DNA of 64,000 bases. Source: Candidatus Thorarchaeota archaeon. Lineage in GTDB: Archaea; Asgardarchaeota; Thorarchaeia; Thorarchaeales; Thorarchaeaceae. The notes beneath the pieces are model-generated. The model saw only the letters and a program-made list of their open reading frames with translations. It was not told the DNA's origin and ran no database searches. Positions 1-64,000 of this stretch are shown here, one piece after another. Each line of letters opens with the position of its first letter. Positions within the stretch are counted from its first letter, which is position 1. The stretch lies in contig JBHLRS010000007.1 in NCBI GenBank assembly GCA_048882325.1, positions 49,795 through 113,794 on the forward strand, written 5' to 3'. The position numbers and the translations under genes were made by a program.

Positions 1-1
1 T

Positions 2-481
2 TTCGAGTTTACTGACTATGAAGAAGGAGAATTTTATGAATTGTCAACAAATCCGGATTATGGTCGTGCTGGAGTTGTAGATCAGCTCGAGATAGGCATT
101 ATACCTGCTTTCGATATCGTACGCCCCTTTAGTTTCTCTGGATTTAACATAACTTGGGAGTTAGATTGGCACTCAGGTCACGCGCAGTACACAGCCCTCG
201 ACTACACCGTGTTTCTTGATGGTGAGGAATATGTGACTGGAATACATGTGTTTGATTATGGCATGGGTTTCTCCCTTACAATTGAAGTCAACTCATTACC
301 CCCAGGTAGGTATAATTTCACTCTCATGTTGGAGGAAGTCCAAGGAGGATACGAAACAGATACGGTAATGGTCACAATTAGAATCACAGAAGCTCAGATA
401 ATCTCAATGGCAAGTGTTCCAATCATTATCATTTTAAGCGTCCTCATCATCAGAAGGATATGGCACTCACACAGTGACTAA
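2..481 (+). CDS. C-terminal part of a cell-surface protein (Ig-like domain, C-terminal TM anchor); truncated by the window edge
   Basis: Frame is open from position 2 (FEFTDYEEGEFYELS...). Ends with ...VNSLPPGRYNFTL...DTVMVTI, a hydrophobic helix and RRIWH. Confidence 0.7.
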   Translation, partial: FEFTDYEEGEFYELSTNPDYGRAGVVDQLEIGIIPAFDIVRPFSFSGFNITWELDWHSGHAQYTALDYTVFLDGEEYVTGIHVFDYGMGFSLTIEVNSLPPGRYNFTLMLEEVQGGYETDTVMVTIRITEAQIISMASVPIIIILSVLIIRRIWHSHSD

Positions 482-1791
482 ATGATGACACTCTCTACTT
501 CAACATCTCTATCCTTGATGCTAAGTGTTTTGGAGGGTATCCTCTTTCCGCCAAAGAGTTCAGCCTCAGCCTCACCTCTATAGAGAGCATCCGCAATTCG
601 TCCCATAGCATCTGCTTTCATGATCCCAGACCCACTCGCACCGTTGACCACAAGTACTCCACTGTCAAGCCAGACAAATGGAATCCTATCGGGACTATAG
701 TTGTACCCTCCTGCCCAGCTGTTAACAGGTCTAGCCCCTTGGAAGGCTGGGAAATATTTCGATAGAACAGGATACATGCTGTTCTCATAGTAGGCACTCT
801 CTGGGACCATGTCTTCATCAGTCTGTATGTACTTGTATTCACGACCCACCTTATCGCCGCAACCCACCCAGAACCCGCGCTCCTGGAGCTGAGGTCTGAA
901 GTAGACACCCGCAGATGGTAAGATAGTGAATGGAATGCAGCCAAGCTCGTTGAAGCCTTTGACTTCCAAAAGCGCCTGCAAATCCTCTTTATCCTCAGCA
1001 TGAATGACGAACAGTTGGCGCTTCTTCCCTTTGGTCATACTATCCATGCCAATTGGATCTAGGAGTTCGTTTGTCCAAGTCCCGGTCGCAAGGACAACCA
1101 CATCTGCCCTCAGGGGTCCCTTGTCCGTTATGACACCGTTCACCTTTTTCTTCTGCCAGACAAAGGGCTCACCAGGAACGTCCAACTTGGGATCAGCCTC
1201 AAGTATGAGTTTCTCAACCTCTACACCGAACCGAGGTTTGACATGCGATAGCTTGGTGAACTCTTCAAAGTAGTGCTCGACAAGTCTTGTTGGATCCAAT
1301 ACTCCACAATCAGCACCAAAGAGACCGTACGCCACCTCTTTAAGGTTCATGAGTTCAGCCTCTTCATCCCCGGCAAAGTCTACATTGAGACCTGGAATCA
1401 TCTTCTTTAGTTCTTCTTTGTTGTAGACCTTATAGCTGATTCCGGACTTCTTCATCCGCTCCATCCAGACTTTCACACTTTCATGGTGGAACTGCTCTTC
1501 TCCAAGCAGCCAGAGATATCCAGTCTTCTCAAAATAGAGGTTATGTCCAAGTTCATTCTGAACATGTTCAAAGTATTTGATGGAAGTGTCAGTGAGTAGC
1601 TGATTTGTAGAAGATGCAAACATGTTTCGAACAGCTGCTGCACTCATAGCTGTGTTAGCCTGTCCAGGCGCGAGAGTTCGCTCAACAAGCAGTATTTTCT
1701 TGTCAGGGCTATTCTTCTGCAAATAATATGCAGTCGCGACACCTAGACAACCTGCACCAACTACAATGACGTCAAAGGTCTCTTCGCTCAA
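478..1791 (-). CDS. FAD-dependent oxidoreductase, DAO / sarcosine oxidase beta / proline dehydrogenase family
   Basis: VIVVGAGCLG Rossmann motif, VVLATGTW, WAGGYNYSPD, GASGSGIMKA. Likely TTG start at 1791 after GGTGAT (the track extends to 1899). Confidence 0.85.
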   Translation of the reverse strand: MSEETFDVIVVGAGCLGVATAYYLQKNSPDKKILLVERTLAPGQANTAMSAAAVRNMFASSTNQLLTDTSIKYFEHVQNELGHNLYFEKTGYLWLLGEEQFHHESVKVWMERMKKSGISYKVYNKEELKKMIPGLNVDFAGDEEAELMNLKEVAYGLFGADCGVLDPTRLVEHYFEEFTKLSHVKPRFGVEVEKLILEADPKLDVPGEPFVWQKKKVNGVITDKGPLRADVVVLATGTWTNELLDPIGMDSMTKGKKRQLFVIHAEDKEDLQALLEVKGFNELGCIPFTILPSAGVYFRPQLQERGFWVGCGDKVGREYKYIQTDEDMVPESAYYENSMYPVLSKYFPAFQGARPVNSWAGGYNYSPDRIPFVWLDSGVLVVNGASGSGIMKADAMGRIADALYRGEAEAELFGGKRIPSKTLSIKDRDVEVESVII

Positions 1792-1938
1792 GAAAGAATC
1801 ACCATGTAGGACGCGAGGAAATTCATGGTCCTCTAAAACTTTTTTCTTTAGCCTGCGTTTCCTCATTTTCCTAGTTGAAATGAGAGAAGTATTATACAAT
1901 GAATCTGAAGTTGATTTTTAAAACAAAACAACGCATGT

Positions 1939-3021
1939 GTGAGAGTGGATGCAATGAAGAAGACACGCCACCTCCTCTCATTGATACTTGTCATGAGTTT
2001 AGCCTTGGGAAACATAGAGGCGGTTATGCTGCTACCTGAAACTTATGGCTTGCGTTATAATCATCAAGAATCACAGACTTCTGAACATCCCCCATTTCAA
2101 CCCCCTGCATTAAATGCAAGCAAGCAAGACTCAGGTTCTATTTTCATAAACGGTCAAGAGATTTTCTGGAGTTATTTCTCTCCAAATACATCGATAATTC
2201 AACCTCGAGATTTTGGTTTTTCCTTTGAAATCTGGTGGAATAATCCAGATCCCAACATTTCGATTGTAGTTGAACTTTCAGATAACGAAGGAGGAGCAAA
2301 TTCGACCGAAACTTTCGAAACTTTAGGAAGCTATGAGAAAGTTCTGGAAACACAAGAAGGTGATTTCATCCAATATGCGATTTGGATGAATACAACATAC
2401 TTTTTCGCGAACGAAACATGGTCTACATTTGGGAATGAATCCATTGATGTTGAGGATCTGAATCTCACAGTTGGAATTCAACATTTCACCTACTTCCCGA
2501 TATTTGAGTATTCAATCCTACGGGACTCTGGAGGTCCAACCCTGCAAATTATCCATCCTACCTATGATGAAATAAGAAGCGAAATAGTGCTTGATTCATT
2601 CAATATCAGCTTTGATATAGTCGTAACTGATTTGAGTAAGATAGAGTATGCCGCTTTGGTCGCTACATTTGTGAACCAAACGACCTTTGAACCTGATGAG
2701 ATGGTCATGTGGGGAACTGGGAATATTGAGAATGGAACAGGTCAGAAAGTCTATGTACCATCCTTAATCACAGAAAAAATTGTAATTGACTCAGGAGGGA
2801 TGCTAGATATTGACACAACTTCAATTACTACATATTTCAGTATTCTTGATAGTTTCGGATATGAAACCAGAAAGAGATTGAATATCATTATAGAATTGCC
2901 ACAGACTACCTCAACAACAGCTCCCACTACAACAAGTGAAAGTCTGGGCCCTCTGATACCTGTCGTGGGTGTTCTTTCGATAGTGGGAGTAATTGTCATT
3001 CTTCTGAGGAGTAAAAGATAA
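1939..3021 (+). CDS. secreted surface glycoprotein with C-terminal TM anchor
   Basis: Signal peptide MKKTRHLLSLILV, many N-x-S/T sequons, Thr-rich linker, TM helix followed by RSKR. Confidence 0.75.
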   Translation: MRVDAMKKTRHLLSLILVMSLALGNIEAVMLLPETYGLRYNHQESQTSEHPPFQPPALNASKQDSGSIFINGQEIFWSYFSPNTSIIQPRDFGFSFEIWWNNPDPNISIVVELSDNEGGANSTETFETLGSYEKVLETQEGDFIQYAIWMNTTYFFANETWSTFGNESIDVEDLNLTVGIQHFTYFPIFEYSILRDSGGPTLQIIHPTYDEIRSEIVLDSFNISFDIVVTDLSKIEYAALVATFVNQTTFEPDEMVMWGTGNIENGTGQKVYVPSLITEKIVIDSGGMLDIDTTSITTYFSILDSFGYETRKRLNIIIELPQTTSTTAPTTTSESLGPLIPVVGVLSIVGVIVILLRSKR

Positions 3022-3030
3022 GGTTCTAGT

Positions 3031-3843
3031 TTGGGCACCACAAGTGTCATAAGCAAATCCAAGGTCAGCGCCAAGCCGGAGTGGAGAAAACTGACATCTT
3101 CTGATGAACAAGAAATGGATCTTGTTGAAACTAAAGGAGATACCCGAATAGTTTCAGTAGGAGTGATATTGGTAGGTCTGTTTGTAATTTTAGCAATCAT
3201 ACCTATGAGTACCTTCATCGGAGCTGGTGGAGTTGTTAGTGCTCTCAGTTTTGCCGTGTGCATAACTCCGCTCTTTGGAATAATATTAGGTAGCAGGAGA
3301 GGACTAGCATATGGAGCTATTGCAGGGATTCTAGGAACCCTTGTCCTTCTTCCTTTTGGAGGAGGTGTGTTTCTATTTCTCCCCCCCACTATTGTTGGTC
3401 CAGCAATATCAGGTCTATTCACAGGTTTGTTGTTTAGAAAAGACACGAAATTTGGACCAACTTTGACAGCGGCGTATCTAGTTCTAATCATTGTCATCTT
3501 TGAGCTGTTCAAGTTTGAAGCTTGGTGGTTTATGACACCGTACATGCTAGCCGCTATACTTGCTTTTGGCCTTCAAGTAAAAACCATAGAATTCAGAACG
3601 GGTCAGACAGGATTCAACAGATATCTTCAGCTAATACCGTTTACCTTCATCGGAGCAATGCTTGACCATTCAATGATGGCTATGGGCTCAGTGTTCCTAC
3701 TTGACCTACCACCTGTGGGTATTGGGTTTACATTCGAACTCATCTTCCCACTGATGGTGCTTGAGAGAATCGTAGCTACAATTCTTGCTGCGGTTGTTGG
3801 TTATATTGTACTCGAATACTTTGGTGACGAAATTGGCCTTTGA
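3031..3843 (+). CDS. polytopic membrane protein, probable ECF transporter S component
   Basis: About 7 TM helices, PLFGIILGSRRG motif and C-terminal ERIVATILAA, typical of archaeal S components. Confidence 0.6.
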   Translation: MGTTSVISKSKVSAKPEWRKLTSSDEQEMDLVETKGDTRIVSVGVILVGLFVILAIIPMSTFIGAGGVVSALSFAVCITPLFGIILGSRRGLAYGAIAGILGTLVLLPFGGGVFLFLPPTIVGPAISGLFTGLLFRKDTKFGPTLTAAYLVLIIVIFELFKFEAWWFMTPYMLAAILAFGLQVKTIEFRTGQTGFNRYLQLIPFTFIGAMLDHSMMAMGSVFLLDLPPVGIGFTFELIFPLMVLERIVATILAAVVGYIVLEYFGDEIGL

Positions 3844-3854
3844 TTCCAAAAATA

Positions 3855-4463
3855 CTATGATAGATTTCTGATAATGACGTTAAGTGCCTCAACTTGCAAC
3901 TCGAGAGGCATAGTCGCCATCGACATGATGTCTTTCTCTATGGCTTGATACGGAAGAGGTGGTAAATGAATGAATGTGGCCTTTGTGTCAAATGGCTCTT
4001 TTTCAATCATATCCATCACATTGTAGAGTATCCAATTGCAACCGTAGAGACCTGCGTGATAACTCACAAGAGCTGGAATACCTTCCTCTAAGAGTGCATT
4101 GACCAATGGAATTGGATCGATGTTGGCAAAATAGGCTACTGGACCATCATATTCAATGATGTCAGACTCAGGTATGTTCTCATAATTATCAGGACGTTTT
4201 GTAGAGATAGCATTCACAGCTATACGCTCAATAGAGATAGCAGCTCGATTTGCCTGACCACAGCACAGAACATAGTCAGGTTTGTGTTTCTTGAGAGTTT
4301 CATAGAGCATGTTATGAGCGCTTTTATAGTCAAGAGGAAGAACCAGACCTGTGACGGAGAAATCATCAATTCTCGTGTCATCAAGAACCTTCACTAATTC
4401 TTCCGAAGGATTTACTGAGAATCCATCGAAAGGTTCGAATCCAGTAATGAGAACCTTTGGCAT
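3855..4463 (-). CDS. pcp: pyroglutamyl-peptidase I (C15)
   Basis: KVLITGFEPF, NPS, ERIAVN, AGLYGCN (catalytic Cys), FIHLP. Confidence 0.93.
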   Translation of the reverse strand: MPKVLITGFEPFDGFSVNPSEELVKVLDDTRIDDFSVTGLVLPLDYKSAHNMLYETLKKHKPDYVLCCGQANRAAISIERIAVNAISTKRPDNYENIPESDIIEYDGPVAYFANIDPIPLVNALLEEGIPALVSYHAGLYGCNWILYNVMDMIEKEPFDTKATFIHLPPLPYQAIEKDIMSMATMPLELQVEALNVIIRNLS

Positions 4464-4528
4464 AGAAACACCACCGAGAGTTTGATTGTCTTCCTAAAGA
4501 GTACTATATCCAACCTAAACTTTCCTAC

Positions 4529-5227
4529 TCAAGAGGTCCCTAAAAGAAGGCCGGGGAGAGCAAGCCAGATGAAGAAGACACCGAGTGCCACCTGAAATAG
4601 ACCAATTCCAATATTCAACAAATTGAGCCGTCCAGCCTTTGAATCAACCTGAGCCTTTTGGCTCCCGTATGTTGCTCCAACAGAGAGAAAAGCTCCAAAG
4701 AGGAAATCTGTGGAGATATGTGTGAAATAGATCAATGTACCAGCTATGATTACAGCTCCCAGATTCCATTCTACACTTTCAAGTAGATATGTGATTGCAG
4801 TAAAACCTGCAGCAATCCACCAGAGAAGGAAATAGGGTGAAAAGATACTAACAAGTGCTCCTTGAGTCGTTGCTTCGATGGCAGAAGATGCAGTAATTTC
4901 CTGTCTTGATGCGATACTCGACCCAACCTCTTCCTGTTTATTATCACGTAGAGCTACTAGGCCAAAAAGAATGATTATGAACCCACCAACTCCCATTAGA
5001 ATATCAGTATAGGGATCCAAGGCAGCAGAATTAACACCTAGAATAATGGCGATTACTATCACTAACTCAACTAGTGAATGACCAAGCATTGGTAAAATAC
5101 CATGAAGGCGTCCTCGTTTGCTTGCTTGTTGAACAACTGCTGCGGAGAGAGGACCAGGGGCAAGCGCTCCAGTAAGAGAAAGTCCAAACCATCCTGCAAG
5201 AACGATGAAGACCTCAACAACGCCCAT
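4529..5227 (-). CDS. LysE-family translocator
   Basis: LTGALAPGPL, GHSLVE, SPYFLLWW; about 6 TM helices. Confidence 0.85.
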   Translation of the reverse strand: MGVVEVFIVLAGWFGLSLTGALAPGPLSAAVVQQASKRGRLHGILPMLGHSLVELVIVIAIILGVNSAALDPYTDILMGVGGFIIILFGLVALRDNKQEEVGSSIASRQEITASSAIEATTQGALVSIFSPYFLLWWIAAGFTAITYLLESVEWNLGAVIIAGTLIYFTHISTDFLFGAFLSVGATYGSQKAQVDSKAGRLNLLNIGIGLFQVALGVFFIWLALPGLLLGTS

Positions 5228-5399
5228 TCTGTTTTCCTCTGCTTGTTTTGAATGTGAAATCAAAGAAAAGCTTGGTGCTTAATGCGCAAACAGTAAAGAA
5301 CTGGTATTATTTGTATTACAACTAGTAGAAAAATGCTTTGCCAGAAACCCTTAATAGCTTTCCAATGAAGCTGCGCGTTAACTCGGGAGCTGCGCTGGT

Positions 5400-6536
5400 T
5401 TGAAACAGGTGCAAATCACTGTACCCTACGAAAAGACAGAGGCAGTGTTTGATTTTATTGTTGATGCTCTAGGTATCAACAACGTGACGAAAATGAACAC
5501 TGACAATGCTCACCTACTGCAATTTAGGATTCCAGATGCCCAGGTCAATGAGGCAATAGAGAAGCTGAAGAGCAGAGGCGTCGGTGTCGAATACGGATTC
5601 ATCGATATTCTTGATCTCAAGGCAACACTTCCTCGAGAAACAGAAGAAGTTAGCGACACCAAGATTCAGAGAGATGCGACTCTTGCTGTCGAAGAGATAT
5701 ATGAAAACGTCCACAAGCAGGCATCTCTTAGCTTCGATTTTATCGCATTCTCGATACTTGCAGCGGCAATGGCAGGTTTTGGTCTGATACAAAACAACAC
5801 CACCGTTATAGTTGCATCAATGCTACTCTCACCACTCATGGGACCGATGTTGGGTGTGGCTCTTGGTTACGTTGTGAGAGATAGACAGCTATTTGTCAAA
5901 GGAACAGTAAATGAGCTCATCTCACTGGGTTTGTCTTTCACTGTTGGAATTGTAATGGCAATTCTGTTCTATATTGGTGGATCTGCGAATTTTGTCGCAG
6001 AGGTGGTAAGTCACATGAACCCGTCCGACCCAACAATAACCGAGATTACTCGTCGCGCGGGATTCTCTCTGATTGATGTCGGAGTTGCGTTGATTTCAGG
6101 ACCAGCTGTTGCAGTTTCAGTAACTAAAGGTGACATGTCAAGTCTCGTTGGTGTTGCAATTTCAGCGGCGCTTATGCCTCCTGCGGTAAATGCTGCTTTG
6201 ATGATTGCACTGGGAGCTTTTAATGCAGAATTTATTCTAATCAATATTGGAGTTGGTTCTCTTATGCTCTTGGCGATGAACATTATCCTTATCGACATAT
6301 CAGCGATTGTGATGTTCAGAATTAAGAAACTTACACCATTAGCAAATAGATCAGCCACCTGGACAGCTGTAACTCAATTCACAAAGACTCGTAGAGAGAG
6401 TCTCTATCATACAACAAGACCGGAGCCTAATGGTGTTGCAACGTTTACTCCAGCTCCAACAACTGATGGTGGATCAGTAGAAACCAAAGAGGAAGAAACA
6501 GAGAAAGAGCCTGAGTCTACCAAAGATAATGGATGA
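5400..6536 (+). CDS. TIGR00341 / DUF389 family membrane protein
   Basis: VIVASMLLSPLMGP and LVGVAISAALMPPA motifs; small soluble N-terminal domain. Confidence 0.88.
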   Translation: MKQVQITVPYEKTEAVFDFIVDALGINNVTKMNTDNAHLLQFRIPDAQVNEAIEKLKSRGVGVEYGFIDILDLKATLPRETEEVSDTKIQRDATLAVEEIYENVHKQASLSFDFIAFSILAAAMAGFGLIQNNTTVIVASMLLSPLMGPMLGVALGYVVRDRQLFVKGTVNELISLGLSFTVGIVMAILFYIGGSANFVAEVVSHMNPSDPTITEITRRAGFSLIDVGVALISGPAVAVSVTKGDMSSLVGVAISAALMPPAVNAALMIALGAFNAEFILINIGVGSLMLLAMNIILIDISAIVMFRIKKLTPLANRSATWTAVTQFTKTRRESLYHTTRPEPNGVATFTPAPTTDGGSVETKEEETEKEPESTKDNG

Positions 6537-6667
6537 ACAACAGGTTTACAATTTCGCAAATCATAAGCTTTCAGAACCCATGATATTCAATTTGTAATGT
6601 CTAGGTATCACAAGAGGATATAGTCTACATTTTGGTTAGAATGGTTAACTCTTACGGAGAATGAGAC

Positions 6668-6985
6668 ATGGGCGAACTCAAGAATAAATTGTTCAAAGGC
6701 CTTACTGAACATGACATACTGACCTGGGAAGAGGAAAAAATGCGCTATCAGCGAAAAATGGGAAGAAAAGTGACCGATCTTGAGTTCCTACGCTATTTAT
6801 TGATGAAAGCTTCACGACCAGTCATCAAAACCAAGGATGGAGTTTCAACTGGGTTCCTCACAGGAAAAGGACCAATCCATGAAAAAGAGGACACGCTTTT
6901 AGAAAGATATCGGGCTCAGGGATCAATGAATCCAGCTGGATTGGTGGACCAAAGACTCGCAGACCGAAGGAAAACTTCACCTTAG
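6668..6985 (+). CDS. hypothetical small basic protein (possible DNA-binding fold)
   Basis: GGAG upstream of the ATG; TDLEFLRYLL helix is reminiscent of RHH proteins (weak). Confidence 0.6.
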   Translation: MGELKNKLFKGLTEHDILTWEEEKMRYQRKMGRKVTDLEFLRYLLMKASRPVIKTKDGVSTGFLTGKGPIHEKEDTLLERYRAQGSMNPAGLVDQRLADRRKTSP

Positions 6986-7083
6986 ATTCTTGGTCATGTG
7001 CCAACCCTTAAATGCTAAGATACCAACTGGTACAATAGATGTACTGAGTTGTTGTACATTTATGCCTTATTGGAGAAAACATA

Positions 7084-7221
7084 ATGGAAATGAATCAACA
7101 AGAAGAGATTTTTCCTGACTGGATGTCAACTTCAGGCATTGAGTTTTGGCAACCAGATGACCTCTATATTGAGTGGATCACTTTTCTCTATGGAATCTGG
7201 GAAAAAGTGGAATATCTCTAG
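7084..7221 (+). CDS. small acidic Trp-rich protein (45 aa), not in the ORF track
   Basis: MEMNQQEEIFPDWMSTSGIEFWQPDDLYIEWITFLYGIWEKVEYL. GGAG upstream; ends 23 nt before the ArsR gene. Confidence 0.55.
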   Translation: MEMNQQEEIFPDWMSTSGIEFWQPDDLYIEWITFLYGIWEKVEYL

Positions 7222-7244
7222 AAGACATGGAATGATGACAAAGG

Positions 7245-7967
7245 ATGTCAGAAGAAGGACCGAGTGATCTTGACAAAGTCTTCAAGGCACTAGGAAATGA
7301 AACTCGCAGAAGAATACTTCGCCTCCTAGCACAGGGTGAAAGATATCCCTATGAGTTAAGCAAAGTCCTAGGATTAACCCCACGGGGTGTATTCAAACAC
7401 CTTGAAGCTCTTCAAGAAGCAGGACTCGTTGAGCGACAGCATGGCGAAAGCGAGGTAGGCCCAGACAGGGTTTACTACCGACTCAATGTGAGGTTTGGGC
7501 TTTCCACCACAATCCTTCCAAATGCATTTGTTGTAAGACTAACTAGTCATGGGATAACAGGTCACCGACTCATAGTACCTCAGGGCTTTATCATCCCAGA
7601 AGCAAGACCTGACGTAGCGGCGGTAAGAAAACTCCTGCGTGAGCTAGGGAAGGTCAACAGGCAACTTGAGAAACTCGAAGATGACAGGATGCGTTTTGCC
7701 TCACTAAGGAGTCAGATAATCAGCAGAATAGAGGCAGTAATGGAGCATGCTGAGTGGGATGAGGAGAGTCGTCAGAAAGTAAGGTCTCTAATTGATCCTA
7801 TCCGGCAGCAAGTAGATGACACTGTAGAGGAACGCGAAGATGCTTGGGCTAGCACCGTCCAAGAAGCACTGAAACTTTTCGAGAATATGCTCACGGGGAA
7901 ACCTCCGATTGCAAAGAAGAAAGAAGATTCTGACGACGATGTAGAGATAATACTGGATTCTGAGTGA
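7245..7967 (+). CDS. ArsR-family wHTH regulator with C-terminal coiled coil (Phr/HSR1 heat-shock-regulator-like)
   Basis: LGNETRRRILRLL...ELSKVLGL...KHLEALQEAGLVE...GPDRVYYRL closely resembles the Pyrococcus Phr N-terminus. Confidence 0.8.
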   Translation: MSEEGPSDLDKVFKALGNETRRRILRLLAQGERYPYELSKVLGLTPRGVFKHLEALQEAGLVERQHGESEVGPDRVYYRLNVRFGLSTTILPNAFVVRLTSHGITGHRLIVPQGFIIPEARPDVAAVRKLLRELGKVNRQLEKLEDDRMRFASLRSQIISRIEAVMEHAEWDEESRQKVRSLIDPIRQQVDDTVEEREDAWASTVQEALKLFENMLTGKPPIAKKKEDSDDDVEIILDSE

Positions 7968-7968
7968 G

Positions 7969-8664
7969 CTACCAATTCCAGATTATTTTCCAGTCCGCTC
8001 TCTTTTGGCTTGACATACTCGGCACGTATTCAATCGGATTATATGGTAGTTCCACACCTTTTGCTTTCTTCACAGATAGATAGTGTTTTCCACGTGATGT
8101 GGTGAGAGTTATGATGCCTTGAGCGAGTGAATATAATTGGTTGATGGTTACTTCGTCAGCTGTTTCAGCATGTACGAGGTAGAACTCGTTTGACCCAATT
8201 TTGATGCTCTCCTCAACGCACTCTTTGAAGAACTGAACAACATCACGGGCTGAAAAGTCAATCAGAAGTGGTGTTAGACCTTCAAATGTGATTAGATTGG
8301 GCATCAGATCTTTTCTGAGACTTCTAAGTTGAATGTTAATTTCATGTAGATGTGGCGAACAGGTGTATTCTCCTAGAGTTTCTTGACCGTATCCAACCTC
8401 CATTATCTTGAAGCCATTACCCTGCATCTGCGAAAGTTCAGTCATGAGAGAGCGATTTCTAGCCTCCGTGACTACTTCCAATGTAGAAAGACCAAGCTCA
8501 ATGGCTCGTCTGATGAGAGTGAGCATAAAGAGGTCATAATGGCTGTCCTGAGAGGCCATAACGAGGAAGACATAACCTTTCGGAGGTCTAGTGAGTAGAT
8601 TGTCCACTATGCTGAACTTTGAACCGTTCTGGTCAATTGGTTCGCTACGCACTTTTTTACACAC
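7969..8664 (-). CDS. catalytically degenerate KaiC/RAD55-fold protein
   Basis: RecA-like strand pattern (LITFEGLTPLL, LYSLAQGIITL, LSVKKAKG) without a Walker A motif. Confidence 0.7.
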   Translation of the reverse strand: MCKKVRSEPIDQNGSKFSIVDNLLTRPPKGYVFLVMASQDSHYDLFMLTLIRRAIELGLSTLEVVTEARNRSLMTELSQMQGNGFKIMEVGYGQETLGEYTCSPHLHEINIQLRSLRKDLMPNLITFEGLTPLLIDFSARDVVQFFKECVEESIKIGSNEFYLVHAETADEVTINQLYSLAQGIITLTTSRGKHYLSVKKAKGVELPYNPIEYVPSMSSQKRADWKIIWNW

Positions 8665-8668
8665 TCAC

Positions 8669-9052
8669 TCATTGACTCATTCCAAGATGTTTTCTAATGG
8701 TTGCTACGAGTGCCTTACCTGAAAATGGCTTGATGATATACTCGTCAGCACCCGCTTCTTCTCCTCGTTCTACATCGCTACTCAGTCCTTTAGCAGTGAA
8801 CAATAGAATAGGAGTATCTTTGAAAGTAGCATTCTCTTTGAGTCTCTTGCAGACTTCAAAGCCATCGATAGTTGGAAGCATCACATCAAGAAGAACCAAA
8901 TCAGGAACCTCCTGATTTGCAAGTTCAAGTGCTTCCTCACCATCACTTGCTACCACCACCTCGAATCCGTGCTTCTCAAGGAATGTCTTCGCTAATTCAG
9001 TAGTCATCTGTTCATCATCGACGACCAGTATTTTCTTGCTATTGCTGTTCAT
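8669..9052 (-). CDS. stand-alone response regulator receiver
   Basis: KILVVDDE, LVLLDVMLP (phosphoacceptor Asp), FTAK, YIIKPF. ATG at 9052 after GGTGAT. Confidence 0.93.
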   Translation of the reverse strand: MNSNSKKILVVDDEQMTTELAKTFLEKHGFEVVVASDGEEALELANQEVPDLVLLDVMLPTIDGFEVCKRLKENATFKDTPILLFTAKGLSSDVERGEEAGADEYIIKPFSGKALVATIRKHLGMSQ

Positions 9053-9186
9053 GTTTATCACCGGAGGTAGGTGTGTTTTCGTAGTACTGATGAAGATCAT
9101 ATGAAAGGCGGTTCCTGGTGTAAAAAAGATGAGACTTCTTCAGCGACCCGGAACGCCTGTTATCTTGTGACTTCATCATTTTATCC

Positions 9187-10569
9187 TCATACAATTGGTA
9201 CTAAATCATAATCCAGAAAGCCCTTAGATAGCAAGGGCCTTACTGCAAGGTAGTTTGTACGTGGATTTACACCACATACACTTAGCACTCCACTCAATTC
9301 CTGAACACGAAGATGTACACTGTATGCGATTGACCCACTTTTCAATGCCTGCTGCTGTCCAAGAATACTCACAGTTGCCCGGTTTGTCGCTGGCAGGGAT
9401 GCTGTTATTTCAGCCATCATACCTTTGACATCAGTGACACCATACTTGTTTTCAAGAGTATCAAGGGAGAATAACTCAGTTGCTTCAGCGTCAAATTTGC
9501 GCTCGAGCTGTGTAGCCTCATATCTAATCTCTTGGAGCGTCTTCCATGGATCGTCATTTATGGTCCGTACATTTTCTAGCTGTCCTAGAGCATGTCGCCC
9601 AAAGAAAATGACTTGATCCTCGACAAGCTGCTGTTCAACAAAATGACTCAACCCTTGGGAAAATTGATCCGGAGACCATCCTTCTGGGAGAAGTATAACC
9701 GCAGGCCGACCAAGTTGAAGGTGGTTCGATAGAAATGGGATGTAGATTGTTTCAAGATAAGGCGCTGCTAGATTCTCAACCTCTATGAGGCTCAATACAC
9801 CTTTTTGAAAACCTCCCCCAATTATTCCATCTAAGCTTTTATTCCCAGTTGATATTCTATCAGGTGAAGGATCTTGAATTGGTTCTCTCTCCACTGTGAT
9901 TGGTGGGAACTGATGCACATGCCAGGGTACGTATGTGAATCTACCGTTGTTTAGTGTGAAGAGGAAAGTGTCTTGTTTCAGTGGTAGTGAGCGCATCTTC
10001 TCAATAGTCATTTGTCGATACATTCTCTGATCTTCACGTAGTTTCTTCAGGCGGATGATTGCATCAGCTGAGTGGTGCAGAGGGTGTTGATATTTCTCTT
10101 CCCAGTCACCTTCTGTTACAAGTACTAACTTTTTACCCTCGTTTCGGGCTGCGTAAATCAACGACTGTTGAACTTCATATCTTTTGGCTTCATCAATAGG
10201 CATCATGAAGTCGGTCCAAGAGTCGATAATTACCACGTTGTGTGATTCTGATACAGACTGCACACCGAGTAATTGCTTCAATTGCTCATGCAAAGGAACT
10301 TCATGCAAAGAACTCTCTTTCAGAGACCTCCAGTAATGAGAAACGAAATACCGCTTAGACCAATTAGGTTCCATAGATAGGCCCTTTTCCGTTACAGATG
10401 TTGATTCAGCGTTAGACATTATGAGTAAAGATTCGTTAAATTCTCGAAAGACCTCATGTACAAACAAAGTCTTGCCTGTTCCAGGCTTTCCTGTCACTAC
10501 AATAATATAGCCAGGTGCTGAGTCTAATGCATCCCTAATACTAGGCGGAATCGAGCCTTCACTGCTCAT
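9187..10569 (-). CDS. double-domain KaiC/GvpD-like P-loop ATPase (N-domain active, C-domain degenerate)
   Basis: GKPGTGKT, IIDSW, ADAIIRL, IEKMRS. Second domain STGNKSLDGIIGGG lacks Walker A. Confidence 0.85.
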   Translation of the reverse strand: MSSEGSIPPSIRDALDSAPGYIIVVTGKPGTGKTLFVHEVFREFNESLLIMSNAESTSVTEKGLSMEPNWSKRYFVSHYWRSLKESSLHEVPLHEQLKQLLGVQSVSESHNVVIIDSWTDFMMPIDEAKRYEVQQSLIYAARNEGKKLVLVTEGDWEEKYQHPLHHSADAIIRLKKLREDQRMYRQMTIEKMRSLPLKQDTFLFTLNNGRFTYVPWHVHQFPPITVEREPIQDPSPDRISTGNKSLDGIIGGGFQKGVLSLIEVENLAAPYLETIYIPFLSNHLQLGRPAVILLPEGWSPDQFSQGLSHFVEQQLVEDQVIFFGRHALGQLENVRTINDDPWKTLQEIRYEATQLERKFDAEATELFSLDTLENKYGVTDVKGMMAEITASLPATNRATVSILGQQQALKSGSIAYSVHLRVQELSGVLSVCGVNPRTNYLAVRPLLSKGFLDYDLVPIV

Positions 10570-10680
10570 TTCTGATTGCCCCTTGCTTGCGCAAATGGAG
10601 TTCACTTGTTTTGAAATATAAGGATATGTGGCTCATTTATTCTAATCACTCTTGTGATAATTCAAGAGCAACTCGAGGGT

Positions 10681-12276
10681 TTACTCTTCAAGCTTTGAAA
10701 TGAAGTCCTTGAAATACGGGCATAAACCCCCCATCCAATAGAGGTTTCCAAAGCACTCTTTTCGAAGTCCCAATCGCTCAACTCTGCACTCGAAGCTCTT
10801 CTCTCCATCAAAGAAAACGCAGAGGTCACTATCTGACTTCGGGTCATCAAGGACCATTCTTCTTACTTCTTTCATTCTATTAAGTTCAGGAGAGTCTGAC
10901 CATTCCTTGCTAGGACCCAGTTGTTTGCGAATGTGTGCTAGAAGTTTTTCATCGGGAGTCCTACCATCAGCCCAAAGTGTGACTAACTCACTGACATCTG
11001 CATTGAAACCATAGAGGAGATGATCAATATCTACTGAAACTTCTTTTGCTCTCCTGTATGCTGCTATTGCATCGTCATATCTCTGTAAAATGTAGTTTGC
11101 ATCGCCTGCAAGAAACAGTGTGAGAGTCAATGTTGACCTCATTCCTGCTCCTTCTGCAAGTTGGGTAGCTTCATCGTAGAGCCTAATTGCTTCTTCAGTG
11201 TCACCTTTGCGAAGAGCAACATCACCAAGATTGACTGTGGCAGTGGCTATACCTCGCATGTATTCAGCTTCTTGACTGATTTCCAAAGCCCGTCGATTGT
11301 AAGTTTCCATCTGAGATATTTGGTCGAGGGCTCTGTCAATCTCCCCGACATTGATGAGCGTTGCGGCAAGTCCGACTTGATTGTTGAGTTGCTGTTGAAT
11401 AATAAGCAATTCCTCGAACTGGTCTCGTGCCTCTTGGAGTCTACCCATGTTGAGGTGGATGACGCCTCGAAGTCGGCGGGCATCTGCAACACCTTGAAGA
11501 TAACCCATCCGCTCATAAGTCCGGAGAGCACTTGTTACTAGACTCAGAGCACGATCATGTTCGTAAAATTCCTCAAGTGCACGACCCCGATAAAATTTGA
11601 TGTCTGTCAAAGCCAACTGATGATCAAGATGAGTAGCAGTATCCTGAGCTGAATCAAGCCTAATCAAAGCCTCCTCTCGAGATTCACCTGAAACCGAGAT
11701 GAATGCAAGGATAATCCTCGGTCGTAGAAGAGCAGCTTGGACCATGTTACGGATGTTTGTATCCTTTGCAGTAGCTTGAGTGACTTTCTCAATGCTTTCA
11801 GACGCCACCTCCCTAGCGTGATCTGTGTAGCCTAAATCAATCAGAACAGATGCTAATTGACCAGAAAGCTCTGCAAATGCAATGTAGTCTCTTGACTGCC
11901 AAGTCTGATTTGTTATGTTTCGGAGATTGTTCAACCAACGAGGATCAAGACTTTGTCTACAATATGCTGCAGCTGCATAACCCCTCGCAGTTAGGTTTGA
12001 TTGGTCTTTAGCAAGGATCTGGTTGTATCCATACATACCCCTGAGAAAACTTGCTTTCGCACACATCGCGAGAAATGATGGAGTTCTATTCTTCCATTCA
12101 CCACTTCCAACATATTCAATCAAAACATCCGTAAAGAGCATGAAACGGTCTTTGGTGGAACGAGATTGCATTCTGAGTCGATTACGTAGTTCATCAACCT
12201 CAGTATCCTCTAATCCTGGTGTGTACATCATGAACTCTGGGATTACTGGATCGTCTTGCACTTTCTCATTCACCAT
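10681..12276 (-). CDS. tetratricopeptide repeat protein with C-terminal four-Cys domain
   Basis: Repeats such as GLAATLINVGEI and GIATATVNLGDVALRKGDTEEAIRLY; tail LCVFF...ECRV...ECFG...LCPYF. Confidence 0.85.
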   Translation of the reverse strand: MVNEKVQDDPVIPEFMMYTPGLEDTEVDELRNRLRMQSRSTKDRFMLFTDVLIEYVGSGEWKNRTPSFLAMCAKASFLRGMYGYNQILAKDQSNLTARGYAAAAYCRQSLDPRWLNNLRNITNQTWQSRDYIAFAELSGQLASVLIDLGYTDHAREVASESIEKVTQATAKDTNIRNMVQAALLRPRIILAFISVSGESREEALIRLDSAQDTATHLDHQLALTDIKFYRGRALEEFYEHDRALSLVTSALRTYERMGYLQGVADARRLRGVIHLNMGRLQEARDQFEELLIIQQQLNNQVGLAATLINVGEIDRALDQISQMETYNRRALEISQEAEYMRGIATATVNLGDVALRKGDTEEAIRLYDEATQLAEGAGMRSTLTLTLFLAGDANYILQRYDDAIAAYRRAKEVSVDIDHLLYGFNADVSELVTLWADGRTPDEKLLAHIRKQLGPSKEWSDSPELNRMKEVRRMVLDDPKSDSDLCVFFDGEKSFECRVERLGLRKECFGNLYWMGGLCPYFKDFISKLEE

Positions 12277-12472
12277 TGTCTGGTGAGCCTGCTAGTTTCT
12301 GCTCCTCTATCGCTTCGCTGTCTATGGCTATCAAAAGGCTTCTAGTGGTTTTCTCCGCGAAGATGTGTGAAAGCAGAAATATAGGTTTCGAGGATGTATA
12401 GCGAGAATATAATCGGGCGGTTCTTTCTTAAAAGTTAAAACGGGCAGTGGTATGAAATGGCTTGTGGTTCGC

Positions 12473-13228
12473 ATGCCTAAGACCCGAGTTAGTACAGGTG
12501 TCCCTGGTCTTGACGAGCTTCTAGAAGGGGGCTATGTTCAAGGAAGATCAACACTCCTAGCAGGAGGTCCAGGTACAGGAAAAAGTATCCTTACGTGGCA
12601 TTTTCTGTTTGATGGTGTTGAGAAAGGCGAGAGTGGTTTATTGGTGTCCCTCGACCAGACAGCAGATATGATCGTTGAGGATATGTCTGATTTTGGATGG
12701 AACGCGAAGAAAAGGCTTGAATCTGGATCTTTAACTATACTTAGCGGCTCGCTTAATCTGGTTCCAACAGAGAAAAGCTACGAATATGTGATTGACTTTC
12801 ATCATCCACTACTACGAGAGCAACCATTTACAGTTCCTAGATTAGCTGAACTCGTCCGAAAGAAAGCAGGAGAGGTAAACGCAAAAAGGATTGTTATTGA
12901 TGGGTTGGGACCCCTACTAGAACTAGCTGGTAATCGTTCTGAGATACGTCAACTGGTGTATGGTTTCATCCGTGAGATTGTCGATTGGGAATCGACGATT
13001 ATTCTGACACATGAACTGAAAGCCAGTGAAACTGCCCAAAATGATGAGATGCCTTTCTTCATTTGCGATGGAGTTGTTGTTCTCAAAATGCTCTATACTG
13101 CAGGAGATTATGTGCGAACGATTCGAGTAGTAAAAATGAGGGGTGCAAATCATGTCATGCGCCCGATTATGTTCAAGATTGGTCCAAATGGCATAGTAGC
13201 CTTCCCAGATGCACGTCTACCCGAATAG
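12473..13228 (+). CDS. single-domain KaiC/RAD55-family ATPase
   Basis: RVSTGVPGLDELLEGG, GGPGTGKS, RIVIDGL, ICDGVVVL, RTIRVVKMRG. Confidence 0.92.
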   Translation: MPKTRVSTGVPGLDELLEGGYVQGRSTLLAGGPGTGKSILTWHFLFDGVEKGESGLLVSLDQTADMIVEDMSDFGWNAKKRLESGSLTILSGSLNLVPTEKSYEYVIDFHHPLLREQPFTVPRLAELVRKKAGEVNAKRIVIDGLGPLLELAGNRSEIRQLVYGFIREIVDWESTIILTHELKASETAQNDEMPFFICDGVVVLKMLYTAGDYVRTIRVVKMRGANHVMRPIMFKIGPNGIVAFPDARLPE

Positions 13229-13235
13229 ACTATGA

Positions 13236-13613
13236 TCAGTAAACTGGTTGCACCTTTCTCACTGTGTCAGTCATGTCATACATGCTGAATGGTTTTTGAA
13301 GAAACGCCCTAGCTCCCACAGCAAGGACAGTTTCACCCACACCATCTATCGGGTCTGATATTACCACTATAGCAATGATGGGGTCAATGTCAAGAATATC
13401 CTCTATCAATCGCACTAGGTCCTTCTGGTCCATGTTGAAGTCGATAAGAACGACAGCTGGATTTTGATATTGACTCATGACTAACAGAGTCTGAGCGTCA
13501 TCCGCCTCACCAATAACATCGAAACCTGCATCTTCAAGTGCCATTTTCAGAAGAACCCTGAGAAGCGGAACCTCCCCTGCAACTATAATACCAGAATGAG
13601 GAACTTCTGTCAG
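13236..13613 (-). CDS. stand-alone receiver domain, atypical (acidic pocket IIVAGE); probable CTG start
   Basis: VVLIDFNM, VISD, FLQKPF. Strand beta1 and helix alpha1 lie upstream of the track ATG at 13544; no in-frame ATG/GTG/TTG precedes them, and CTG 13613 is the best-placed alternative. Confidence 0.75.
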   Translation of the reverse strand: MTEVPHSGIIVAGEVPLLRVLLKMALEDAGFDVIGEADDAQTLLVMSQYQNPAVVLIDFNMDQKDLVRLIEDILDIDPIIAIVVISDPIDGVGETVLAVGARAFLQKPFSMYDMTDTVRKVQPVY

Positions 13614-13651
13614 GTTAGTCCTGCCCCCTAGGATTTGATATTAAGACAGCT

Positions 13652-14014
13652 TCAGTCAGACACAGCACTCTCTACAAGGTCTAGCATATGACGTATTGTC
13701 ACAGGCTTTAAACCAAAACTTGCAGCACCATTTCCCATTGCCTGCTCCCTCACGTTTGCATCAGCACTGATGAAAACTATCTTGGCCTTGGGATCAATAT
13801 CAAGTATCTCTTTCATGGTCTGCATGCCATCTTTGTTAGGCATTCTATGGTCTAGAATAATGACCTCAGGTTTAGGATCCAGAGCAACGAACTTGTCAAC
13901 TGCTTCTGCGCCATCGTAGGCATCAGCCACAACCTCATGCCCCTTGATGCTGAAGACATCTTTGTAGAGCCTGTGAAGAATCGCCTCATCATCTACTATG
14001 AAGATTGTGACCAT
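13652..14014 (-). CDS. stand-alone response regulator receiver
   Basis: IFIVDDE, IILDHRMP, FISAD, GLKPV. Confidence 0.92.
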   Translation of the reverse strand: MVTIFIVDDEAILHRLYKDVFSIKGHEVVADAYDGAEAVDKFVALDPKPEVIILDHRMPNKDGMQTMKEILDIDPKAKIVFISADANVREQAMGNGAASFGLKPVTIRHMLDLVESAVSD

Positions 14015-14309
14015 ATGCTTCTTCCAACCTTGGAATACTGTCATGCTCAGAACACAGAGAATGTCAATAAACGTTGGTTAGACGGCTATTGGTGTGCGAC
14101 ACTACTCTCTGTCCCTTACGACTGAGTCTTGTACATGTCGATAACAAAACTTGAGATATAAATGATATGTGACTATGTATTATCTAACAAATCCTATTGC
14201 TGGTAAGACCTAGCTAGAACGTCGTTGAGCCTCTCTCCATTAGACATTGATTTCATCTGAACAACTAGTGATCTAAATTTAGCACGCTTCACTCTGTCTA
14301 ACTTTTAGT

Positions 14310-14941
14310 TTTCGAAAAATCGAAAGGTGATTCTGACTGAGTGACGATTTTTCGAAAGGTTTAACAATCTGAATATTGTTTTAATATTCGTTTGATTATT
14401 TGTCTTCACTTCCCCTATCAATTTCAATGATACAATTTTAGAGGAAGTTAGCTTGACACCAATCAGCTGATATGATCATTAATTACAACACTTGAACTTA
14501 TACTTTCATAATCAAACCACCACATGTTTGAGCATATGCGGGTATGAGAGAAATCTATGTATTCATTTTCTAAATATAGATATTTCCCAAAGATGCGAGT
14601 GTGACATACACTCATACTCAATATGCGTGTACTGCTACCTTTTGGGGTGAATAACCCTGCTTCTTTGTGATATTTTTTGATGAATGCTTCATATGATACG
14701 AGAAGTGAGTATATGAGAATGTAATCAATCTTGCCATTTTTTATGTAGTCAGGTCAAGCTAACACATGTTCTGGAGAACGAGTTACGAATGAGATTATAT
14801 TAATCATATGTTTGAATAAATGTGATTCCTTTATTAACCGTTATATGGTACAATATGTACCAAAAAACGGAACAATATTTAATTATATAAATAGTAAAAA
14901 GATTAGAAATTTGCTTGTATAAAATTTTCGAAAAACCGTCA
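14310..14941. repeat. three copies of the TTTCGAAAAAYCG box (14310-14322 forward, 14345-14357 reverse, 14926-14938 forward) flanking an AT-rich core with nested inverted repeats
   Basis: Read directly from the sequence; see findings. Confidence 0.75.
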
Positions 14942-15109
14942 AGGTTTGAGTGTAAAACTGAGTGATGGATAACCATCGTTAATTTGTAATACCCAAGTTA
15001 GATGGGCAAAAAATGCGCTCTTATTGTTGGAATCATTGATTACGATTACTCGACAATTGCCAATCTCCGCCAATTATGTTGGCCAATTTCCGCCTTCTAG
15101 AATAGCTAG

Positions 15110-16201
15110 CTATACCTGCCTCTTTCTCTCTTCCGTGAATTTCTTGAACAAGTCACTAGTTGTTAAAGGCGGGACTTCTAGATTCTCTTTAGCAACTAAG
15201 GTTATTGCATGTTCTGGACAACCAACTACACAGTTACCGCACCCTATGCATCTTTTCTGATCTAGATAGGTAATATCATCTTCAAGTGTTATTGCTTCCA
15301 TTTGACATCTCTCAATGCAAGTACCACAATCACTACAAAGTTCTGCATCAATTATAGCTTGGTAGTTGCTTGACGTATAGTCAGCTGGGTTAGGTAGACG
15401 TTTCAGACTAACAATACCTCCACAACAACAAGAACAGCAACTACAGACGAAATCCATTTCTTGGGAATTATTAACTTGAAAGATCAGACCTTCCTCTTCG
15501 TTTTGTTTCAAATATCCAAGAGCCTCTTCTTTAGTAATCGCACGACCCCACCCCAATTCAGTGTACATTCGTGCCATCTCACCCATCCCCATGCATACTT
15601 CTCTTCGGTCGGTGACTTGGCATGGTTTGCTTCGGAGATCACTAGTTTGTCTACATATACAGTTGATAATTGAAAAGGGACCATTGGATTGTTCAAATAG
15701 CTCCTTGATATCATCATACCTGACAATAGGATTCTCATGTACTATTTCCACACCTACAGGAATAATACGTAACTGTCTAGTCCCGCGATTAGCATGTCCC
15801 CAAGCCTCCTTCACATATTGATCAAAGTCCTCTTGAAATTCTTTGGTTAATTTATTCACTTGAAACTCGTATATTCCAACGACAAGCAAGGCATTGGCAT
15901 AGAATTTCGATCCATCTATTGTGTTGCCCAATATAGCTCCTTTCTTGATCATTTTATCCAAGCGCTCTTCCAATTCTTCTAATGAATATCCTAGATGTCG
16001 TAAGCGATTATGGATGACTTCTAGTGATTCATAAGTATCGAATACTCCCGGATATCCGCAATTCAATCCTAGAGCAATCTCAGCCTCCTTCGGAGTAAAT
16101 AGATGCTTAAGTAATCTAATTTCTACTCCAGACTCTGTTGCTGGAAATCGAAGAGGAAATCCATCAAAGTGCTCCTGCAATCGTCTGTAAATGTCTGTCA
16201 T
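15110..16201 (-). CDS. 4Fe-4S dicluster (ferredoxin) domain protein with N-terminal HTH-like region
   Basis: CICR, VCSCCSCCCG, CSDCGTCIERC, CIGCGNCVVGCP. Confidence 0.88.
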   Translation of the reverse strand: MTDIYRRLQEHFDGFPLRFPATESGVEIRLLKHLFTPKEAEIALGLNCGYPGVFDTYESLEVIHNRLRHLGYSLEELEERLDKMIKKGAILGNTIDGSKFYANALLVVGIYEFQVNKLTKEFQEDFDQYVKEAWGHANRGTRQLRIIPVGVEIVHENPIVRYDDIKELFEQSNGPFSIINCICRQTSDLRSKPCQVTDRREVCMGMGEMARMYTELGWGRAITKEEALGYLKQNEEEGLIFQVNNSQEMDFVCSCCSCCCGGIVSLKRLPNPADYTSSNYQAIIDAELCSDCGTCIERCQMEAITLEDDITYLDQKRCIGCGNCVVGCPEHAITLVAKENLEVPPLTTSDLFKKFTEERKRQV

Positions 16202-16380
16202 TTCAAACCACGCGACTTGATGGATGTCTCTAGAACATTTCAATCTATTCTTGAGCATACTACTCAGGATATTACAAGGTCCAATATACAAGAGTGTACA
16301 GTATGCATGTACAGTAAACGTTCTGTTTCACGGGTCCAGAAACAGAAGATAGACACTGGCCGGAGTTAGGGATCTCGTTA

Positions 16381-16557
16381 TCCGATTGGGGATGCATTAT
16401 CTCTATTCATCCTCTCTCCTCCTTCGCAAAGATGTACTCCACAGATTAAGCGTGTACTCAATCGGAAATCGTGATTAAGCGTGTACCGGCTCTGAGAGAA
16501 ACCCCGAGCTGGCCCGGGGTAAATCCACCTGCTGAAAAGATGCGGGCTGGTACACGC
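16381..16557 (+). ncRNA. candidate structured RNA, family unknown
   Basis: Stems 16381-16390/16457-16466 and 16479-16492/16544-16557, both with G-U pairs on the + strand; inner ACCCCG/CGGGGT hairpin. Confidence 0.45.
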
Positions 16558-16704
16558 ACATGTTTCAGTTCTAATTGTGAGCATCCAAATTGTGAAAACG
16601 TACATTTAGTAATGTATCAATATCGAAATATGAGAAGTTTCCCTAGTTCGAAGCTTCCTCTGTGTATCTTTGAGATTTAACCCATTTCTTGATACTTATA
16701 ACAA

Positions 16705-17283
16705 ATGGAGCGAATTCTATTCTGGCGACTCGAAATGCAATACTTGGAAATCCTTCAACTGTTGGGAGACATTGTAACTGTTTTTGGAGTTCTAGCGGGA
16801 TTCTCATACTATGTGCTTACGGTGAGAGGAAATCGTAAATCAAGACAAACTGAAATGTTCATGAATCTCTATCAAACGAGTATCGATTCGGAGAGCTACA
16901 AGAAATTCTGGGATCTAATGTCGACTCAATGGGAAGATATGGAAGACTACATGCAAAAATACGGGCCTTGGACACATCCGGATGAAGCAGCGAAAAGAAT
17001 GTCTCAATGGAGCATCTATGACGGTTTAGGGATACTGGTGAAGGAGAACACAGTGCACGCAGAAATGGTTCAACGAATGCTAGGGCTCAGAATTATCATG
17101 ATGTGGCTAAAGTTTGAAACCATTATCAAAGAGCTCCGGAAGAAGGAGGTAGGAACCGGACCAGAGTATGGACCAGGATTAGATTTCATGGAGAATTTTG
17201 AGTGGCTTGCCAAAGAAATGATGAGAGTGAGAAGACAAAGTGGCTACTCAATACCTGTTCAACCAATTAATGATTATACATAG
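16705..17283 (+). CDS. N-terminally anchored hypothetical protein (DUF4760-like)
   Basis: One N-terminal TM helix, SRQTEMFMNLY, YDGLGILVK, ENFEWLA. Confidence 0.65.
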   Translation: MERILFWRLEMQYLEILQLLGDIVTVFGVLAGFSYYVLTVRGNRKSRQTEMFMNLYQTSIDSESYKKFWDLMSTQWEDMEDYMQKYGPWTHPDEAAKRMSQWSIYDGLGILVKENTVHAEMVQRMLGLRIIMMWLKFETIIKELRKKEVGTGPEYGPGLDFMENFEWLAKEMMRVRRQSGYSIPVQPINDYT

Positions 17284-17346
17284 ACGTCATATATCACATT
17301 TCTAGCCAAGATTATTAGTACATCATGTAACTATAGAAGTATTCCA

Positions 17347-18549
17347 ATGACCGTTGATACTGAAGTTATCATTATAGGTGCTGGACCCGCGGGTCTCATT
17401 GCAGCCCGTCGACTAGAAGAGTTAGAGATCTCCTACACTCTCCTAAGCCGAGACACCTCTCCGGGAATCAACAAAGCATGCGGAGGTTACGTTCCAAGTC
17501 GTGCACTGAAGGAGTTCAGCCTTCAGGGCATGCCAGGTGCATACCCTATTGAAACCATTCGGATGAAGTTTCCAGGACTTGCGTTGAAGGAAATCAAATT
17601 TGACAATCCAGTCGGAGTAAACATTAGTAGAGAGAATCTTGGAAAGGCACTGCTCGAGAAAGTTACCCAAGAGAGTGGTGAAATTTGGCTCGATACAGAA
17701 AGCAATTTTGTAGAAACTACAAAGGACTTAGTCATCATCCATTATACTAAGGATGATGTCAGAGATACCCTCTCCTGCAGGTTACTAATTGATGCCAGTG
17801 GTGCCAATCCTGCGAGTCAGAGGACATTAATTGTGCGCCAGAGACCTCCAAACGACCAATTGGGCTACGCAGTTCAGTATCAAATGAAATGTGAAGACAC
17901 ATTACCAGGTGCGAATGACTTCTACTACGGGAGTGAGTTTTCACCAAGGGGCTACGCGTGGAATTTTCCAAGAAAAAAAGAAACAGTTGTAGGAACAGGT
18001 GGGATTGTGAACAAAGTTCGAGAAAGTAGTCGGAGGGTCATAGAATATCTCGACAATCTTGTCAATGATGTTGAACCTATCAGAACGGAGTTACAGGATG
18101 TTGGTGCAGCGGTTATAAGGAAAGAAGCCGCTCTCATGCCGTTGGCAGGCATTGTTAGCCCCTCTTTCGGACGCCGTATTCTCTTGGCTGGCGACGCAGC
18201 TTGTCATTGTTCACCCATCTCTGGGGAAGGAATTCACTATTCCATGTTGGGAGGTCTCAAAGCAGCGGATGTTGCCGCGGGATGTGTGAAGAATAAAGAC
18301 TACTCAGACAAAGCACTCTCCAAATATGAGAGCTTGTGGACCAAAGCATTTGGATCAGACTTGAAGTGGGGGCTCTGGCTTCAGAAGAGATTTCTTGATT
18401 CAGGGTCAAGCTCGATGGGTTCCACATTTCTTCGTTCAGAAAAGTCTACTCGTGTAATCGCAGAAATGCTAGCAGGGGTTCGTTCAGTGAGGAGTGCTAT
18501 TCTTGCGGCTGCACCAGGCTATTTGATTTCGAAAATCAGGCGATCTTGA
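17347..18549 (+). CDS. geranylgeranyl reductase family FAD oxidoreductase
   Basis: IIGAGPAG, KACGG, GYAWNFP, LAGDAA, PISGEGI. Confidence 0.9.
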   Translation: MTVDTEVIIIGAGPAGLIAARRLEELEISYTLLSRDTSPGINKACGGYVPSRALKEFSLQGMPGAYPIETIRMKFPGLALKEIKFDNPVGVNISRENLGKALLEKVTQESGEIWLDTESNFVETTKDLVIIHYTKDDVRDTLSCRLLIDASGANPASQRTLIVRQRPPNDQLGYAVQYQMKCEDTLPGANDFYYGSEFSPRGYAWNFPRKKETVVGTGGIVNKVRESSRRVIEYLDNLVNDVEPIRTELQDVGAAVIRKEAALMPLAGIVSPSFGRRILLAGDAACHCSPISGEGIHYSMLGGLKAADVAAGCVKNKDYSDKALSKYESLWTKAFGSDLKWGLWLQKRFLDSGSSSMGSTFLRSEKSTRVIAEMLAGVRSVRSAILAAAPGYLISKIRRS

Positions 18550-18555
18550 AGATAG

Positions 18556-19683
18556 TTACTTCAAGGGGTATGTCCCTTTCTTTGCAGCGTAATCGTACAA
18601 CTCCAAGATCTTCTCTGGAGTAGCCTCTAGCTGAAGATTGTGTGCGGGTGCTAGAATGTAGCCGCCACCATGCGCAAATGCATTAATGCGTGTATCGACT
18701 TCTGCTCGTACTTCATCGATTGTGCCTTTGGCTGCCATAACATGTTGGATGTCTATACCCCCATGAAATGTCAGTGTATCCCCATATTTCTTCTTGAGCT
18801 CAGCTGAGTCCATTCCCTTTGCAAGTGGTTGGACTGGATTTAGGATGTCCACTCCTACATCAATCAGGTCCTGTCCTAAAGGTTCTAGTGAACCGCAAGT
18901 GTGATGGAGGATCTTAACTTGTGGCGCTCTCCTGTGTATATCATCATAGACTCTCTTGTGTCGGTCTTTTACCATGCTCCTGTAGATTCGTGGGCTCATG
19001 ACAAGTCCTTGCTGATGACCTAGGTCATCACCGAATTGAAAGATATCCAAGTATTCACCAACCTCGTCCAGAAACACACGGTTCATTTCCAGAGCTAATT
19101 TTGTGATCTTTTCCAACATTGCTTCAGCCAGATCTGGTCGTCGAAGCATATCTCCAAGGAATCTCTCGAACCCTCTCATGAAGTGTGCAGCCATCTCAAA
19201 GATTCCCCAAGGACCTCCCCCATAACCAACGATTGCATAGTCTGTCTTCTCGTGTAGGTGTTTTGCTAGTTCTCTGACACCCTCCATCCTTGATGGGTCT
19301 TCAGGGTCGGGCCATTCAAACTCCTCTACTTGTTCCACTTCTGTGAAATCCGACCAGGGATTGTAGGTCGTTTCGGTATAGTGACCAACCACCTTCGAAC
19401 CGTATCCGAATTCATCTTCCAAAGATCCATCTGGTAGCGGCTTAGGTTTAAACCCTGCAGCAGTTTTCATGTGGACGTGTCTGAAGTCTATGTTCAAACG
19501 CTTCAGTAATTCTTCTGACGTTTTCCATGGGGTGAACAGTCCCCACCTATGTGTTTCAGGAGCTTTGATTCCGAGGTGATTCCTTAGATTCTCGTATGCC
19601 TCATATGTTGCCCAAAAATCCAGCGGAACTCGGTCAGGTTCCTCATGATTTACTGCTTTGTGAAATCTTTCTCTTGGCTTCAA
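18556..19683 (-). CDS. uroporphyrinogen decarboxylase / MtaA-like family protein
   Basis: EEPDRVP, GDDLG, HHTCG, LNPVQ, FHGGIDIQ, GGYILAPAHN. Confidence 0.88.
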   Translation of the reverse strand: MKPRERFHKAVNHEEPDRVPLDFWATYEAYENLRNHLGIKAPETHRWGLFTPWKTSEELLKRLNIDFRHVHMKTAAGFKPKPLPDGSLEDEFGYGSKVVGHYTETTYNPWSDFTEVEQVEEFEWPDPEDPSRMEGVRELAKHLHEKTDYAIVGYGGGPWGIFEMAAHFMRGFERFLGDMLRRPDLAEAMLEKITKLALEMNRVFLDEVGEYLDIFQFGDDLGHQQGLVMSPRIYRSMVKDRHKRVYDDIHRRAPQVKILHHTCGSLEPLGQDLIDVGVDILNPVQPLAKGMDSAELKKKYGDTLTFHGGIDIQHVMAAKGTIDEVRAEVDTRINAFAHGGGYILAPAHNLQLEATPEKILELYDYAAKKGTYPLK

Positions 19684-19970
19684 GGAACATCACCAGGTAT
19701 CTAGTAATACACAATTCCTGTTTAAATTGAGTTCGACTGCAATTCAATGAAAGGTTATACCTACTCAATTTACTCTCAATCATTTCTCCACTCTATGTCG
19801 TAGATGTAGTGTTCATAGCTGATAAACGATTTCGATGATTCATTGTATGGTTATATCAGATACTTTATATTGCGAAATGGTCAAAAATTTTTAGCGGATT
19901 TGCGAAAAATGCAATCCAATCGTGTATCGTTTGCGACTTCTGCGGAAGTTCTGACTGAAAGGGTGATTGA

Positions 19971-20324
19971 ATGGCAAACCTCCACATGTACTTCAATAGG
20001 AAATTCTCCTCCTCCTTACGTGCAACTATCAAACATGTGGATCGCGGATATGCAATCGATAGACACGAAGTAGAACAAACCGCAAAACCGTGGAGCGAGC
20101 TCTTCGAACCGATGGGACCCGGATTGAAGAGCTCCACATCACCAACAGGTGAAACCATAACGAGATCGCTGGATCGGGATTTGAATTCATCGAACCAAGA
20201 TAGGAAGGACATCGATTCATCGACGCCTGACGCCGAGTACTATTTCATTGATGAAACCACCACTTTCTTAAATGCGGCTCTCAGGTACCTCAAAGACATA
20301 TTCCTATTGACACAACATAGCTGA
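19971..20324 (+). CDS. hypothetical protein
   Basis: Strong GGGTGATT site before the ATG; no recognised motif. Confidence 0.5.
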   Translation: MANLHMYFNRKFSSSLRATIKHVDRGYAIDRHEVEQTAKPWSELFEPMGPGLKSSTSPTGETITRSLDRDLNSSNQDRKDIDSSTPDAEYYFIDETTTFLNAALRYLKDIFLLTQHS

Positions 20325-20380
20325 TTCATAGACAACAATGACCCACTAGCGGTCTCGTTTCCCTTTTGGACAGTTCCTCA

Positions 20381-21754
20381 TTAATCCCAGAATCCATCAG
20401 ACCATCTAGAATCAATCTCTTTCTCTGCTAGATCCACAATAGCTGAAGATTCATCATTAAGAGCTGCACGAATAATCGATGCAGCATCCTCCTTGTTCAG
20501 CAGTCTGCTAGCTTTTACTATGGCCAGTCGAACGCGCTCTTGTGGTCTACCATATAGACGAAGAAGAATCTCAGCAGCATTTGATCCTCCTTGAAAAACC
20601 ACTGAACTCAGGGTTTCATCGATCATTGTGGTTGGCATTCCCTTTGAGAGGAGAGAGTTGAGAATGCTGTTTATCTCAGAGATATCAACTGTGGGGGGTT
20701 TGGCAACTTGTGGAGGAGAAATCGGACCGAGACCCTCTAGTCGCGATGATAGTGTTGAGTAGGCACGTGTAGCTTCCCTTCTCACAGGTGTTGTCCTACC
20801 ATTCTTCATCAAATCCTCGAGCAGATCCAGCGTAACTTTATCTCCAAATTCACCAAGTTGCCTGATAGCTCTGATACTAAGAGAGTGAGTTGGATTTGTT
20901 GCAATATCTGACAACACATCGTTGCATAGATGAGTTTTAGCATCATGCATGGTAGTGATAGCTGAATGTTGTTGGTTGAAATCACTCGAATAGATGTTTG
21001 AGCGAGCTGACTTCACTCTATGTAGCACGTTTAGCTCACTATATTGTGAGATGGATTCATCTCCATCAGTGTTCGGTCCTCTTTGCCTTCTTTTCTCATC
21101 CACAAATTCTTCCCAATAGCGGGGATCAATCTCGGCCAACATAGGTTCAATGGCAAGACCAGTCGCTTCAAGGCTCTCTCTAATAGTAGCAAATTGTTCT
21201 TCATTGACGACGACGTCAAAGTGTCTATGTCCATGTGCAGCACTAACAATTTTCTGGCCATAATAAGTCTTCAACAAGTCTGCAGTACAATATTGGCGAG
21301 ATTCTCCTTCCTTGTATTGAATCTTACATTCATGAAGTTCTTCAATTCTCTGTTGAAGTATTGCAGGTATAAGAACCGCGTAATGTCCCTTACTTATAGT
21401 TTGAATATTGATGCAGAATTGGTCGAATCTCCTATCCCTCTCGACGAGGAGGTCACGAGTGAAGGCAACCATGAAGGATTGAGGATTTTCTCTCACAGAT
21501 CTATCTTTTAGTACTCTCAAGACGTTCAGCGATGGAATCTGAACTGCAAAGTAGATATCCCACATTCCCAGATAATGGAAGATGTGGTCTCTGTTTTCCA
21601 ACGTGATATGAGCTGCAACCTTTTCCAGTTCTTCTAAACCTTCTATGAGAGCTGATAATGCGTCATTTTTCAATGCTTGATCAATCATATGAGAGCTTGC
21701 AGCAAAGTTACTCTCATTGACTACAGCCCGAAATTTGAGAGCAATGTCCGTCAA
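20381..21754 (-). CDS. HEAT/PBS-lyase repeat protein with unknown N-terminal domain
   Basis: IRAIRQLGEFGD, VRREATRAY, VRLAIVKASRLL, AALNDESSAIVDLA. Confidence 0.7.
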   Translation of the reverse strand: MTDIALKFRAVVNESNFAASSHMIDQALKNDALSALIEGLEELEKVAAHITLENRDHIFHYLGMWDIYFAVQIPSLNVLRVLKDRSVRENPQSFMVAFTRDLLVERDRRFDQFCINIQTISKGHYAVLIPAILQQRIEELHECKIQYKEGESRQYCTADLLKTYYGQKIVSAAHGHRHFDVVVNEEQFATIRESLEATGLAIEPMLAEIDPRYWEEFVDEKRRQRGPNTDGDESISQYSELNVLHRVKSARSNIYSSDFNQQHSAITTMHDAKTHLCNDVLSDIATNPTHSLSIRAIRQLGEFGDKVTLDLLEDLMKNGRTTPVRREATRAYSTLSSRLEGLGPISPPQVAKPPTVDISEINSILNSLLSKGMPTTMIDETLSSVVFQGGSNAAEILLRLYGRPQERVRLAIVKASRLLNKEDAASIIRAALNDESSAIVDLAEKEIDSRWSDGFWD

Positions 21755-21878
21755 CTTACCTCAGGTTGAAAATCAAACCTTCAACTTATCAACATAACCA
21801 AATATGAAAGTAAGAAAGATGAGAAAGGCCTGGCCTCTGCACAGCCAGGCCAACAAAGAGGGTGTGTGGTGAGGAGAA

Positions 21879-22148
21879 TTAGGAGCCTGTGCCGCGCATT
21901 CTATGGACAATGAAGCACTTCTCGCGATATGCTTGATCTTCAAGGTCATTGATAAAGTTCTCAAGTTTCTTGACCCTGGTGAACTCTTCCTCGATACCAA
22001 GATCACGAACTTGAATCAAAGCTTTCTTGTGCTCAATACGCACGTAAATTCCGCCCAGTCCGACCCCATGTTTCATGTACACCGGGTCCTCCTGGTTCTT
22101 AACACGATAGAAACCCTGTCTTCTGAGCATTCTACTGAACATCATCAT
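21879..22148 (-). CDS. small conserved-looking hypothetical protein
   Basis: MMMFSRMLRRQGF... with GGAGGG upstream; alpha/beta pattern. Confidence 0.6.
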   Translation of the reverse strand: MMMFSRMLRRQGFYRVKNQEDPVYMKHGVGLGGIYVRIEHKKALIQVRDLGIEEEFTRVKKLENFINDLEDQAYREKCFIVHRMRGTGS

Positions 22149-22730
22149 TGTGTCGTAGCCCTCCCGGCGGTCTCGACAACAGACGTAAACGCTATCCATA
22201 ATATAAAGGCATAGGGTTTCTATTGGTACACGCAAGCTTTTCGCGCCATATCCTATGCGGCGGAAGCTGCCAAATACAATACAAATCGATAATTTTGGTC
22301 ATAGAAACTACACAAAATGACAGTTATATACGAATTTTCTGAATTTTTAATCTAGCTTCCTTGACTTCTAGCTTCCAGCCATACAGAATAGCGCGGATTA
22401 GCTTAACGTTTACATCTATAATCAAAATGGGTTTCTGGATCCTTCCTCAACGTTTACAAGCTAAATTTTGCAACGTGTACAATAGAGACAACTAGCCCGT
22501 ATGAGCCCAGATTGAGACAAAGTGAGACTTAATTCCTTGAGACAGTTTGTTTATCTTTGAAATCAATAGCTGAGTGCTAATCTCGCTCGAAAGCGGCCTC
22601 AGTCAGTATACGCCGCTTATGATGCAATGAAAATACGTAGAATTAGAGAAGAACCAACCATTATTTTCACTTGGTCAAAGACAACCCTTAAAATGTGTTC
22701 AGAAAAGTCGTGAGCCAAGGCGAAAAGACA

Positions 22731-23252
22731 ATGCAATTTGACTCTCTACTTCAAATATTACAATCAATGCCTGTTTCTACGGTTTTCATTATGCTGGTTG
22801 CAATCACACTAGCACTTGTATCAATCTGGGCAACTCGAAGATTCACAGATATGGAAAAGATGCAAGCAGACATGGCAGAGGTCAAAGCTTGGCAAGAGAG
22901 ATTCAAAAAGGCAAGGGAGTCAATGGACCCAATTGAACTTCAACAAGTCATGGATGACCAAGGTAGAATAATGCGACTCAACACTGCAATGATGTCAGCG
23001 AGAATGAAGCCGATGTGTGTCTACTACATTCCATTTCTCATCGTCTTTGCAATATTGAACTTGATCTACGGGAACAATATAGTCGCAATCATTCCATTTA
23101 ACATTGACAAGGCACTTCCATTCCTTAGTGGATGGATTGGTCACTCAGTCCAAGGTGGTTTTGGTCTTAGTTACTATGGTTACTATATCCTGGTTGGATT
23201 GGGTTTAGGGAACATAATTAGAAGACCGTTTGGTCTCTCAATGACAACATAA
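22731..23252 (+). CDS. EMC3/TMCO1/Get1 (DUF106, Oxa1 superfamily) membrane insertase
   Basis: TM1, cytosolic coiled coil (DMEKMQ...MKPMCVYYIP), TM2, TM3 (YYGYYIL). Confidence 0.85.
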   Translation: MQFDSLLQILQSMPVSTVFIMLVAITLALVSIWATRRFTDMEKMQADMAEVKAWQERFKKARESMDPIELQQVMDDQGRIMRLNTAMMSARMKPMCVYYIPFLIVFAILNLIYGNNIVAIIPFNIDKALPFLSGWIGHSVQGGFGLSYYGYYILVGLGLGNIIRRPFGLSMTT

Positions 23253-23465
23253 CGTGACCAGCACTTCCTATGAGCGCTGTTTTGTGCCAAACGTGACACA
23301 TTGGTTACGTACTTCATCTCCTTTTTATTCAATCTAGAGACTTCCATTCTTGCGGTTCCCCACGGGAGCATCCGTACTTCGGTTGCGGGGACACTGAGAG
23401 AGGATGTAACTCTTATTCTACCAGAACATCCCTAGTGGTCTTTCTTCCTTGTTACATCCTTTCTC
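23252..23465. ncRNA. candidate structured RNA / cis-regulatory element
   Basis: 15-bp stem 23396-23410/23451-23465, C(UUCG)G loop at 23377-23382, three-way junction at 23252-23310. Confidence 0.4.
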
Positions 23466-23522
23466 TGCACTTCAATGTCGAATCAGTAACCGTTTTAACA
23501 TACATTGATGAGTCACTAAGTT

Positions 23523-24716
23523 ATGAGCGCAGGACCCTCAAAAGTATACTTCGGATCTGTAATTCCCGGAAACACAGCTAGATGGGCAGCTTTTGCAGCC
23601 AAGGTGGATGAAGTCGTAAAGAAACTGAACTTCAAATCCATTGACAAAAAAGACAAAGTCGCAATCAAGATGCATCTTGGCTTCAATGATGGCTATCAGA
23701 CAGTGCCAGTCTTCTTTGTGAGAAGAATCGTGAAAGCTGTCAAGGAAGCAGGTGGATACCCATTCATCACAGATAATCCAACAGCTGTGTACAACGCAGT
23801 GGAAAGAGGATATGCACAAGAAACATGTGGCTGTCCAATAATCCCCGTTGCTGGTGTAAAAGATGGCTATACCTATGATTTCAATGTGAACTTCCATAAT
23901 GTGGACACATTGAAGATAGGCGGAGTGATGGTAGACGCTGATGTCCTTGTTGATCTCACTCATGTCAAGGGACACAACGGTTGTGGGTTTGGTGGAGCGA
24001 TTAAGAACATTGCATTAGGGGGATATCATGGACCATCACGTTGGAATAAGATTCATGGTGTTGAACAGTCATTACCCTATTGGGACGCTGATAAGTGCAC
24101 ACCTGCACATGCAAAGAAACTAGTTGAAGCGTGCAAAGAGAATTGTATCAAGTATGACGAAGAGAAACACAAACTGACTGTGGCCTTTGGAATGTGTACC
24201 CAGTGTATGGATTGCATTGAAGCTGACAAAGGAGTTGAGTGTCTACAAATCAAGCAGGAAAACTTCTCTCTGTTTCAGGAATTAATGGCACTTGGAGCAA
24301 ACGAGATTCTCAAGACATTCGATGAAGACAAACGATTTTTCCTCAGTTTCCTGATCGACATCACACCCTTTTGCGATTGTTGGGGTACGGGTCAACCGGC
24401 CATTCTCAATGATGTCGGGGTGCTTGGTAGTAGAGACATCGTAGCTATAGAGCAAGCTAGTCTGGATCTGATTGGAAAGCAGGAAGTTATTGAGAGTATG
24501 GTACCACCTTTTGTGAGACTACATAATGACCCCGGTCTACATCCATTCCAGCGTATCAATGGACCTCTGAAAAACCCATACATTTCAGTCGAATATGCTG
24601 AAAAACTTGGAATGGGAAGCCGACACTACAAACTAGTTGAAGTCCTATCACCTAAAAAAACATCAAAGCAGAAAGGTCCAAGTACAGTAACTGAACCTCC
24701 TGGTTCATTCTTCTAG
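23523..24716 (+). CDS. DUF362 family Fe-S protein
   Basis: VAIKMHLG, THVKGH, GGAIKNIALG, ferredoxin-like Cys insert, ITPFCDC, SRDIVAIEQAS. Confidence 0.88.
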   Translation: MSAGPSKVYFGSVIPGNTARWAAFAAKVDEVVKKLNFKSIDKKDKVAIKMHLGFNDGYQTVPVFFVRRIVKAVKEAGGYPFITDNPTAVYNAVERGYAQETCGCPIIPVAGVKDGYTYDFNVNFHNVDTLKIGGVMVDADVLVDLTHVKGHNGCGFGGAIKNIALGGYHGPSRWNKIHGVEQSLPYWDADKCTPAHAKKLVEACKENCIKYDEEKHKLTVAFGMCTQCMDCIEADKGVECLQIKQENFSLFQELMALGANEILKTFDEDKRFFLSFLIDITPFCDCWGTGQPAILNDVGVLGSRDIVAIEQASLDLIGKQEVIESMVPPFVRLHNDPGLHPFQRINGPLKNPYISVEYAEKLGMGSRHYKLVEVLSPKKTSKQKGPSTVTEPPGSFF

Positions 24717-24821
24717 GTACTAATATTCGTCTAAACCAGATAATGATTAAAATACTCACACATAAGTGTCCCTTGGGGCGAAGACATCTATCGAGCAGCA
24801 TCTAGGCTGAGTGAAATTAAG

Positions 24822-25337
24822 TTGCCATTCGAACATTCTCCTGAAGAGAGGCTCAAACGATACAAAGCTAGTCTAGATAAGATGGCGAAAGAAGAGGGTC
24901 GTAATCTGAAAACGACCAAGCAGAAGATGAAGACCTCAAAGCAAAAAGGAGAGAAAGCTCCCAATCCTGTAAAACAGGTTCCACGTAAGGTCAAATCACC
25001 AGACCCACAGCATAAGCCACCCCAAGTACTTGTAAGTCCAGCAAAGAAGGAACTGAGAACAGCTGGAGTATCAATAAGAAAATCTCTCACAGATGCTAAG
25101 GTTAAGGAGATCGATGGAAGAAATCTTGTGATGCTCAAGGTTCGCCTTCGTTCAATAGACAGTTCCCTGAGAGATATTAAGAAACGTCGAGATACACTTG
25201 AGGCTCAACTCAAAAGCAAGTTTATCGATAAAGAAAGGTATCGTAAGGAGATGGACGCTCTAGTTGATGAGGGACGTACGTTGCTGGTCGAACGAGAGCG
25301 AGTCGAGAAAGAAATGAAGAAACTCAAACAGGAGTAG
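24822..25337 (+). CDS. Lys-rich coiled-coil hypothetical protein
   Basis: Basic disordered N-half; heptad C-half with LKSKFIDKERY. Confidence 0.7.
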   Translation: MPFEHSPEERLKRYKASLDKMAKEEGRNLKTTKQKMKTSKQKGEKAPNPVKQVPRKVKSPDPQHKPPQVLVSPAKKELRTAGVSIRKSLTDAKVKEIDGRNLVMLKVRLRSIDSSLRDIKKRRDTLEAQLKSKFIDKERYRKEMDALVDEGRTLLVERERVEKEMKKLKQE

Positions 25338-25442
25338 TAGTGAATTTCACTGAAGTGTTTCTCCAACGACACTACAATACAACAGCAAAAAAGGGAAATA
25401 CACCTCTCGAAATCAGTGAAATGAGTCCGGAGGCTGTATCCC

Positions 25443-26354
25443 CTGAGTAAGAAACGTGCTAAAGCACAATCTAAACGTCTGTCTTATGTACACAAAATTT
25501 GTGAACTCAGTAGACGTGGAGACATGGATGCAGTTGCGAATCATATGAAGGGATACTTTACAGATAAACAGGCTCATCCCTGGCACAGCATGTACAAGGA
25601 TATTGAGAAGTACTGGCTAAAGGAGCATCCTAAGAGAGATGTGACTGAAAGCCTCATTTTGCTGCGAGATGCAGTCTTTAGTAGTCTTGAGATTCTATCT
25701 CTCAGTATCGCGTTGGATGTACCAACATCCGAACTGGTCGCTATCTTTACCAAAGAAGCAACATGGAAAGAAGGGCGACAAAAGGTCAGAAACAAGTCTA
25801 TCGAGCTTATCGAAGAAATGATCAATAAGAGGAAGACACGTTACATAGTCCCATCTGCCCTCAAGCGAGATGGATTCGGGTTTCTCGTAGGCGAATTAGA
25901 GGAAGCAGAGCTTGAAACCTTCAAAAAAGCCAGACCTAAGATGAAGAAGGTTAAGGAGAAGAAGAGTAAGAAGTCGAGAGGAAAGCAGAAAATGAAAGAG
26001 GTTCTTGATCTAGGACCTTTGGAAAAGAGCAAACTGGGTAGCAGATTCCTACGGGAACAGATGATCATGGAATCCCAGATCGATAAGGATGACCCTCGTA
26101 TACCCACTCTAATTGAAGCATACGAGCAATTTCTAGTGAATATTGAGATTGATTTGAGTGCCTCAATCCCAGAACCTGTTCCAACTGAACAGGTCACTCT
26201 TAATGGTAAACCTTTAGCTGAAGAACCTGAAGTAAAATCTGAACCTAGCAAAAGGACTCAGAAGAAAGGTGTACAATCACCTTTGACAGATTTCATTGAA
26301 GAAAAACCAGTTACTAAGAAGAAAGCAAAGAAGAGGAGGACCAAAAAGAAATGA
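25443..26354 (+). CDS. hypothetical protein with Lys-rich tracts; probable CTG start
   Basis: GGAGG 9 nt before CTG 25443 (MSKKRAKAQ...), in frame with the track ATG at 25524. Stop overlaps the next ATG (ATGA). Confidence 0.7.
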   Translation: MSKKRAKAQSKRLSYVHKICELSRRGDMDAVANHMKGYFTDKQAHPWHSMYKDIEKYWLKEHPKRDVTESLILLRDAVFSSLEILSLSIALDVPTSELVAIFTKEATWKEGRQKVRNKSIELIEEMINKRKTRYIVPSALKRDGFGFLVGELEEAELETFKKARPKMKKVKEKKSKKSRGKQKMKEVLDLGPLEKSKLGSRFLREQMIMESQIDKDDPRIPTLIEAYEQFLVNIEIDLSASIPEPVPTEQVTLNGKPLAEEPEVKSEPSKRTQKKGVQSPLTDFIEEKPVTKKKAKKRRTKKK

Positions 26355-27856
26355 GCAAGAAGAAGTCCTCCTTTGACCTGAGTGCAAAAGAAAGAAGAGC
26401 TTTGACCGAACTCAAAAAGATTGCAAATGACATTGACTCACCAGATTTTAGTACAATGTATGATGCAGTAGGACGACTTGCCTCTCACGAAAATAGTAGG
26501 TCTTTGCTTCCAAAAACCATCGAGTTACTAGAGAGCTCTGATCAGAACATCAAACAGGCTGCGTTCACTGTTGCAGGTAAATTTGCTTTTGGAGAATACA
26601 CTCAAGAGATATTTCAGCTACTAAAATCTCTGAACCCTGTCGAGAGGGAACAGGTACTTCAAGGGATACAAGAGAAGTTCAATCAGACAGGTGGACCTGA
26701 ATCCAATGGAGAACTAAAACGCTGGATTAAAGCTCTAGAGGGACTAGGAAAGGAGCATCAACCTGCAGTATTCAGTTTAATGAGGTCTCTTGGTGAACCA
26801 GGAAGGAGATGGGTGACAAAGCAGATCAAAGTGAACTTCGATGACATCTCTCTTGGAGCAGTCCCAGCACTCAGCGTATTTCCTGAGAAAATAAAGAAGA
26901 ATCTCGTCAAGCTCTTGACTACAAAAGCGGCGAAGAAGCGAAGAGATATGTTACCATATATTTGTGGTATTGTCGACCAGTCAACTCTGTCTTATCTCTC
27001 TGTGTTTCTCAAGGGTAGCAAGTGGCAGGAACGAGTCGACATTGCTGCGGCAGTTGCAGCTGCAGGCATCAAATCCACGTCAGGTTTTGTAATGGACCTA
27101 GTAGGGGACAAAGATTGGCAGGTAAAGCAAGCACTTCTCGACAACATTAACGTTAGAAAATCTAAATTCACTACTCTATCAAAGATACTCAGTTTCTTTG
27201 TGAAAGAGTCACATGATGTAGTCAGATCAAAGGCTGAAAGAGTGTTACTCCGTCTGGGTTCAGAGAAGTGCTACGATGCTACCTTGACCGAACAGAGAGA
27301 AAAGTTAGAGAAACATTATCGCACACAGTTACTTAGAGCCGCTGAAGCAAACAAGAATCTGGATGCTGAGTGGCTTGGTATAGACATGACAAAAGTAGAC
27401 CCTATGCATGAAATCATGACCAAAGTTTCCGAGGACGATACATCAGGAGTAGCTGATGATGAACCTGAAGGTATCTCACTTGCTGATATTTCGAAACCCA
27501 AATCTGATGATGAAGATTCATCCAAACTTGATGAAAAAGACACCTCAGTACTTCTTGGAGCGCTTCTTGGTGCGCAGAAGAAGTCTGTGGATGCTCCAGA
27601 GATTAATGAAGAGATTTCTTCAGATGACCTTCCACTAGACCCGACAATCCCGGCATCCAGTAAGTTTCTGTTACTACTTCAAAGAATGTCAGAACGCGTA
27701 GGTAAAGACGTTTCAATCAATGACTTGCTCACAAAAGCAGAGGAATCTGGGATGAGCGAAGATGATTTCAAAAACGCAATGGCAGAATTGGAAAAACAGG
27801 GAATCATCTATAGGTCAAGTAAAGGTACTGTAAGCTATGTGGACATTGAGCTCTAG
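26351..27856 (+). CDS. HEAT-repeat protein with C-terminal winged helix
   Basis: LLESSDQNIKQAA, KWQERVDIA, DKDWQVKQALL, ESHDVVRSKAE; acidic linker; MSEDDFKNAMAELEKQGIIYRSSKGTV. Confidence 0.75.
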   Translation: MSKKKSSFDLSAKERRALTELKKIANDIDSPDFSTMYDAVGRLASHENSRSLLPKTIELLESSDQNIKQAAFTVAGKFAFGEYTQEIFQLLKSLNPVEREQVLQGIQEKFNQTGGPESNGELKRWIKALEGLGKEHQPAVFSLMRSLGEPGRRWVTKQIKVNFDDISLGAVPALSVFPEKIKKNLVKLLTTKAAKKRRDMLPYICGIVDQSTLSYLSVFLKGSKWQERVDIAAAVAAAGIKSTSGFVMDLVGDKDWQVKQALLDNINVRKSKFTTLSKILSFFVKESHDVVRSKAERVLLRLGSEKCYDATLTEQREKLEKHYRTQLLRAAEANKNLDAEWLGIDMTKVDPMHEIMTKVSEDDTSGVADDEPEGISLADISKPKSDDEDSSKLDEKDTSVLLGALLGAQKKSVDAPEINEEISSDDLPLDPTIPASSKFLLLLQRMSERVGKDVSINDLLTKAEESGMSEDDFKNAMAELEKQGIIYRSSKGTVSYVDIEL

Positions 27857-27917
27857 GTGTCAACACAAAGACTAATTTTATCGCCTGTAGATACGTCATT
27901 CTTGGCTGAGTATAGCG

Positions 27918-29243
27918 ATGAGCGAAGAACTTCTCATTAAGAATGGAATGATTGTAACTGGGGACAAAAAAGGAACTGTTATTCCAAAGGGGTACATCAA
28001 GGTTAATGGATCCAGAATTGCAGAGATCAGCGAGGGTGAACCAAAGTTTGGTGCAGACACGGTGGTTGACGCTACTGGTTGTGTAGTCATTCCAGGACTC
28101 ATTACAGCGCACACTCACCTCTATGGTATTCTGTTGAGAGGTGCGAGTCTGAATATCAAGCCACCCACTGACTTCGCACAGGTGTTGCAACGTGTCTGGT
28201 GGCCTGTGGACGAAGCACTTACAATAGAGGATGCTTATGCTAGTGCTTTATCTGCTAGTGCGGACATGTTGAGAAATGGTTCAACATTTTATGCTGACAC
28301 GTACTCAGGTCCAAATTCGATTGAGGGAAGTCTTCAGGAAATAGCAAGGGGTACCAAAGAAGTAGGAATGCGTGGAATTATTGCCTTCGAGATGACGGAG
28401 AGAAACAATCCTAAAGAAGCCACACGAGGGTTTCAGGAAGGTGTCAAGTTCATCAAGTCTTGTGGAAAAGAAGACCTCGTTTCAGGAATGATAAGTCTTC
28501 ATGCATCATTTACAGTTGGAGATGAGATTGTCACAAAGGCAGTAGCTCAGGCAAAAGAGCTGAATGTACCTATGACCGTCCATACATCTGAAGGTCTTGT
28601 GGATCTCTATCATAATCTTGAAGCTACTGGAGAGAGAACAGTTGAGAGACTTGATAGACTTGGAGCTCTTGGACCAAAAACAGTCCTAGCACACTGTGTT
28701 CATGTGGACAGGAATGAGATTGATCTGATAGCAAAGAGAAGAGCTTCAGTAGCTCACAATCCAATGAGTAACATGCTCAACGCAGTAGGTGTTTCTCCAG
28801 TTCCTGCAATGCTTGAGAAGGGCATTACGGTGGGACTTGGAAATGATGGCTGGATTTACGACCCTTTTGAAAACATGCGTTGTGCCTTGACCGTACATAG
28901 ACTATCTAGCGGAAATCCAAGTGCTATTGGACCTGAAAAGATTTTCAGGATGGCTACAATTGAAGGTGCGTACTGTTATGGTTTGGAGAATGAAGTTGGA
29001 AGCCTCGAGAAGAGAAAACTAGCAGACATCGTAATATTAGATACATCAAGAGTTCCAACACCTCTGACACCAACCTCAGTGGTGGGACATCTGATCAACA
29101 CTTTCGGAGGACGTGATGTGAGAGATGTTATCGTAAATGGGGAACCTGTTGTAAAAAACAAATTACTTACGAAAACAGATGACGCTCATGTTTCAGATGT
29201 ATCGAAGAAGTCAGCGGAAGGACTCTGGTCCAAATTAAATTAA
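27918..29243 (+). CDS. amidohydrolase, MTA/SAH deaminase / SsnA-like
   Basis: PGLITAHTH, HTSE, AHCVH, HNPMSN, GNDG. Confidence 0.88.
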   Translation: MSEELLIKNGMIVTGDKKGTVIPKGYIKVNGSRIAEISEGEPKFGADTVVDATGCVVIPGLITAHTHLYGILLRGASLNIKPPTDFAQVLQRVWWPVDEALTIEDAYASALSASADMLRNGSTFYADTYSGPNSIEGSLQEIARGTKEVGMRGIIAFEMTERNNPKEATRGFQEGVKFIKSCGKEDLVSGMISLHASFTVGDEIVTKAVAQAKELNVPMTVHTSEGLVDLYHNLEATGERTVERLDRLGALGPKTVLAHCVHVDRNEIDLIAKRRASVAHNPMSNMLNAVGVSPVPAMLEKGITVGLGNDGWIYDPFENMRCALTVHRLSSGNPSAIGPEKIFRMATIEGAYCYGLENEVGSLEKRKLADIVILDTSRVPTPLTPTSVVGHLINTFGGRDVRDVIVNGEPVVKNKLLTKTDDAHVSDVSKKSAEGLWSKLN

Positions 29244-29254
29244 AAAAGAAGTTT

Positions 29255-29271
29255 GTGGGGCAGTGCCCCAC
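29255..29271. terminator. GC hairpin between convergent genes
   Basis: GTGGGGC-AGT-GCCCCAC flanked by A/T tracts. Confidence 0.65.
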
Positions 29272-29276
29272 TTTGT

Positions 29277-29966
29277 TTACCTTCTACGTACGCAGACAAC
29301 TGCGCCTAGAATTACTATGACGCCTACTCCAATACCAACATAGAGTATGTTGTCCTGAAGTAGTCCAATGATGTCAAGGCCACCACCAGTACGAGTGAGT
29401 GATACGGTTGAGGATACTCCCGATGTAACATTAGTAGCTTCGAGAGAGTATCTATTAATCATACCATCTGATTTCTTGTACCGAGTAGATACTGACATGC
29501 GTGTTTCAGCGTCGGTGCTAGAAAATTGCGCACCCCAATTGGTTCCATCATTGATCAGTGTGTGGTTCTCTGTCCAGAAGATTGAGCCCTCTATTAAGTC
29601 AGATAGAAGACTGAAGTTGCCTATTGGAACAGCTAAGCCACTTCCTGTTAAAGCAATACCCAATAGATAGAGTGCTTCGAATCCCATAGCAGTACCATTG
29701 GCATAGACCAAGTTCACATCTACTATAGGTATACCAGAATAGTCTGTCAACGGATCAGGAATTGTTCCCGGAGCTGATTCTATACTAATGTTTACGAGGT
29801 CATCAATGATAGTATCACCTTCATCCACAACTTTGAAGTCGTAGGTGAATACGTCTCCTTGAGCTACACCCCATTCTAGACCCTGAGATGTTGCAGCTGC
29901 AACAGGTGAGATGAGGAATATAGCTACAAACGACATAACAAGCACAACTTGAAGCGTGCGTCTCAT
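29277..29966 (-). CDS. secreted surface protein with C-terminal TM anchor
   Basis: Signal peptide MRRTLQVVLV..., LEWGVAQGD, TM helix followed by RRR. Confidence 0.78.
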   Translation of the reverse strand: MRRTLQVVLVMSFVAIFLISPVAAATSQGLEWGVAQGDVFTYDFKVVDEGDTIIDDLVNISIESAPGTIPDPLTDYSGIPIVDVNLVYANGTAMGFEALYLLGIALTGSGLAVPIGNFSLLSDLIEGSIFWTENHTLINDGTNWGAQFSSTDAETRMSVSTRYKKSDGMINRYSLEATNVTSGVSSTVSLTRTGGGLDIIGLLQDNILYVGIGVGVIVILGAVVCVRRR

Positions 29967-30098
29967 TTTTATTATATCTCTCCAAAAACCCGCGAATGCG
30001 GTTTGACTCAACGGCAAATTAAACATAAAAAAGTCCTTCGTGGATGGATGGTACCAGATGGGCAGAGTTTTCAATGAGAATCACGTGACTCGATTCAG

Positions 30099-31049
30099 GT
30101 GGAAAGACTGTATCCAGACTTGACCTTTGATGAACCCGTTTTCGATGCACACATGCATGTAGTAGACACAGATTCACTCCACATGCTGGTAGAGATTGGT
30201 GAGAGCTTTGGAGTTAAAAAGTCGCTTCTTATTTGTCACAGTCTTGGGGCTAAGAAATATGCCGAAGAGAGTTTTCCAGGTCGGTTCGTCTTCGCTAAGT
30301 ACTTCTCAGGAGCAATGCGCTTTGGTGGTGGGTTAGAAACAATTCTGAAGGAGATCTCCACTCTTCGAGAAGAGGGATATCATCTTGCAAAGATGCAGTC
30401 TGCGCCAGTGATGAGAGGACGAGCATCAGCAAACCCAGATGATCTAAGGATGGATGATGATGATATGGCGAGAATGTTTGATGCCATGAGAGATGAGGGA
30501 ATCCCCTTCCTTCTTCATCTATCAGATCCAGACACATACTATGCCACAAGGTATACAGATAGGACAATCTATGCATCTAAGGAAAGAGACCTTGATGAAC
30601 TTGAAGGTGTCCTACGAAGGCATAGTGATATGAAGCTCCAGTTGGCACATTTTGCCGCTCAATCTGAGATTCATAGGTTGGGAAACTTGGCGAGATGGTT
30701 TGACACCTATCCCAACTTCATTATTGATACTAGCTCAGCAAGATGGGTCTCTAGAGAACTGAGTAAGAATCCGAAAAAGGCCAGGGAATTCATGATTAAA
30801 TACCAAGACAGAATAGTCTTTGGAACAGACTGTGTCACATGGGGACCTGATCGAGAGTACTATGTGGGTAGATATCTCGCGCTTCGACTCTTACTAGAAA
30901 CAGATATTGAGCATAGACAACTTCCCTTCACAGACTCGGACACTGTAAATTCAGGAGGCACCTTCATCAACGGCCTAAACCTTCCGAAAGATGTACTCCA
31001 GAAAATATACTGGCAGAACGCACAGGACTTCTACTCTGAGTTTATATGA
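30099..31049 (+). CDS. amidohydrolase_2 family metal-dependent hydrolase
   Basis: DAHMH, LHLSD, LAHF, IVFGTD. Confidence 0.85.
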   Translation: MERLYPDLTFDEPVFDAHMHVVDTDSLHMLVEIGESFGVKKSLLICHSLGAKKYAEESFPGRFVFAKYFSGAMRFGGGLETILKEISTLREEGYHLAKMQSAPVMRGRASANPDDLRMDDDDMARMFDAMRDEGIPFLLHLSDPDTYYATRYTDRTIYASKERDLDELEGVLRRHSDMKLQLAHFAAQSEIHRLGNLARWFDTYPNFIIDTSSARWVSRELSKNPKKAREFMIKYQDRIVFGTDCVTWGPDREYYVGRYLALRLLLETDIEHRQLPFTDSDTVNSGGTFINGLNLPKDVLQKIYWQNAQDFYSEFI

Positions 31050-31052
31050 CCA

Positions 31053-31802
31053 TCAAAAAATGACAGAAAGACACGTAATTGCACCATCACACTTTTCAAA
31101 CTCACTCATATCCAGATGAATCACATCGAATCCAGCATCCTTCACGAGGAGTGATGTCTTAATGTGTCGCGAGGACATTATGACTGTATCACCCAGAGTC
31201 AGAGTGTTTGCTGAATGCGACTCATCTTTTGGAAGAACGATTTTGTGAAATGAATCCAGAGTTGGGTCATCAACATATCGTGGATTTACGATGATGGTGT
31301 TTCTGTCTAGATATGTGACATGACTCTTGATGTGCATAATGTCTAAGTCTTCAATGCAGTGAACAGAGGTCTCAAGCCACTTTTCCATTTGCAAGGCACC
31401 TTCACGGTTAGTCCTCTTGGTTATACCACAAATCAAGCCATCAGGAAGATGAACAACATCACCACCTTCTAAGGTGCCAGGAGCTTCTACTGTTCTAATC
31501 TCTTTGAATCCAGAAAGAACTTCTTCAACCCTGGGACTTTCTCCCCTACGACTCTCTTTCGCCATTCGAGTGATCATTGCTTTGGAACCATGCACTACCA
31601 CTGTGTCCTCAACAAAACAGGAGTCGGGGTGTTTGTCATCAGGATCTAGTTTTATCAAATCCAATCCCAAATCCTCAAGTGTTTCACAATATCTCATGTG
31701 CTGTTCGAGTGCCAAATTATGATCAAGTGTCCGATGAAGAGGATGCTCTGATAGACATCTTTTGAAACTCCGACCCGGACGTCTCACAATTGCTCGTTTC
31801 AT
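31053..31802 (-). CDS. dimethylargininase (amidinotransferase superfamily)
   Basis: DSCFVEDT, LEGGDV, MHIKS, GAITCLS. Confidence 0.88.
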   Translation of the reverse strand: MKRAIVRRPGRSFKRCLSEHPLHRTLDHNLALEQHMRYCETLEDLGLDLIKLDPDDKHPDSCFVEDTVVVHGSKAMITRMAKESRRGESPRVEEVLSGFKEIRTVEAPGTLEGGDVVHLPDGLICGITKRTNREGALQMEKWLETSVHCIEDLDIMHIKSHVTYLDRNTIIVNPRYVDDPTLDSFHKIVLPKDESHSANTLTLGDTVIMSSRHIKTSLLVKDAGFDVIHLDMSEFEKCDGAITCLSVIF

Positions 31803-31810
31803 CTATTCGT

Positions 31811-32113
31811 TCACGTTCCTTTCCTATGGCGCTTCTTTGGAAAAAACTCTTCCAGTTCGCTTTGCTGAAACGGACCAAATCTCCATCCTTTTCCTTCTGG
31901 ATCTCTTTCTACCACATCCTCTCGTTCAAGGTTTCGTAGGTGATAGAGTACAGTCTGTTGCGTGACACTTACCTGCTCAGCAATTTTCGTTGTAGTTATC
32001 CAAGTTTCCGAATCAAGATGCATGAGTATATCTGTTCTAGATATGAGACCTCTCCTTATGTTGCGTATCATGCTCAGATATGCAAGCCGATTGATACTCA
32101 GAGACCTCACCAC
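31811..32113 (-). CDS. small winged helix-turn-helix protein
   Basis: TTTKIAEQVSVTQQTVLYHLRNLEREDVVER. Confidence 0.82.
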   Translation of the reverse strand: MVRSLSINRLAYLSMIRNIRRGLISRTDILMHLDSETWITTTKIAEQVSVTQQTVLYHLRNLEREDVVERDPEGKGWRFGPFQQSELEEFFPKKRHRKGT

Positions 32114-32159
32114 GAACTAGCAAACACTTTTCCACTAAGTGTTTTCTGGTGCTTGTGTA

Positions 32160-32447
32160 TCAATCAAGTTTTGAACCAATTAAATGCTTGAAGGCAGATG
32201 GTTCACTTCCTTCTGAGATGGGTCGGATTCTGTATTCTGGATAACTATGACTCAGTTTTGCAGCTACGCGGGTTCCCATGAGCTTTTTGAATATGTCAGC
32301 GTTCTTCCCTCTCCAGAGGTAAACAGTTTTGGCTTCATGGACAACAAATACAAGCACCTTGTTAGTATCGACCTCGACCACTTTGCTTTTGGACTCGATC
32401 ATTTTTGCCTGTGAATCGATTTCGAATGCTTCAACCATATATCTCAA
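32160..32447 (-). CDS. single-domain gelsolin-like protein
   Basis: VLVFVVHEAKTVYLWRGKNADIFKK...AAKL...ISEGSEPSAF matches the gelsolin repeat pattern (W-x-G, EG-x-E). Confidence 0.8.
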   Translation of the reverse strand: MRYMVEAFEIDSQAKMIESKSKVVEVDTNKVLVFVVHEAKTVYLWRGKNADIFKKLMGTRVAAKLSHSYPEYRIRPISEGSEPSAFKHLIGSKLD

Positions 32448-32570
32448 GCCTCAAGCACGAGAAACTGTGAAATCAGTTCGTGCAGACCCGCTTATGAGGC
32501 TTTTTCAGCGGATATCAATGGTCCGACATTTGCTTAAATACGCCCTCTGAGAAGTGAACTTGGTCGGAAG

Positions 32571-33356
32571 GTGGCCTTGTACTGTGTGAAAGCCACCCGA
32601 AGAATTGATGACGGTGTGAGTGCGTTGCCTGACGAAAGTCCCTCAACAATCAAGTTCATTGACCGAGAGATGAGGAAGATAGACATCAATCTCAGTGGAC
32701 TTGATGTCTCATTCCCCTTGAATGCTATCCCCGACAAAATCTATGAAACTATTGTCAACACTCTTGAGGGAGCCCGAGATACAGAGGAGAAGATACGCAA
32801 GCTCTATGATGACACTCTGATGAAACCAACTGTATCGACTCAAAACGCGACTGGAATCTTCCCGATCAACTCAGCAAAGAAGATTGTCAGATTAACACTC
32901 ACAGATGAAGCCCTAGAAGACCGGATTCTCGAGCTAGAGGGTGTAGAACTGTCCTTTCAAGGTCATCCTTTTGATGAGACAATAGAGGAACGTATTGAGC
33001 TCTATCAGAAGGTAATGCTCGATGACCATAAGATTGACCGGTTCCGTTTAGGTGCTGTAGAGATGTATGGAGACGTAACCTACCACAATATCAGACGAGA
33101 TCCAAGGGTCAGTCTGAATTTCTTTTGGTCACAAGAGGCGGAACCTGAGAGTCAGAGCTATCAAATCAATTGCATTGCTGAAATTGTCCCACCCGGAGAC
33201 CCATTTTTCAGATACATGAGGATTATGAGGCGGCTCTTCAGCTCACGACTTCTAGACCTTCGCGGGACAGAGGACTACATCTGTGCATACAAGTTTTGGG
33301 TCTGCGAGACCAAGGAGAAGTCACTGACTGAAAAGGCTGGATATTCCAAGTTCTAA
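32571..33356 (+). CDS. pyridoxamine 5'-phosphate oxidase-like (FMN split-barrel) protein
   Basis: TYHNIRRDPRVSLNF, SYQINCIAEI. Confidence 0.6.
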   Translation: MALYCVKATRRIDDGVSALPDESPSTIKFIDREMRKIDINLSGLDVSFPLNAIPDKIYETIVNTLEGARDTEEKIRKLYDDTLMKPTVSTQNATGIFPINSAKKIVRLTLTDEALEDRILELEGVELSFQGHPFDETIEERIELYQKVMLDDHKIDRFRLGAVEMYGDVTYHNIRRDPRVSLNFFWSQEAEPESQSYQINCIAEIVPPGDPFFRYMRIMRRLFSSRLLDLRGTEDYICAYKFWVCETKEKSLTEKAGYSKF

Positions 33357-35909
33357 TCAATAGTTTGTGACTCTCAGAAGTTTCTCTGGTAGTTCCTCAA
33401 TGGATGCAATATCCAAGACAACGCCATGAGCTTTCTTTGCCAGATTGTCTGCAGCAACAGGGTTGTATGATGATTTTGGAACTATAATTATCATCTTGAT
33501 TCCAAGAGGTTTCATACGTTCTGCAAGCTGTTCACATATTGCTTGGTCACTGAGATACATGTCTGTTGAGAAGATGAAGATTTTCTCCTTTGCACGTGTG
33601 TCCTCGAAGTTTTCTAGGGCCAGCTTGATTGACTCAGCTCCTCCAGTGCCGCCACCAGCTCTTGCTTCTAGAAGATCTGCGGCGACCTTGTCTACTGACA
33701 CATTCCTCTCAGACATAGGCTTAACAACGTGGGTCACACTATCAAAGAGTACGACACCAAAATCATCCTTTTTAATCCCATAAAGACCAGCCATTACAGA
33801 GATCGCTAACATCCCGAGCTTCTCTGCAGAATTCATCGACCCACTCTTGTCGAGAGCCCAATAGAATGCACGATGACCTTGATAGGTTTCAGTTACGAGG
33901 AAATCTGAAGTCTCAAGAATCTTGAAGTTCGTTCGACCCTGAGAGAGAAGTGACTCTATTGTTTCTTCGAGATTGATAAGATCCATGTCGTCACCAATTT
34001 TGAAAGGTCTCACTGTGGTGGACTCCTGGATTCCTCCAAGCATACTACTGCCCATTGTCTGTCTGGCATACCTCATCCCTAAATCTATCAGAAGCCTTCT
34101 TGCAATCTCTCTAAGGCGTCTCTTTAGCTCGTCTGGTAGCTGGTCTCTGTAAGTGTACCAGATACGGATGATATTAGTCGCAGGACCTCCTAAGAGACCG
34201 CCAAAGGCCATATCAGCTCGTTTCTTGTCATACGGTTGAGTTCCTGCACCACCACCAGCCTGCATTCCAGATCCATATCGACGTTGTCCATACCCAGGAC
34301 TTCCAGTGCCTAGAGCGGCATGTAGGTCCTCATGAGCTATTGCACCAAGAGCACTCTGGTTTCCTTTCTCAACGGCCATGTCTGCAAGCTGTCTCAGTTG
34401 CTGGCTGGTCAACCCTGCTGCAGATATGAGATTGTGGAGTCTGTCGAAATCTGAAACATCAGCCTGAATCAATTTCTTGATGACTTCATATGAGGGATTC
34501 AAAAGCTCTAGAATCTCGGCCTCTGTCATCCCAAGACGCTCTCCAGCATTTTGGATTGTTTCTTTCGAGGGAACCTGACCCATCCGTGAAAGTTGCTTCA
34601 CTGTGTTACGAAGGTGCGTCTTTGTTGGAGATGTTTCGCATGCGGCATTTGCGAGCTTTTGCATTGACTTATTCCACTCTTTTCTGGTCTGGTCATTAGG
34701 AAGCTCGGAACCCATCCCCATTCCTTGTGCAACTGCAGATCTCAGAAAATCTGAGGGAGAAGACCGTGCATGTGCATCTTGAATTGTTGATTCAGTCTCC
34801 TTCTCGAGTAGATTTTCCCAACTCTCATTTTTTCGTGCAGTCTCCGATAGCTGACGCATGTCTACGTTATTATGTCCCCCATTATCATACTGGTCATCAT
34901 AAGCTTTCAGAAGGTCATCCATTATGTCCTTTCCAGTGTGTTTCTGTATTTTATCAGCAAACGCAGCAGCATCGCTGAGAGAATACTGATGAGGTGCACT
35001 TTGGATATGTTTGTCCAGGTTGCTTGGTACACGCTTAAGTTCAGTAGCATAATCTGTAACTTCACTGAGGTCAGAGAGATTATCCTGAAGAGTTTGGTCT
35101 AGAGATTCTCTTGTTTTCTCGTCAAGTGTCTTCATTTCCTCGATGTGTCTAAGTGCACGTGCTGCAGTTGATGTATCGCGTTTTGCGAGATCAGAGAATT
35201 CCTTCTCAACATCGTTGTCTCCTCGAAGTGATTTTCCTGCAACATGCTCAGCAGCATTGGAAAGATTGCAGACGTCATCTAGTACCTGCAGTGTCTGTGA
35301 ATTCAATATGTCTTTAGAAGAAAGCACCCCTGCTTTGTCTAGAAGCTGAGATCCTGCAATCTCAGTAAGTTCTTGGTCACTGGTGATCCCTCGGAGGACT
35401 ATGTCACCATCAGTCAGATAGTCTGTTGCAGCCTCATAGAGCTGCTGGTCACCATTTTTGTGTAGTTCTTGCAAGTACTCATAACCTGCTTTCACCTTGT
35501 CTTCCTGAATGACATTTCGCAGCTCCTGCTCCCAGCGAATCTGATCCATGACCTTTTTCAATGCAGCATTCTGCTCCTCTGTAGCCTTTTCCGCTGCTTC
35601 TGCCTGATCTTTGTCACTCAACTTGGGTCGTTCGACCTTCTCACGACCTAGAAGAATGTCTTCGGCCACTTCCCGAGCAATGTCTTGATCAGGAGGATAC
35701 GTGGTGAAGACAGCCGCCTCAAGAAAATCTTCAAGTGTCAGCTTCCCATTTCTGAAATATCTTGCAGACAAGAGTTGTGGGATTGATTGTGTCTGCCTTA
35801 TACTAGGTTTCTTTGCGACATCCTTTCTTCCACGCATCCGTCTTGTAAATTCGTGTGCAAATGGGGGTGCATTACTTGGCACTGGAGTGATCTTGGGCTG
35901 AGCAGCCAT
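33357..35909 (-). CDS. large helical protein with C-terminal vWA domain (MoxR partner)
   Basis: MIDAS DKSGSM, GGGTG, FSTD; INLEETIE motif. Start MAAQPK follows the MoxR stop after 1 nt. Confidence 0.88.
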   Translation of the reverse strand: MAAQPKITPVPSNAPPFAHEFTRRMRGRKDVAKKPSIRQTQSIPQLLSARYFRNGKLTLEDFLEAAVFTTYPPDQDIAREVAEDILLGREKVERPKLSDKDQAEAAEKATEEQNAALKKVMDQIRWEQELRNVIQEDKVKAGYEYLQELHKNGDQQLYEAATDYLTDGDIVLRGITSDQELTEIAGSQLLDKAGVLSSKDILNSQTLQVLDDVCNLSNAAEHVAGKSLRGDNDVEKEFSDLAKRDTSTAARALRHIEEMKTLDEKTRESLDQTLQDNLSDLSEVTDYATELKRVPSNLDKHIQSAPHQYSLSDAAAFADKIQKHTGKDIMDDLLKAYDDQYDNGGHNNVDMRQLSETARKNESWENLLEKETESTIQDAHARSSPSDFLRSAVAQGMGMGSELPNDQTRKEWNKSMQKLANAACETSPTKTHLRNTVKQLSRMGQVPSKETIQNAGERLGMTEAEILELLNPSYEVIKKLIQADVSDFDRLHNLISAAGLTSQQLRQLADMAVEKGNQSALGAIAHEDLHAALGTGSPGYGQRRYGSGMQAGGGAGTQPYDKKRADMAFGGLLGGPATNIIRIWYTYRDQLPDELKRRLREIARRLLIDLGMRYARQTMGSSMLGGIQESTTVRPFKIGDDMDLINLEETIESLLSQGRTNFKILETSDFLVTETYQGHRAFYWALDKSGSMNSAEKLGMLAISVMAGLYGIKKDDFGVVLFDSVTHVVKPMSERNVSVDKVAADLLEARAGGGTGGAESIKLALENFEDTRAKEKIFIFSTDMYLSDQAICEQLAERMKPLGIKMIIIVPKSSYNPVAADNLAKKAHGVVLDIASIEELPEKLLRVTNY

Positions 35910-35910
35910 A

Positions 35911-36819
35911 TCATGTACTCCCCAGATTCCTCCGAACGAGTGAATTGACCGCGGGTTCAGGGTCAATCCCCGGTCTAAATCGTAATGCTCCAACCAATAC
36001 ATAGGTCGCAGCCTGTGACAAAGTTGTATGGGAGATGGTCTTCTCCTTCTTCCGCTTTGTCATCTCAGCTGCCAGGCGTGAGATAGAGATCCCTGCTCTG
36101 ATACTCGCGGGTATCTCGATGTCGGTGTTGACTCTGGTGGATGAGACCAAACCATAGACCTTCTCAAGAACGGCATCTGTCAACTTGTACTCCGGGCAGT
36201 TCATCTTCACGATTTCGATTTCCGTTTCTTTCCTCGGATACCCTAATCTGATCCACACTCTAACTCTATCTCTAAGTGCTTCGCTCAGTCTGTGAGCACC
36301 CGACATTTCCTCCGGGTTCATCGTAAGACACGGGAAAAATCCCTCATTTGCCCGTATCCGACCTAATCTCTGAACGTTAATCGAACGCTCCTCAAATGGG
36401 TCAAGCAATGAGTTCTGCACATACTCACTTAGTCTGTTCCCCTCATTCAGACCAAAGACTCCACCGAACACCATACTCTTCAACAATGGTCCTGGCTCAA
36501 AGGCTTCCAGTGTGAATCCCTTGTTCAAGACAATACTCGGGTTGAACGCGCCCACAAGATGAGAAGGTCTCACGCCTTCATCGCCGGTTATCCAATAGAG
36601 CTGTCTCTTGCTCTTCTCAGCATATGCTCGTAGCAATAGTGTTTTTCCTACGCCCGGGGGTCCGATGATCCCAGGAATTAGACTAGCGTTCTCACAGTCA
36701 GTAAGCACACCGAAGGCATCGGCGTATTGTTCCTTTATGACTATCTTTACCTCTTCTGAAACAGCAGCCTTTAATCGTTCATCAAACGCCTCTTTGAAAA
36801 GTTTCATCTCGCTCTGCAA
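35911..36819 (-). CDS. MoxR-family AAA+ ATPase
   Basis: GPPGVGKT, FEPGPL, Walker B variant GLNEGNR, TMNP, LSEALRDR, SIRAGI. Confidence 0.9.
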   Translation of the reverse strand: MQSEMKLFKEAFDERLKAAVSEEVKIVIKEQYADAFGVLTDCENASLIPGIIGPPGVGKTLLLRAYAEKSKRQLYWITGDEGVRPSHLVGAFNPSIVLNKGFTLEAFEPGPLLKSMVFGGVFGLNEGNRLSEYVQNSLLDPFEERSINVQRLGRIRANEGFFPCLTMNPEEMSGAHRLSEALRDRVRVWIRLGYPRKETEIEIVKMNCPEYKLTDAVLEKVYGLVSSTRVNTDIEIPASIRAGISISRLAAEMTKRKKEKTISHTTLSQAATYVLVGALRFRPGIDPEPAVNSLVRRNLGST

Positions 36820-37012
36820 GTCAATGCCCCCATTGATATGATGGAGTATCATTGTAGGGTATATAATCTACCCTCAAAACTGATGAGTATTGAGATAAGG
36901 GTTACTTTTCAGACGAGTCCGGTTTCATGGCTAGTTCTTTCACTTGTGAACTCTAAGAGGTGCTGGATGGCACTTCGGACAATTTATCTGAGCAGGATAG
37001 TGAGAGGAAATC

Positions 37013-37183
37013 ATGGTGGATTTGGAATTGACAGAGAATCCTGTTTGTCAAACATCGCACATCGAATTCACAGCACCACAGGGCTCCCTCATGGAGAACA
37101 GATTCTGCATTCTATGCGGACTGATTGGAATTGCGATGTTCATAGCTGGATGGATTTATGTTACGTTTTTCCCTGCTGGATAA
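37013..37183 (+). CDS. small single-TM protein (56 aa), not in the ORF track
   Basis: GAGAGG upstream; MVDLELTENPVC...RFCILCGLIGIAMFIAGWIYVTFFPAG. Confidence 0.45.
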   Translation: MVDLELTENPVCQTSHIEFTAPQGSLMENRFCILCGLIGIAMFIAGWIYVTFFPAG

Positions 37184-37297
37184 GCCACCACTGACACAGT
37201 AAATTGAGATGACGCATTGATTGAGAAGATACATATCAACAAAATCAGTAAAGTTCTAGGTGTTAGCGAAACTGAAATATCTAGAATACCCAGACAC

Positions 37298-37882
37298 TCA
37301 TCGTGAAGATTTGATAGGTTTCATTAACCTTCCACTCAAGTAATTAGTAACATGATCTCTGATGTGGTCAATTTTCATGTCAAAGGCTGGAACAACTTTC
37401 TTCATATTAAACACGATGAGTATCGGACTCACCAAGGATGCCCATGCAATTAAGGGATGTTCTTTTGCAAGTAATCCTTCGTTCTGATATCGGGCCATCA
37501 ATTCTACAAAACCTAAGACGATACTAAATGGCTCATCAACTATTTCAAGTAAATCTAGATGACGCTGCAGTTCAAAAATCATGACTGAAAAAAAATCACC
37601 GTACTCATTAGCCAGATCATAGTATATCTTCACCATTCTTATCAAATCAGTATGGACATCACCAGTATATTGGCTGGCAGATTTGAGATCCACCTGTCCA
37701 ATGATAAATGAAATCGATGCTTTGACTAATTTTTCTTTACTTCCATACTTTCTAAACAGAGTCACTTCACTAACACCAGCAGCAGCAGCCAAATCTTTAG
37801 TTGTAGAGCCAGTATAACCTCTTTCTGCTATAGTTTGAATCACAGCTCGGAAAATCTGTTCATCATCGAGTACCTTTGGCAT
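37298..37882 (-). CDS. TetR/AcrR family regulator
   Basis: ERGYTGSTTKDLAAAAGVSEVTLFRKYGSKEKL; divergent from the ABC exporter. Confidence 0.92.
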   Translation of the reverse strand: MPKVLDDEQIFRAVIQTIAERGYTGSTTKDLAAAAGVSEVTLFRKYGSKEKLVKASISFIIGQVDLKSASQYTGDVHTDLIRMVKIYYDLANEYGDFFSVMIFELQRHLDLLEIVDEPFSIVLGFVELMARYQNEGLLAKEHPLIAWASLVSPILIVFNMKKVVPAFDMKIDHIRDHVTNYLSGRLMKPIKSSR

Positions 37883-38008
37883 GATTATGACCAAGAGTAT
37901 AATGGAACGATTTGGTTTAAGATTTATGTTAGTAATCACTTACAAAAAATCAATAAGAGAGGTTGTATATCTGATAATCGATGAGAAGAACATCTGGAGG
38001 ATTACAAG

Positions 38009-38926
38009 TTGATTCGAGCTGTTAATGTCACTAAGAAATTCGAGGATATCGTTGCGGTAGACAATATCTCTCTTGAAGTTCCCAAGGGAACGATTCTAGG
38101 CATGGTAGGACCAAATAGTGCTGGAAAGACAACTCTTGTACGTATGATGATTGGTATTCTTGCTCCGACAAGTGGAAATTGTTTCATTGGAAAAACGCAA
38201 TCGAATCAGATTTCCACAGAAGAGCGAGCCCGTACTGGATACATGACCCAGCTCAAATCCCTCTACCCAGATTTGACTGCCCGACAAAACATCGATTTCT
38301 TTTCAGCGTGCTATGGAGTTAAGGATACTCAGAGAAGAAAGCAGTTAGGTGAGGAGGCGGCTAGACTTACTCGAATCACCGAATCACTAGATCGAACGGT
38401 GGATGTTCTCAGTGGTGGAACAATTCAACGAGTCAGTCTTGCTTGCGCAATAGCTCATGATCCTGAAGTAATATTCCTTGACGAACCAACAGTCGGTGTC
38501 AGTCCAGAATTGAGAATGGAGTTCTGGGAACACTTCCACAACCTTGCCCAGGACGGCAAGACGATTGTAATGACAACACATTATCTCGATGAGGCAACGA
38601 GATGTGATGACGTAGCAATGATCTTTGAAGGAAAATTAATCGCACATGGTCATCCAGATGACCTGATTGGTTCACTCCCTCTAGAGAGTACAATTACTGG
38701 CACTTTCGATTCAAACTATTCTTCTCAACTCAAGAGTATCTTGGAACATATAGCTCCCATCGATATCAAAGGGAACCGATTCACTGTAAAATCAGCAGAT
38801 AGTGATGTCAAATTCAACGTGTTTCAGGCTTTAGCACAAGATTCTATTCAAGTAAAGGATCTTGTTGTGAAGCAACCGGGGCTTGAGGAAGCATTCGCGT
38901 ATTATGTCAGGAGGTCTCGACAATGA
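38009..38926 (+). CDS. ABC-2 type exporter ATP-binding subunit
   Basis: GPNSAGKTT, LSGG, IFLDEPT, TTHY. Confidence 0.93.
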   Translation: MIRAVNVTKKFEDIVAVDNISLEVPKGTILGMVGPNSAGKTTLVRMMIGILAPTSGNCFIGKTQSNQISTEERARTGYMTQLKSLYPDLTARQNIDFFSACYGVKDTQRRKQLGEEAARLTRITESLDRTVDVLSGGTIQRVSLACAIAHDPEVIFLDEPTVGVSPELRMEFWEHFHNLAQDGKTIVMTTHYLDEATRCDDVAMIFEGKLIAHGHPDDLIGSLPLESTITGTFDSNYSSQLKSILEHIAPIDIKGNRFTVKSADSDVKFNVFQALAQDSIQVKDLVVKQPGLEEAFAYYVRRSRQ

Positions 38927-40413
38927 GTCACAATATCAGCGCTCACCGTATTAGCACAATGATACGGAGAATCTTCCGGCAGATTCGTCGAGACCGACCA
39001 ACTCTTGCGCTAATGGTTATTGCACCCCTCCTTATCACCTTCATGTGGTCATTCATTCTTTCAGGAGATGTTGCTAATGTCCCAACAGCTGTATGCATTC
39101 AAGATACGCCACTTGAAGAGAGTCTTGGAGCCACTGTATCAACTTTATTCGAAGACAATGAGAATGTAACAGTCTTTGAAAGAGCTCGTGCAAATGTGTT
39201 TGATGATCTTGGAGAATCGATACAAGCAGCCCTCATATTACCCATCAATTTCACAGAGGGTCTTCTAACAGGTGGAAATGTCACACTAGAACTACATGTC
39301 AATGTGACTAGTGAGGTTGAGGCTAACTATATTCTGGCAATAATAGGAAATGTAACTACCCAAGCCGCAAGTGACGTATTCGGAAGTAGAGGTGTTGAGA
39401 TACAACGTAATATAACATTCTCAGTACCCCTTCCACCCAGTCCTTTTGACCTCTCATTCAATCTCTCACTTGTCAATGAAGATGTCGGTTTCACAACTAT
39501 CATTGGAGAAATTTTCGAAGAGAACTTGTTAGAAAACGGTAATGTATCCATTACTCTATGTGACAGTCGTGATGAAGTCATTGAGTTAATCGAAAGCAGA
39601 GCAGTAGTGGCAGGACTCTATGTGGGATCCTCCTTCACACAAGCGATGATCAATGGTGACGAACAACCCATTGAACTATTCGTAAATGGCATACAGACTG
39701 TAGAAGCTGCTTCGGCACTATCGGCAGTGCAGATGTCACTCTCTGAATCAATCTCGCAAGCTTTCGGGCGTGAGAGCGAAACCAATATTGACCTTATATG
39801 GGTCTATGGTGAAGCTGGAATGTCAACCATAGAAATCATGGGCCCAGCTATTATTGGTTTCATGAGTGTGTTCTTTGGCTTTTTGATCCCAGGAATTTTC
39901 TTCCTACGAGAAAGGCAACAAGGGACTTTGGAGAGAATGCAGAGTACACCTTTGTCTGACCTCGAGATTGTACTGGGTTACTCAGTAGCGTTCATTGGAG
40001 TTCTCCTAGTTCAAACAATGATAATCAGTGTTGTAATAATCTATATCTCTCCAGGAATACTTTCATCCATTCTATTGTTGATTCCGCTAGTTGTTCTCCT
40101 GGCGATAGGGTCTGTCACACTCGCACTCGCAATTTCTGTTCGGATGAAGAATGAACTTCAGGTGATACAACTCATGCTTGTATTCATCCTACCCCAGATG
40201 TTCCTATCAGGACTCTTGTTCCCCTTGAGTCAAATGCCGTCATATATCGCATTGCTACCGTATCTCTTTCCTCTCACATACTATGTAGAAGCAGCCAGAG
40301 CAGTGGCTTTCTACAATGCATCACTTCTTGATGAAATTGTACCAGTGATAATCATGATACTGTATTGCTTACTCGGGATTCTAGCATCTGTAGTTAAACG
40401 CTCAGACAAGTGA
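38923..40413 (+). CDS. ABC-2 exporter permease with duplicated extracellular domain
   Basis: RQIRRD, RERQQGTLERM, PQMFLSGLLFP, PLTY. Confidence 0.9.
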   Translation: MSHNISAHRISTMIRRIFRQIRRDRPTLALMVIAPLLITFMWSFILSGDVANVPTAVCIQDTPLEESLGATVSTLFEDNENVTVFERARANVFDDLGESIQAALILPINFTEGLLTGGNVTLELHVNVTSEVEANYILAIIGNVTTQAASDVFGSRGVEIQRNITFSVPLPPSPFDLSFNLSLVNEDVGFTTIIGEIFEENLLENGNVSITLCDSRDEVIELIESRAVVAGLYVGSSFTQAMINGDEQPIELFVNGIQTVEAASALSAVQMSLSESISQAFGRESETNIDLIWVYGEAGMSTIEIMGPAIIGFMSVFFGFLIPGIFFLRERQQGTLERMQSTPLSDLEIVLGYSVAFIGVLLVQTMIISVVIIYISPGILSSILLLIPLVVLLAIGSVTLALAISVRMKNELQVIQLMLVFILPQMFLSGLLFPLSQMPSYIALLPYLFPLTYYVEAARAVAFYNASLLDEIVPVIIMILYCLLGILASVVKRSDK

Positions 40414-40434
40414 AGTATTACTCAGATTTCACTT

Positions 40435-41412
40435 TTACCGGAGCTCGGGATATGTAAACAACGCAGGCTCGCCACCTGTGTGATAAAACAGAGTTGGAGA
40501 GTCAGATACAATATCTCCAGCCAGTGCCATTCTTATCATAGCTAGACCAGCCTTTCCGGTGTAGACAGGGTCAAGGAAGATACCTTCCATCTTGGCAAAC
40601 ATCTCCAAAGAGCTGACAACACCATCCTCGAGTACCGCATATCCTTTGCCGATGAAACTGTCATCCACCATGATCTTTGGAGTGAAGGAGTCTATCTCAG
40701 GGTAGGTCTCAACAGTCCTCTCAATGAGGTCCTTAACCTCCTTAGTCAGGTCCTCGGCAGACTTACTGACAGTGATTCCAACAATGTCAATATCAAGATC
40801 AAGCATGTGTGCTCCGATAATCAACCCTGCCAGAGTCCCGCCAGTACCAGCAGCAAGAATGATTCGGTCAGGTAAGAAATCGTTCTCTTTGAACTGTTTG
40901 TTCAACTCATCCATAGCAACAGCGTATGGGACAACTCCTACAGGCATGGCAGCACCTGCGGGGATTGCGTAAGGAGTCAGACCGAAATCAGTGAGGGTCT
41001 CCATGATTGCGTCAAGTCGCTTATTCAGAGTGAACGCGGACTCACCAGGGAAGAACTTCAACTCAGCCCCAAGCATCCTGTCGAGCATCAAATTCCCCGT
41101 GTACTCCTCGGGTTCATCACCTCCTAGTAGAAGGATGCACCTCATGCCTCCCACTGCAGCTACAGCCGCGGTCTGTCGACAGTGATTGCTCTGGACTCCT
41201 CCAACTGTCACAAGTGTGTCGCATTTGTTTGCCTTAGCATCTCCAAGTACAAACTCCAGCTTTCTTGTCTTGTTGCCACCGAAGGTAAACCCAGTGTGAT
41301 CATCTCGCTTAATCCAGAGATGATCAATTCCAATAGACTCACCAAGATTCTTCATCCTATGAAGAGGTGTCGGGAGAAAAGCTAGACGTTCCCTCGGTAG
41401 ATTTTCAAACAT
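40435..41412 (-). CDS. D-cysteine desulfhydrase / ACC deaminase family PLP enzyme
   Basis: GGNKTRKLE, QSNH, GTGGT, LDPVYTGKA, HTGG. Confidence 0.92.
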   Translation of the reverse strand: MFENLPRERLAFLPTPLHRMKNLGESIGIDHLWIKRDDHTGFTFGGNKTRKLEFVLGDAKANKCDTLVTVGGVQSNHCRQTAAVAAVGGMRCILLLGGDEPEEYTGNLMLDRMLGAELKFFPGESAFTLNKRLDAIMETLTDFGLTPYAIPAGAAMPVGVVPYAVAMDELNKQFKENDFLPDRIILAAGTGGTLAGLIIGAHMLDLDIDIVGITVSKSAEDLTKEVKDLIERTVETYPEIDSFTPKIMVDDSFIGKGYAVLEDGVVSSLEMFAKMEGIFLDPVYTGKAGLAMIRMALAGDIVSDSPTLFYHTGGEPALFTYPELR

Positions 41413-41415
41413 TGC

Positions 41416-42084
41416 TTATCCAGCTGCTCCTGTAAGGTAAGATATAATGAACATTAGAAAAGCTGTCAGAATTCCTGCGAACAATGTCCTGATACCATAT
41501 GACCACATATTCTTCTTCGAAACTGCACCTAAGAACAAACCAAGTGCAAACAGGAGAGCCATACAGATAACTATGGCCAGGTAAAACGCAAGTTGATACC
41601 CAATATATCCTCCAGGCACAAAGAAGAGAGGAATAATGATGATGAAGGCAGCCATTGCTGGTGAGGCACCATCAACTATAGCTACAACCACTGAAGTGGT
41701 CCTGGTCGCTTTTGCATACATGGTATCAGTCATGTCGGTCAGCATGGCCTTACCAAGCTCATCCACCTCACGGTCTCTCTCAGCACTCTCGGTGAGGTAT
41801 GATCCACTAAACCCTGAGATTGCCATCGCTATACTTGTACCTGCGGCCGCTAGAAGTATGGCATTGAACTGGAGACTTGCTTCGGCTGGTTGAGTAGGAT
41901 TGATGGTGATAAGACCACCAAGAATAAGACCTAACATCGTGAGAGCCCCATCGAAGGCATTCATTGCGAGATACCTTCTAGCAATCTCGACACCCTTAGT
42001 TAGCTCGAGTGCTCTCATAACACGTTGAATTCGCCCACCGTCCAAGGTGGGGTATTGATTGTTGTCTTCATCGGATTCGGACAC
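41416..42084 (-). CDS. VIT1/CCC1 family transporter-like protein
   Basis: ARRYLAMNAFDGALT, AMAISGFSGSYLTESAER. Confidence 0.85.
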   Translation of the reverse strand: MSESDEDNNQYPTLDGGRIQRVMRALELTKGVEIARRYLAMNAFDGALTMLGLILGGLITINPTQPAEASLQFNAILLAAAGTSIAMAISGFSGSYLTESAERDREVDELGKAMLTDMTDTMYAKATRTTSVVVAIVDGASPAMAAFIIIIPLFFVPGGYIGYQLAFYLAIVICMALLFALGLFLGAVSKKNMWSYGIRTLFAGILTAFLMFIISYLTGAAG

Positions 42085-42161
42085 AGAGTTCGTTACTCCA
42101 TGAGTCAGATAATTGGCGTACTGACTTGAGGAGAATATAAACTAATGGTTTGAGTTTCAAA

Positions 42162-42347
42162 TCAGCCAAAGAGACCAAAGAACCATAGTCCAGTCATCAA
42201 TGCTAATAGAATCCAAACTACGAAGATCACAACAACTGCAAGAAGAAGCCACATCCAGCATTCGCAGCATCTTGAGCAACAACCTTTCTCTTGCGGTGGA
42301 GGTTGTGGTTGTCCACGATAATCCTCGGGCATTGGTATCTCTGTCAT
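42162..42347 (-). CDS. small Pro/Gln-rich, Cys-rich tail-anchored membrane protein
   Basis: QPQPPPQEKGCCSRCCECW followed by a long hydrophobic tail. Confidence 0.65.
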   Translation of the reverse strand: MTEIPMPEDYRGQPQPPPQEKGCCSRCCECWMWLLLAVVVIFVVWILLALMTGLWFFGLFG

Positions 42348-42501
42348 ATCAATCACACAGGGCTTAGTGAGTGGGAGAAGCAAGCACATCTCTACTTATG
42401 AGGATTGTCGGTTTGTAGGCGTAGAGGTTTTAAGCACTCAAACAGAAAGTTTGTCGTGAGTCGTGCTGGATTCACAAGCACGCGTTTAGGGGTTAGGTGT
42501 T

Positions 42502-43992
42502 TTGACCGAGGAGAAGATTGCGCTCTACACCATCTTTGACAGACCCTGGGGACTTCGCATGATAGGCGTCACCCAGATGACTTTCGGAATATTTGGTCTG
42601 TTTGCATCAATTGGAATTATTGTAGCAACGATTTTTGGCGTACTTGGATCCATTGGATATGTATATGCATTGTTGCTGTTTGGTGGAGTTGCATTTCCAT
42701 GCCTTGTAATAGGAAATAGTGTCGACGATCTCAGACGATGGGCTGTTCAAGTGCAGATCTTGTATAGTCTTATCGCTGTTGGAATCTCCGGGTATTTCAT
42801 CTATGTGCAGGGAATCTCAGCCTTCTGGAATTTTCCAATATTTGGTAATGAAGACTTTGGAATTGCAATTGGGAATATCGCAGCATTCATCATTGTATCC
42901 CAGACCTTGATTTTTCTGTACCTCCTTGCCAGATGGAGCGCTGTTGCTCCTCCACCCGGAGCCACTGTAGAGAGGGATAAAGCCAAGGCTAGACTTATTC
43001 GAGCTGGCTTGATGCCATCACCGTTAGAACCAGCACTTGTTGCAAGTGATGGAACAGCTCTAACTCGAGAAGAACAGCAACGAATCCTCGATGTTAGAAA
43101 GGTAGTAACAGAGGAAGGAATGGCGGTCCTATGTTCAAACTGTAATGGAGCAACTCCATTATCGAAAGTAGAAGACAACAATACCCTTCACTGTGACTAC
43201 TGTGGTGTTGTACTTGGTGTAAGTAGCGTGTTTGTACCATGTGAGAATCATGAAGAGTATTTAGCGGCGACAACCTGCAATGTTTGCGGGAATCATTTCT
43301 GTAGGCAGTGTCTTACTGTGCAAGAGCCACCTGTGGATGAGAAGTGGCAAGGATCAGCAGTTTATCTATGTAAGAATTGCTTTGAAGGAAGGTATCGACC
43401 AGCAGTCACAACCGCATCTCTTGTCATTCCAATAAATGAACTGTTCTCAACTGCAGGTAGTAGATTCTCACGAGTCGGAGAGATGTACAGCCACTTCCTT
43501 GGTGCATATGCAAGCGGAATGAAGCATCTTTGGAGACTTCCATTGGAGCTTTTAGCAAGTATAGGAAAATCTGGAGGTGGAGGCGGAGGGGGAGACAACT
43601 GCGTTGGGGCATTGATCCTAATTGTCATCATCATCATTGCGATTCCAATTCTGGCAGGAGTCCTTATGCTTCTAGGTGCAATCATCATTATTCCAATCCT
43701 ATTCTATGTGGGACTCATTGCTGTCACTGTAGAAGCTGCAAAGATCATCAGTGGTACAGACTTCCAGTCAGTTAATAATGCCCGTGTGAAGGCTATCCAC
43801 TCTCACCGCAAACCAAAGGTTACTGAGTCAAGACTTCGACCTTCAGTTCGAGTCTGGGATGACGAGTTCAGACAGGCGTCTATACAGCACGAACGGATAC
43901 GGCGCCGACTTGAGATGGAGCGTAGGGAAAGAGAACGAAGAAGACAAGCTCAACAGAAGGCTGCTTCTTTCTGGAGGACTGAATATGACTGA
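42502..43992 (+). CDS. membrane protein with Zn-ribbon and B-box-like zinc finger
   Basis: 4 N-terminal TM; CSNC..CDYC; CENH...CNVCGNHFCRQC...CKNC; TM hairpin; Arg/Glu coil. Confidence 0.8.
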   Translation: MTEEKIALYTIFDRPWGLRMIGVTQMTFGIFGLFASIGIIVATIFGVLGSIGYVYALLLFGGVAFPCLVIGNSVDDLRRWAVQVQILYSLIAVGISGYFIYVQGISAFWNFPIFGNEDFGIAIGNIAAFIIVSQTLIFLYLLARWSAVAPPPGATVERDKAKARLIRAGLMPSPLEPALVASDGTALTREEQQRILDVRKVVTEEGMAVLCSNCNGATPLSKVEDNNTLHCDYCGVVLGVSSVFVPCENHEEYLAATTCNVCGNHFCRQCLTVQEPPVDEKWQGSAVYLCKNCFEGRYRPAVTTASLVIPINELFSTAGSRFSRVGEMYSHFLGAYASGMKHLWRLPLELLASIGKSGGGGGGGDNCVGALILIVIIIIAIPILAGVLMLLGAIIIIPILFYVGLIAVTVEAAKIISGTDFQSVNNARVKAIHSHRKPKVTESRLRPSVRVWDDEFRQASIQHERIRRRLEMERRERERRRQAQQKAASFWRTEYD

Positions 43993-44824
43993 GACCATTC
44001 AAGAGCAGATCATGTGCCCTGTCTGTGGTGGTCCTGTCAAGGTAGACCAGAAGGATAAGGTCAATCGATGTGAGTACTGTTCGAGTCCTGTTTTGGGACC
44101 AAGTCAAAGCAGGGACTGTGTCAATCACCCAGGTGTGCTGGCGAAGGAAGTCTGTCATGTCTGTGGAGACCTCGTTTGCGAGGATTGCATGCAGAAACGA
44201 GTTGGTGAGTACGGAGGAAAACTTCTCACAATTGTGAACTGCGAAAAACAGTCATGTGTTGCAGAGAGTGATTGGGCTAAACCATTGAATGAAGAGTATC
44301 AGAAACTGGTAAACATGGAGTGGGCAGACAGAGTTGACAATGTGATACTGCGGGTCACTGGGCTCGGAGCTATCATCATGATGATCTTTGAGCTCATCTT
44401 CTTTGCTGGGATTCTATATTTCCAGTATCTGACTCCTTGGAATATGCCGCCGGTTACCCTTGATTTTCTGGGACCTGAAATCATGAGACCCGTAACAATA
44501 CTGGTGTTCTCAATCTTTGGAAACCTGTTGTCAGCAATATTACTTCAATCTGCATTGCAGGTCTATGTACATGATAGACAGTTAGGCGCGGGAATCACCT
44601 TGCTTGTGATTCTTATCATTGAGGTGGCACATCTTCTCTTCAGAGGACTATTCTTTGGACTACTTACGTTGCCAAATCCAACGTTCTTACCTTTGATGAT
44701 TGGAGCATTCCTGTTGGGAACAATTCTCGTCTTCGTTGGTTCACTCATGGCAATCTTCATCGGAAACAAGAAACGAAAGCAATTGAAAGCAGCTAGAGAG
44801 AAACTCAATCTCAGCATCAAATGA
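43985..44824 (+). CDS. Zn-ribbon + B-box-like zinc finger protein with 4 C-terminal TM helices
   Basis: CPVC..CEYC; CVNHP...CHVCGDLVCEDC...CEKQSC. ATG overlaps the upstream gene by 8 nt. Confidence 0.8.
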   Translation: MTETIQEQIMCPVCGGPVKVDQKDKVNRCEYCSSPVLGPSQSRDCVNHPGVLAKEVCHVCGDLVCEDCMQKRVGEYGGKLLTIVNCEKQSCVAESDWAKPLNEEYQKLVNMEWADRVDNVILRVTGLGAIIMMIFELIFFAGILYFQYLTPWNMPPVTLDFLGPEIMRPVTILVFSIFGNLLSAILLQSALQVYVHDRQLGAGITLLVILIIEVAHLLFRGLFFGLLTLPNPTFLPLMIGAFLLGTILVFVGSLMAIFIGNKKRKQLKAAREKLNLSIK

Positions 44825-44861
44825 AGTATCAAAGGTTGTAGCCAAAGCTAAAGGTTCTCTC

Positions 44862-46607
44862 TCAGTCCGGTACTTCAAAGAGGTCAATAAACCGGAACCG
44901 GTCGACATCCACTAGACCAAGGTCGGTTATCTTGAGTTTCGGAATGACAGGAAGTGATAGGAATGCCATTGCCATGAAGGGTTCATCTAAGGGTGTTCCA
45001 AGTTTGTGAGCTGCTGACTTCAGTTCCTTCAGTTTCTCGCTCACATGTTCAATTGGTTGGTCAGACATTAGACCTGCTATTGGCAGTGGTAAGGACTCTG
45101 TCACCTTCCCACTCTTCGCAAGAGCGATTCCGCCCTGCATTCTAACAATCTGGATAGCTGCCTGAATAAGGTCTTGGTCATTAGTGGCAACAGCAACAAT
45201 GTTATGTGAGTCATGAGCAATCGATGAAACCATGGCCCCATCAGTGAGGCCCATTCCCTTAACAAATCCCACCGATCTTGGCTCTGAGGCGTTATGACGA
45301 TCAATGATAGCGATTTTTGCTATATCGCGATCCGTGTCTGGGACAACTAAGCCATCCTCAATCTTGGGTTCTTCTATGAGTCGATTCGTGATTATCTGGT
45401 CAGGAATCATGCCAATCACGTTCATGAGGTTTCCACGAGGCTTTACCTGGAAGTCTTCTGGTTCTAGATAGTGGATGTTAACAGACCGTCTAAGTCGAGG
45501 TTGCTGTTCGATTCCAAACTCCTGAATCATCTTTCCATTCTTTGCTACTAGAACTCCTTGTTTGTAGACCATCTCAACATTTACTTTCTCAAGTGAATCT
45601 AGTACAACAATATCTGCATGATAACCTGGTGCCACAGCACCAATATACTGGAGGCCATAATGTCTCGCGGTTGATAATGACGCAACCTTGATTGCTAACA
45701 CGGGATCAACACCATACTTGACTGCAGCTCTTACCATACTGTCGATGTGACCCTTGGTCATCAGATCCAATGTATTTCTGTCATCAGTAACAAAACTACA
45801 GTTTTCAGCTGTGTGGGGTTCAATCAGTAAAGCCAGTGCCTCGAGATTCTTTGCTGTTGAACCTTCGCGAATGTGGATATGCATACCACGAGCTAGTTTT
45901 CGTCTAGCCTCTTCTATGTCGACAGATTCGTGTTCAGAAGTGATTCTTGCTGCAGCATACGCATTGAGATCGAGTCCCTCCAACTCCGGAGCATGACCAT
46001 CAATTCGTTTTCCCATACTTAGGGCAACTCGAATCTTCTCAAGAATAGTTGGCTCTCTATAGATGACCCCAGGATAATTCATTGCTTCAGCAAGACCAAG
46101 TACGTAGTGTTCTGTCATGAGTGGTTTGATGTCTAGGAAATCGAGAGCAACTCCATTAGTTTCAAGATCTGTTGATGGAACACAAGAGGGGAGCATCATA
46201 TAGAAATCAAGAGGACCTCCACGCATACTCTTGCTCATGTATAAAATGCCTTCCATCCCCAAGACATTCGCAATTTCGTGAGGATCGGCGACAACTGCAC
46301 CTGTGCCATGAGGAACCACAGCGCGTGCATACTGAATGGGCATAACCATTGAAGATTCCACATGGACGTGACCATCGATGAATGATGGAGACACATATTT
46401 TCCTTTGAGATCGATGACCTCATTACCCACATATTCACCAATTCCAGCGATGTATGCTCCATGGATGGCAATGTCACCAGGTGTAACTTCGCTGGTGAAG
46501 ACATTAACGACATTTGCATTTTTAAGAACCAAGTCAGCCCGGGTTCGTCCTGCCGCAACATCAATCATCTGGTCAAGTGGATAATCCTCGGAACGTGACA
46601 GAAACAT
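44862..46607 (-). CDS. ade: adenine deaminase
   Basis: FIDGHVHVESS, DPHEIANV, LAEAMNYPG, DGHAP, REGS, VTDD, AHDSHN, LPVIPKLKITD. Confidence 0.95.
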   Translation of the reverse strand: MFLSRSEDYPLDQMIDVAAGRTRADLVLKNANVVNVFTSEVTPGDIAIHGAYIAGIGEYVGNEVIDLKGKYVSPSFIDGHVHVESSMVMPIQYARAVVPHGTGAVVADPHEIANVLGMEGILYMSKSMRGGPLDFYMMLPSCVPSTDLETNGVALDFLDIKPLMTEHYVLGLAEAMNYPGVIYREPTILEKIRVALSMGKRIDGHAPELEGLDLNAYAAARITSEHESVDIEEARRKLARGMHIHIREGSTAKNLEALALLIEPHTAENCSFVTDDRNTLDLMTKGHIDSMVRAAVKYGVDPVLAIKVASLSTARHYGLQYIGAVAPGYHADIVVLDSLEKVNVEMVYKQGVLVAKNGKMIQEFGIEQQPRLRRSVNIHYLEPEDFQVKPRGNLMNVIGMIPDQIITNRLIEEPKIEDGLVVPDTDRDIAKIAIIDRHNASEPRSVGFVKGMGLTDGAMVSSIAHDSHNIVAVATNDQDLIQAAIQIVRMQGGIALAKSGKVTESLPLPIAGLMSDQPIEHVSEKLKELKSAAHKLGTPLDEPFMAMAFLSLPVIPKLKITDLGLVDVDRFRFIDLFEVPD

Positions 46608-46666
46608 CTCTTCTCACTCCCCTTGCACTATACGTGAGCAATGAAAAGGGTTTCTCAAGATAGATT

Positions 46667-47425
46667 CTATTTCGTCGCTACGACCACCAGATGGTCTGCT
46701 TCATTATCGTAGTCTCGACCATCGAGTCCACCATATATCTTAACATCTGAGAAACCAACCTGTTCGAGCATCTTCTTGATCTCAGATCCTGAATAGATCC
46801 AGTGAATGACATCCCATCGGTGGACTGTTCCATCTCTCTCAACAAAGACCCATTTGTTGTACATCTTACTCCAGTTCTCTATCGCTTCCCGTTCTTCAAG
46901 CATGAAACCATGCGGCCACTCAGACCAACTATGGCGCTGAAATATCCTTGCCAGCACCTCCTTTCCTGCTGATTCAAGAATGAATTTTCCACCTGGTCTA
47001 AGAGAAGAATAGACATTCCTCAAAACTAACATCTGTTCCTCATGGTCCTCAAAATAGCTGAATGATGTGAACATGCTCAAGACAAGGTCGAAGGAACTGC
47101 TTCTATGAAAAGTCCGCATGTCATCCTGTACAAACTCAATGTTGAGATTCTCTTCTTCTGCATTCTTACGAGCTTTCTCTAGGTACAGTACTGTTCTATC
47201 AACACCAACGACTCGATATCCGCGTCGTGCGAACTCGAGAGAATGACGACCTATACCACAACAAAGGTCAAGAACAACTGCGTCAGGCTCGATTCTGCAG
47301 AGTGACTTAATCATATCTACCTCATTAGTAGTGTAAGCAATTCTAGCTTCAGTAAACATTACCGGTTCCATTATCTCCCATAACTTATCGTCTTCATACC
47401 ACTCTAGCGAACTCTCATCTGGCAT
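46667..47425 (-). CDS. class I SAM-dependent methyltransferase
   Basis: VLDLCCGIGRHS, DDMR, FTSFSYF, LRPGG. Confidence 0.92.
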   Translation of the reverse strand: MPDESSLEWYEDDKLWEIMEPVMFTEARIAYTTNEVDMIKSLCRIEPDAVVLDLCCGIGRHSLEFARRGYRVVGVDRTVLYLEKARKNAEEENLNIEFVQDDMRTFHRSSSFDLVLSMFTSFSYFEDHEEQMLVLRNVYSSLRPGGKFILESAGKEVLARIFQRHSWSEWPHGFMLEEREAIENWSKMYNKWVFVERDGTVHRWDVIHWIYSGSEIKKMLEQVGFSDVKIYGGLDGRDYDNEADHLVVVATK

Positions 47426-47493
47426 GATATCAGGTCACCGACCACGAATACTCACTACTTCGTTAAGAATCAATGGACAAAAGGATTTGGATA

Positions 47494-47538
47494 GAAAAAG
47501 AGAGAGGACATCGGCCTTTCGAAGATAAAAGACCGATG
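47494..47538 (-). terminator. hairpin plus pyrimidine/T tract after the large surface protein gene
   Basis: On the minus strand CATCGGTCTTTT-loop-GAAAGGCCGATG, then TCCTCTCTCTTTTT. Confidence 0.6.
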
Positions 47539-47547
47539 CATATTGTA

Positions 47548-49866
47548 CTACTTCTTGAATCTCTTGACATACACAATGACAACTACAATGACACCTACAC
47601 CAACGACTGCTGGAATAGCGAAACCACCTAACATTCCAAGAATGTCTGGACCTGGAGGTGTAATCGGTGTGATATCCAACTCATGCGTTGCCAATGGAGT
47701 GATCCGAACATATAGGAAGCCATCAGTGACCAAAGGCCGATTCAATACCATCTCTAGTAGTAGAGAGTCTGAGATCGCTCCAAACTGGAATGAAAGGTCA
47801 GCTGTTGTTCCAACTAACTCATCGTTCAAATCAGTCCAGCCTGTAGTGTGGGTCCTTCCGTCAAATCTACTGTATAGACCAGCACTGAAGGATGACACAT
47901 CTGCTGTCTTCACTGACACGTTGTACCATGTTCCAGGAGTAGTGTTGAGACTGAATGCATATAGCTCAGTCGCACTTCCTGGAAGGGATAGTGTATAGTT
48001 GTCAGAACTAGCGCCTGCAGCCACATCCAGTGTAACTATCCGATCGTACCTATTGGCATAGTTACTGACCCAATCTAAGGTCACATCGACAGTGTAGTCC
48101 ATATACTCATTGGTAGCACCCTGAGTATTGTTCAGTACTTCCCATGCACAATATGTGACATACACTGGACCATCGTAGTAACGATTCCAAGCTATCACTT
48201 CTGTCCAGTTGTTGGCAATGCTCGGGTGAGGTATCACTGTGGAGCCGTCCCATCGATTCGCTAGGTTGAATGCTGAGGTATCTATCAACAAACCAGACGA
48301 GTCATAGACGCTTTGTTCGAATCGTACAGTCACATTGTCCCTATTGTTCAAGAACAGTGAGAGGTTGTATGTACGGAAGACCTGACTGGAAACCTGGAAA
48401 CCACCCACGTAAGTAAATCCAGTCTGTGTTTCTGTTGTGAGTGGATTAAGATTGAACTTGACCCATTCATAGACAGGACTTATGGCAACATCCATCTCAA
48501 CAATGTACTCGCCAACTGGTAGGAAGTAGTTATCTGCGTCCTCAATTGCGGATGCGAAATTGATCGTACGCGAATGTCGGAAACCATCTTCAGAGATTCC
48601 GATTATCCTTAAATCTAACTCCGCGCCGCTTGCAGTTGAATTCACTCGAAGCACCGAGGGTTCCTCAACATCGAGTATGTATGCGCGATGCACCGTTGTA
48701 CCAATGTCGTTCATCACCTGGAACTTCTCGTTCACAGGAAGAACTCCTTGACTGTTGGTCTGATGATAGAGAGTATATTCGATGTTGTCTCCACCCATAA
48801 CAGTCACATAATAGGGACCACCTCGGAAGAAATACTCGCCAGTCGTTGGACTACCGTACGCATTCTCGTAACGTTGGCCACCATCATATCCATAGGTGAA
48901 CAAGTCACTGGTGAAACGGATACTTGGCGGTTGAGTAATACCAATGAACATTTCCGGGTAGTTGAACGCATAGGTCAGTGATGCAACATCATCTGGTGAA
49001 TTCACTTTGTATGTGTGAACGGTAGGGGCCAGTTCCTGATGGACCCAGCTCCCCGTGTCCTCACGCATTATAATCTCTCCTGTGGGTAGCTCTCCAGTCA
49101 CAATGTTCTCAGGTGCAATGACCTGTGGTGAAACAGCCTTTGGCAAAATATCAAACATCGAGAAAGTGCCCGACGTTGGAAAGGCTTGTAGAATCACATA
49201 GTATGTACCTGCTATTGATGGTTTGAATGGTAGTGTCCAGATGTCACCATCACTTCCACCGTATGATGTCATGAATCTACCTTCAGGATCAATGATTACA
49301 ATACTCCATGAGACATCGTCTTGTCTACTGTCAATAGTCAAGTGAACGAATTCCTGGTTACTAATTCTGAGGGTCCCATAGCAAACATAGCCAGTTTCAA
49401 CTAAAACCGGTGTGTGTTGGCCAAAGGACAGACCGAAAGTTCTTGTCTGAAGAGTAGTGTTTACAAAATGCTCGCTATCATCTGATGCTGCAAAGTCATA
49501 GAACTCTGGTAAAAGTGTGGGATTGGCGAATGGTCCAGTGCCCCATCCATTGAATGACAACCAATTGAATGGCACCTTCATATCCGCAGGCACACTACTG
49601 AGGGCTCTTGCCCAACCAGTAGAATCATACCTATAAACGGACATATCCAGATCTTCGTCTACATCCATCCAGCTTCTTGACACCGAATCCAATGGGTCAG
49701 GCGGGATATACACGTATGTATGATTGTTTGCACCGGATGCATAGCCTATATTTAATTCTTCAATTACGATATTGGTCTGAAGTGCTGAAACCGGGGCAGC
49801 TAGAGCGATAAGAAAAATCATCGTTGCTGCTAGCCCAAGTCCCATCTTCATGTTGACGTGCTTCAT
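47548..49866 (-). CDS. large secreted beta-sandwich surface protein with C-terminal TM anchor
   Basis: Signal peptide, PPC-like segments (AGTYYVIL), sequons, TM helix followed by KRFKK. Confidence 0.8.
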   Translation of the reverse strand: MKHVNMKMGLGLAATMIFLIALAAPVSALQTNIVIEELNIGYASGANNHTYVYIPPDPLDSVSRSWMDVDEDLDMSVYRYDSTGWARALSSVPADMKVPFNWLSFNGWGTGPFANPTLLPEFYDFAASDDSEHFVNTTLQTRTFGLSFGQHTPVLVETGYVCYGTLRISNQEFVHLTIDSRQDDVSWSIVIIDPEGRFMTSYGGSDGDIWTLPFKPSIAGTYYVILQAFPTSGTFSMFDILPKAVSPQVIAPENIVTGELPTGEIIMREDTGSWVHQELAPTVHTYKVNSPDDVASLTYAFNYPEMFIGITQPPSIRFTSDLFTYGYDGGQRYENAYGSPTTGEYFFRGGPYYVTVMGGDNIEYTLYHQTNSQGVLPVNEKFQVMNDIGTTVHRAYILDVEEPSVLRVNSTASGAELDLRIIGISEDGFRHSRTINFASAIEDADNYFLPVGEYIVEMDVAISPVYEWVKFNLNPLTTETQTGFTYVGGFQVSSQVFRTYNLSLFLNNRDNVTVRFEQSVYDSSGLLIDTSAFNLANRWDGSTVIPHPSIANNWTEVIAWNRYYDGPVYVTYCAWEVLNNTQGATNEYMDYTVDVTLDWVSNYANRYDRIVTLDVAAGASSDNYTLSLPGSATELYAFSLNTTPGTWYNVSVKTADVSSFSAGLYSRFDGRTHTTGWTDLNDELVGTTADLSFQFGAISDSLLLEMVLNRPLVTDGFLYVRITPLATHELDITPITPPGPDILGMLGGFAIPAVVGVGVIVVVIVYVKRFKK

Positions 49867-49927
49867 GGCACATCCTCACCTCGTACACTCTTGATATTCA
49901 AATAGATATGAACTCATTTCGTTCAGA

Positions 49928-50362
49928 CTATCTCCTTTTTTTCAGAATCAATAGCACTACAACGATAATGACAGCTGCCGATCCAACTGAAATCAAAATG
50001 ATAGCATTGCGAAGCGGATCAAGTTGTTGGGGACCTGATGGATAAGTCGGGGTTGTTGCGGGAGTCGTAGCTGTGCTAGCTGGTGGTAATCTGACACTGA
50101 CGAAAACTGTGTCTAATGTTTCGAGTAGAAGTTGATCTCTAACTCTGATGGTGTAATTATGAAGTCCAACCGGTAGACCATCTACATTAATCACAACCGT
50201 AGTATTCTCTCCTTCAATCCATAGATGAGTTTCAGTATAACCACCATCAATGTAAAGATTGCAGTAGTTCAGACTCAAATCAAAGGAAAACCATACAATC
50301 TGATATCCGGTTTCACCTTCATTGTAGCTGATATCCTCAGGATATCCTGACACTCTTGACAC
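49928..50362 (-). CDS. single Ig-like domain plus TM anchor, no signal peptide (possible gene remnant)
   Basis: NVDGLPVGLHNYTI...DTVFVSV resembles the ORF at 2-481; Thr/Pro linker; TM helix followed by KKRR. Confidence 0.55.
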   Translation of the reverse strand: MSRVSGYPEDISYNEGETGYQIVWFSFDLSLNYCNLYIDGGYTETHLWIEGENTTVVINVDGLPVGLHNYTIRVRDQLLLETLDTVFVSVRLPPASTATTPATTPTYPSGPQQLDPLRNAIILISVGSAAVIIVVVLLILKKRR

Positions 50363-50450
50363 TTGACACTCTTTCTACACATCGAGAGATTCAGATTATG
50401 AATTATTAACCTTTATCGAAAACTTAATAATTATAGTAACGATAGTTAAC

Positions 50451-50564
50451 ATGATTACAATGAATAAGCAAACCGATCAATTCGAATGTAAACTGTGTGG
50501 CAAGAAACTCAGCTCCCAAGAGGAGATGAAGAAGCACGCGGCAGAGATGCATCACAAGCATTAG
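50451..50564 (+). CDS. C2H2 zinc-finger microprotein (37 aa), not in the ORF track
   Basis: MITMNKQTDQFECKLCGKKLSSQEEMKKHAAEMHHKH = F-x-C-x2-C-x12-H-x4-H. Confidence 0.78.
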   Translation: MITMNKQTDQFECKLCGKKLSSQEEMKKHAAEMHHKH

Positions 50565-50581
50565 GAATCTCTACAACTTAT

Positions 50582-50607
50582 GATCCCCGGTTTCCAGATC
50601 GGGGATC
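50582..50607 (+). terminator. hairpin after the zinc-finger microprotein gene
   Basis: GATCCCCG...CGGGGATC, followed by TTCATCTTT. Confidence 0.6.
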
Positions 50608-50715
50608 TTCATCTTTCGCTTTAGAACCCAGATAACAGATTTCTGCATATGCAATTACCTTTTAACTCGGTTCTACTCAGCGCAAAATCAAGCATCAATA
50701 CAAGTCTATCATGAG

Positions 50716-51360
50716 ATGATGCAAATGACAGTGCGGACAGACTCGAGGAGTATTGCTATCTTTGCTATATTTGCAGCAATGGTTCTAGCTATGGAAGTTA
50801 TTCCAGTACCATTTCTGACAGACATCCCACTCGGTGGTGGTTTCACTATAGATCCCACTGGGATTCCTGTTGTAATCGTCTTTGTGGGACTAGGTATAGT
50901 CTATTCACTGATTCTTGTACCAGTTATTTGGGTCGCAATCGCTTATCGAGGGAAACTTCCTGGAGCAACTTTCAAGGCATTCGCTGAGTTCTATACTCTG
51001 CTAGGACTTTTCATTGCTAGACTCATTCTTAGAAAACGTTCATATGATTGGAAAATTGCTTTACCAACGTACGTAGCATTTGGTATCATTTTCCGGTCTA
51101 TTGGAATGTTTCTAACAAACATCCCATTACTCCAAATCTTTTATGGATTTACTCCAGAAACTGCTGTAATAGGATCGGCTGGTTATGTACTTCTAAATAT
51201 CTTTCAAGCAATCATCAATATAGTACTTGGAATTGGTTTCTTCATCATCATTCCTGAGAACCTAAAGATTGAAGCACAGCTAGGATCGCACAGAGCTGAC
51301 AGGATCGAGAATTACGAAGAGATATCAGCAGAGGAGCTAGAAGAAACGAACAATGAATAG
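50716..51360 (+). CDS. ECF transporter S component
   Basis: SIAIFAIFAAMVLAME, TIDPTGIPV; about 6 TM helices. Confidence 0.75.
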   Translation: MMQMTVRTDSRSIAIFAIFAAMVLAMEVIPVPFLTDIPLGGGFTIDPTGIPVVIVFVGLGIVYSLILVPVIWVAIAYRGKLPGATFKAFAEFYTLLGLFIARLILRKRSYDWKIALPTYVAFGIIFRSIGMFLTNIPLLQIFYGFTPETAVIGSAGYVLLNIFQAIINIVLGIGFFIIIPENLKIEAQLGSHRADRIENYEEISAEELEETNNE

Positions 51361-52108
51361 CAAGCGACTCGAATTGTTTCCACTGAGAGGTTTCCCAATT
51401 GTACAACCTGGCGATGATGTGCCCAACCTCATCGCCTCCGTGATTAAGGAAAGTGGTTTTAAGTTTCAGCAAGGAGACATCATTGTTGTCACACACACTA
51501 TTGTGTCGATAGCGGAAAACAAATTGCAGAGGTTAGCAGAGGTCATTGTTTCAGACAAGGCTAAGGAAATGGCATTAAGTCTGAAACGCGCTCAGGAGAA
51601 TGTCGAGGTTGCACTTCAGCAGGCAAAAGATGTTCTTAGAGAAGGACCAGTCCTAATCACCAGAACCGAGCATGGTATTATCACTGATTATTCAGGTGTC
51701 GATGAGAGTAATGCTCCACCAGGAACTCTTGTCACTCTTCCTGATGATCCTAACATGTCTGCAAAAGAAATCAGTAAAGTGATTTCCAGGGGTACAGGAT
51801 TTAATGTCCCTGTCATCATAACGGATACCCAAGGAAGACCGTGGAGAAAAGGAGCAGTGAATCTCGCAATTGGAGTTGCAGGTATGTCTCCATTCACTCA
51901 AAATGCAGGAAAAGAGGACATCTATGGACGTGAGCTTAGAAGCTCAATGGTATGTATTGCCGACCAAATGGCGAGTGCCGCGGAGCTACTGATGGGACAA
52001 GCAAATGAAGGTGTGCCTGTAGTGATAGTGAGAGGGGTTGAGTTCGATGCAGAGGGTAGTTCAACATCTCAAATCATTCGGCCTGATTCAGAGAGTCTTT
52101 TTGATTAG
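51353..52108 (+). CDS. cofE: coenzyme F420-0:L-glutamate ligase
   Basis: PIVQPGDD, GVDESN, LPDDP, ITDTQGRPWRKG, DIYGRELR, LMGQANEGVPVVIVRG. Confidence 0.88.
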   Translation: MNSKRLELFPLRGFPIVQPGDDVPNLIASVIKESGFKFQQGDIIVVTHTIVSIAENKLQRLAEVIVSDKAKEMALSLKRAQENVEVALQQAKDVLREGPVLITRTEHGIITDYSGVDESNAPPGTLVTLPDDPNMSAKEISKVISRGTGFNVPVIITDTQGRPWRKGAVNLAIGVAGMSPFTQNAGKEDIYGRELRSSMVCIADQMASAAELLMGQANEGVPVVIVRGVEFDAEGSSTSQIIRPDSESLFD

Positions 52109-54378
52109 TCTACAACGGCAATCCGTCGCCTATCAAGAATAACAATCACAAGAACAACCACACCCATGACCACGCCTGCACTGACCAGAATAACAGGGTC
52201 AAGTTTCCAGGATGTCGGTGAGGTTGGCGATGTTTGCGAGGGTGAAATTGTAGTATTCACAATCGGAAAATTGTCTTGATCATTTGAATCAATGATGTAA
52301 GGACCATGACCCGAGTAATCAGACCACCAATTCCCGGTGTCAACTTGATCATCCCAATGATTTGATGAACCCTCGCAGATTGCATTCGGTGAGTTGTACG
52401 CAAACTCATTGGCGTAGATATCATTCCTATTAGAGCTTGCATCCAGAAGGATTCCAACTCCAGTGTTATTGTAAACATGATTCTCGATAATGAAACAGTC
52501 AGAGGAACTATTGAGGAGTATCCCACGAGAGTTTAGATAGATTGAGTTTCCATTCAATTCGCAACCATCAGCATCCTCCAGAAAAACACCATAGCCATTC
52601 TCAAAGATTCTGTTCCTCGACAACGTACAATTCATGCTGTTTACTAGGTTGATGGCTTCGTCATTTCTCCAAATCAGACATTCTCGAATTGTGCAGTCCC
52701 AAGACTGAACCAACCTTACAGCTTTCAAGTTGTTTCTTATATAGACATCCACTATATCAATGCCCTCTGAGTCAACGATGACAATAGCAGTCCATGAATG
52801 ATAATACTCCAAGCCCCGCAGTATGCGACAATTAGCAGAAGACTGAAAGAAGACACCATTAGTGTTGTTGTGGAAACTTACATCGATGAGTTCACAATCA
52901 GTACAATTGATGAGAGTAATTGCAGCGGCTTCGCCCGTCATTGGATAGGGATCATCTGTAAGATCTGAACTGACTCCAAAGAAGTTGCCCCCTACAATGG
53001 TAACATTAGTACAACTTACGAGATTCAACTGACCGTATTCAATACCATTAATCAAGGTATCCTCGAGGTACACAAATAACCCAATGATTTTACCATTAAT
53101 CTTGTTATCCTGAAAACGAATAGTGCTAAAATTCCAATCATTGTAATTGTCGATATATGGATAGAGACCTCCCTCATCAAAGGTATTCGAAATGATGTCA
53201 CAGTCATTCGCAGGACCATGCGGTACATTGGCCCAATTTGAATACCAGACAAATGCAAAACCATAACGTCCATCAGCAACTGTGTTGTGTGAAACATTGC
53301 AACTCCTTGCACCTTGGAGGATGAGTCCTTGACCAACATGTGTTATTGTGTTTGAGAAGATCTCTGAACCCACACCACCATGAATAGCTATGCCAGTCTC
53401 GTATCTTCCAGATCTCCCTCGAACCAAATTATCATGAACCCACGTATTGTTTGCATTAACTAGGTCAATACCCAGAGAATTGTTGATAAGACGATTATCA
53501 ATCACAGTGCTATTCGTAGTTAGGAGATTGATTCCAGAATTAGCACCGGATACATTGTTTCTTTCTAGGAGTAAATCGAAACCGTTAGCTGTCATTCCAC
53601 TCCAGAGAAAACCTGAAATTTCATTTCCAATAACTCGACAAGAACCGCCACCCCAGAAGTCGATACCCGTCCAAGGATAGGCCACATCTGGTTTGGAAGC
53701 TAATAAGACATTGTCTACGATTGAGCTATTGTATGTAGTGCTGATTACTAACCCATATTGTCTGACATTTTCAAAATGGTTCTCTACGATACTGCAGTTC
53801 CAACACCCACTCGTATATATTCCAGAATAGCATGAATTAAGAGTTTGAGAATTGTTGAAGACAGAGGTGAAATTACTCCAACGTAAATCAATGGCTAATG
53901 ACGTGACAATGAATTCATTGTTAGATAGTGTACAATTAAACAAGGCAGCACCTGCAATTCCATAGTTGCTATTGACAACACGATTACCATACACTTCACC
54001 ATTACTTACATTCGTTAGAGTTAGTGGGAATACCAAATACTGTGGTGTGTATTCAAAAACAGGTGAAATGAAGAGACAGTTTTGGATAACAAAGTGGCTA
54101 GTTGTATTTGCCACCCAGATACAGACAGAACTACTTCGTGTAATGTTCAAATTATCAATGATGTATGGATCTGTTAGTGTGCCATTACCTGGAAATCCTA
54201 GAGAAACGAAATCTGCGTTTGATGTGATATTAAATGGCGCATGCGCGATATATGACGTTTCTATCCGATTGGTATGAACCAAGTCAGTTTTTGATGGATT
54301 CTTTGCCAGGTTACTCTGTGCAGCCAATGAGAAGCCAAGTACGATAATTAGTAGAAGTACCACTCCACGTCGAACCAA
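52105..54378 (-). CDS. secreted right-handed beta-helix (NosD/CASH) protein with C-terminal TM
   Basis: HAPFNITSNADF...GNGTLTDPYII, repeated N-x-x-G-I-x-L, GNWWSDY. Confidence 0.88.
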   Translation of the reverse strand: MVRRGVVLLLIIVLGFSLAAQSNLAKNPSKTDLVHTNRIETSYIAHAPFNITSNADFVSLGFPGNGTLTDPYIIDNLNITRSSSVCIWVANTTSHFVIQNCLFISPVFEYTPQYLVFPLTLTNVSNGEVYGNRVVNSNYGIAGAALFNCTLSNNEFIVTSLAIDLRWSNFTSVFNNSQTLNSCYSGIYTSGCWNCSIVENHFENVRQYGLVISTTYNSSIVDNVLLASKPDVAYPWTGIDFWGGGSCRVIGNEISGFLWSGMTANGFDLLLERNNVSGANSGINLLTTNSTVIDNRLINNSLGIDLVNANNTWVHDNLVRGRSGRYETGIAIHGGVGSEIFSNTITHVGQGLILQGARSCNVSHNTVADGRYGFAFVWYSNWANVPHGPANDCDIISNTFDEGGLYPYIDNYNDWNFSTIRFQDNKINGKIIGLFVYLEDTLINGIEYGQLNLVSCTNVTIVGGNFFGVSSDLTDDPYPMTGEAAAITLINCTDCELIDVSFHNNTNGVFFQSSANCRILRGLEYYHSWTAIVIVDSEGIDIVDVYIRNNLKAVRLVQSWDCTIRECLIWRNDEAINLVNSMNCTLSRNRIFENGYGVFLEDADGCELNGNSIYLNSRGILLNSSSDCFIIENHVYNNTGVGILLDASSNRNDIYANEFAYNSPNAICEGSSNHWDDQVDTGNWWSDYSGHGPYIIDSNDQDNFPIVNTTISPSQTSPTSPTSWKLDPVILVSAGVVMGVVVLVIVILDRRRIAVVD

Positions 54379-54440
54379 TACTAAATCCCCAGATCCTTAC
54401 AAGTTATGTTTTATCTAGAACAATATGAAGTTTGACACAA

Positions 54441-56288
54441 TCACAGATTTGCGTCAAAGAACTCTGCAAGACGTGTGAGGAGTATCTTTACATTCTTTTC
54501 GCGAATTATCCCGTGACCTTCATCTTCGAAGACAAGCTTCTCATATTGAATCCTGTTTGATTCGAGACGTTTTTCTACCTCAGCAACATTTGCCTTTGTC
54601 ACATTGGGATCTCTGAGACCTTGGACAATCAGCAACTTGCCGCGAATGTTCTGCACATAGTTAATAGGAGACCTCTCCTGATACCTTTCAGGCACCTCGC
54701 TTGGAGAACCACCGAGCATCTCCTCTGAATATAGTCTCAGGTCAGGTCGAGTGGTTTCATAATCAACAATTAAATCAGTCATTCCACAGATTGGTGCAGC
54801 TGCAACGACAACATCAGGAGGGAACTGTGTGATTGCAAGCCAGCTCATATAACCTCCATAACTTGTCCCATAGATTCCGATCTTGTTGGAAGTAGCAATA
54901 CCTTGCTCAATCATGTACTCGATACCTGTCCGGACATCTTCCTTATCTAAACCACCCCATCCATCCTTTTTGATGAGCTCGCGGAATTTTACACCATATC
55001 CGGTTGACCCTCTATAGTTCGGATCTAGGACAGTATACCCTAAAGAGCAGAAAAATTGTATTCCTAGATTGACTGCGTCCTCAGAGTGCCATGTAGGTCC
55101 GCCATGGACAGTTACAATCGTTTTTCCGTTAGCATTTTGAGGCTTGTACAACCATCCATGAATGTGGGTGTTGTCATCAGAAACCCATCTAAAGTCCTTG
55201 GCTGCAGTCAGTTCTTCACGTTGAATCGATGTTTGACCAAGCACGTTTGTGACATGTGTAAATTTTGCAGGATCTAATTCGTTCAGATTGAATCTGACAA
55301 CATCATATGGATACGTTGAACTATAGAAAAGACCTAGCCATTCTCCGTTTCTTAGATTTGTAATCGGAGAGAGATTTCCACGTAGTGGTGTAATGTTGTG
55401 AAGCACATCTGTTTCAAGATCAAGGATGAAAGGTCTTCGTCTAGCACTATCTTCTTCCAGAAATACAACATGATGAGAGTACTTTGGCACTTTGGTGAGA
55501 CTGTATGTTCCACCGTCCATGGGTTTTGAGAGCCATTTCATTTCATTGGATGAAGCGTCAAGAATCCCAATCCCAACAAAGTCATGTAGGACTCCATCGA
55601 CTGTGTCAGTATCAAAGAGAATCCTTCCATCATGTGTCCAATGAGCATTGACCTTTGCCTTTGGTCCGAAATTTAGAATCTCCCTGTCTTCATTCCCATC
55701 AACCGAAGCTATCCACCACTGAACTCCAGCGGGATCTTCATCAGAGCGATTGTACAAGATGAATCGATAATTCGGGTCAATTGATGGTGTGATATATGTG
55801 GGTCTATCTGGTCTTGCTACAACAGTCCTTGAGCCACTCTCCAATTCATGAACGACTACTCTGAATGTCTGTGTTTCTTTCTTTGTGTCATAATCATAGT
55901 TTGCAGAATAGACCAAAAACTCTCCTCGTGCTCCAAACTCTCCTCCATGCATGAAGAAATTTGGTTCGACTTCAGTCAACGGAAACATTTCACCAGGTGA
56001 ATCAAGATATACTCTATAGAGTGTGACACGCTCATTCCTCCCTTTGTCTTCACCAACAAGTACAGATTTCGAGTCTGGCGCCCAATCCTTGATCACAGTA
56101 ACCTCAGGAGTCTTAGTCAGAGGAAGGAGGTCTCCTGTCCCATCAGCATATTTTAAGAAGACATCGTAGTTCTCTTGGATTCTACTTATTGATAAAGCGA
56201 GATTGGTTTTGTCTGGAGAAACTTTGATTGCACCAATTGACGGTAGACTCATCAACGAGTCCAAGTCAAGAACTTTAGAATGATGCAT
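54441..56288 (-). CDS. S9 family acylaminoacyl / prolyl oligopeptidase
   Basis: HGGP, NYRGSTGYG, GTSYGG, QGLRD, DEGHG. Confidence 0.93.
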   Translation of the reverse strand: MHHSKVLDLDSLMSLPSIGAIKVSPDKTNLALSISRIQENYDVFLKYADGTGDLLPLTKTPEVTVIKDWAPDSKSVLVGEDKGRNERVTLYRVYLDSPGEMFPLTEVEPNFFMHGGEFGARGEFLVYSANYDYDTKKETQTFRVVVHELESGSRTVVARPDRPTYITPSIDPNYRFILYNRSDEDPAGVQWWIASVDGNEDREILNFGPKAKVNAHWTHDGRILFDTDTVDGVLHDFVGIGILDASSNEMKWLSKPMDGGTYSLTKVPKYSHHVVFLEEDSARRRPFILDLETDVLHNITPLRGNLSPITNLRNGEWLGLFYSSTYPYDVVRFNLNELDPAKFTHVTNVLGQTSIQREELTAAKDFRWVSDDNTHIHGWLYKPQNANGKTIVTVHGGPTWHSEDAVNLGIQFFCSLGYTVLDPNYRGSTGYGVKFRELIKKDGWGGLDKEDVRTGIEYMIEQGIATSNKIGIYGTSYGGYMSWLAITQFPPDVVVAAAPICGMTDLIVDYETTRPDLRLYSEEMLGGSPSEVPERYQERSPINYVQNIRGKLLIVQGLRDPNVTKANVAEVEKRLESNRIQYEKLVFEDEGHGIIREKNVKILLTRLAEFFDANL

Positions 56289-56329
56289 GAAGGAATGATA
56301 GTGAGAGATGATTTACATCTTTTCACTAC

Positions 56330-57031
56330 TCACAAAAGATAGAATCGGAATCCAAACAGCTGAATGAATAGTAGAAAGCCAATGATGACGAGAACAGCTC
56401 CAACAAATACCTCAATCTTGCGAGCTTGGCTACTTATTGTCCTGGTCATCCTCGTCCTTGCCTCCCCGGTTACGATAGCAATGAGAAAATAAGGTAAGGC
56501 TATGGCAATCGAAAGCACCGTAAACAATAGAACAATCATTAGAACGTTTGACTCAGCTCCAAAGAGCACAAATGTGCCCAGGATCGCTGGACCTGAACAA
56601 GGAGCAGCGAGTAACGAGTATCCGAGACCCACTGCGAAGACATTGAACAAGTTTGTCGGGGCTGATGGTTGCGATTTCAGACTCAATGAACCCAGTCTTA
56701 GTTGCCTTTGAAGTGTGCTAGATATCATAACTATTCCTAGAAATATAATGATGAGGCCTAGGACTGCTTGAAACTCAATATAATTCTGAATGAGAAAACT
56801 CCCAATGAAACCCGCAATTGCTATGAAGAAAGCAACAGAGGTTAAGATTCCTAGGACTAGGACTCCAGTAACTAGAACACTTCTACCTCTACTGTCAGCT
56901 GATTGTAGACTATTAATCAGGAATAAAGGGAGTAATGGAAACAGGCAAGGTGAAATTGCGATGAAAAATCCGGCACCGAAGACACCTGAAAGTTTCACTA
57001 GGAGTAGTCCTAGCTCAAAAGCTCCCTGCAC
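56330..57031 (-). CDS. ccdA: CcdA/DsbD-type cytochrome c biogenesis membrane protein
   Basis: SPCLFPLLP and APCSGP Cys pair; about 6 TM helices. Confidence 0.85.
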   Translation of the reverse strand: MQGAFELGLLLVKLSGVFGAGFFIAISPCLFPLLPLFLINSLQSADSRGRSVLVTGVLVLGILTSVAFFIAIAGFIGSFLIQNYIEFQAVLGLIIIFLGIVMISSTLQRQLRLGSLSLKSQPSAPTNLFNVFAVGLGYSLLAAPCSGPAILGTFVLFGAESNVLMIVLLFTVLSIAIALPYFLIAIVTGEARTRMTRTISSQARKIEVFVGAVLVIIGFLLFIQLFGFRFYLL

Positions 57032-57046
57032 CCCACAATTCTCCTG

Positions 57047-57613
57047 CTACAAAATCGAAGCTATGGTTGAGGATATCGCTGCGTCTGTCCAAAGCCCGAC
57101 GTGGAAATATCTGAAGAAACCATCAGCATCTATCAACACCATCGAGGGAATAGATACAATGCTGAAGTAGTTCAGAAAGCGTCCATCATCGACACCATGA
57201 TCCCAATCAAGGCCTTTGGTTGATTTGTAATCAGCCATCATTGAAACTGTTTCATCAGTATCAACAGTTAGTGATACCACAACCACTGTGCTAGACAAAT
57301 CACCAACTATCATTTCCAAGTATCCATTCTGAACTGCGCAGCTCGAACACCATGTAGCCATTAAATCTACAAGAACCACCTGTCCTTCTAAATCACTAAG
57401 AGCTAAGGTACTACCATCAGACATCTCGAATACCCAGTCGGATGGTGCCTCGAGTCCAAGTTCAAGTAAGTCCGTGTCCTGAGTGGTCTTAGTAAGTTGA
57501 TTGTGACCACCATCACCACCAGTCGGGTTGGTCAGGAACGACGCACCAACCAATAGACCGACGACGATGACTATCAGGGTGACTCCAACAACTGCCATCT
57601 TTTCAGGGGCCAT
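57047..57613 (-). CDS. membrane-anchored TlpA/ResA-like thioredoxin
   Basis: N-terminal TM, DLMATWCSSC, SIPSMVLID. Confidence 0.88.
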   Translation of the reverse strand: MAPEKMAVVGVTLIVIVVGLLVGASFLTNPTGGDGGHNQLTKTTQDTDLLELGLEAPSDWVFEMSDGSTLALSDLEGQVVLVDLMATWCSSCAVQNGYLEMIVGDLSSTVVVVSLTVDTDETVSMMADYKSTKGLDWDHGVDDGRFLNYFSIVSIPSMVLIDADGFFRYFHVGLWTDAAISSTIASIL

Positions 57614-57708
57614 AATAGATTATCCTCTGACCTTTTTGTATATTATATATAGTCTCGAGGCAAATATAACGTTTGTGCATGAATCACGCACAACCGTTCT
57701 GAATTTTT

Positions 57709-58065
57709 CTATCGTTCCTTTCGAACAAGGTTCGACAATTTAGACCGCGCGACATACACCCATGGAACAGTTACAAAACGAGATGGAAAAAAACGGGTCA
57801 GGAAGTTGGTATGGTACTGTTTCTTCGTAGGACTAATTGCAGCAAGCTCATTGTAGTATGGAGTCCTGAGTCGGTTTGCGGAATTCGATATCCAGCAGGA
57901 GAGATCAGTGCTATCTCGCACTACTGGGCTTTCAAACACCTGCCTTTTGAAGTGAGTTTCAACTGACCTGCCTGGATTTGAACATGCACACCATAACTTG
58001 CCACCAAATTGGAAGGAGTCAGTGCAATAGTAACAGCTGGAGCAGGTTTTCACATGACCACACAC
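57709..58065 (-). CDS. Cys-rich hypothetical protein
   Basis: CSSCYYC...WCACSNP...SCW. Confidence 0.5.
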   Translation of the reverse strand: MCGHVKTCSSCYYCTDSFQFGGKLWCACSNPGRSVETHFKRQVFESPVVRDSTDLSCWISNSANRLRTPYYNELAAISPTKKQYHTNFLTRFFPSRFVTVPWVYVARSKLSNLVRKER

Positions 58066-58180
58066 CGTTCAGTAATCTATTGGATGATTATACTTTGACA
58101 CATATAAACTGTGTAAAACGAAAATGCAACACAATCAAATCAAGAAAGAGAGTGCGACGTCGCTTTGAGTTCATTGATTG

Positions 58181-58387
58181 CTATGCTTCTTGAGCATCTT
58201 GCTTCTGAAGATCTGCAATCTTTTCATCAATGTGCTTGATTTGATCCTCAAGTCTTGATTTGAAGGCCTCTAGACTCTTGATCTGAGTTTCCTTGCTACC
58301 TCCATAAGGTTCACAACAACCCATCATGTGCATGAAAGGACCCATGAACTGACCGTAGTGTCTTCGACCTCTGTGTTCTCCACACAT
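58181..58387 (-). CDS. small Gly/His/Met/Cys-rich plus coiled-coil protein (DUF5320-like)
   Basis: KETQIKSLEAFKSRLEDQIKHIDEKIADL; starts 3 nt after the PadR stop. Confidence 0.75.
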   Translation of the reverse strand: MCGEHRGRRHYGQFMGPFMHMMGCCEPYGGSKETQIKSLEAFKSRLEDQIKHIDEKIADLQKQDAQEA

Positions 58388-58390
58388 CCT

Positions 58391-58969
58391 TTACTTTTCA
58401 CCTCCGTCCTCCTTGTCTGAGCTCTTCATCTCATCAAGTCGCTGATTGACCCAGTCGAGCTCGTGTTTCAAGTAAGAACGATACTGTTTTAGGAACTCGA
58501 GATGTGTCTTGGAACAACGACCAGCTTCACATCTGGCTTTCATGGCTGCAAATCCAATTGGGCTTCGTTCACGAACGGTTCGGTCCAATAGAGGCGCAGC
58601 CGCCCTCTCACCTGCTTGGCTGACCAAGAAACGCCAGACCTTTCCTTGAGCACCCCATTCTGCATCCAGATTCTGAAGTGCTGTTGAGAGTACCTTTCTG
58701 CCTTGAGAAGTAATTTGGTACTCCACTGTGTCAGGTCCATCTTCTTGAAGAACTCGGGTTCCTTGGATCAACTCCTTCTCAACAAGCCGGTGGAGTGCAG
58801 GGTAGACAGTTCCACTCTTCAATTTCCTGCGACCTAACTGATTTCCTAGCTTTTGGATAATCACATATCCATGAGCAGGATCCTCTTTTAGAATCGCTAA
58901 GATTAGCAATTGAACTGGACTAAGTCTCATCCCATGAGGTCTGTGTCTGCCCATGCTGCTAAAAGTCAT
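58391..58969 (-). CDS. PadR family transcriptional regulator
   Basis: LILAILKEDPAHGY, SGTVYPALHRL, YQITSQG. Confidence 0.92.
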   Translation of the reverse strand: MTFSSMGRHRPHGMRLSPVQLLILAILKEDPAHGYVIIQKLGNQLGRRKLKSGTVYPALHRLVEKELIQGTRVLQEDGPDTVEYQITSQGRKVLSTALQNLDAEWGAQGKVWRFLVSQAGERAAAPLLDRTVRERSPIGFAAMKARCEAGRCSKTHLEFLKQYRSYLKHELDWVNQRLDEMKSSDKEDGGEK

Positions 58970-59024
58970 ATGTAGACACCTACTTATGTAGAGCTCTACC
59001 TATAGGTATGTAGAGGTCTACATA
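58969..59024. promoter_or_regulatory. three palindromic operators (TATGTAGA-N2-TCTACATA consensus) at the PadR promoter
   Basis: 58969-58986, 58985-59002 and a perfect copy at 59007-59024, which contains ATGT-N8-ACAT and abuts/overlaps a TTTATA box on the minus strand. Confidence 0.75.
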
Positions 59025-59100
59025 TAAACATTGAGTATGAGTGAGATGTGCGACCGATATGCTTAGAAACGCAGAGAAGACATTATCAGGTGTGTTTGAT

Positions 59101-60090
59101 ATGGCAGAAGACTTTAGCCGGTTCATTATCCCTGCAGTATTCTCCGTAGTAGGTATTATTGTCACATTCTGGACAACTCAGTTTCTAGCATCATTATTAC
59201 TTGTCTACGAACCAACTTATGGTGTAGATCTTGTTACAGCAGTAGATGGGACCTTGATGCCTGACATCACATTCATTGTAGTAATTCTCCTCCCAATATT
59301 CTTCATTGAATTTCTGATACTCACACTTCCAGTCGCATTCATCATGCTTGTTATAGCCAGAATCTTCCGCGTAGCTACCTATGATATTGATGTAATGAGA
59401 ATCGGACAAGGTTTCGATTGGATTCGGATAATGAAGAGATCAGTGGTTCCCGCACTCTTTGCTCTTTCACTTGGAGAACTCATCTTAAGCTTGTTAAATG
59501 GAGTGATCTTCTGGATACCACCATTAACTGGAGTACCTGAAGGATCTGTTAGACAAGAAATCGCTTCATCATTGCACCCTCTACTCACATTACTTGGTTC
59601 GTTGATTGCGCTCACTGCTAGTATTGCCATATTTTCACCGACTTGGCTACTCAATGACGCTGGAATTGTCACACATGTAAAGGAAAGACACCTTGAGTAT
59701 AGGAGATGTCCAGACACTGAAGGTGTGGGACGATGGTACTCCAATCTTGTTGGAGGTTTTGGAATTCTCGCATTTCCACTCGCGATGTTCCACAGATACT
59801 TCTATCAGAAATTCATAATTCTGGGTTTCCCACTAACATTGCAGAGCATCTTGGTGAGTCTGGGATGGACTATTGGCTTGCCATTCGCAGTAATAGCTTT
59901 CATTCTTCCACTCATTATCATGAATGAGATTGCAATTAGATGGACAGGTCCAATCATGCAGAGAATTGCTAGGAGATTTGGTGCTAGTGATGTTCAATTT
60001 CAGTATGTAGGAACTGTTCAACCTTTGGACTCGCAGATGATGTCTGAGATGGAGAATCTTTCTGATTCCATGGACAACTCAGATATATGA
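59101..60090 (+). CDS. polytopic membrane protein of unknown function
   Basis: About 6-7 TM helices; PTWLLNDAGI...EGVGRWY. Confidence 0.75.
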   Translation: MAEDFSRFIIPAVFSVVGIIVTFWTTQFLASLLLVYEPTYGVDLVTAVDGTLMPDITFIVVILLPIFFIEFLILTLPVAFIMLVIARIFRVATYDIDVMRIGQGFDWIRIMKRSVVPALFALSLGELILSLLNGVIFWIPPLTGVPEGSVRQEIASSLHPLLTLLGSLIALTASIAIFSPTWLLNDAGIVTHVKERHLEYRRCPDTEGVGRWYSNLVGGFGILAFPLAMFHRYFYQKFIILGFPLTLQSILVSLGWTIGLPFAVIAFILPLIIMNEIAIRWTGPIMQRIARRFGASDVQFQYVGTVQPLDSQMMSEMENLSDSMDNSDI

Positions 60091-60664
60091 CGGCATGAGG
60101 TCGAGACTTCTTGTCAACATTGACGTAGCCCTTCTTCATCAACTCCTTCACCAACTTCCGTAGGACAGATTTCTTGTCACCAGTGAACTCTACTAGCTCT
60201 TTGTAAGTGGTTCTCCGTTCTTTCTGAATCACTCTGAGTAACTTGAACTCTGGAATTGAATCTATTGCAGCACGAAGTGATTCATTCTCACGACGCATCA
60301 TGGTTTCATCGCTAGATAGTAACCTGCTGATTTCATCACGAAGATCATTTATCTCCTCTATGAAAGATAACCTCTCGGCTTCGTATCTAGCAATGACTCC
60401 ATTTGAAGTATGAACTAGCTCAGCACTCAAATCATTCCCAAGACCATCAAGAGCTTCACGTGATGCTAAGCGAGCTTCACGAATTATCCCAACAATATCG
60501 TCAGTATCTAACCACTGACCATTTATCAATTCCTCAATTTGAGAATAGTAAACATCAAGTCGTTTTGCCCAAATATCTCTAACCTCTTGCAAGACTCCTG
60601 CGATTCTAAGTGTCATCCGTGCAGCGTTGTCATCAGTGGTTGTCATGGGTGCCACAGCTATCAC
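59984..60664 (-). CDS. coiled-coil protein with C-terminal winged HTH
   Basis: TTYKELVEFTGDKKSVLRKLVKELMKKGYVNV. Confidence 0.72.
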   Translation of the reverse strand: MIAVAPMTTTDDNAARMTLRIAGVLQEVRDIWAKRLDVYYSQIEELINGQWLDTDDIVGIIREARLASREALDGLGNDLSAELVHTSNGVIARYEAERLSFIEEINDLRDEISRLLSSDETMMRRENESLRAAIDSIPEFKLLRVIQKERRTTYKELVEFTGDKKSVLRKLVKELMKKGYVNVDKKSRPHAVIYLSCPWNQKDSPSQTSSASPKVEQFLHTEIEHH

Positions 60665-60707
60665 TATCCATCTCGTAAGATTAGAGCTAGTGTCACCGGG
60701 GTATGAC

Positions 60708-61553
60708 CTAGACTGTTGGTTCAGCTACCCAGAAGATTCGATCCTTAATCGTTTCAAGTGTACTCGGCCAGAGGTTGTATGAGAGGGTCACATTTGCCAT
60801 TAGAGGAACTGTTTCATCTATCATGAATGATTCGAGATCATAACAGTAGAATAAAGGTGTAATATCAACAGTCTTCATATGATTCTCACTCAAATCCAGC
60901 CAGAGAAGATTCGGACATCCTTGCAAGGGACTCAAGTCAATTTTGAGAATACCTGATGATCTCAACCAGAGACCCTCTAGTGCTTCACATTTACCAAGAG
61001 GAGTCAAATCTATTTCATCAATCTCATTACCCTCGAGAAAGAGCTCCTGAAGATTCAAACAACCTGATAGGGGATTCAAGTCAATGTTGTACAGTTCATT
61101 GTTATCCAGTCGTAAGAAACGCAAATTTGTAGATTTTCTCAATGGAGCCAAATCAATCACATGAAAATCATTGGAGTTAAGATTCAGCTCTTGCAACTTT
61201 AGACACGAAATAAGCGGAGACAAATCTATCCTTTGCAGTTTGTTTATCTCTAGTGATAATGTATCGAGATTGGAGCAGTTCTCAAGTCCAAGGAGGTCAA
61301 TTGACGAAATCAGATTTGATCCGAGAAGTAAACGCTCAAGACTTGGACAATCTTTTAGTGGCAAAAGATCAATGCTTCTGATTAGATTAGCTGAGAGGTT
61401 AATTTCCCTGAGTGATTTACACTGATTTAGTTGAGAAAGATCAATCTCAACTATGCTTCTTCCTGAAAGATCGATTTCTGTAACATCATCAGTTGATTCT
61501 AAGTACATCTCGATTCCATTTTCAATCTTGAAGGTGATATGAACTTCAACCAT
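60708..61553 (-). CDS. leucine-rich repeat protein
   Basis: 22-aa repeats IDLxPLxxCxxLxxLxLxxNxI. Confidence 0.92.
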   Translation of the reverse strand: MVEVHITFKIENGIEMYLESTDDVTEIDLSGRSIVEIDLSQLNQCKSLREINLSANLIRSIDLLPLKDCPSLERLLLGSNLISSIDLLGLENCSNLDTLSLEINKLQRIDLSPLISCLKLQELNLNSNDFHVIDLAPLRKSTNLRFLRLDNNELYNIDLNPLSGCLNLQELFLEGNEIDEIDLTPLGKCEALEGLWLRSSGILKIDLSPLQGCPNLLWLDLSENHMKTVDITPLFYCYDLESFMIDETVPLMANVTLSYNLWPSTLETIKDRIFWVAEPTV

Positions 61554-61625
61554 ATGATAGACTCCCAGCCTATCTTTCATAGTGCAGATGATACCGAACT
61601 ATCATAAATCGTTGGGTGTTATATC

Positions 61626-62360
61626 TCAATTTGTGGTGGATGATTCTGATACCTCATGCGACCACTGGACTGTATGTAGCCGTTCATTAATAGGCGCTGG
61701 AAAGTAAGGGAGATGTTTGAGCTTATGATAAGCAGTTAGAATCGTTTCATCATCCACTACAAATGACTCCAAGTTCTCGAAATGGAACAATATTGAAATA
61801 TCAACCGCCTGCAGAGCATTCTCATTGAGATGCAGGTATCGCATATCTGTCGAACGTTCCAGTGGACTCAGATCCAGACTCCTCAGAAGGTTTCCAGACA
61901 AGACCAAGTACTGAAGCTTGGATAACTCACTCAGTGGACTAAGATCTAGGTCCCTGAGCCTATTATCGGAGATGTAGAGCCAACGAAGCTCCTTGCATCC
62001 CGAAAGGGGAGAGATGTCAATCTCGGTTAGTCGATTATCAGAGAGTTCTAGAGCTTGAAGTTCATAACAATGCGACAAAGGTTGGAGATCAACATGAGTC
62101 AATTCGTTCGATGTCATACTCAAAATTTTCAGATTAGAGCATGCAGCGAGTGGAGTTAGGTCGATCTCAGAAAGAAGATTAGTGTCAAGATTGAGCTTTT
62201 CAAGCCTGTCACATTGACCTAGGGCCTCTAGACTAATCGACTTTATGCTTGTATCTGAAAGGTCGATTTCTGTGTAGTGATCATCTTTCACGACTTGATA
62301 CTTTTCACCGTCTGACGCAACATACCGAATGGTGAACCTCGTCACCTTGTTCCTCTCCAT
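61626..62360 (-). CDS. leucine-rich repeat protein (paralog of 60708-61553)
   Basis: Same 22-aa LRR; shared C-cap LESFxxDETxxLxA. Confidence 0.92.
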   Translation of the reverse strand: MERNKVTRFTIRYVASDGEKYQVVKDDHYTEIDLSDTSIKSISLEALGQCDRLEKLNLDTNLLSEIDLTPLAACSNLKILSMTSNELTHVDLQPLSHCYELQALELSDNRLTEIDISPLSGCKELRWLYISDNRLRDLDLSPLSELSKLQYLVLSGNLLRSLDLSPLERSTDMRYLHLNENALQAVDISILFHFENLESFVVDDETILTAYHKLKHLPYFPAPINERLHTVQWSHEVSESSTTN

Positions 62361-62459
62361 TTTTTTTAAGGTACAATCCCTGATTTCTTTTATGCTTATG
62401 TCAATGAACCATAATAAAGTCACTCGTCTATGATAATGTAAGTCAATAGAGCGGAAAAT

Positions 62460-62999
62460 TCAACCTCGATCAAGATGAGTCCAAGGTACAGGGTCGGGAA
62501 TAGTTTCAACAAATCTATTGATTATTTCTCTAACACCATCTGGGTTGTGTACACCGTCAAAGACAAGCGCAGGTTCACCACCTTCAGTAGTGAAGATTTC
62601 GACATCCCCCATTCCAACCTTTCGCTCATCAGGCGGTCCTGAGCAATGCATGACAATAATCTCATCATAGAAGACTCTCGTTGTCTTTCGTTTGAAGACT
62701 CCCTTTCGAACCCTGACATTCCAGGTGGTTATGATATACAGTGTGAACCACCGCCTACTCTCTGCCCAGGCAACAAGGAATATACCAAATACCATCGCTC
62801 CTGCACTTAGTAACCACGCAACTAGGTCTCTATAAGGGCCACTAGGTAATGATGTGACTGTCATGAACCCTGTTCCAACAATGAAGACCACTGTACCCAA
62901 AACATAGTAGAAGATGAAGGAGGCTCTCTTTGGATAGAAGATAGTCACCAATCTCTCTCGCTTCTCAGGAGGAAAAGGCTCTTGACTAGACTCCGTCAT
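62460..62999 (-). CDS. 2-TM protein with bacterial-type PH (bPH_2) domain
   Basis: YIITTWNVRVRKGVF...GMGDVEIFT...FDGVHNP. Confidence 0.8.
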   Translation of the reverse strand: MTESSQEPFPPEKRERLVTIFYPKRASFIFYYVLGTVVFIVGTGFMTVTSLPSGPYRDLVAWLLSAGAMVFGIFLVAWAESRRWFTLYIITTWNVRVRKGVFKRKTTRVFYDEIIVMHCSGPPDERKVGMGDVEIFTTEGGEPALVFDGVHNPDGVREIINRFVETIPDPVPWTHLDRG

Positions 63000-63101
63000 T
63001 TGGCTCACTTCTGAGGTTCTGTGTGTACAACTTATGAAGCTGTCGAATACAAAGATAAGATTCGCCCGATACTGAAAAAGCATCGGGCTACTGTAATGAT
63101 T

Positions 63102-63503
63102 CTATGCAGGGTAAATTTCCCATAGTGTATCGCAGGCATGAACTACATGACCAACTAGAGTTCGAATCTCTTCTCCAGTGAGGTCTGTATCGTTGGTTTC
63201 TGCTATAACAATGATGTCGTCATCATCATCTATTGCAAACTTGACACCATTTGCTTTCCATGACTCTTTCAGCATATCATATGCAAGTTTCATTCTCTTG
63301 GTTTCTTCAACCTCATAGAAATTCGTGAATGGCGCAACGATGTAAGCCCATGATTCATCTTTGTTAGTTACAATCTTAATCTTCAGATCTTCGAAGTGGT
63401 CTGTCTTCCACCTCATCATCAAGACATTATCCTCTCTTGTATACTTGATCTCGATAGAATCAAGCAATGAAGCAATATGGTCAATAATACTCAGTGCGAG
63501 CAC
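63102..63503 (-). CDS. YbjN / type III chaperone-fold protein
   Basis: Acidic 133-aa protein, LKESWKANGVKFAIDDDDDIIV. Confidence 0.6.
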   Translation of the reverse strand: MLALSIIDHIASLLDSIEIKYTREDNVLMMRWKTDHFEDLKIKIVTNKDESWAYIVAPFTNFYEVEETKRMKLAYDMLKESWKANGVKFAIDDDDDIIVIAETNDTDLTGEEIRTLVGHVVHACDTLWEIYPA

Positions 63504-63686
63504 CTCTGTTGTTCGATGCTAATTGTTCCATATTAAGGTGTTTGGGGCCTGTCTTAAGGCATTCCAAGAAAAACTCATAGAATGAGTACATCCACTGGCT
63601 CAGGTTTATTTGCCTTCGTGGGTATAGCTACACGAGTAGCCGGCAGTGGGGTCTACATTTCGTACAAAGGAGCAAATCGAAAGAAG

Positions 63687-64000
63687 ATGCAGGATGTTGT
63701 AGCAATAGCAGCTTTGCTGAGAGAGATTTCATTTGGAATTCTAATAGCAGGACTGTTCTATACCTTCGGACTCTTTGCTTTAGGTCGGATATTTGCAGCT
63801 GTTTCAGAACATGGTCATGACGTGGATCATGACGTAGACCATGACGTGGATCATGACCTTGACCATGACGTAGACCATGACGTGGATCATGACCTTGACC
63901 ATGATATAGGTCATGACGTAGATTACGATGTGGATCATGACCTTGACCATGATATAGGTCATGACGTAGACCATGATATAGGTCATGACGTAGACCATGA
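63687..64000 (+). CDS. membrane protein with (D/G)HD(V/L/I) repeats, YqiJ/NfeD-like N-terminus; runs off the window
   Basis: MQDVVAIAALLREISFGILIAGLFYTFGLFALGRIFAAVSEHGHDVDHDVDHD... with no stop. Frame is also open from ATG 63582. Confidence 0.75.
   Translation, partial: MQDVVAIAALLREISFGILIAGLFYTFGLFALGRIFAAVSEHGHDVDHDVDHDVDHDLDHDVDHDVDHDLDHDIGHDVDYDVDHDLDHDIGHDVDHDIGHDVDH
63808..64000 (+). repeat. 12-nt tandem coding repeat (about 16 units, e.g. GACCATGACGTA / GATCATGACCTT)
   Basis: Directly visible; encodes DHDV-type tetrapeptides. Confidence 0.92.

Follow-up and report, generated by a model that had tools for sequence, protein, structure and literature searches.

At the locus examined here, within 6.8 kb of the 64-kb window (the whole stretch of DNA that was analysed), genes for three stand-alone receivers, three KaiC-fold proteins and a TPR protein lie together with a gene for a winged-helix regulator (Table 1). 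The seven genes listed in an initial annotation of this DNA were all found in place and their classes were upheld. Three of the 10 receiver matches and two of the seven KaiC-family matches in the 3.6 Mb genome fall into this short region, and the clustering is therefore not due to chance. Upstream of REC3 lies an AT-rich stretch with no ORF of at least 60 aa except at its edges, which is probably the promoter or control region of the core operon. For comparison we used a sample of 64 loci, all from genomes that are metagenome bins.

Table 1. Features of the cluster and its flanks, in window positions.
Feature	Position	Strand	Remarks
DUF389 membrane protein	5400..6536	+	Pfam PF04087, E 4.6e-30
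Small basic protein, 105 aa, no family	6668..6985	+	Conserved neighbour upstream of regulator
ArsR-type winged-helix regulator	7245..7967	+	HTH_5; convergent with TPR operon
X231, stand-alone inactivated KaiC-fold protein (iKaiC; predicted)	7969..8664	-	Last gene of TPR operon
REC1, canonical stand-alone receiver	8669..9055	-	Response_reg; long ORF 8669-9100
dKaiC, GvpD-like two-domain KaiC-iKaiC fusion	9187..10569	-	KaiC and GvpD_P-loop; ORF 9187-10605
TPR scaffold protein, 531 aa	10681..12276	-	Pfam TPR families; constant core component
Single-domain KaiC-family ATPase	12473..13228	+	PF06745; ORF 12452-13228
REC2, pseudo-receiver	13236..13613	-	Response_reg; ORF 13236-13544; constant core component
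REC3, canonical stand-alone receiver	13652..14014	-	Response_reg; ORF 13652-14044; first gene of REC3-REC2-TPR operon
AT-rich non-coding kilobase upstream of REC3	14045..15109	.	GC 0.369

REC1 (Response_reg, 107.7 bits, E 4.4e-31) carries the motifs VDDE, LDV, FTA and KPF, with the equivalents of D13, D14, D57, T87 and K109 invariant or nearly so and the DD pair present in 38 of 39 loci. REC3 (68.7 bits; VDDE, LDH, ISA and KPV) has the DD pair in all 53 loci and is better conserved than any other protein of the locus, with 65-97% identity across the family. REC2 covers positions 1-110 of the Response_reg model in the genome search, and its acceptor Asp and Lys are retained, while the Mg-binding Asp-Asp is replaced by AG or GG in all 47 scored loci. 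The earlier division into two canonical receivers and an atypical one is thus borne out by the residues, REC2 being the one that lacks the acidic pair. The start of REC1 is likely Met16 of the long ORF (ATG at 9055). That of REC2 is probably a CTG (13613-13611) after a GGGGG Shine-Dalgarno-like run, and the homologous start position in relatives holds CTG, TTG or GTG after a G-rich run.

The three KaiC-fold proteins differ in what is left of their active sites. X231 had no match in Pfam or NCBIfam, and its relatives number only 21 among 1.84 billion representative proteins. Its AF2 model (pLDDT 88.5) matched FlaH (4yds), KaiC CI and PH0284 in Foldseek (E 6e-12 to 1e-10, probability 1.00, TM 0.64-0.72), and a profile search reached FlaH at E 2.6e-4. 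The Walker A position is degenerate and reads MASQDSHYD, so that X231, judged from the predicted structure, is a KaiC/RecA-type fold that has lost the P-loop. The N-terminal half of dKaiC, whose database form is 460 aa long, scores 41.5 bits against KaiC and 34.1 bits against GvpD_P-loop (PF07088, cut-off 24). Walker A, Walker B and one catalytic Glu are conserved in this domain across 84 Thorarchaeota homologues; the C-terminal domain keeps the KaiC-type N-terminal motif and is missing the P-loop. The single KaiC (PF06745, 175.3 bits, cut-off 26.6) has Walker A GGPGTGKS and Walker B RIVIDG conserved in all orthologues. Its catalytic Glu-Glu pair (E77/E78 of KaiC) is replaced by Asp-Gln, SLDQ aligning with TFEE of KaiC, and DQ is found in all orthologues of the family, whereas EE is kept in the paralogues of L038, L042 and G000. 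Relatives of the single KaiC in other Asgard families have the EE pair and share an insert.

The TPR protein has an all-alpha superhelix at residues 13-476, and the small C-terminal module behind it contains four cysteines that are invariant (C486, C497, C508 and C519). It is confined to one Thorarchaeota-like family: the N-terminal 215 aa were found in 69 of 85 genomes of the family and in none of the 314 other genomes of the phylum. The regulator (240 aa) matches HTH_5 with 44.9 bits (cut-off 22) and has a Phr/SurR-like architecture, with a long helical C-terminal part after the winged helix. Its residues 8-192 align with 184 of the 191 positions of the NCBIfam Phr_regulator model, so that its build is Phr-like, but at 54 bits the match stays below the cut-off of 320, and the regulator is therefore not a Phr orthologue. 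The initial annotation had recognised no output domain in the 64 kb, which is incorrect since this ArsR/HTH_5 regulator opens the very span that was annotated. As every genus but one has it in synteny with the cluster, a DNA-binding candidate for the transcriptional output of the cluster is present.

Comparison of the loci showed that the cluster is syntenic in 16 genera of the one Thorarchaeota-like family, at 40-95% protein identity and with differing flanks. The earlier view of a dedicated signalling module thus agrees with the gene order of relatives, down to about 40% identity. The constant core is the co-directional unit REC3-REC2-TPR, contiguous wherever the contig permits this to be seen, and the KaiC trio (X231, dKaiC and the single KaiC) is an add-on, its members either all present or all absent. 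The full form was found in 18 of the 64 loci, the form without the trio in 12, the form without both the trio and REC1 in nine, and a minimal form in which the regulator is also missing (genus g12) in seven. In total, dKaiC is missing from 31 of 59 scorable related loci, and these 31 keep the receivers and the TPR protein (REC3 and REC2 in all 31, REC1 in 12). Those among them that permitted scoring of the complete KaiC trio lacked all of it.

The trio is repeatedly lost as a set. On the TPR tree, each KaiC-fold gene requires 12 changes or more. Decaying gene remnants in six loci (L053, L058, L062, L064, L082 and L092) indicate that the direction of change is loss. X231 tracks dKaiC in 9/9 supported independent contrasts and the single KaiC does so in 8-9/9 (sign test p ~0.004), so the proposal that active and inactive KaiC-fold proteins act together is very probably right. 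REC1, lost in at least seven changes on the same tree, follows dKaiC in about 4/9 contrasts, and the regulator, found in 42 of 51 scorable loci and with a single change on the tree, in about 0/8.

The initial annotation called the cluster kinase-less. This holds locally, as no HATPase_c or HisKA domain lies in the window and no local kinase was found in 13 orthologous loci. The contig has its only HATPase_c match about 4 kb beyond the window end and lacks HisKA and KaiB, and KaiA, CheW and Hpt are absent from the whole genome, so the statement that HisKA, HATPase_c, KaiA and KaiB are missing from the 64 kb stands as well. It does not hold genome-wide, where we observed 23 HATPase_c matches. 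About 20 of them have a C-terminally placed G-box, as is typical of kinases, and at least nine of these belong to canonical kinases that also have HisKA. Compared with the roughly 20 kinase-like matches, the genome has only 10 receiver domains. The cluster differs from classical two-component systems and phosphorelays in that no cognate kinase or Hpt is encoded with the receivers.

We consider it somewhat likely (a probability of roughly 55%) that the cluster is a family-specific modular node of protein-protein signalling, with the REC3-REC2-TPR core served by remote kinases, the regulator as output and the KaiC trio as an accessory. Histidine kinases encoded elsewhere would phosphorylate REC3, and REC1 where it is present, and phosphorylation would alter the binding of the receivers to REC2 and the TPR scaffold, to which the Cys module may contribute a metal or redox input. 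As REC2 has no acidic pair, its role is only a guess. The output would pass through the Phr-like ArsR regulator, although the core can work without it, as the regulator is convergent, not co-transcribed and missing in g12. The trio would be an interdependent accessory unit. Its proteins probably form a hetero-oligomer in which a single P-loop domain is competent for hydrolysis, another domain binds ATP but is catalytically altered (EE to DQ), and two are inactive; together with REC1, the trio would link the node to the ATP state, much as GvpD acts on GvpE. In haloarchaea, GvpD is a P-loop-dependent KaiC-family protein that regulates the level of a transcription factor with a coiled-coil/zipper part, and it needs the P-loop to reduce GvpE (PMC4390858). 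dKaiC resembles GvpD in its above-cut-off match to the P-loop family, its length and its two-part build. In contrast, its identity to GvpD-like proteins falls to 23-27% outside the family, where distant homologues are annotated as GvpD, its proposed partner is an ArsR-type winged-helix protein instead of GvpE, and iKaiC, the single KaiC and receivers are extra partners. No gas-vesicle context was seen either: the window holds no gvp genes, and a gvpA search of the genome gave zero matches, which is uninformative since control genomes likewise gave zero.

The cluster is a variant of the archaeal KaiC-like ATPase signalling hubs proposed by Makarova, Galperin and Koonin (2017) and summarised in Galperin et al. 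2018 (PMC5847659), and not a kinase-free phosphorelay, because the KaiC genes are an add-on that is repeatedly lost. Among the arrangements recorded in that summary are fusions of iKaiC-REC, REC-DUF835(iKaiC), MEDS-REC and TPR-REC, and pairs of ArsR and REC-only genes, and protein-protein output is given there as the prevailing mode in archaea (PMC5847659). The present locus shares with these hubs the encoding of active and inactivated KaiC-fold proteins with signalling domains, the tie of REC to iKaiC and TPR (by neighbourhood here, by fusion there), the ArsR-type regulator beside REC-only genes and an output presumed to run via protein-protein contacts. Unlike them, it consists of eight separate genes whose fixed arrangement is known from one Thorarchaeota-like family only, it includes the very rare X231 family and the family-specific four-Cys TPR protein, and its trio is an optional layer. 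Our literature search found no published description of this cluster.

Given its free loss, the trio may be part of a partly separate system sharing the locus. In the strict form of this explanation, a unit of the KaiC trio plus regulator and an independent REC-TPR unit would be adjacent and functionally uncoupled. Besides the loss of the trio from loci that keep REC3, REC2 and the TPR protein, this is favoured by two other Asgard families (f16 and f17), in which a pair of KaiC and an X231-like protein, with or without a GvpD-like protein, occurs beside winged-helix regulators (TackOD1-HTH-AsnC) and small GTPases and without receivers or TPR protein. However, dKaiC, REC1 and X231 are interleaved in the strand run of the TPR gene and the single KaiC sits between TPR and REC2, in the same arrangement in more than 10 genera, and wherever contigs permit judgement the trio is always inside the cluster and never elsewhere in the genome. 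Moreover, loss of the trio leaves the regulator with the REC-TPR core, as its contrasts above indicate, whereas a unit of trio and regulator would predict the opposite. We therefore regard this explanation as rather unlikely.

It was also suggested that the TPR protein is a phosphatase, in the manner of the Bacillus Rap proteins, which act as aspartyl-phosphate phosphatases on the stand-alone receiver Spo0F. As in Rap/Spo0F, the TPR gene always adjoins single-domain receivers, and RapF (4i9c) and another Rap (4gyo) are among the Foldseek matches of its AF2 model (pLDDT 88.2). These rank 38 and 44 with TM 0.40-0.46, however, and are preceded by LGN/Pins, TSK, APC subunits and OGT, so that the similarity is that of a generic TPR superhelix and gives no specific support for a Rap-like role. 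No Rap-type family in Pfam or NCBIfam was matched. Neither sequence nor fold ties the protein specifically to Rap, which is about 150 aa shorter and has no counterpart of its conserved N-terminal part and Cys-rich tail. A Rap-like function is thus quite improbable, and in the node favoured above the TPR protein would act as a scaffold.

A further suggestion was that KaiC hexamers write the phosphorylation of the receivers. In such a kinase-independent phosphorelay, a KaiC-fold ATPase, for example dKaiC with a His at the KaiC phosphosite positions, would autophosphorylate and feed the receivers. The missing local kinase, the intact Walker motifs and Glu of dKaiC and the position of the REC1 gene between dKaiC and X231 are in line with this, as is the His that 74 of the 84 dKaiC proteins of the family carry three residues ahead of a conserved Asp, at a position where GvpD-like relatives have Tyr or Phe. 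On the other hand, this His is also a conservative structural swap for Tyr/Phe, and it is changed to Tyr (six cases) or Arg (three) in otherwise intact clusters such as L041. The single KaiC is without the catalytic Glu pair, and canonical kinases are many and receivers few in the genome. The receivers and TPR protein also persist without KaiC-fold genes in the 31 loci described above, which excludes these genes as the obligatory phosphodonor. Phosphotransfer from KaiC to the receivers has no specific support, and we consider it very improbable.

A KaiC-based timer analogous to KaiABC is hardly credible: there are three KaiC-fold proteins, and pseudo-receiver domains are also part of the clock proteins KaiA and CikA, but the genome has no KaiA and the cluster no KaiB, none of the three proteins combines two active domains as clock KaiC does, DQ stands in place of the catalytic EE in the single KaiC, and half of the relatives dispense with the trio. 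What the cluster shares with the KaiABC clock, with its SasA/CikA-RpaA output, and with the KaiC-kinase-regulator network of Pseudomonas (bioRxiv 10.1101/2022.01.26.477890) is the functional tie of KaiC proteins to two-component proteins and the involvement of pseudo-receiver domains. In those systems a histidine kinase is the direct, nearby-encoded partner of KaiC, in contrast to the present locus.

On the left flank, the DUF389 gene is a common neighbour that adjoins the cluster in most loci. It is missing or displaced in L039, L041 and L083-86, and its linkage to the cluster is broken in some genera. The 105-aa basic protein between it and the regulator had zero Pfam or NCBIfam matches, and it is found at 62-89% identity in most loci, the minimal g12 form included.

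The eight genes in 7245-14044 are a new, family-restricted and modular form of the hybrid between KaiC hubs and two-component signalling proposed for archaea. The idea of archaeal KaiC-like ATPases as hubs, and of their wiring to bacterial-type two-component proteins, draws nearly all its evidence from gene fusions and neighbourhoods, and the cluster provides a compact, well-delimited Asgard case of this link. The hub proposal dates from 2017, as summarised in PMC5847659. The initial annotation was essentially correct in its observation of the cluster and right in the class of all seven genes that it described, according to Pfam/NCBIfam, profile search and, for X231, AF2 and Foldseek, although it passed over the winged-helix regulator inside its own span. 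The genes flanking the cluster are metabolic or unrelated. Upstream of REC3 lies an AT-rich kilobase without genes (14045-15109, GC 0.37), from which the constant REC3-REC2-TPR operon would be controlled. No defence system was identified, as the PADLOC matches were at domain level only (wHTH, REC, TPR). A shared operator was also rejected: the palindrome GTACA-N5-TGTAC at the regulator promoter is absent from the remaining promoters of the cluster, and its one perfect copy and one copy with a single mismatch in the 64 kb are at chance level (30/100 shuffles).

Genes of the cluster with their positions in the window and strands
Gene	Position	Strand
ArsR/HTH_5 winged-helix regulator, long helical tail	7245-7967	+
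X231	7969-8664	-
REC1	8669-9100	-
dKaiC	9187-10605	-
TPR protein	10681-12276	-
KaiC	12452-13228	+
REC2, ORF as delimited by ATG	13236-13544	-
REC3	13652-14044	-

The KaiC trio consists of X231, dKaiC and a single-domain KaiC. X231 belongs to a very rare family (21 relatives among 1.84 billion representatives) and had no match in Pfam or NCBIfam. Aligned with its distant relatives it has the KaiC N-terminal motif and a degraded P-loop, its profile search reached FlaH/ArlH at E 2.6e-4, and its AF2 model (pLDDT 88.5) matched FlaH, KaiC-CI and PH0284 at probability 1.00. X231 is thus an inactivated KaiC-fold protein (iKaiC). In the single KaiC, Walker A and B are intact across orthologues and the catalytic Glu-Glu is Asp-Gln in all family orthologues; the proteins most closely related to it, from other Asgard families, carry the same diagnostic insert and keep Glu-Glu. 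The N domain of dKaiC, a KaiC-iKaiC fusion, has Walker A, Walker B and one conserved Glu (82/84), and the strongly conserved C domain begins in KaiC fashion but lacks a P-loop. Outside the family its nearest proteins are GvpD-like (23-27% identity), and a search for gas-vesicle context was uninformative, the control genomes lacking any match as well.

The receivers REC1 and REC3 have the complete Asp-Asp / Asp / Thr-Ser / Lys set, conserved across orthologues. In REC2 the acceptor Asp and the Lys are retained, but the metal-binding Asp-Asp pair is replaced by Ala-Gly or Gly-Gly in 47/47 loci scored. In 11 loci, including the window (13611-13640, minus strand), L049, L050, L052, L053, L056, L058, L068, L069 and L101, REC2 has no ATG, GTG or TTG ahead of its first strand, and it was therefore suspected to be a truncated pseudogene. 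Two observations led to the rejection of this idea: the upstream residues are conserved even there, and many loci have CTG (TTG in L060, GTG in L061) at the homologous position, 7-9 nt downstream of a GGGGG/GGAGG-like run. The open frame of several loci begins just one codon before this triplet. REC2 of the window thus probably starts with the CTG at 13613-13611, and such a weak start would keep the amount of REC2 below that of REC3. In the TPR protein an all-alpha superhelix leads into a small module, in which four invariant Cys stand about ten residues apart. Its Foldseek matches were generic TPR scaffolds only, Rap phosphatases taking ranks 38 and 44, and in the ESM Atlas the N-terminal part matched no clusters other than generic TPR ones or ones without a name (about 0.93).

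Among the Thorarchaeota bins compared, the TPR protein was found in 71/86 genomes of the family and in 16/16 genera, and its N-terminal part in 0/314 other genomes of the phylum. Nearly identical sets of genomes have dKaiC (34) and X231 (38), and both adjoin the TPR gene wherever the contigs permit judgement. Scoring of the cluster genes by tblastn in 64 loci around the TPR gene gave four variants: the full form (18 loci, with about 9 partial contigs that fit it), a form missing the KaiC trio with REC1 and the regulator kept (12 loci), a form missing the trio and REC1 with the regulator kept (9 loci) and a minimal form in genus g12, with REC3-REC2-TPR alone beside a DUF389/orf105 flank (7 loci). 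REC3-REC2-TPR is contiguous and co-directional in every locus. Two full copies occur in one bin (G348, contigs C166 and C150, L069 and L096); the TPR tree places the second with genus g9, so that it is either a contaminating contig (bin contamination 7%) or a transferred copy. In a further relative (G353:C222, L004 and L070) an additional stretch of about 1.8 kb sets X231 apart from the regulator gene.

The variants are likely to be the result of loss rather than gain, as the full form is found on the deepest branches too and gene remnants persist: residues 5-73 of dKaiC in L053, fragments of X231 in L058, L082 and L092, in L064 a broken X231 with part of KaiC, and in L062 one half of REC1. 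On the TPR tree the minimum number of changes was 12 for each KaiC-fold gene, 7 for REC1 and 1 for the regulator. Across nine well-supported independent contrasts in dKaiC, the change in X231 was concordant in all nine and that in KaiC in 8-9, with p about 0.004; for REC1 the number was about 4, and for the regulator about 0/8. The three KaiC-fold proteins behave as one functional unit, because none of them is kept without the other two; the exception is L069, where the KaiC match covers just 60% of the gene. As evidence that KaiC-fold proteins, active and inactive, work as a single unit, such strict co-loss is unusually clean. Together with the deletion series that evolution has provided in the four variants, it is the most useful feature of the cluster. 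The REC-TPR core can do without the trio.

In two other Asgard families an X231-like protein and a KaiC of the same subfamily adjoin TackOD1-wHTH-AsnC regulators and Ras/Arf-like small GTPases, at some loci with GvpD-like proteins; receivers and the TPR protein are absent from these loci. L038:3237-7200 and L042:4867-12841, the latter with a GvpD-like protein and both with Ras/Arf/Rag-like small GTPases, represent a different wiring of the KaiC/iKaiC unit. This unit therefore predates the family, within which it came to lie inside a REC-TPR operon.

The constant core of receiver, pseudo-receiver and TPR protein points to a receiver read-out without a fused output domain or local kinase. In the genome, a bin of 3.6 Mb and 93% completeness, there are 23 HATPase_c matches, of which about 20 have a G-box near the C-terminus and are kinase-like and 3 are N-terminal GHKL domains; nine are paired with HisKA, and contigs C41, C3 and C15 are among those with HisKA kinases. 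The genome has only 10 receiver domains, five of them stand-alone, including the three of the cluster. Hpt, CheW and KaiA were not found in the genome, and no kinase was found in 13 orthologous or related loci. The kinases, KaiA, KaiB and CheA-type proteins initially noted as missing from the 64 kb are indeed missing there, and the description "kinase-less" fits the locus but, given these kinase numbers against 10 receivers, not the organism. With many kinases and few receivers, the simplest reading is phosphorylation of the receivers by kinases encoded elsewhere, which the optional trio also favours.

The alternative, a phosphorelay without kinases as initially proposed, is unsupported, since the genome has kinases elsewhere and the optional trio argues against the KaiC-fold proteins as a necessary phosphodonor for the receivers. 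In its most specific version, dKaiC would autophosphorylate on a His that is specific to the family and occupies the position of the KaiC phosphosite, and would pass the phosphoryl to REC1, with iKaiC and the Asp-Gln KaiC tuning the route. If true, this would be an ATP-to-His-to-Asp route without a HisKA/HATPase_c kinase, and we consider it very improbable. The His (position -3) is present in 74/84 members, some otherwise intact clusters have Tyr or Arg there, and GvpD-like relatives have Tyr or Phe; the His autokinase has no positive support. A predicted complex of X231 and REC1, with alignments built here, scored 0.01 and is uninformative on binding either way. A chemotaxis CheY role for the receivers was rejected because the genome lacks CheW.

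Direct contacts of REC with iKaiC and with TPR, and a wHTH protein as the output, are plausible by analogy, as archaeal iKaiC-REC, REC-DUF835, MEDS-REC and TPR-REC fusions and pairs of ArsR and REC-only genes have been published (PMC5847659). In GvpD-GvpE, a P-loop KaiC-family protein sets the level of a transcription factor (PMC4390858), and this feature of GvpD is a worked example of such control. All the cluster proteins are small and soluble, and thus binding and phosphotransfer are testable in vitro without culturing the organism.

The HATPase_c match nearest to the cluster (C7:117693-118022, in an open frame of 594 aa) is about 4 kb beyond the window end and about 54 kb from the cluster, with no apparent linkage. 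Elsewhere in the genome, C32:13936-15638 contains two KaiC-family genes and a weak KaiB-like match (27.3 bits, barely above the cut-off), a possible KaiBC-type unit unrelated to the cluster.
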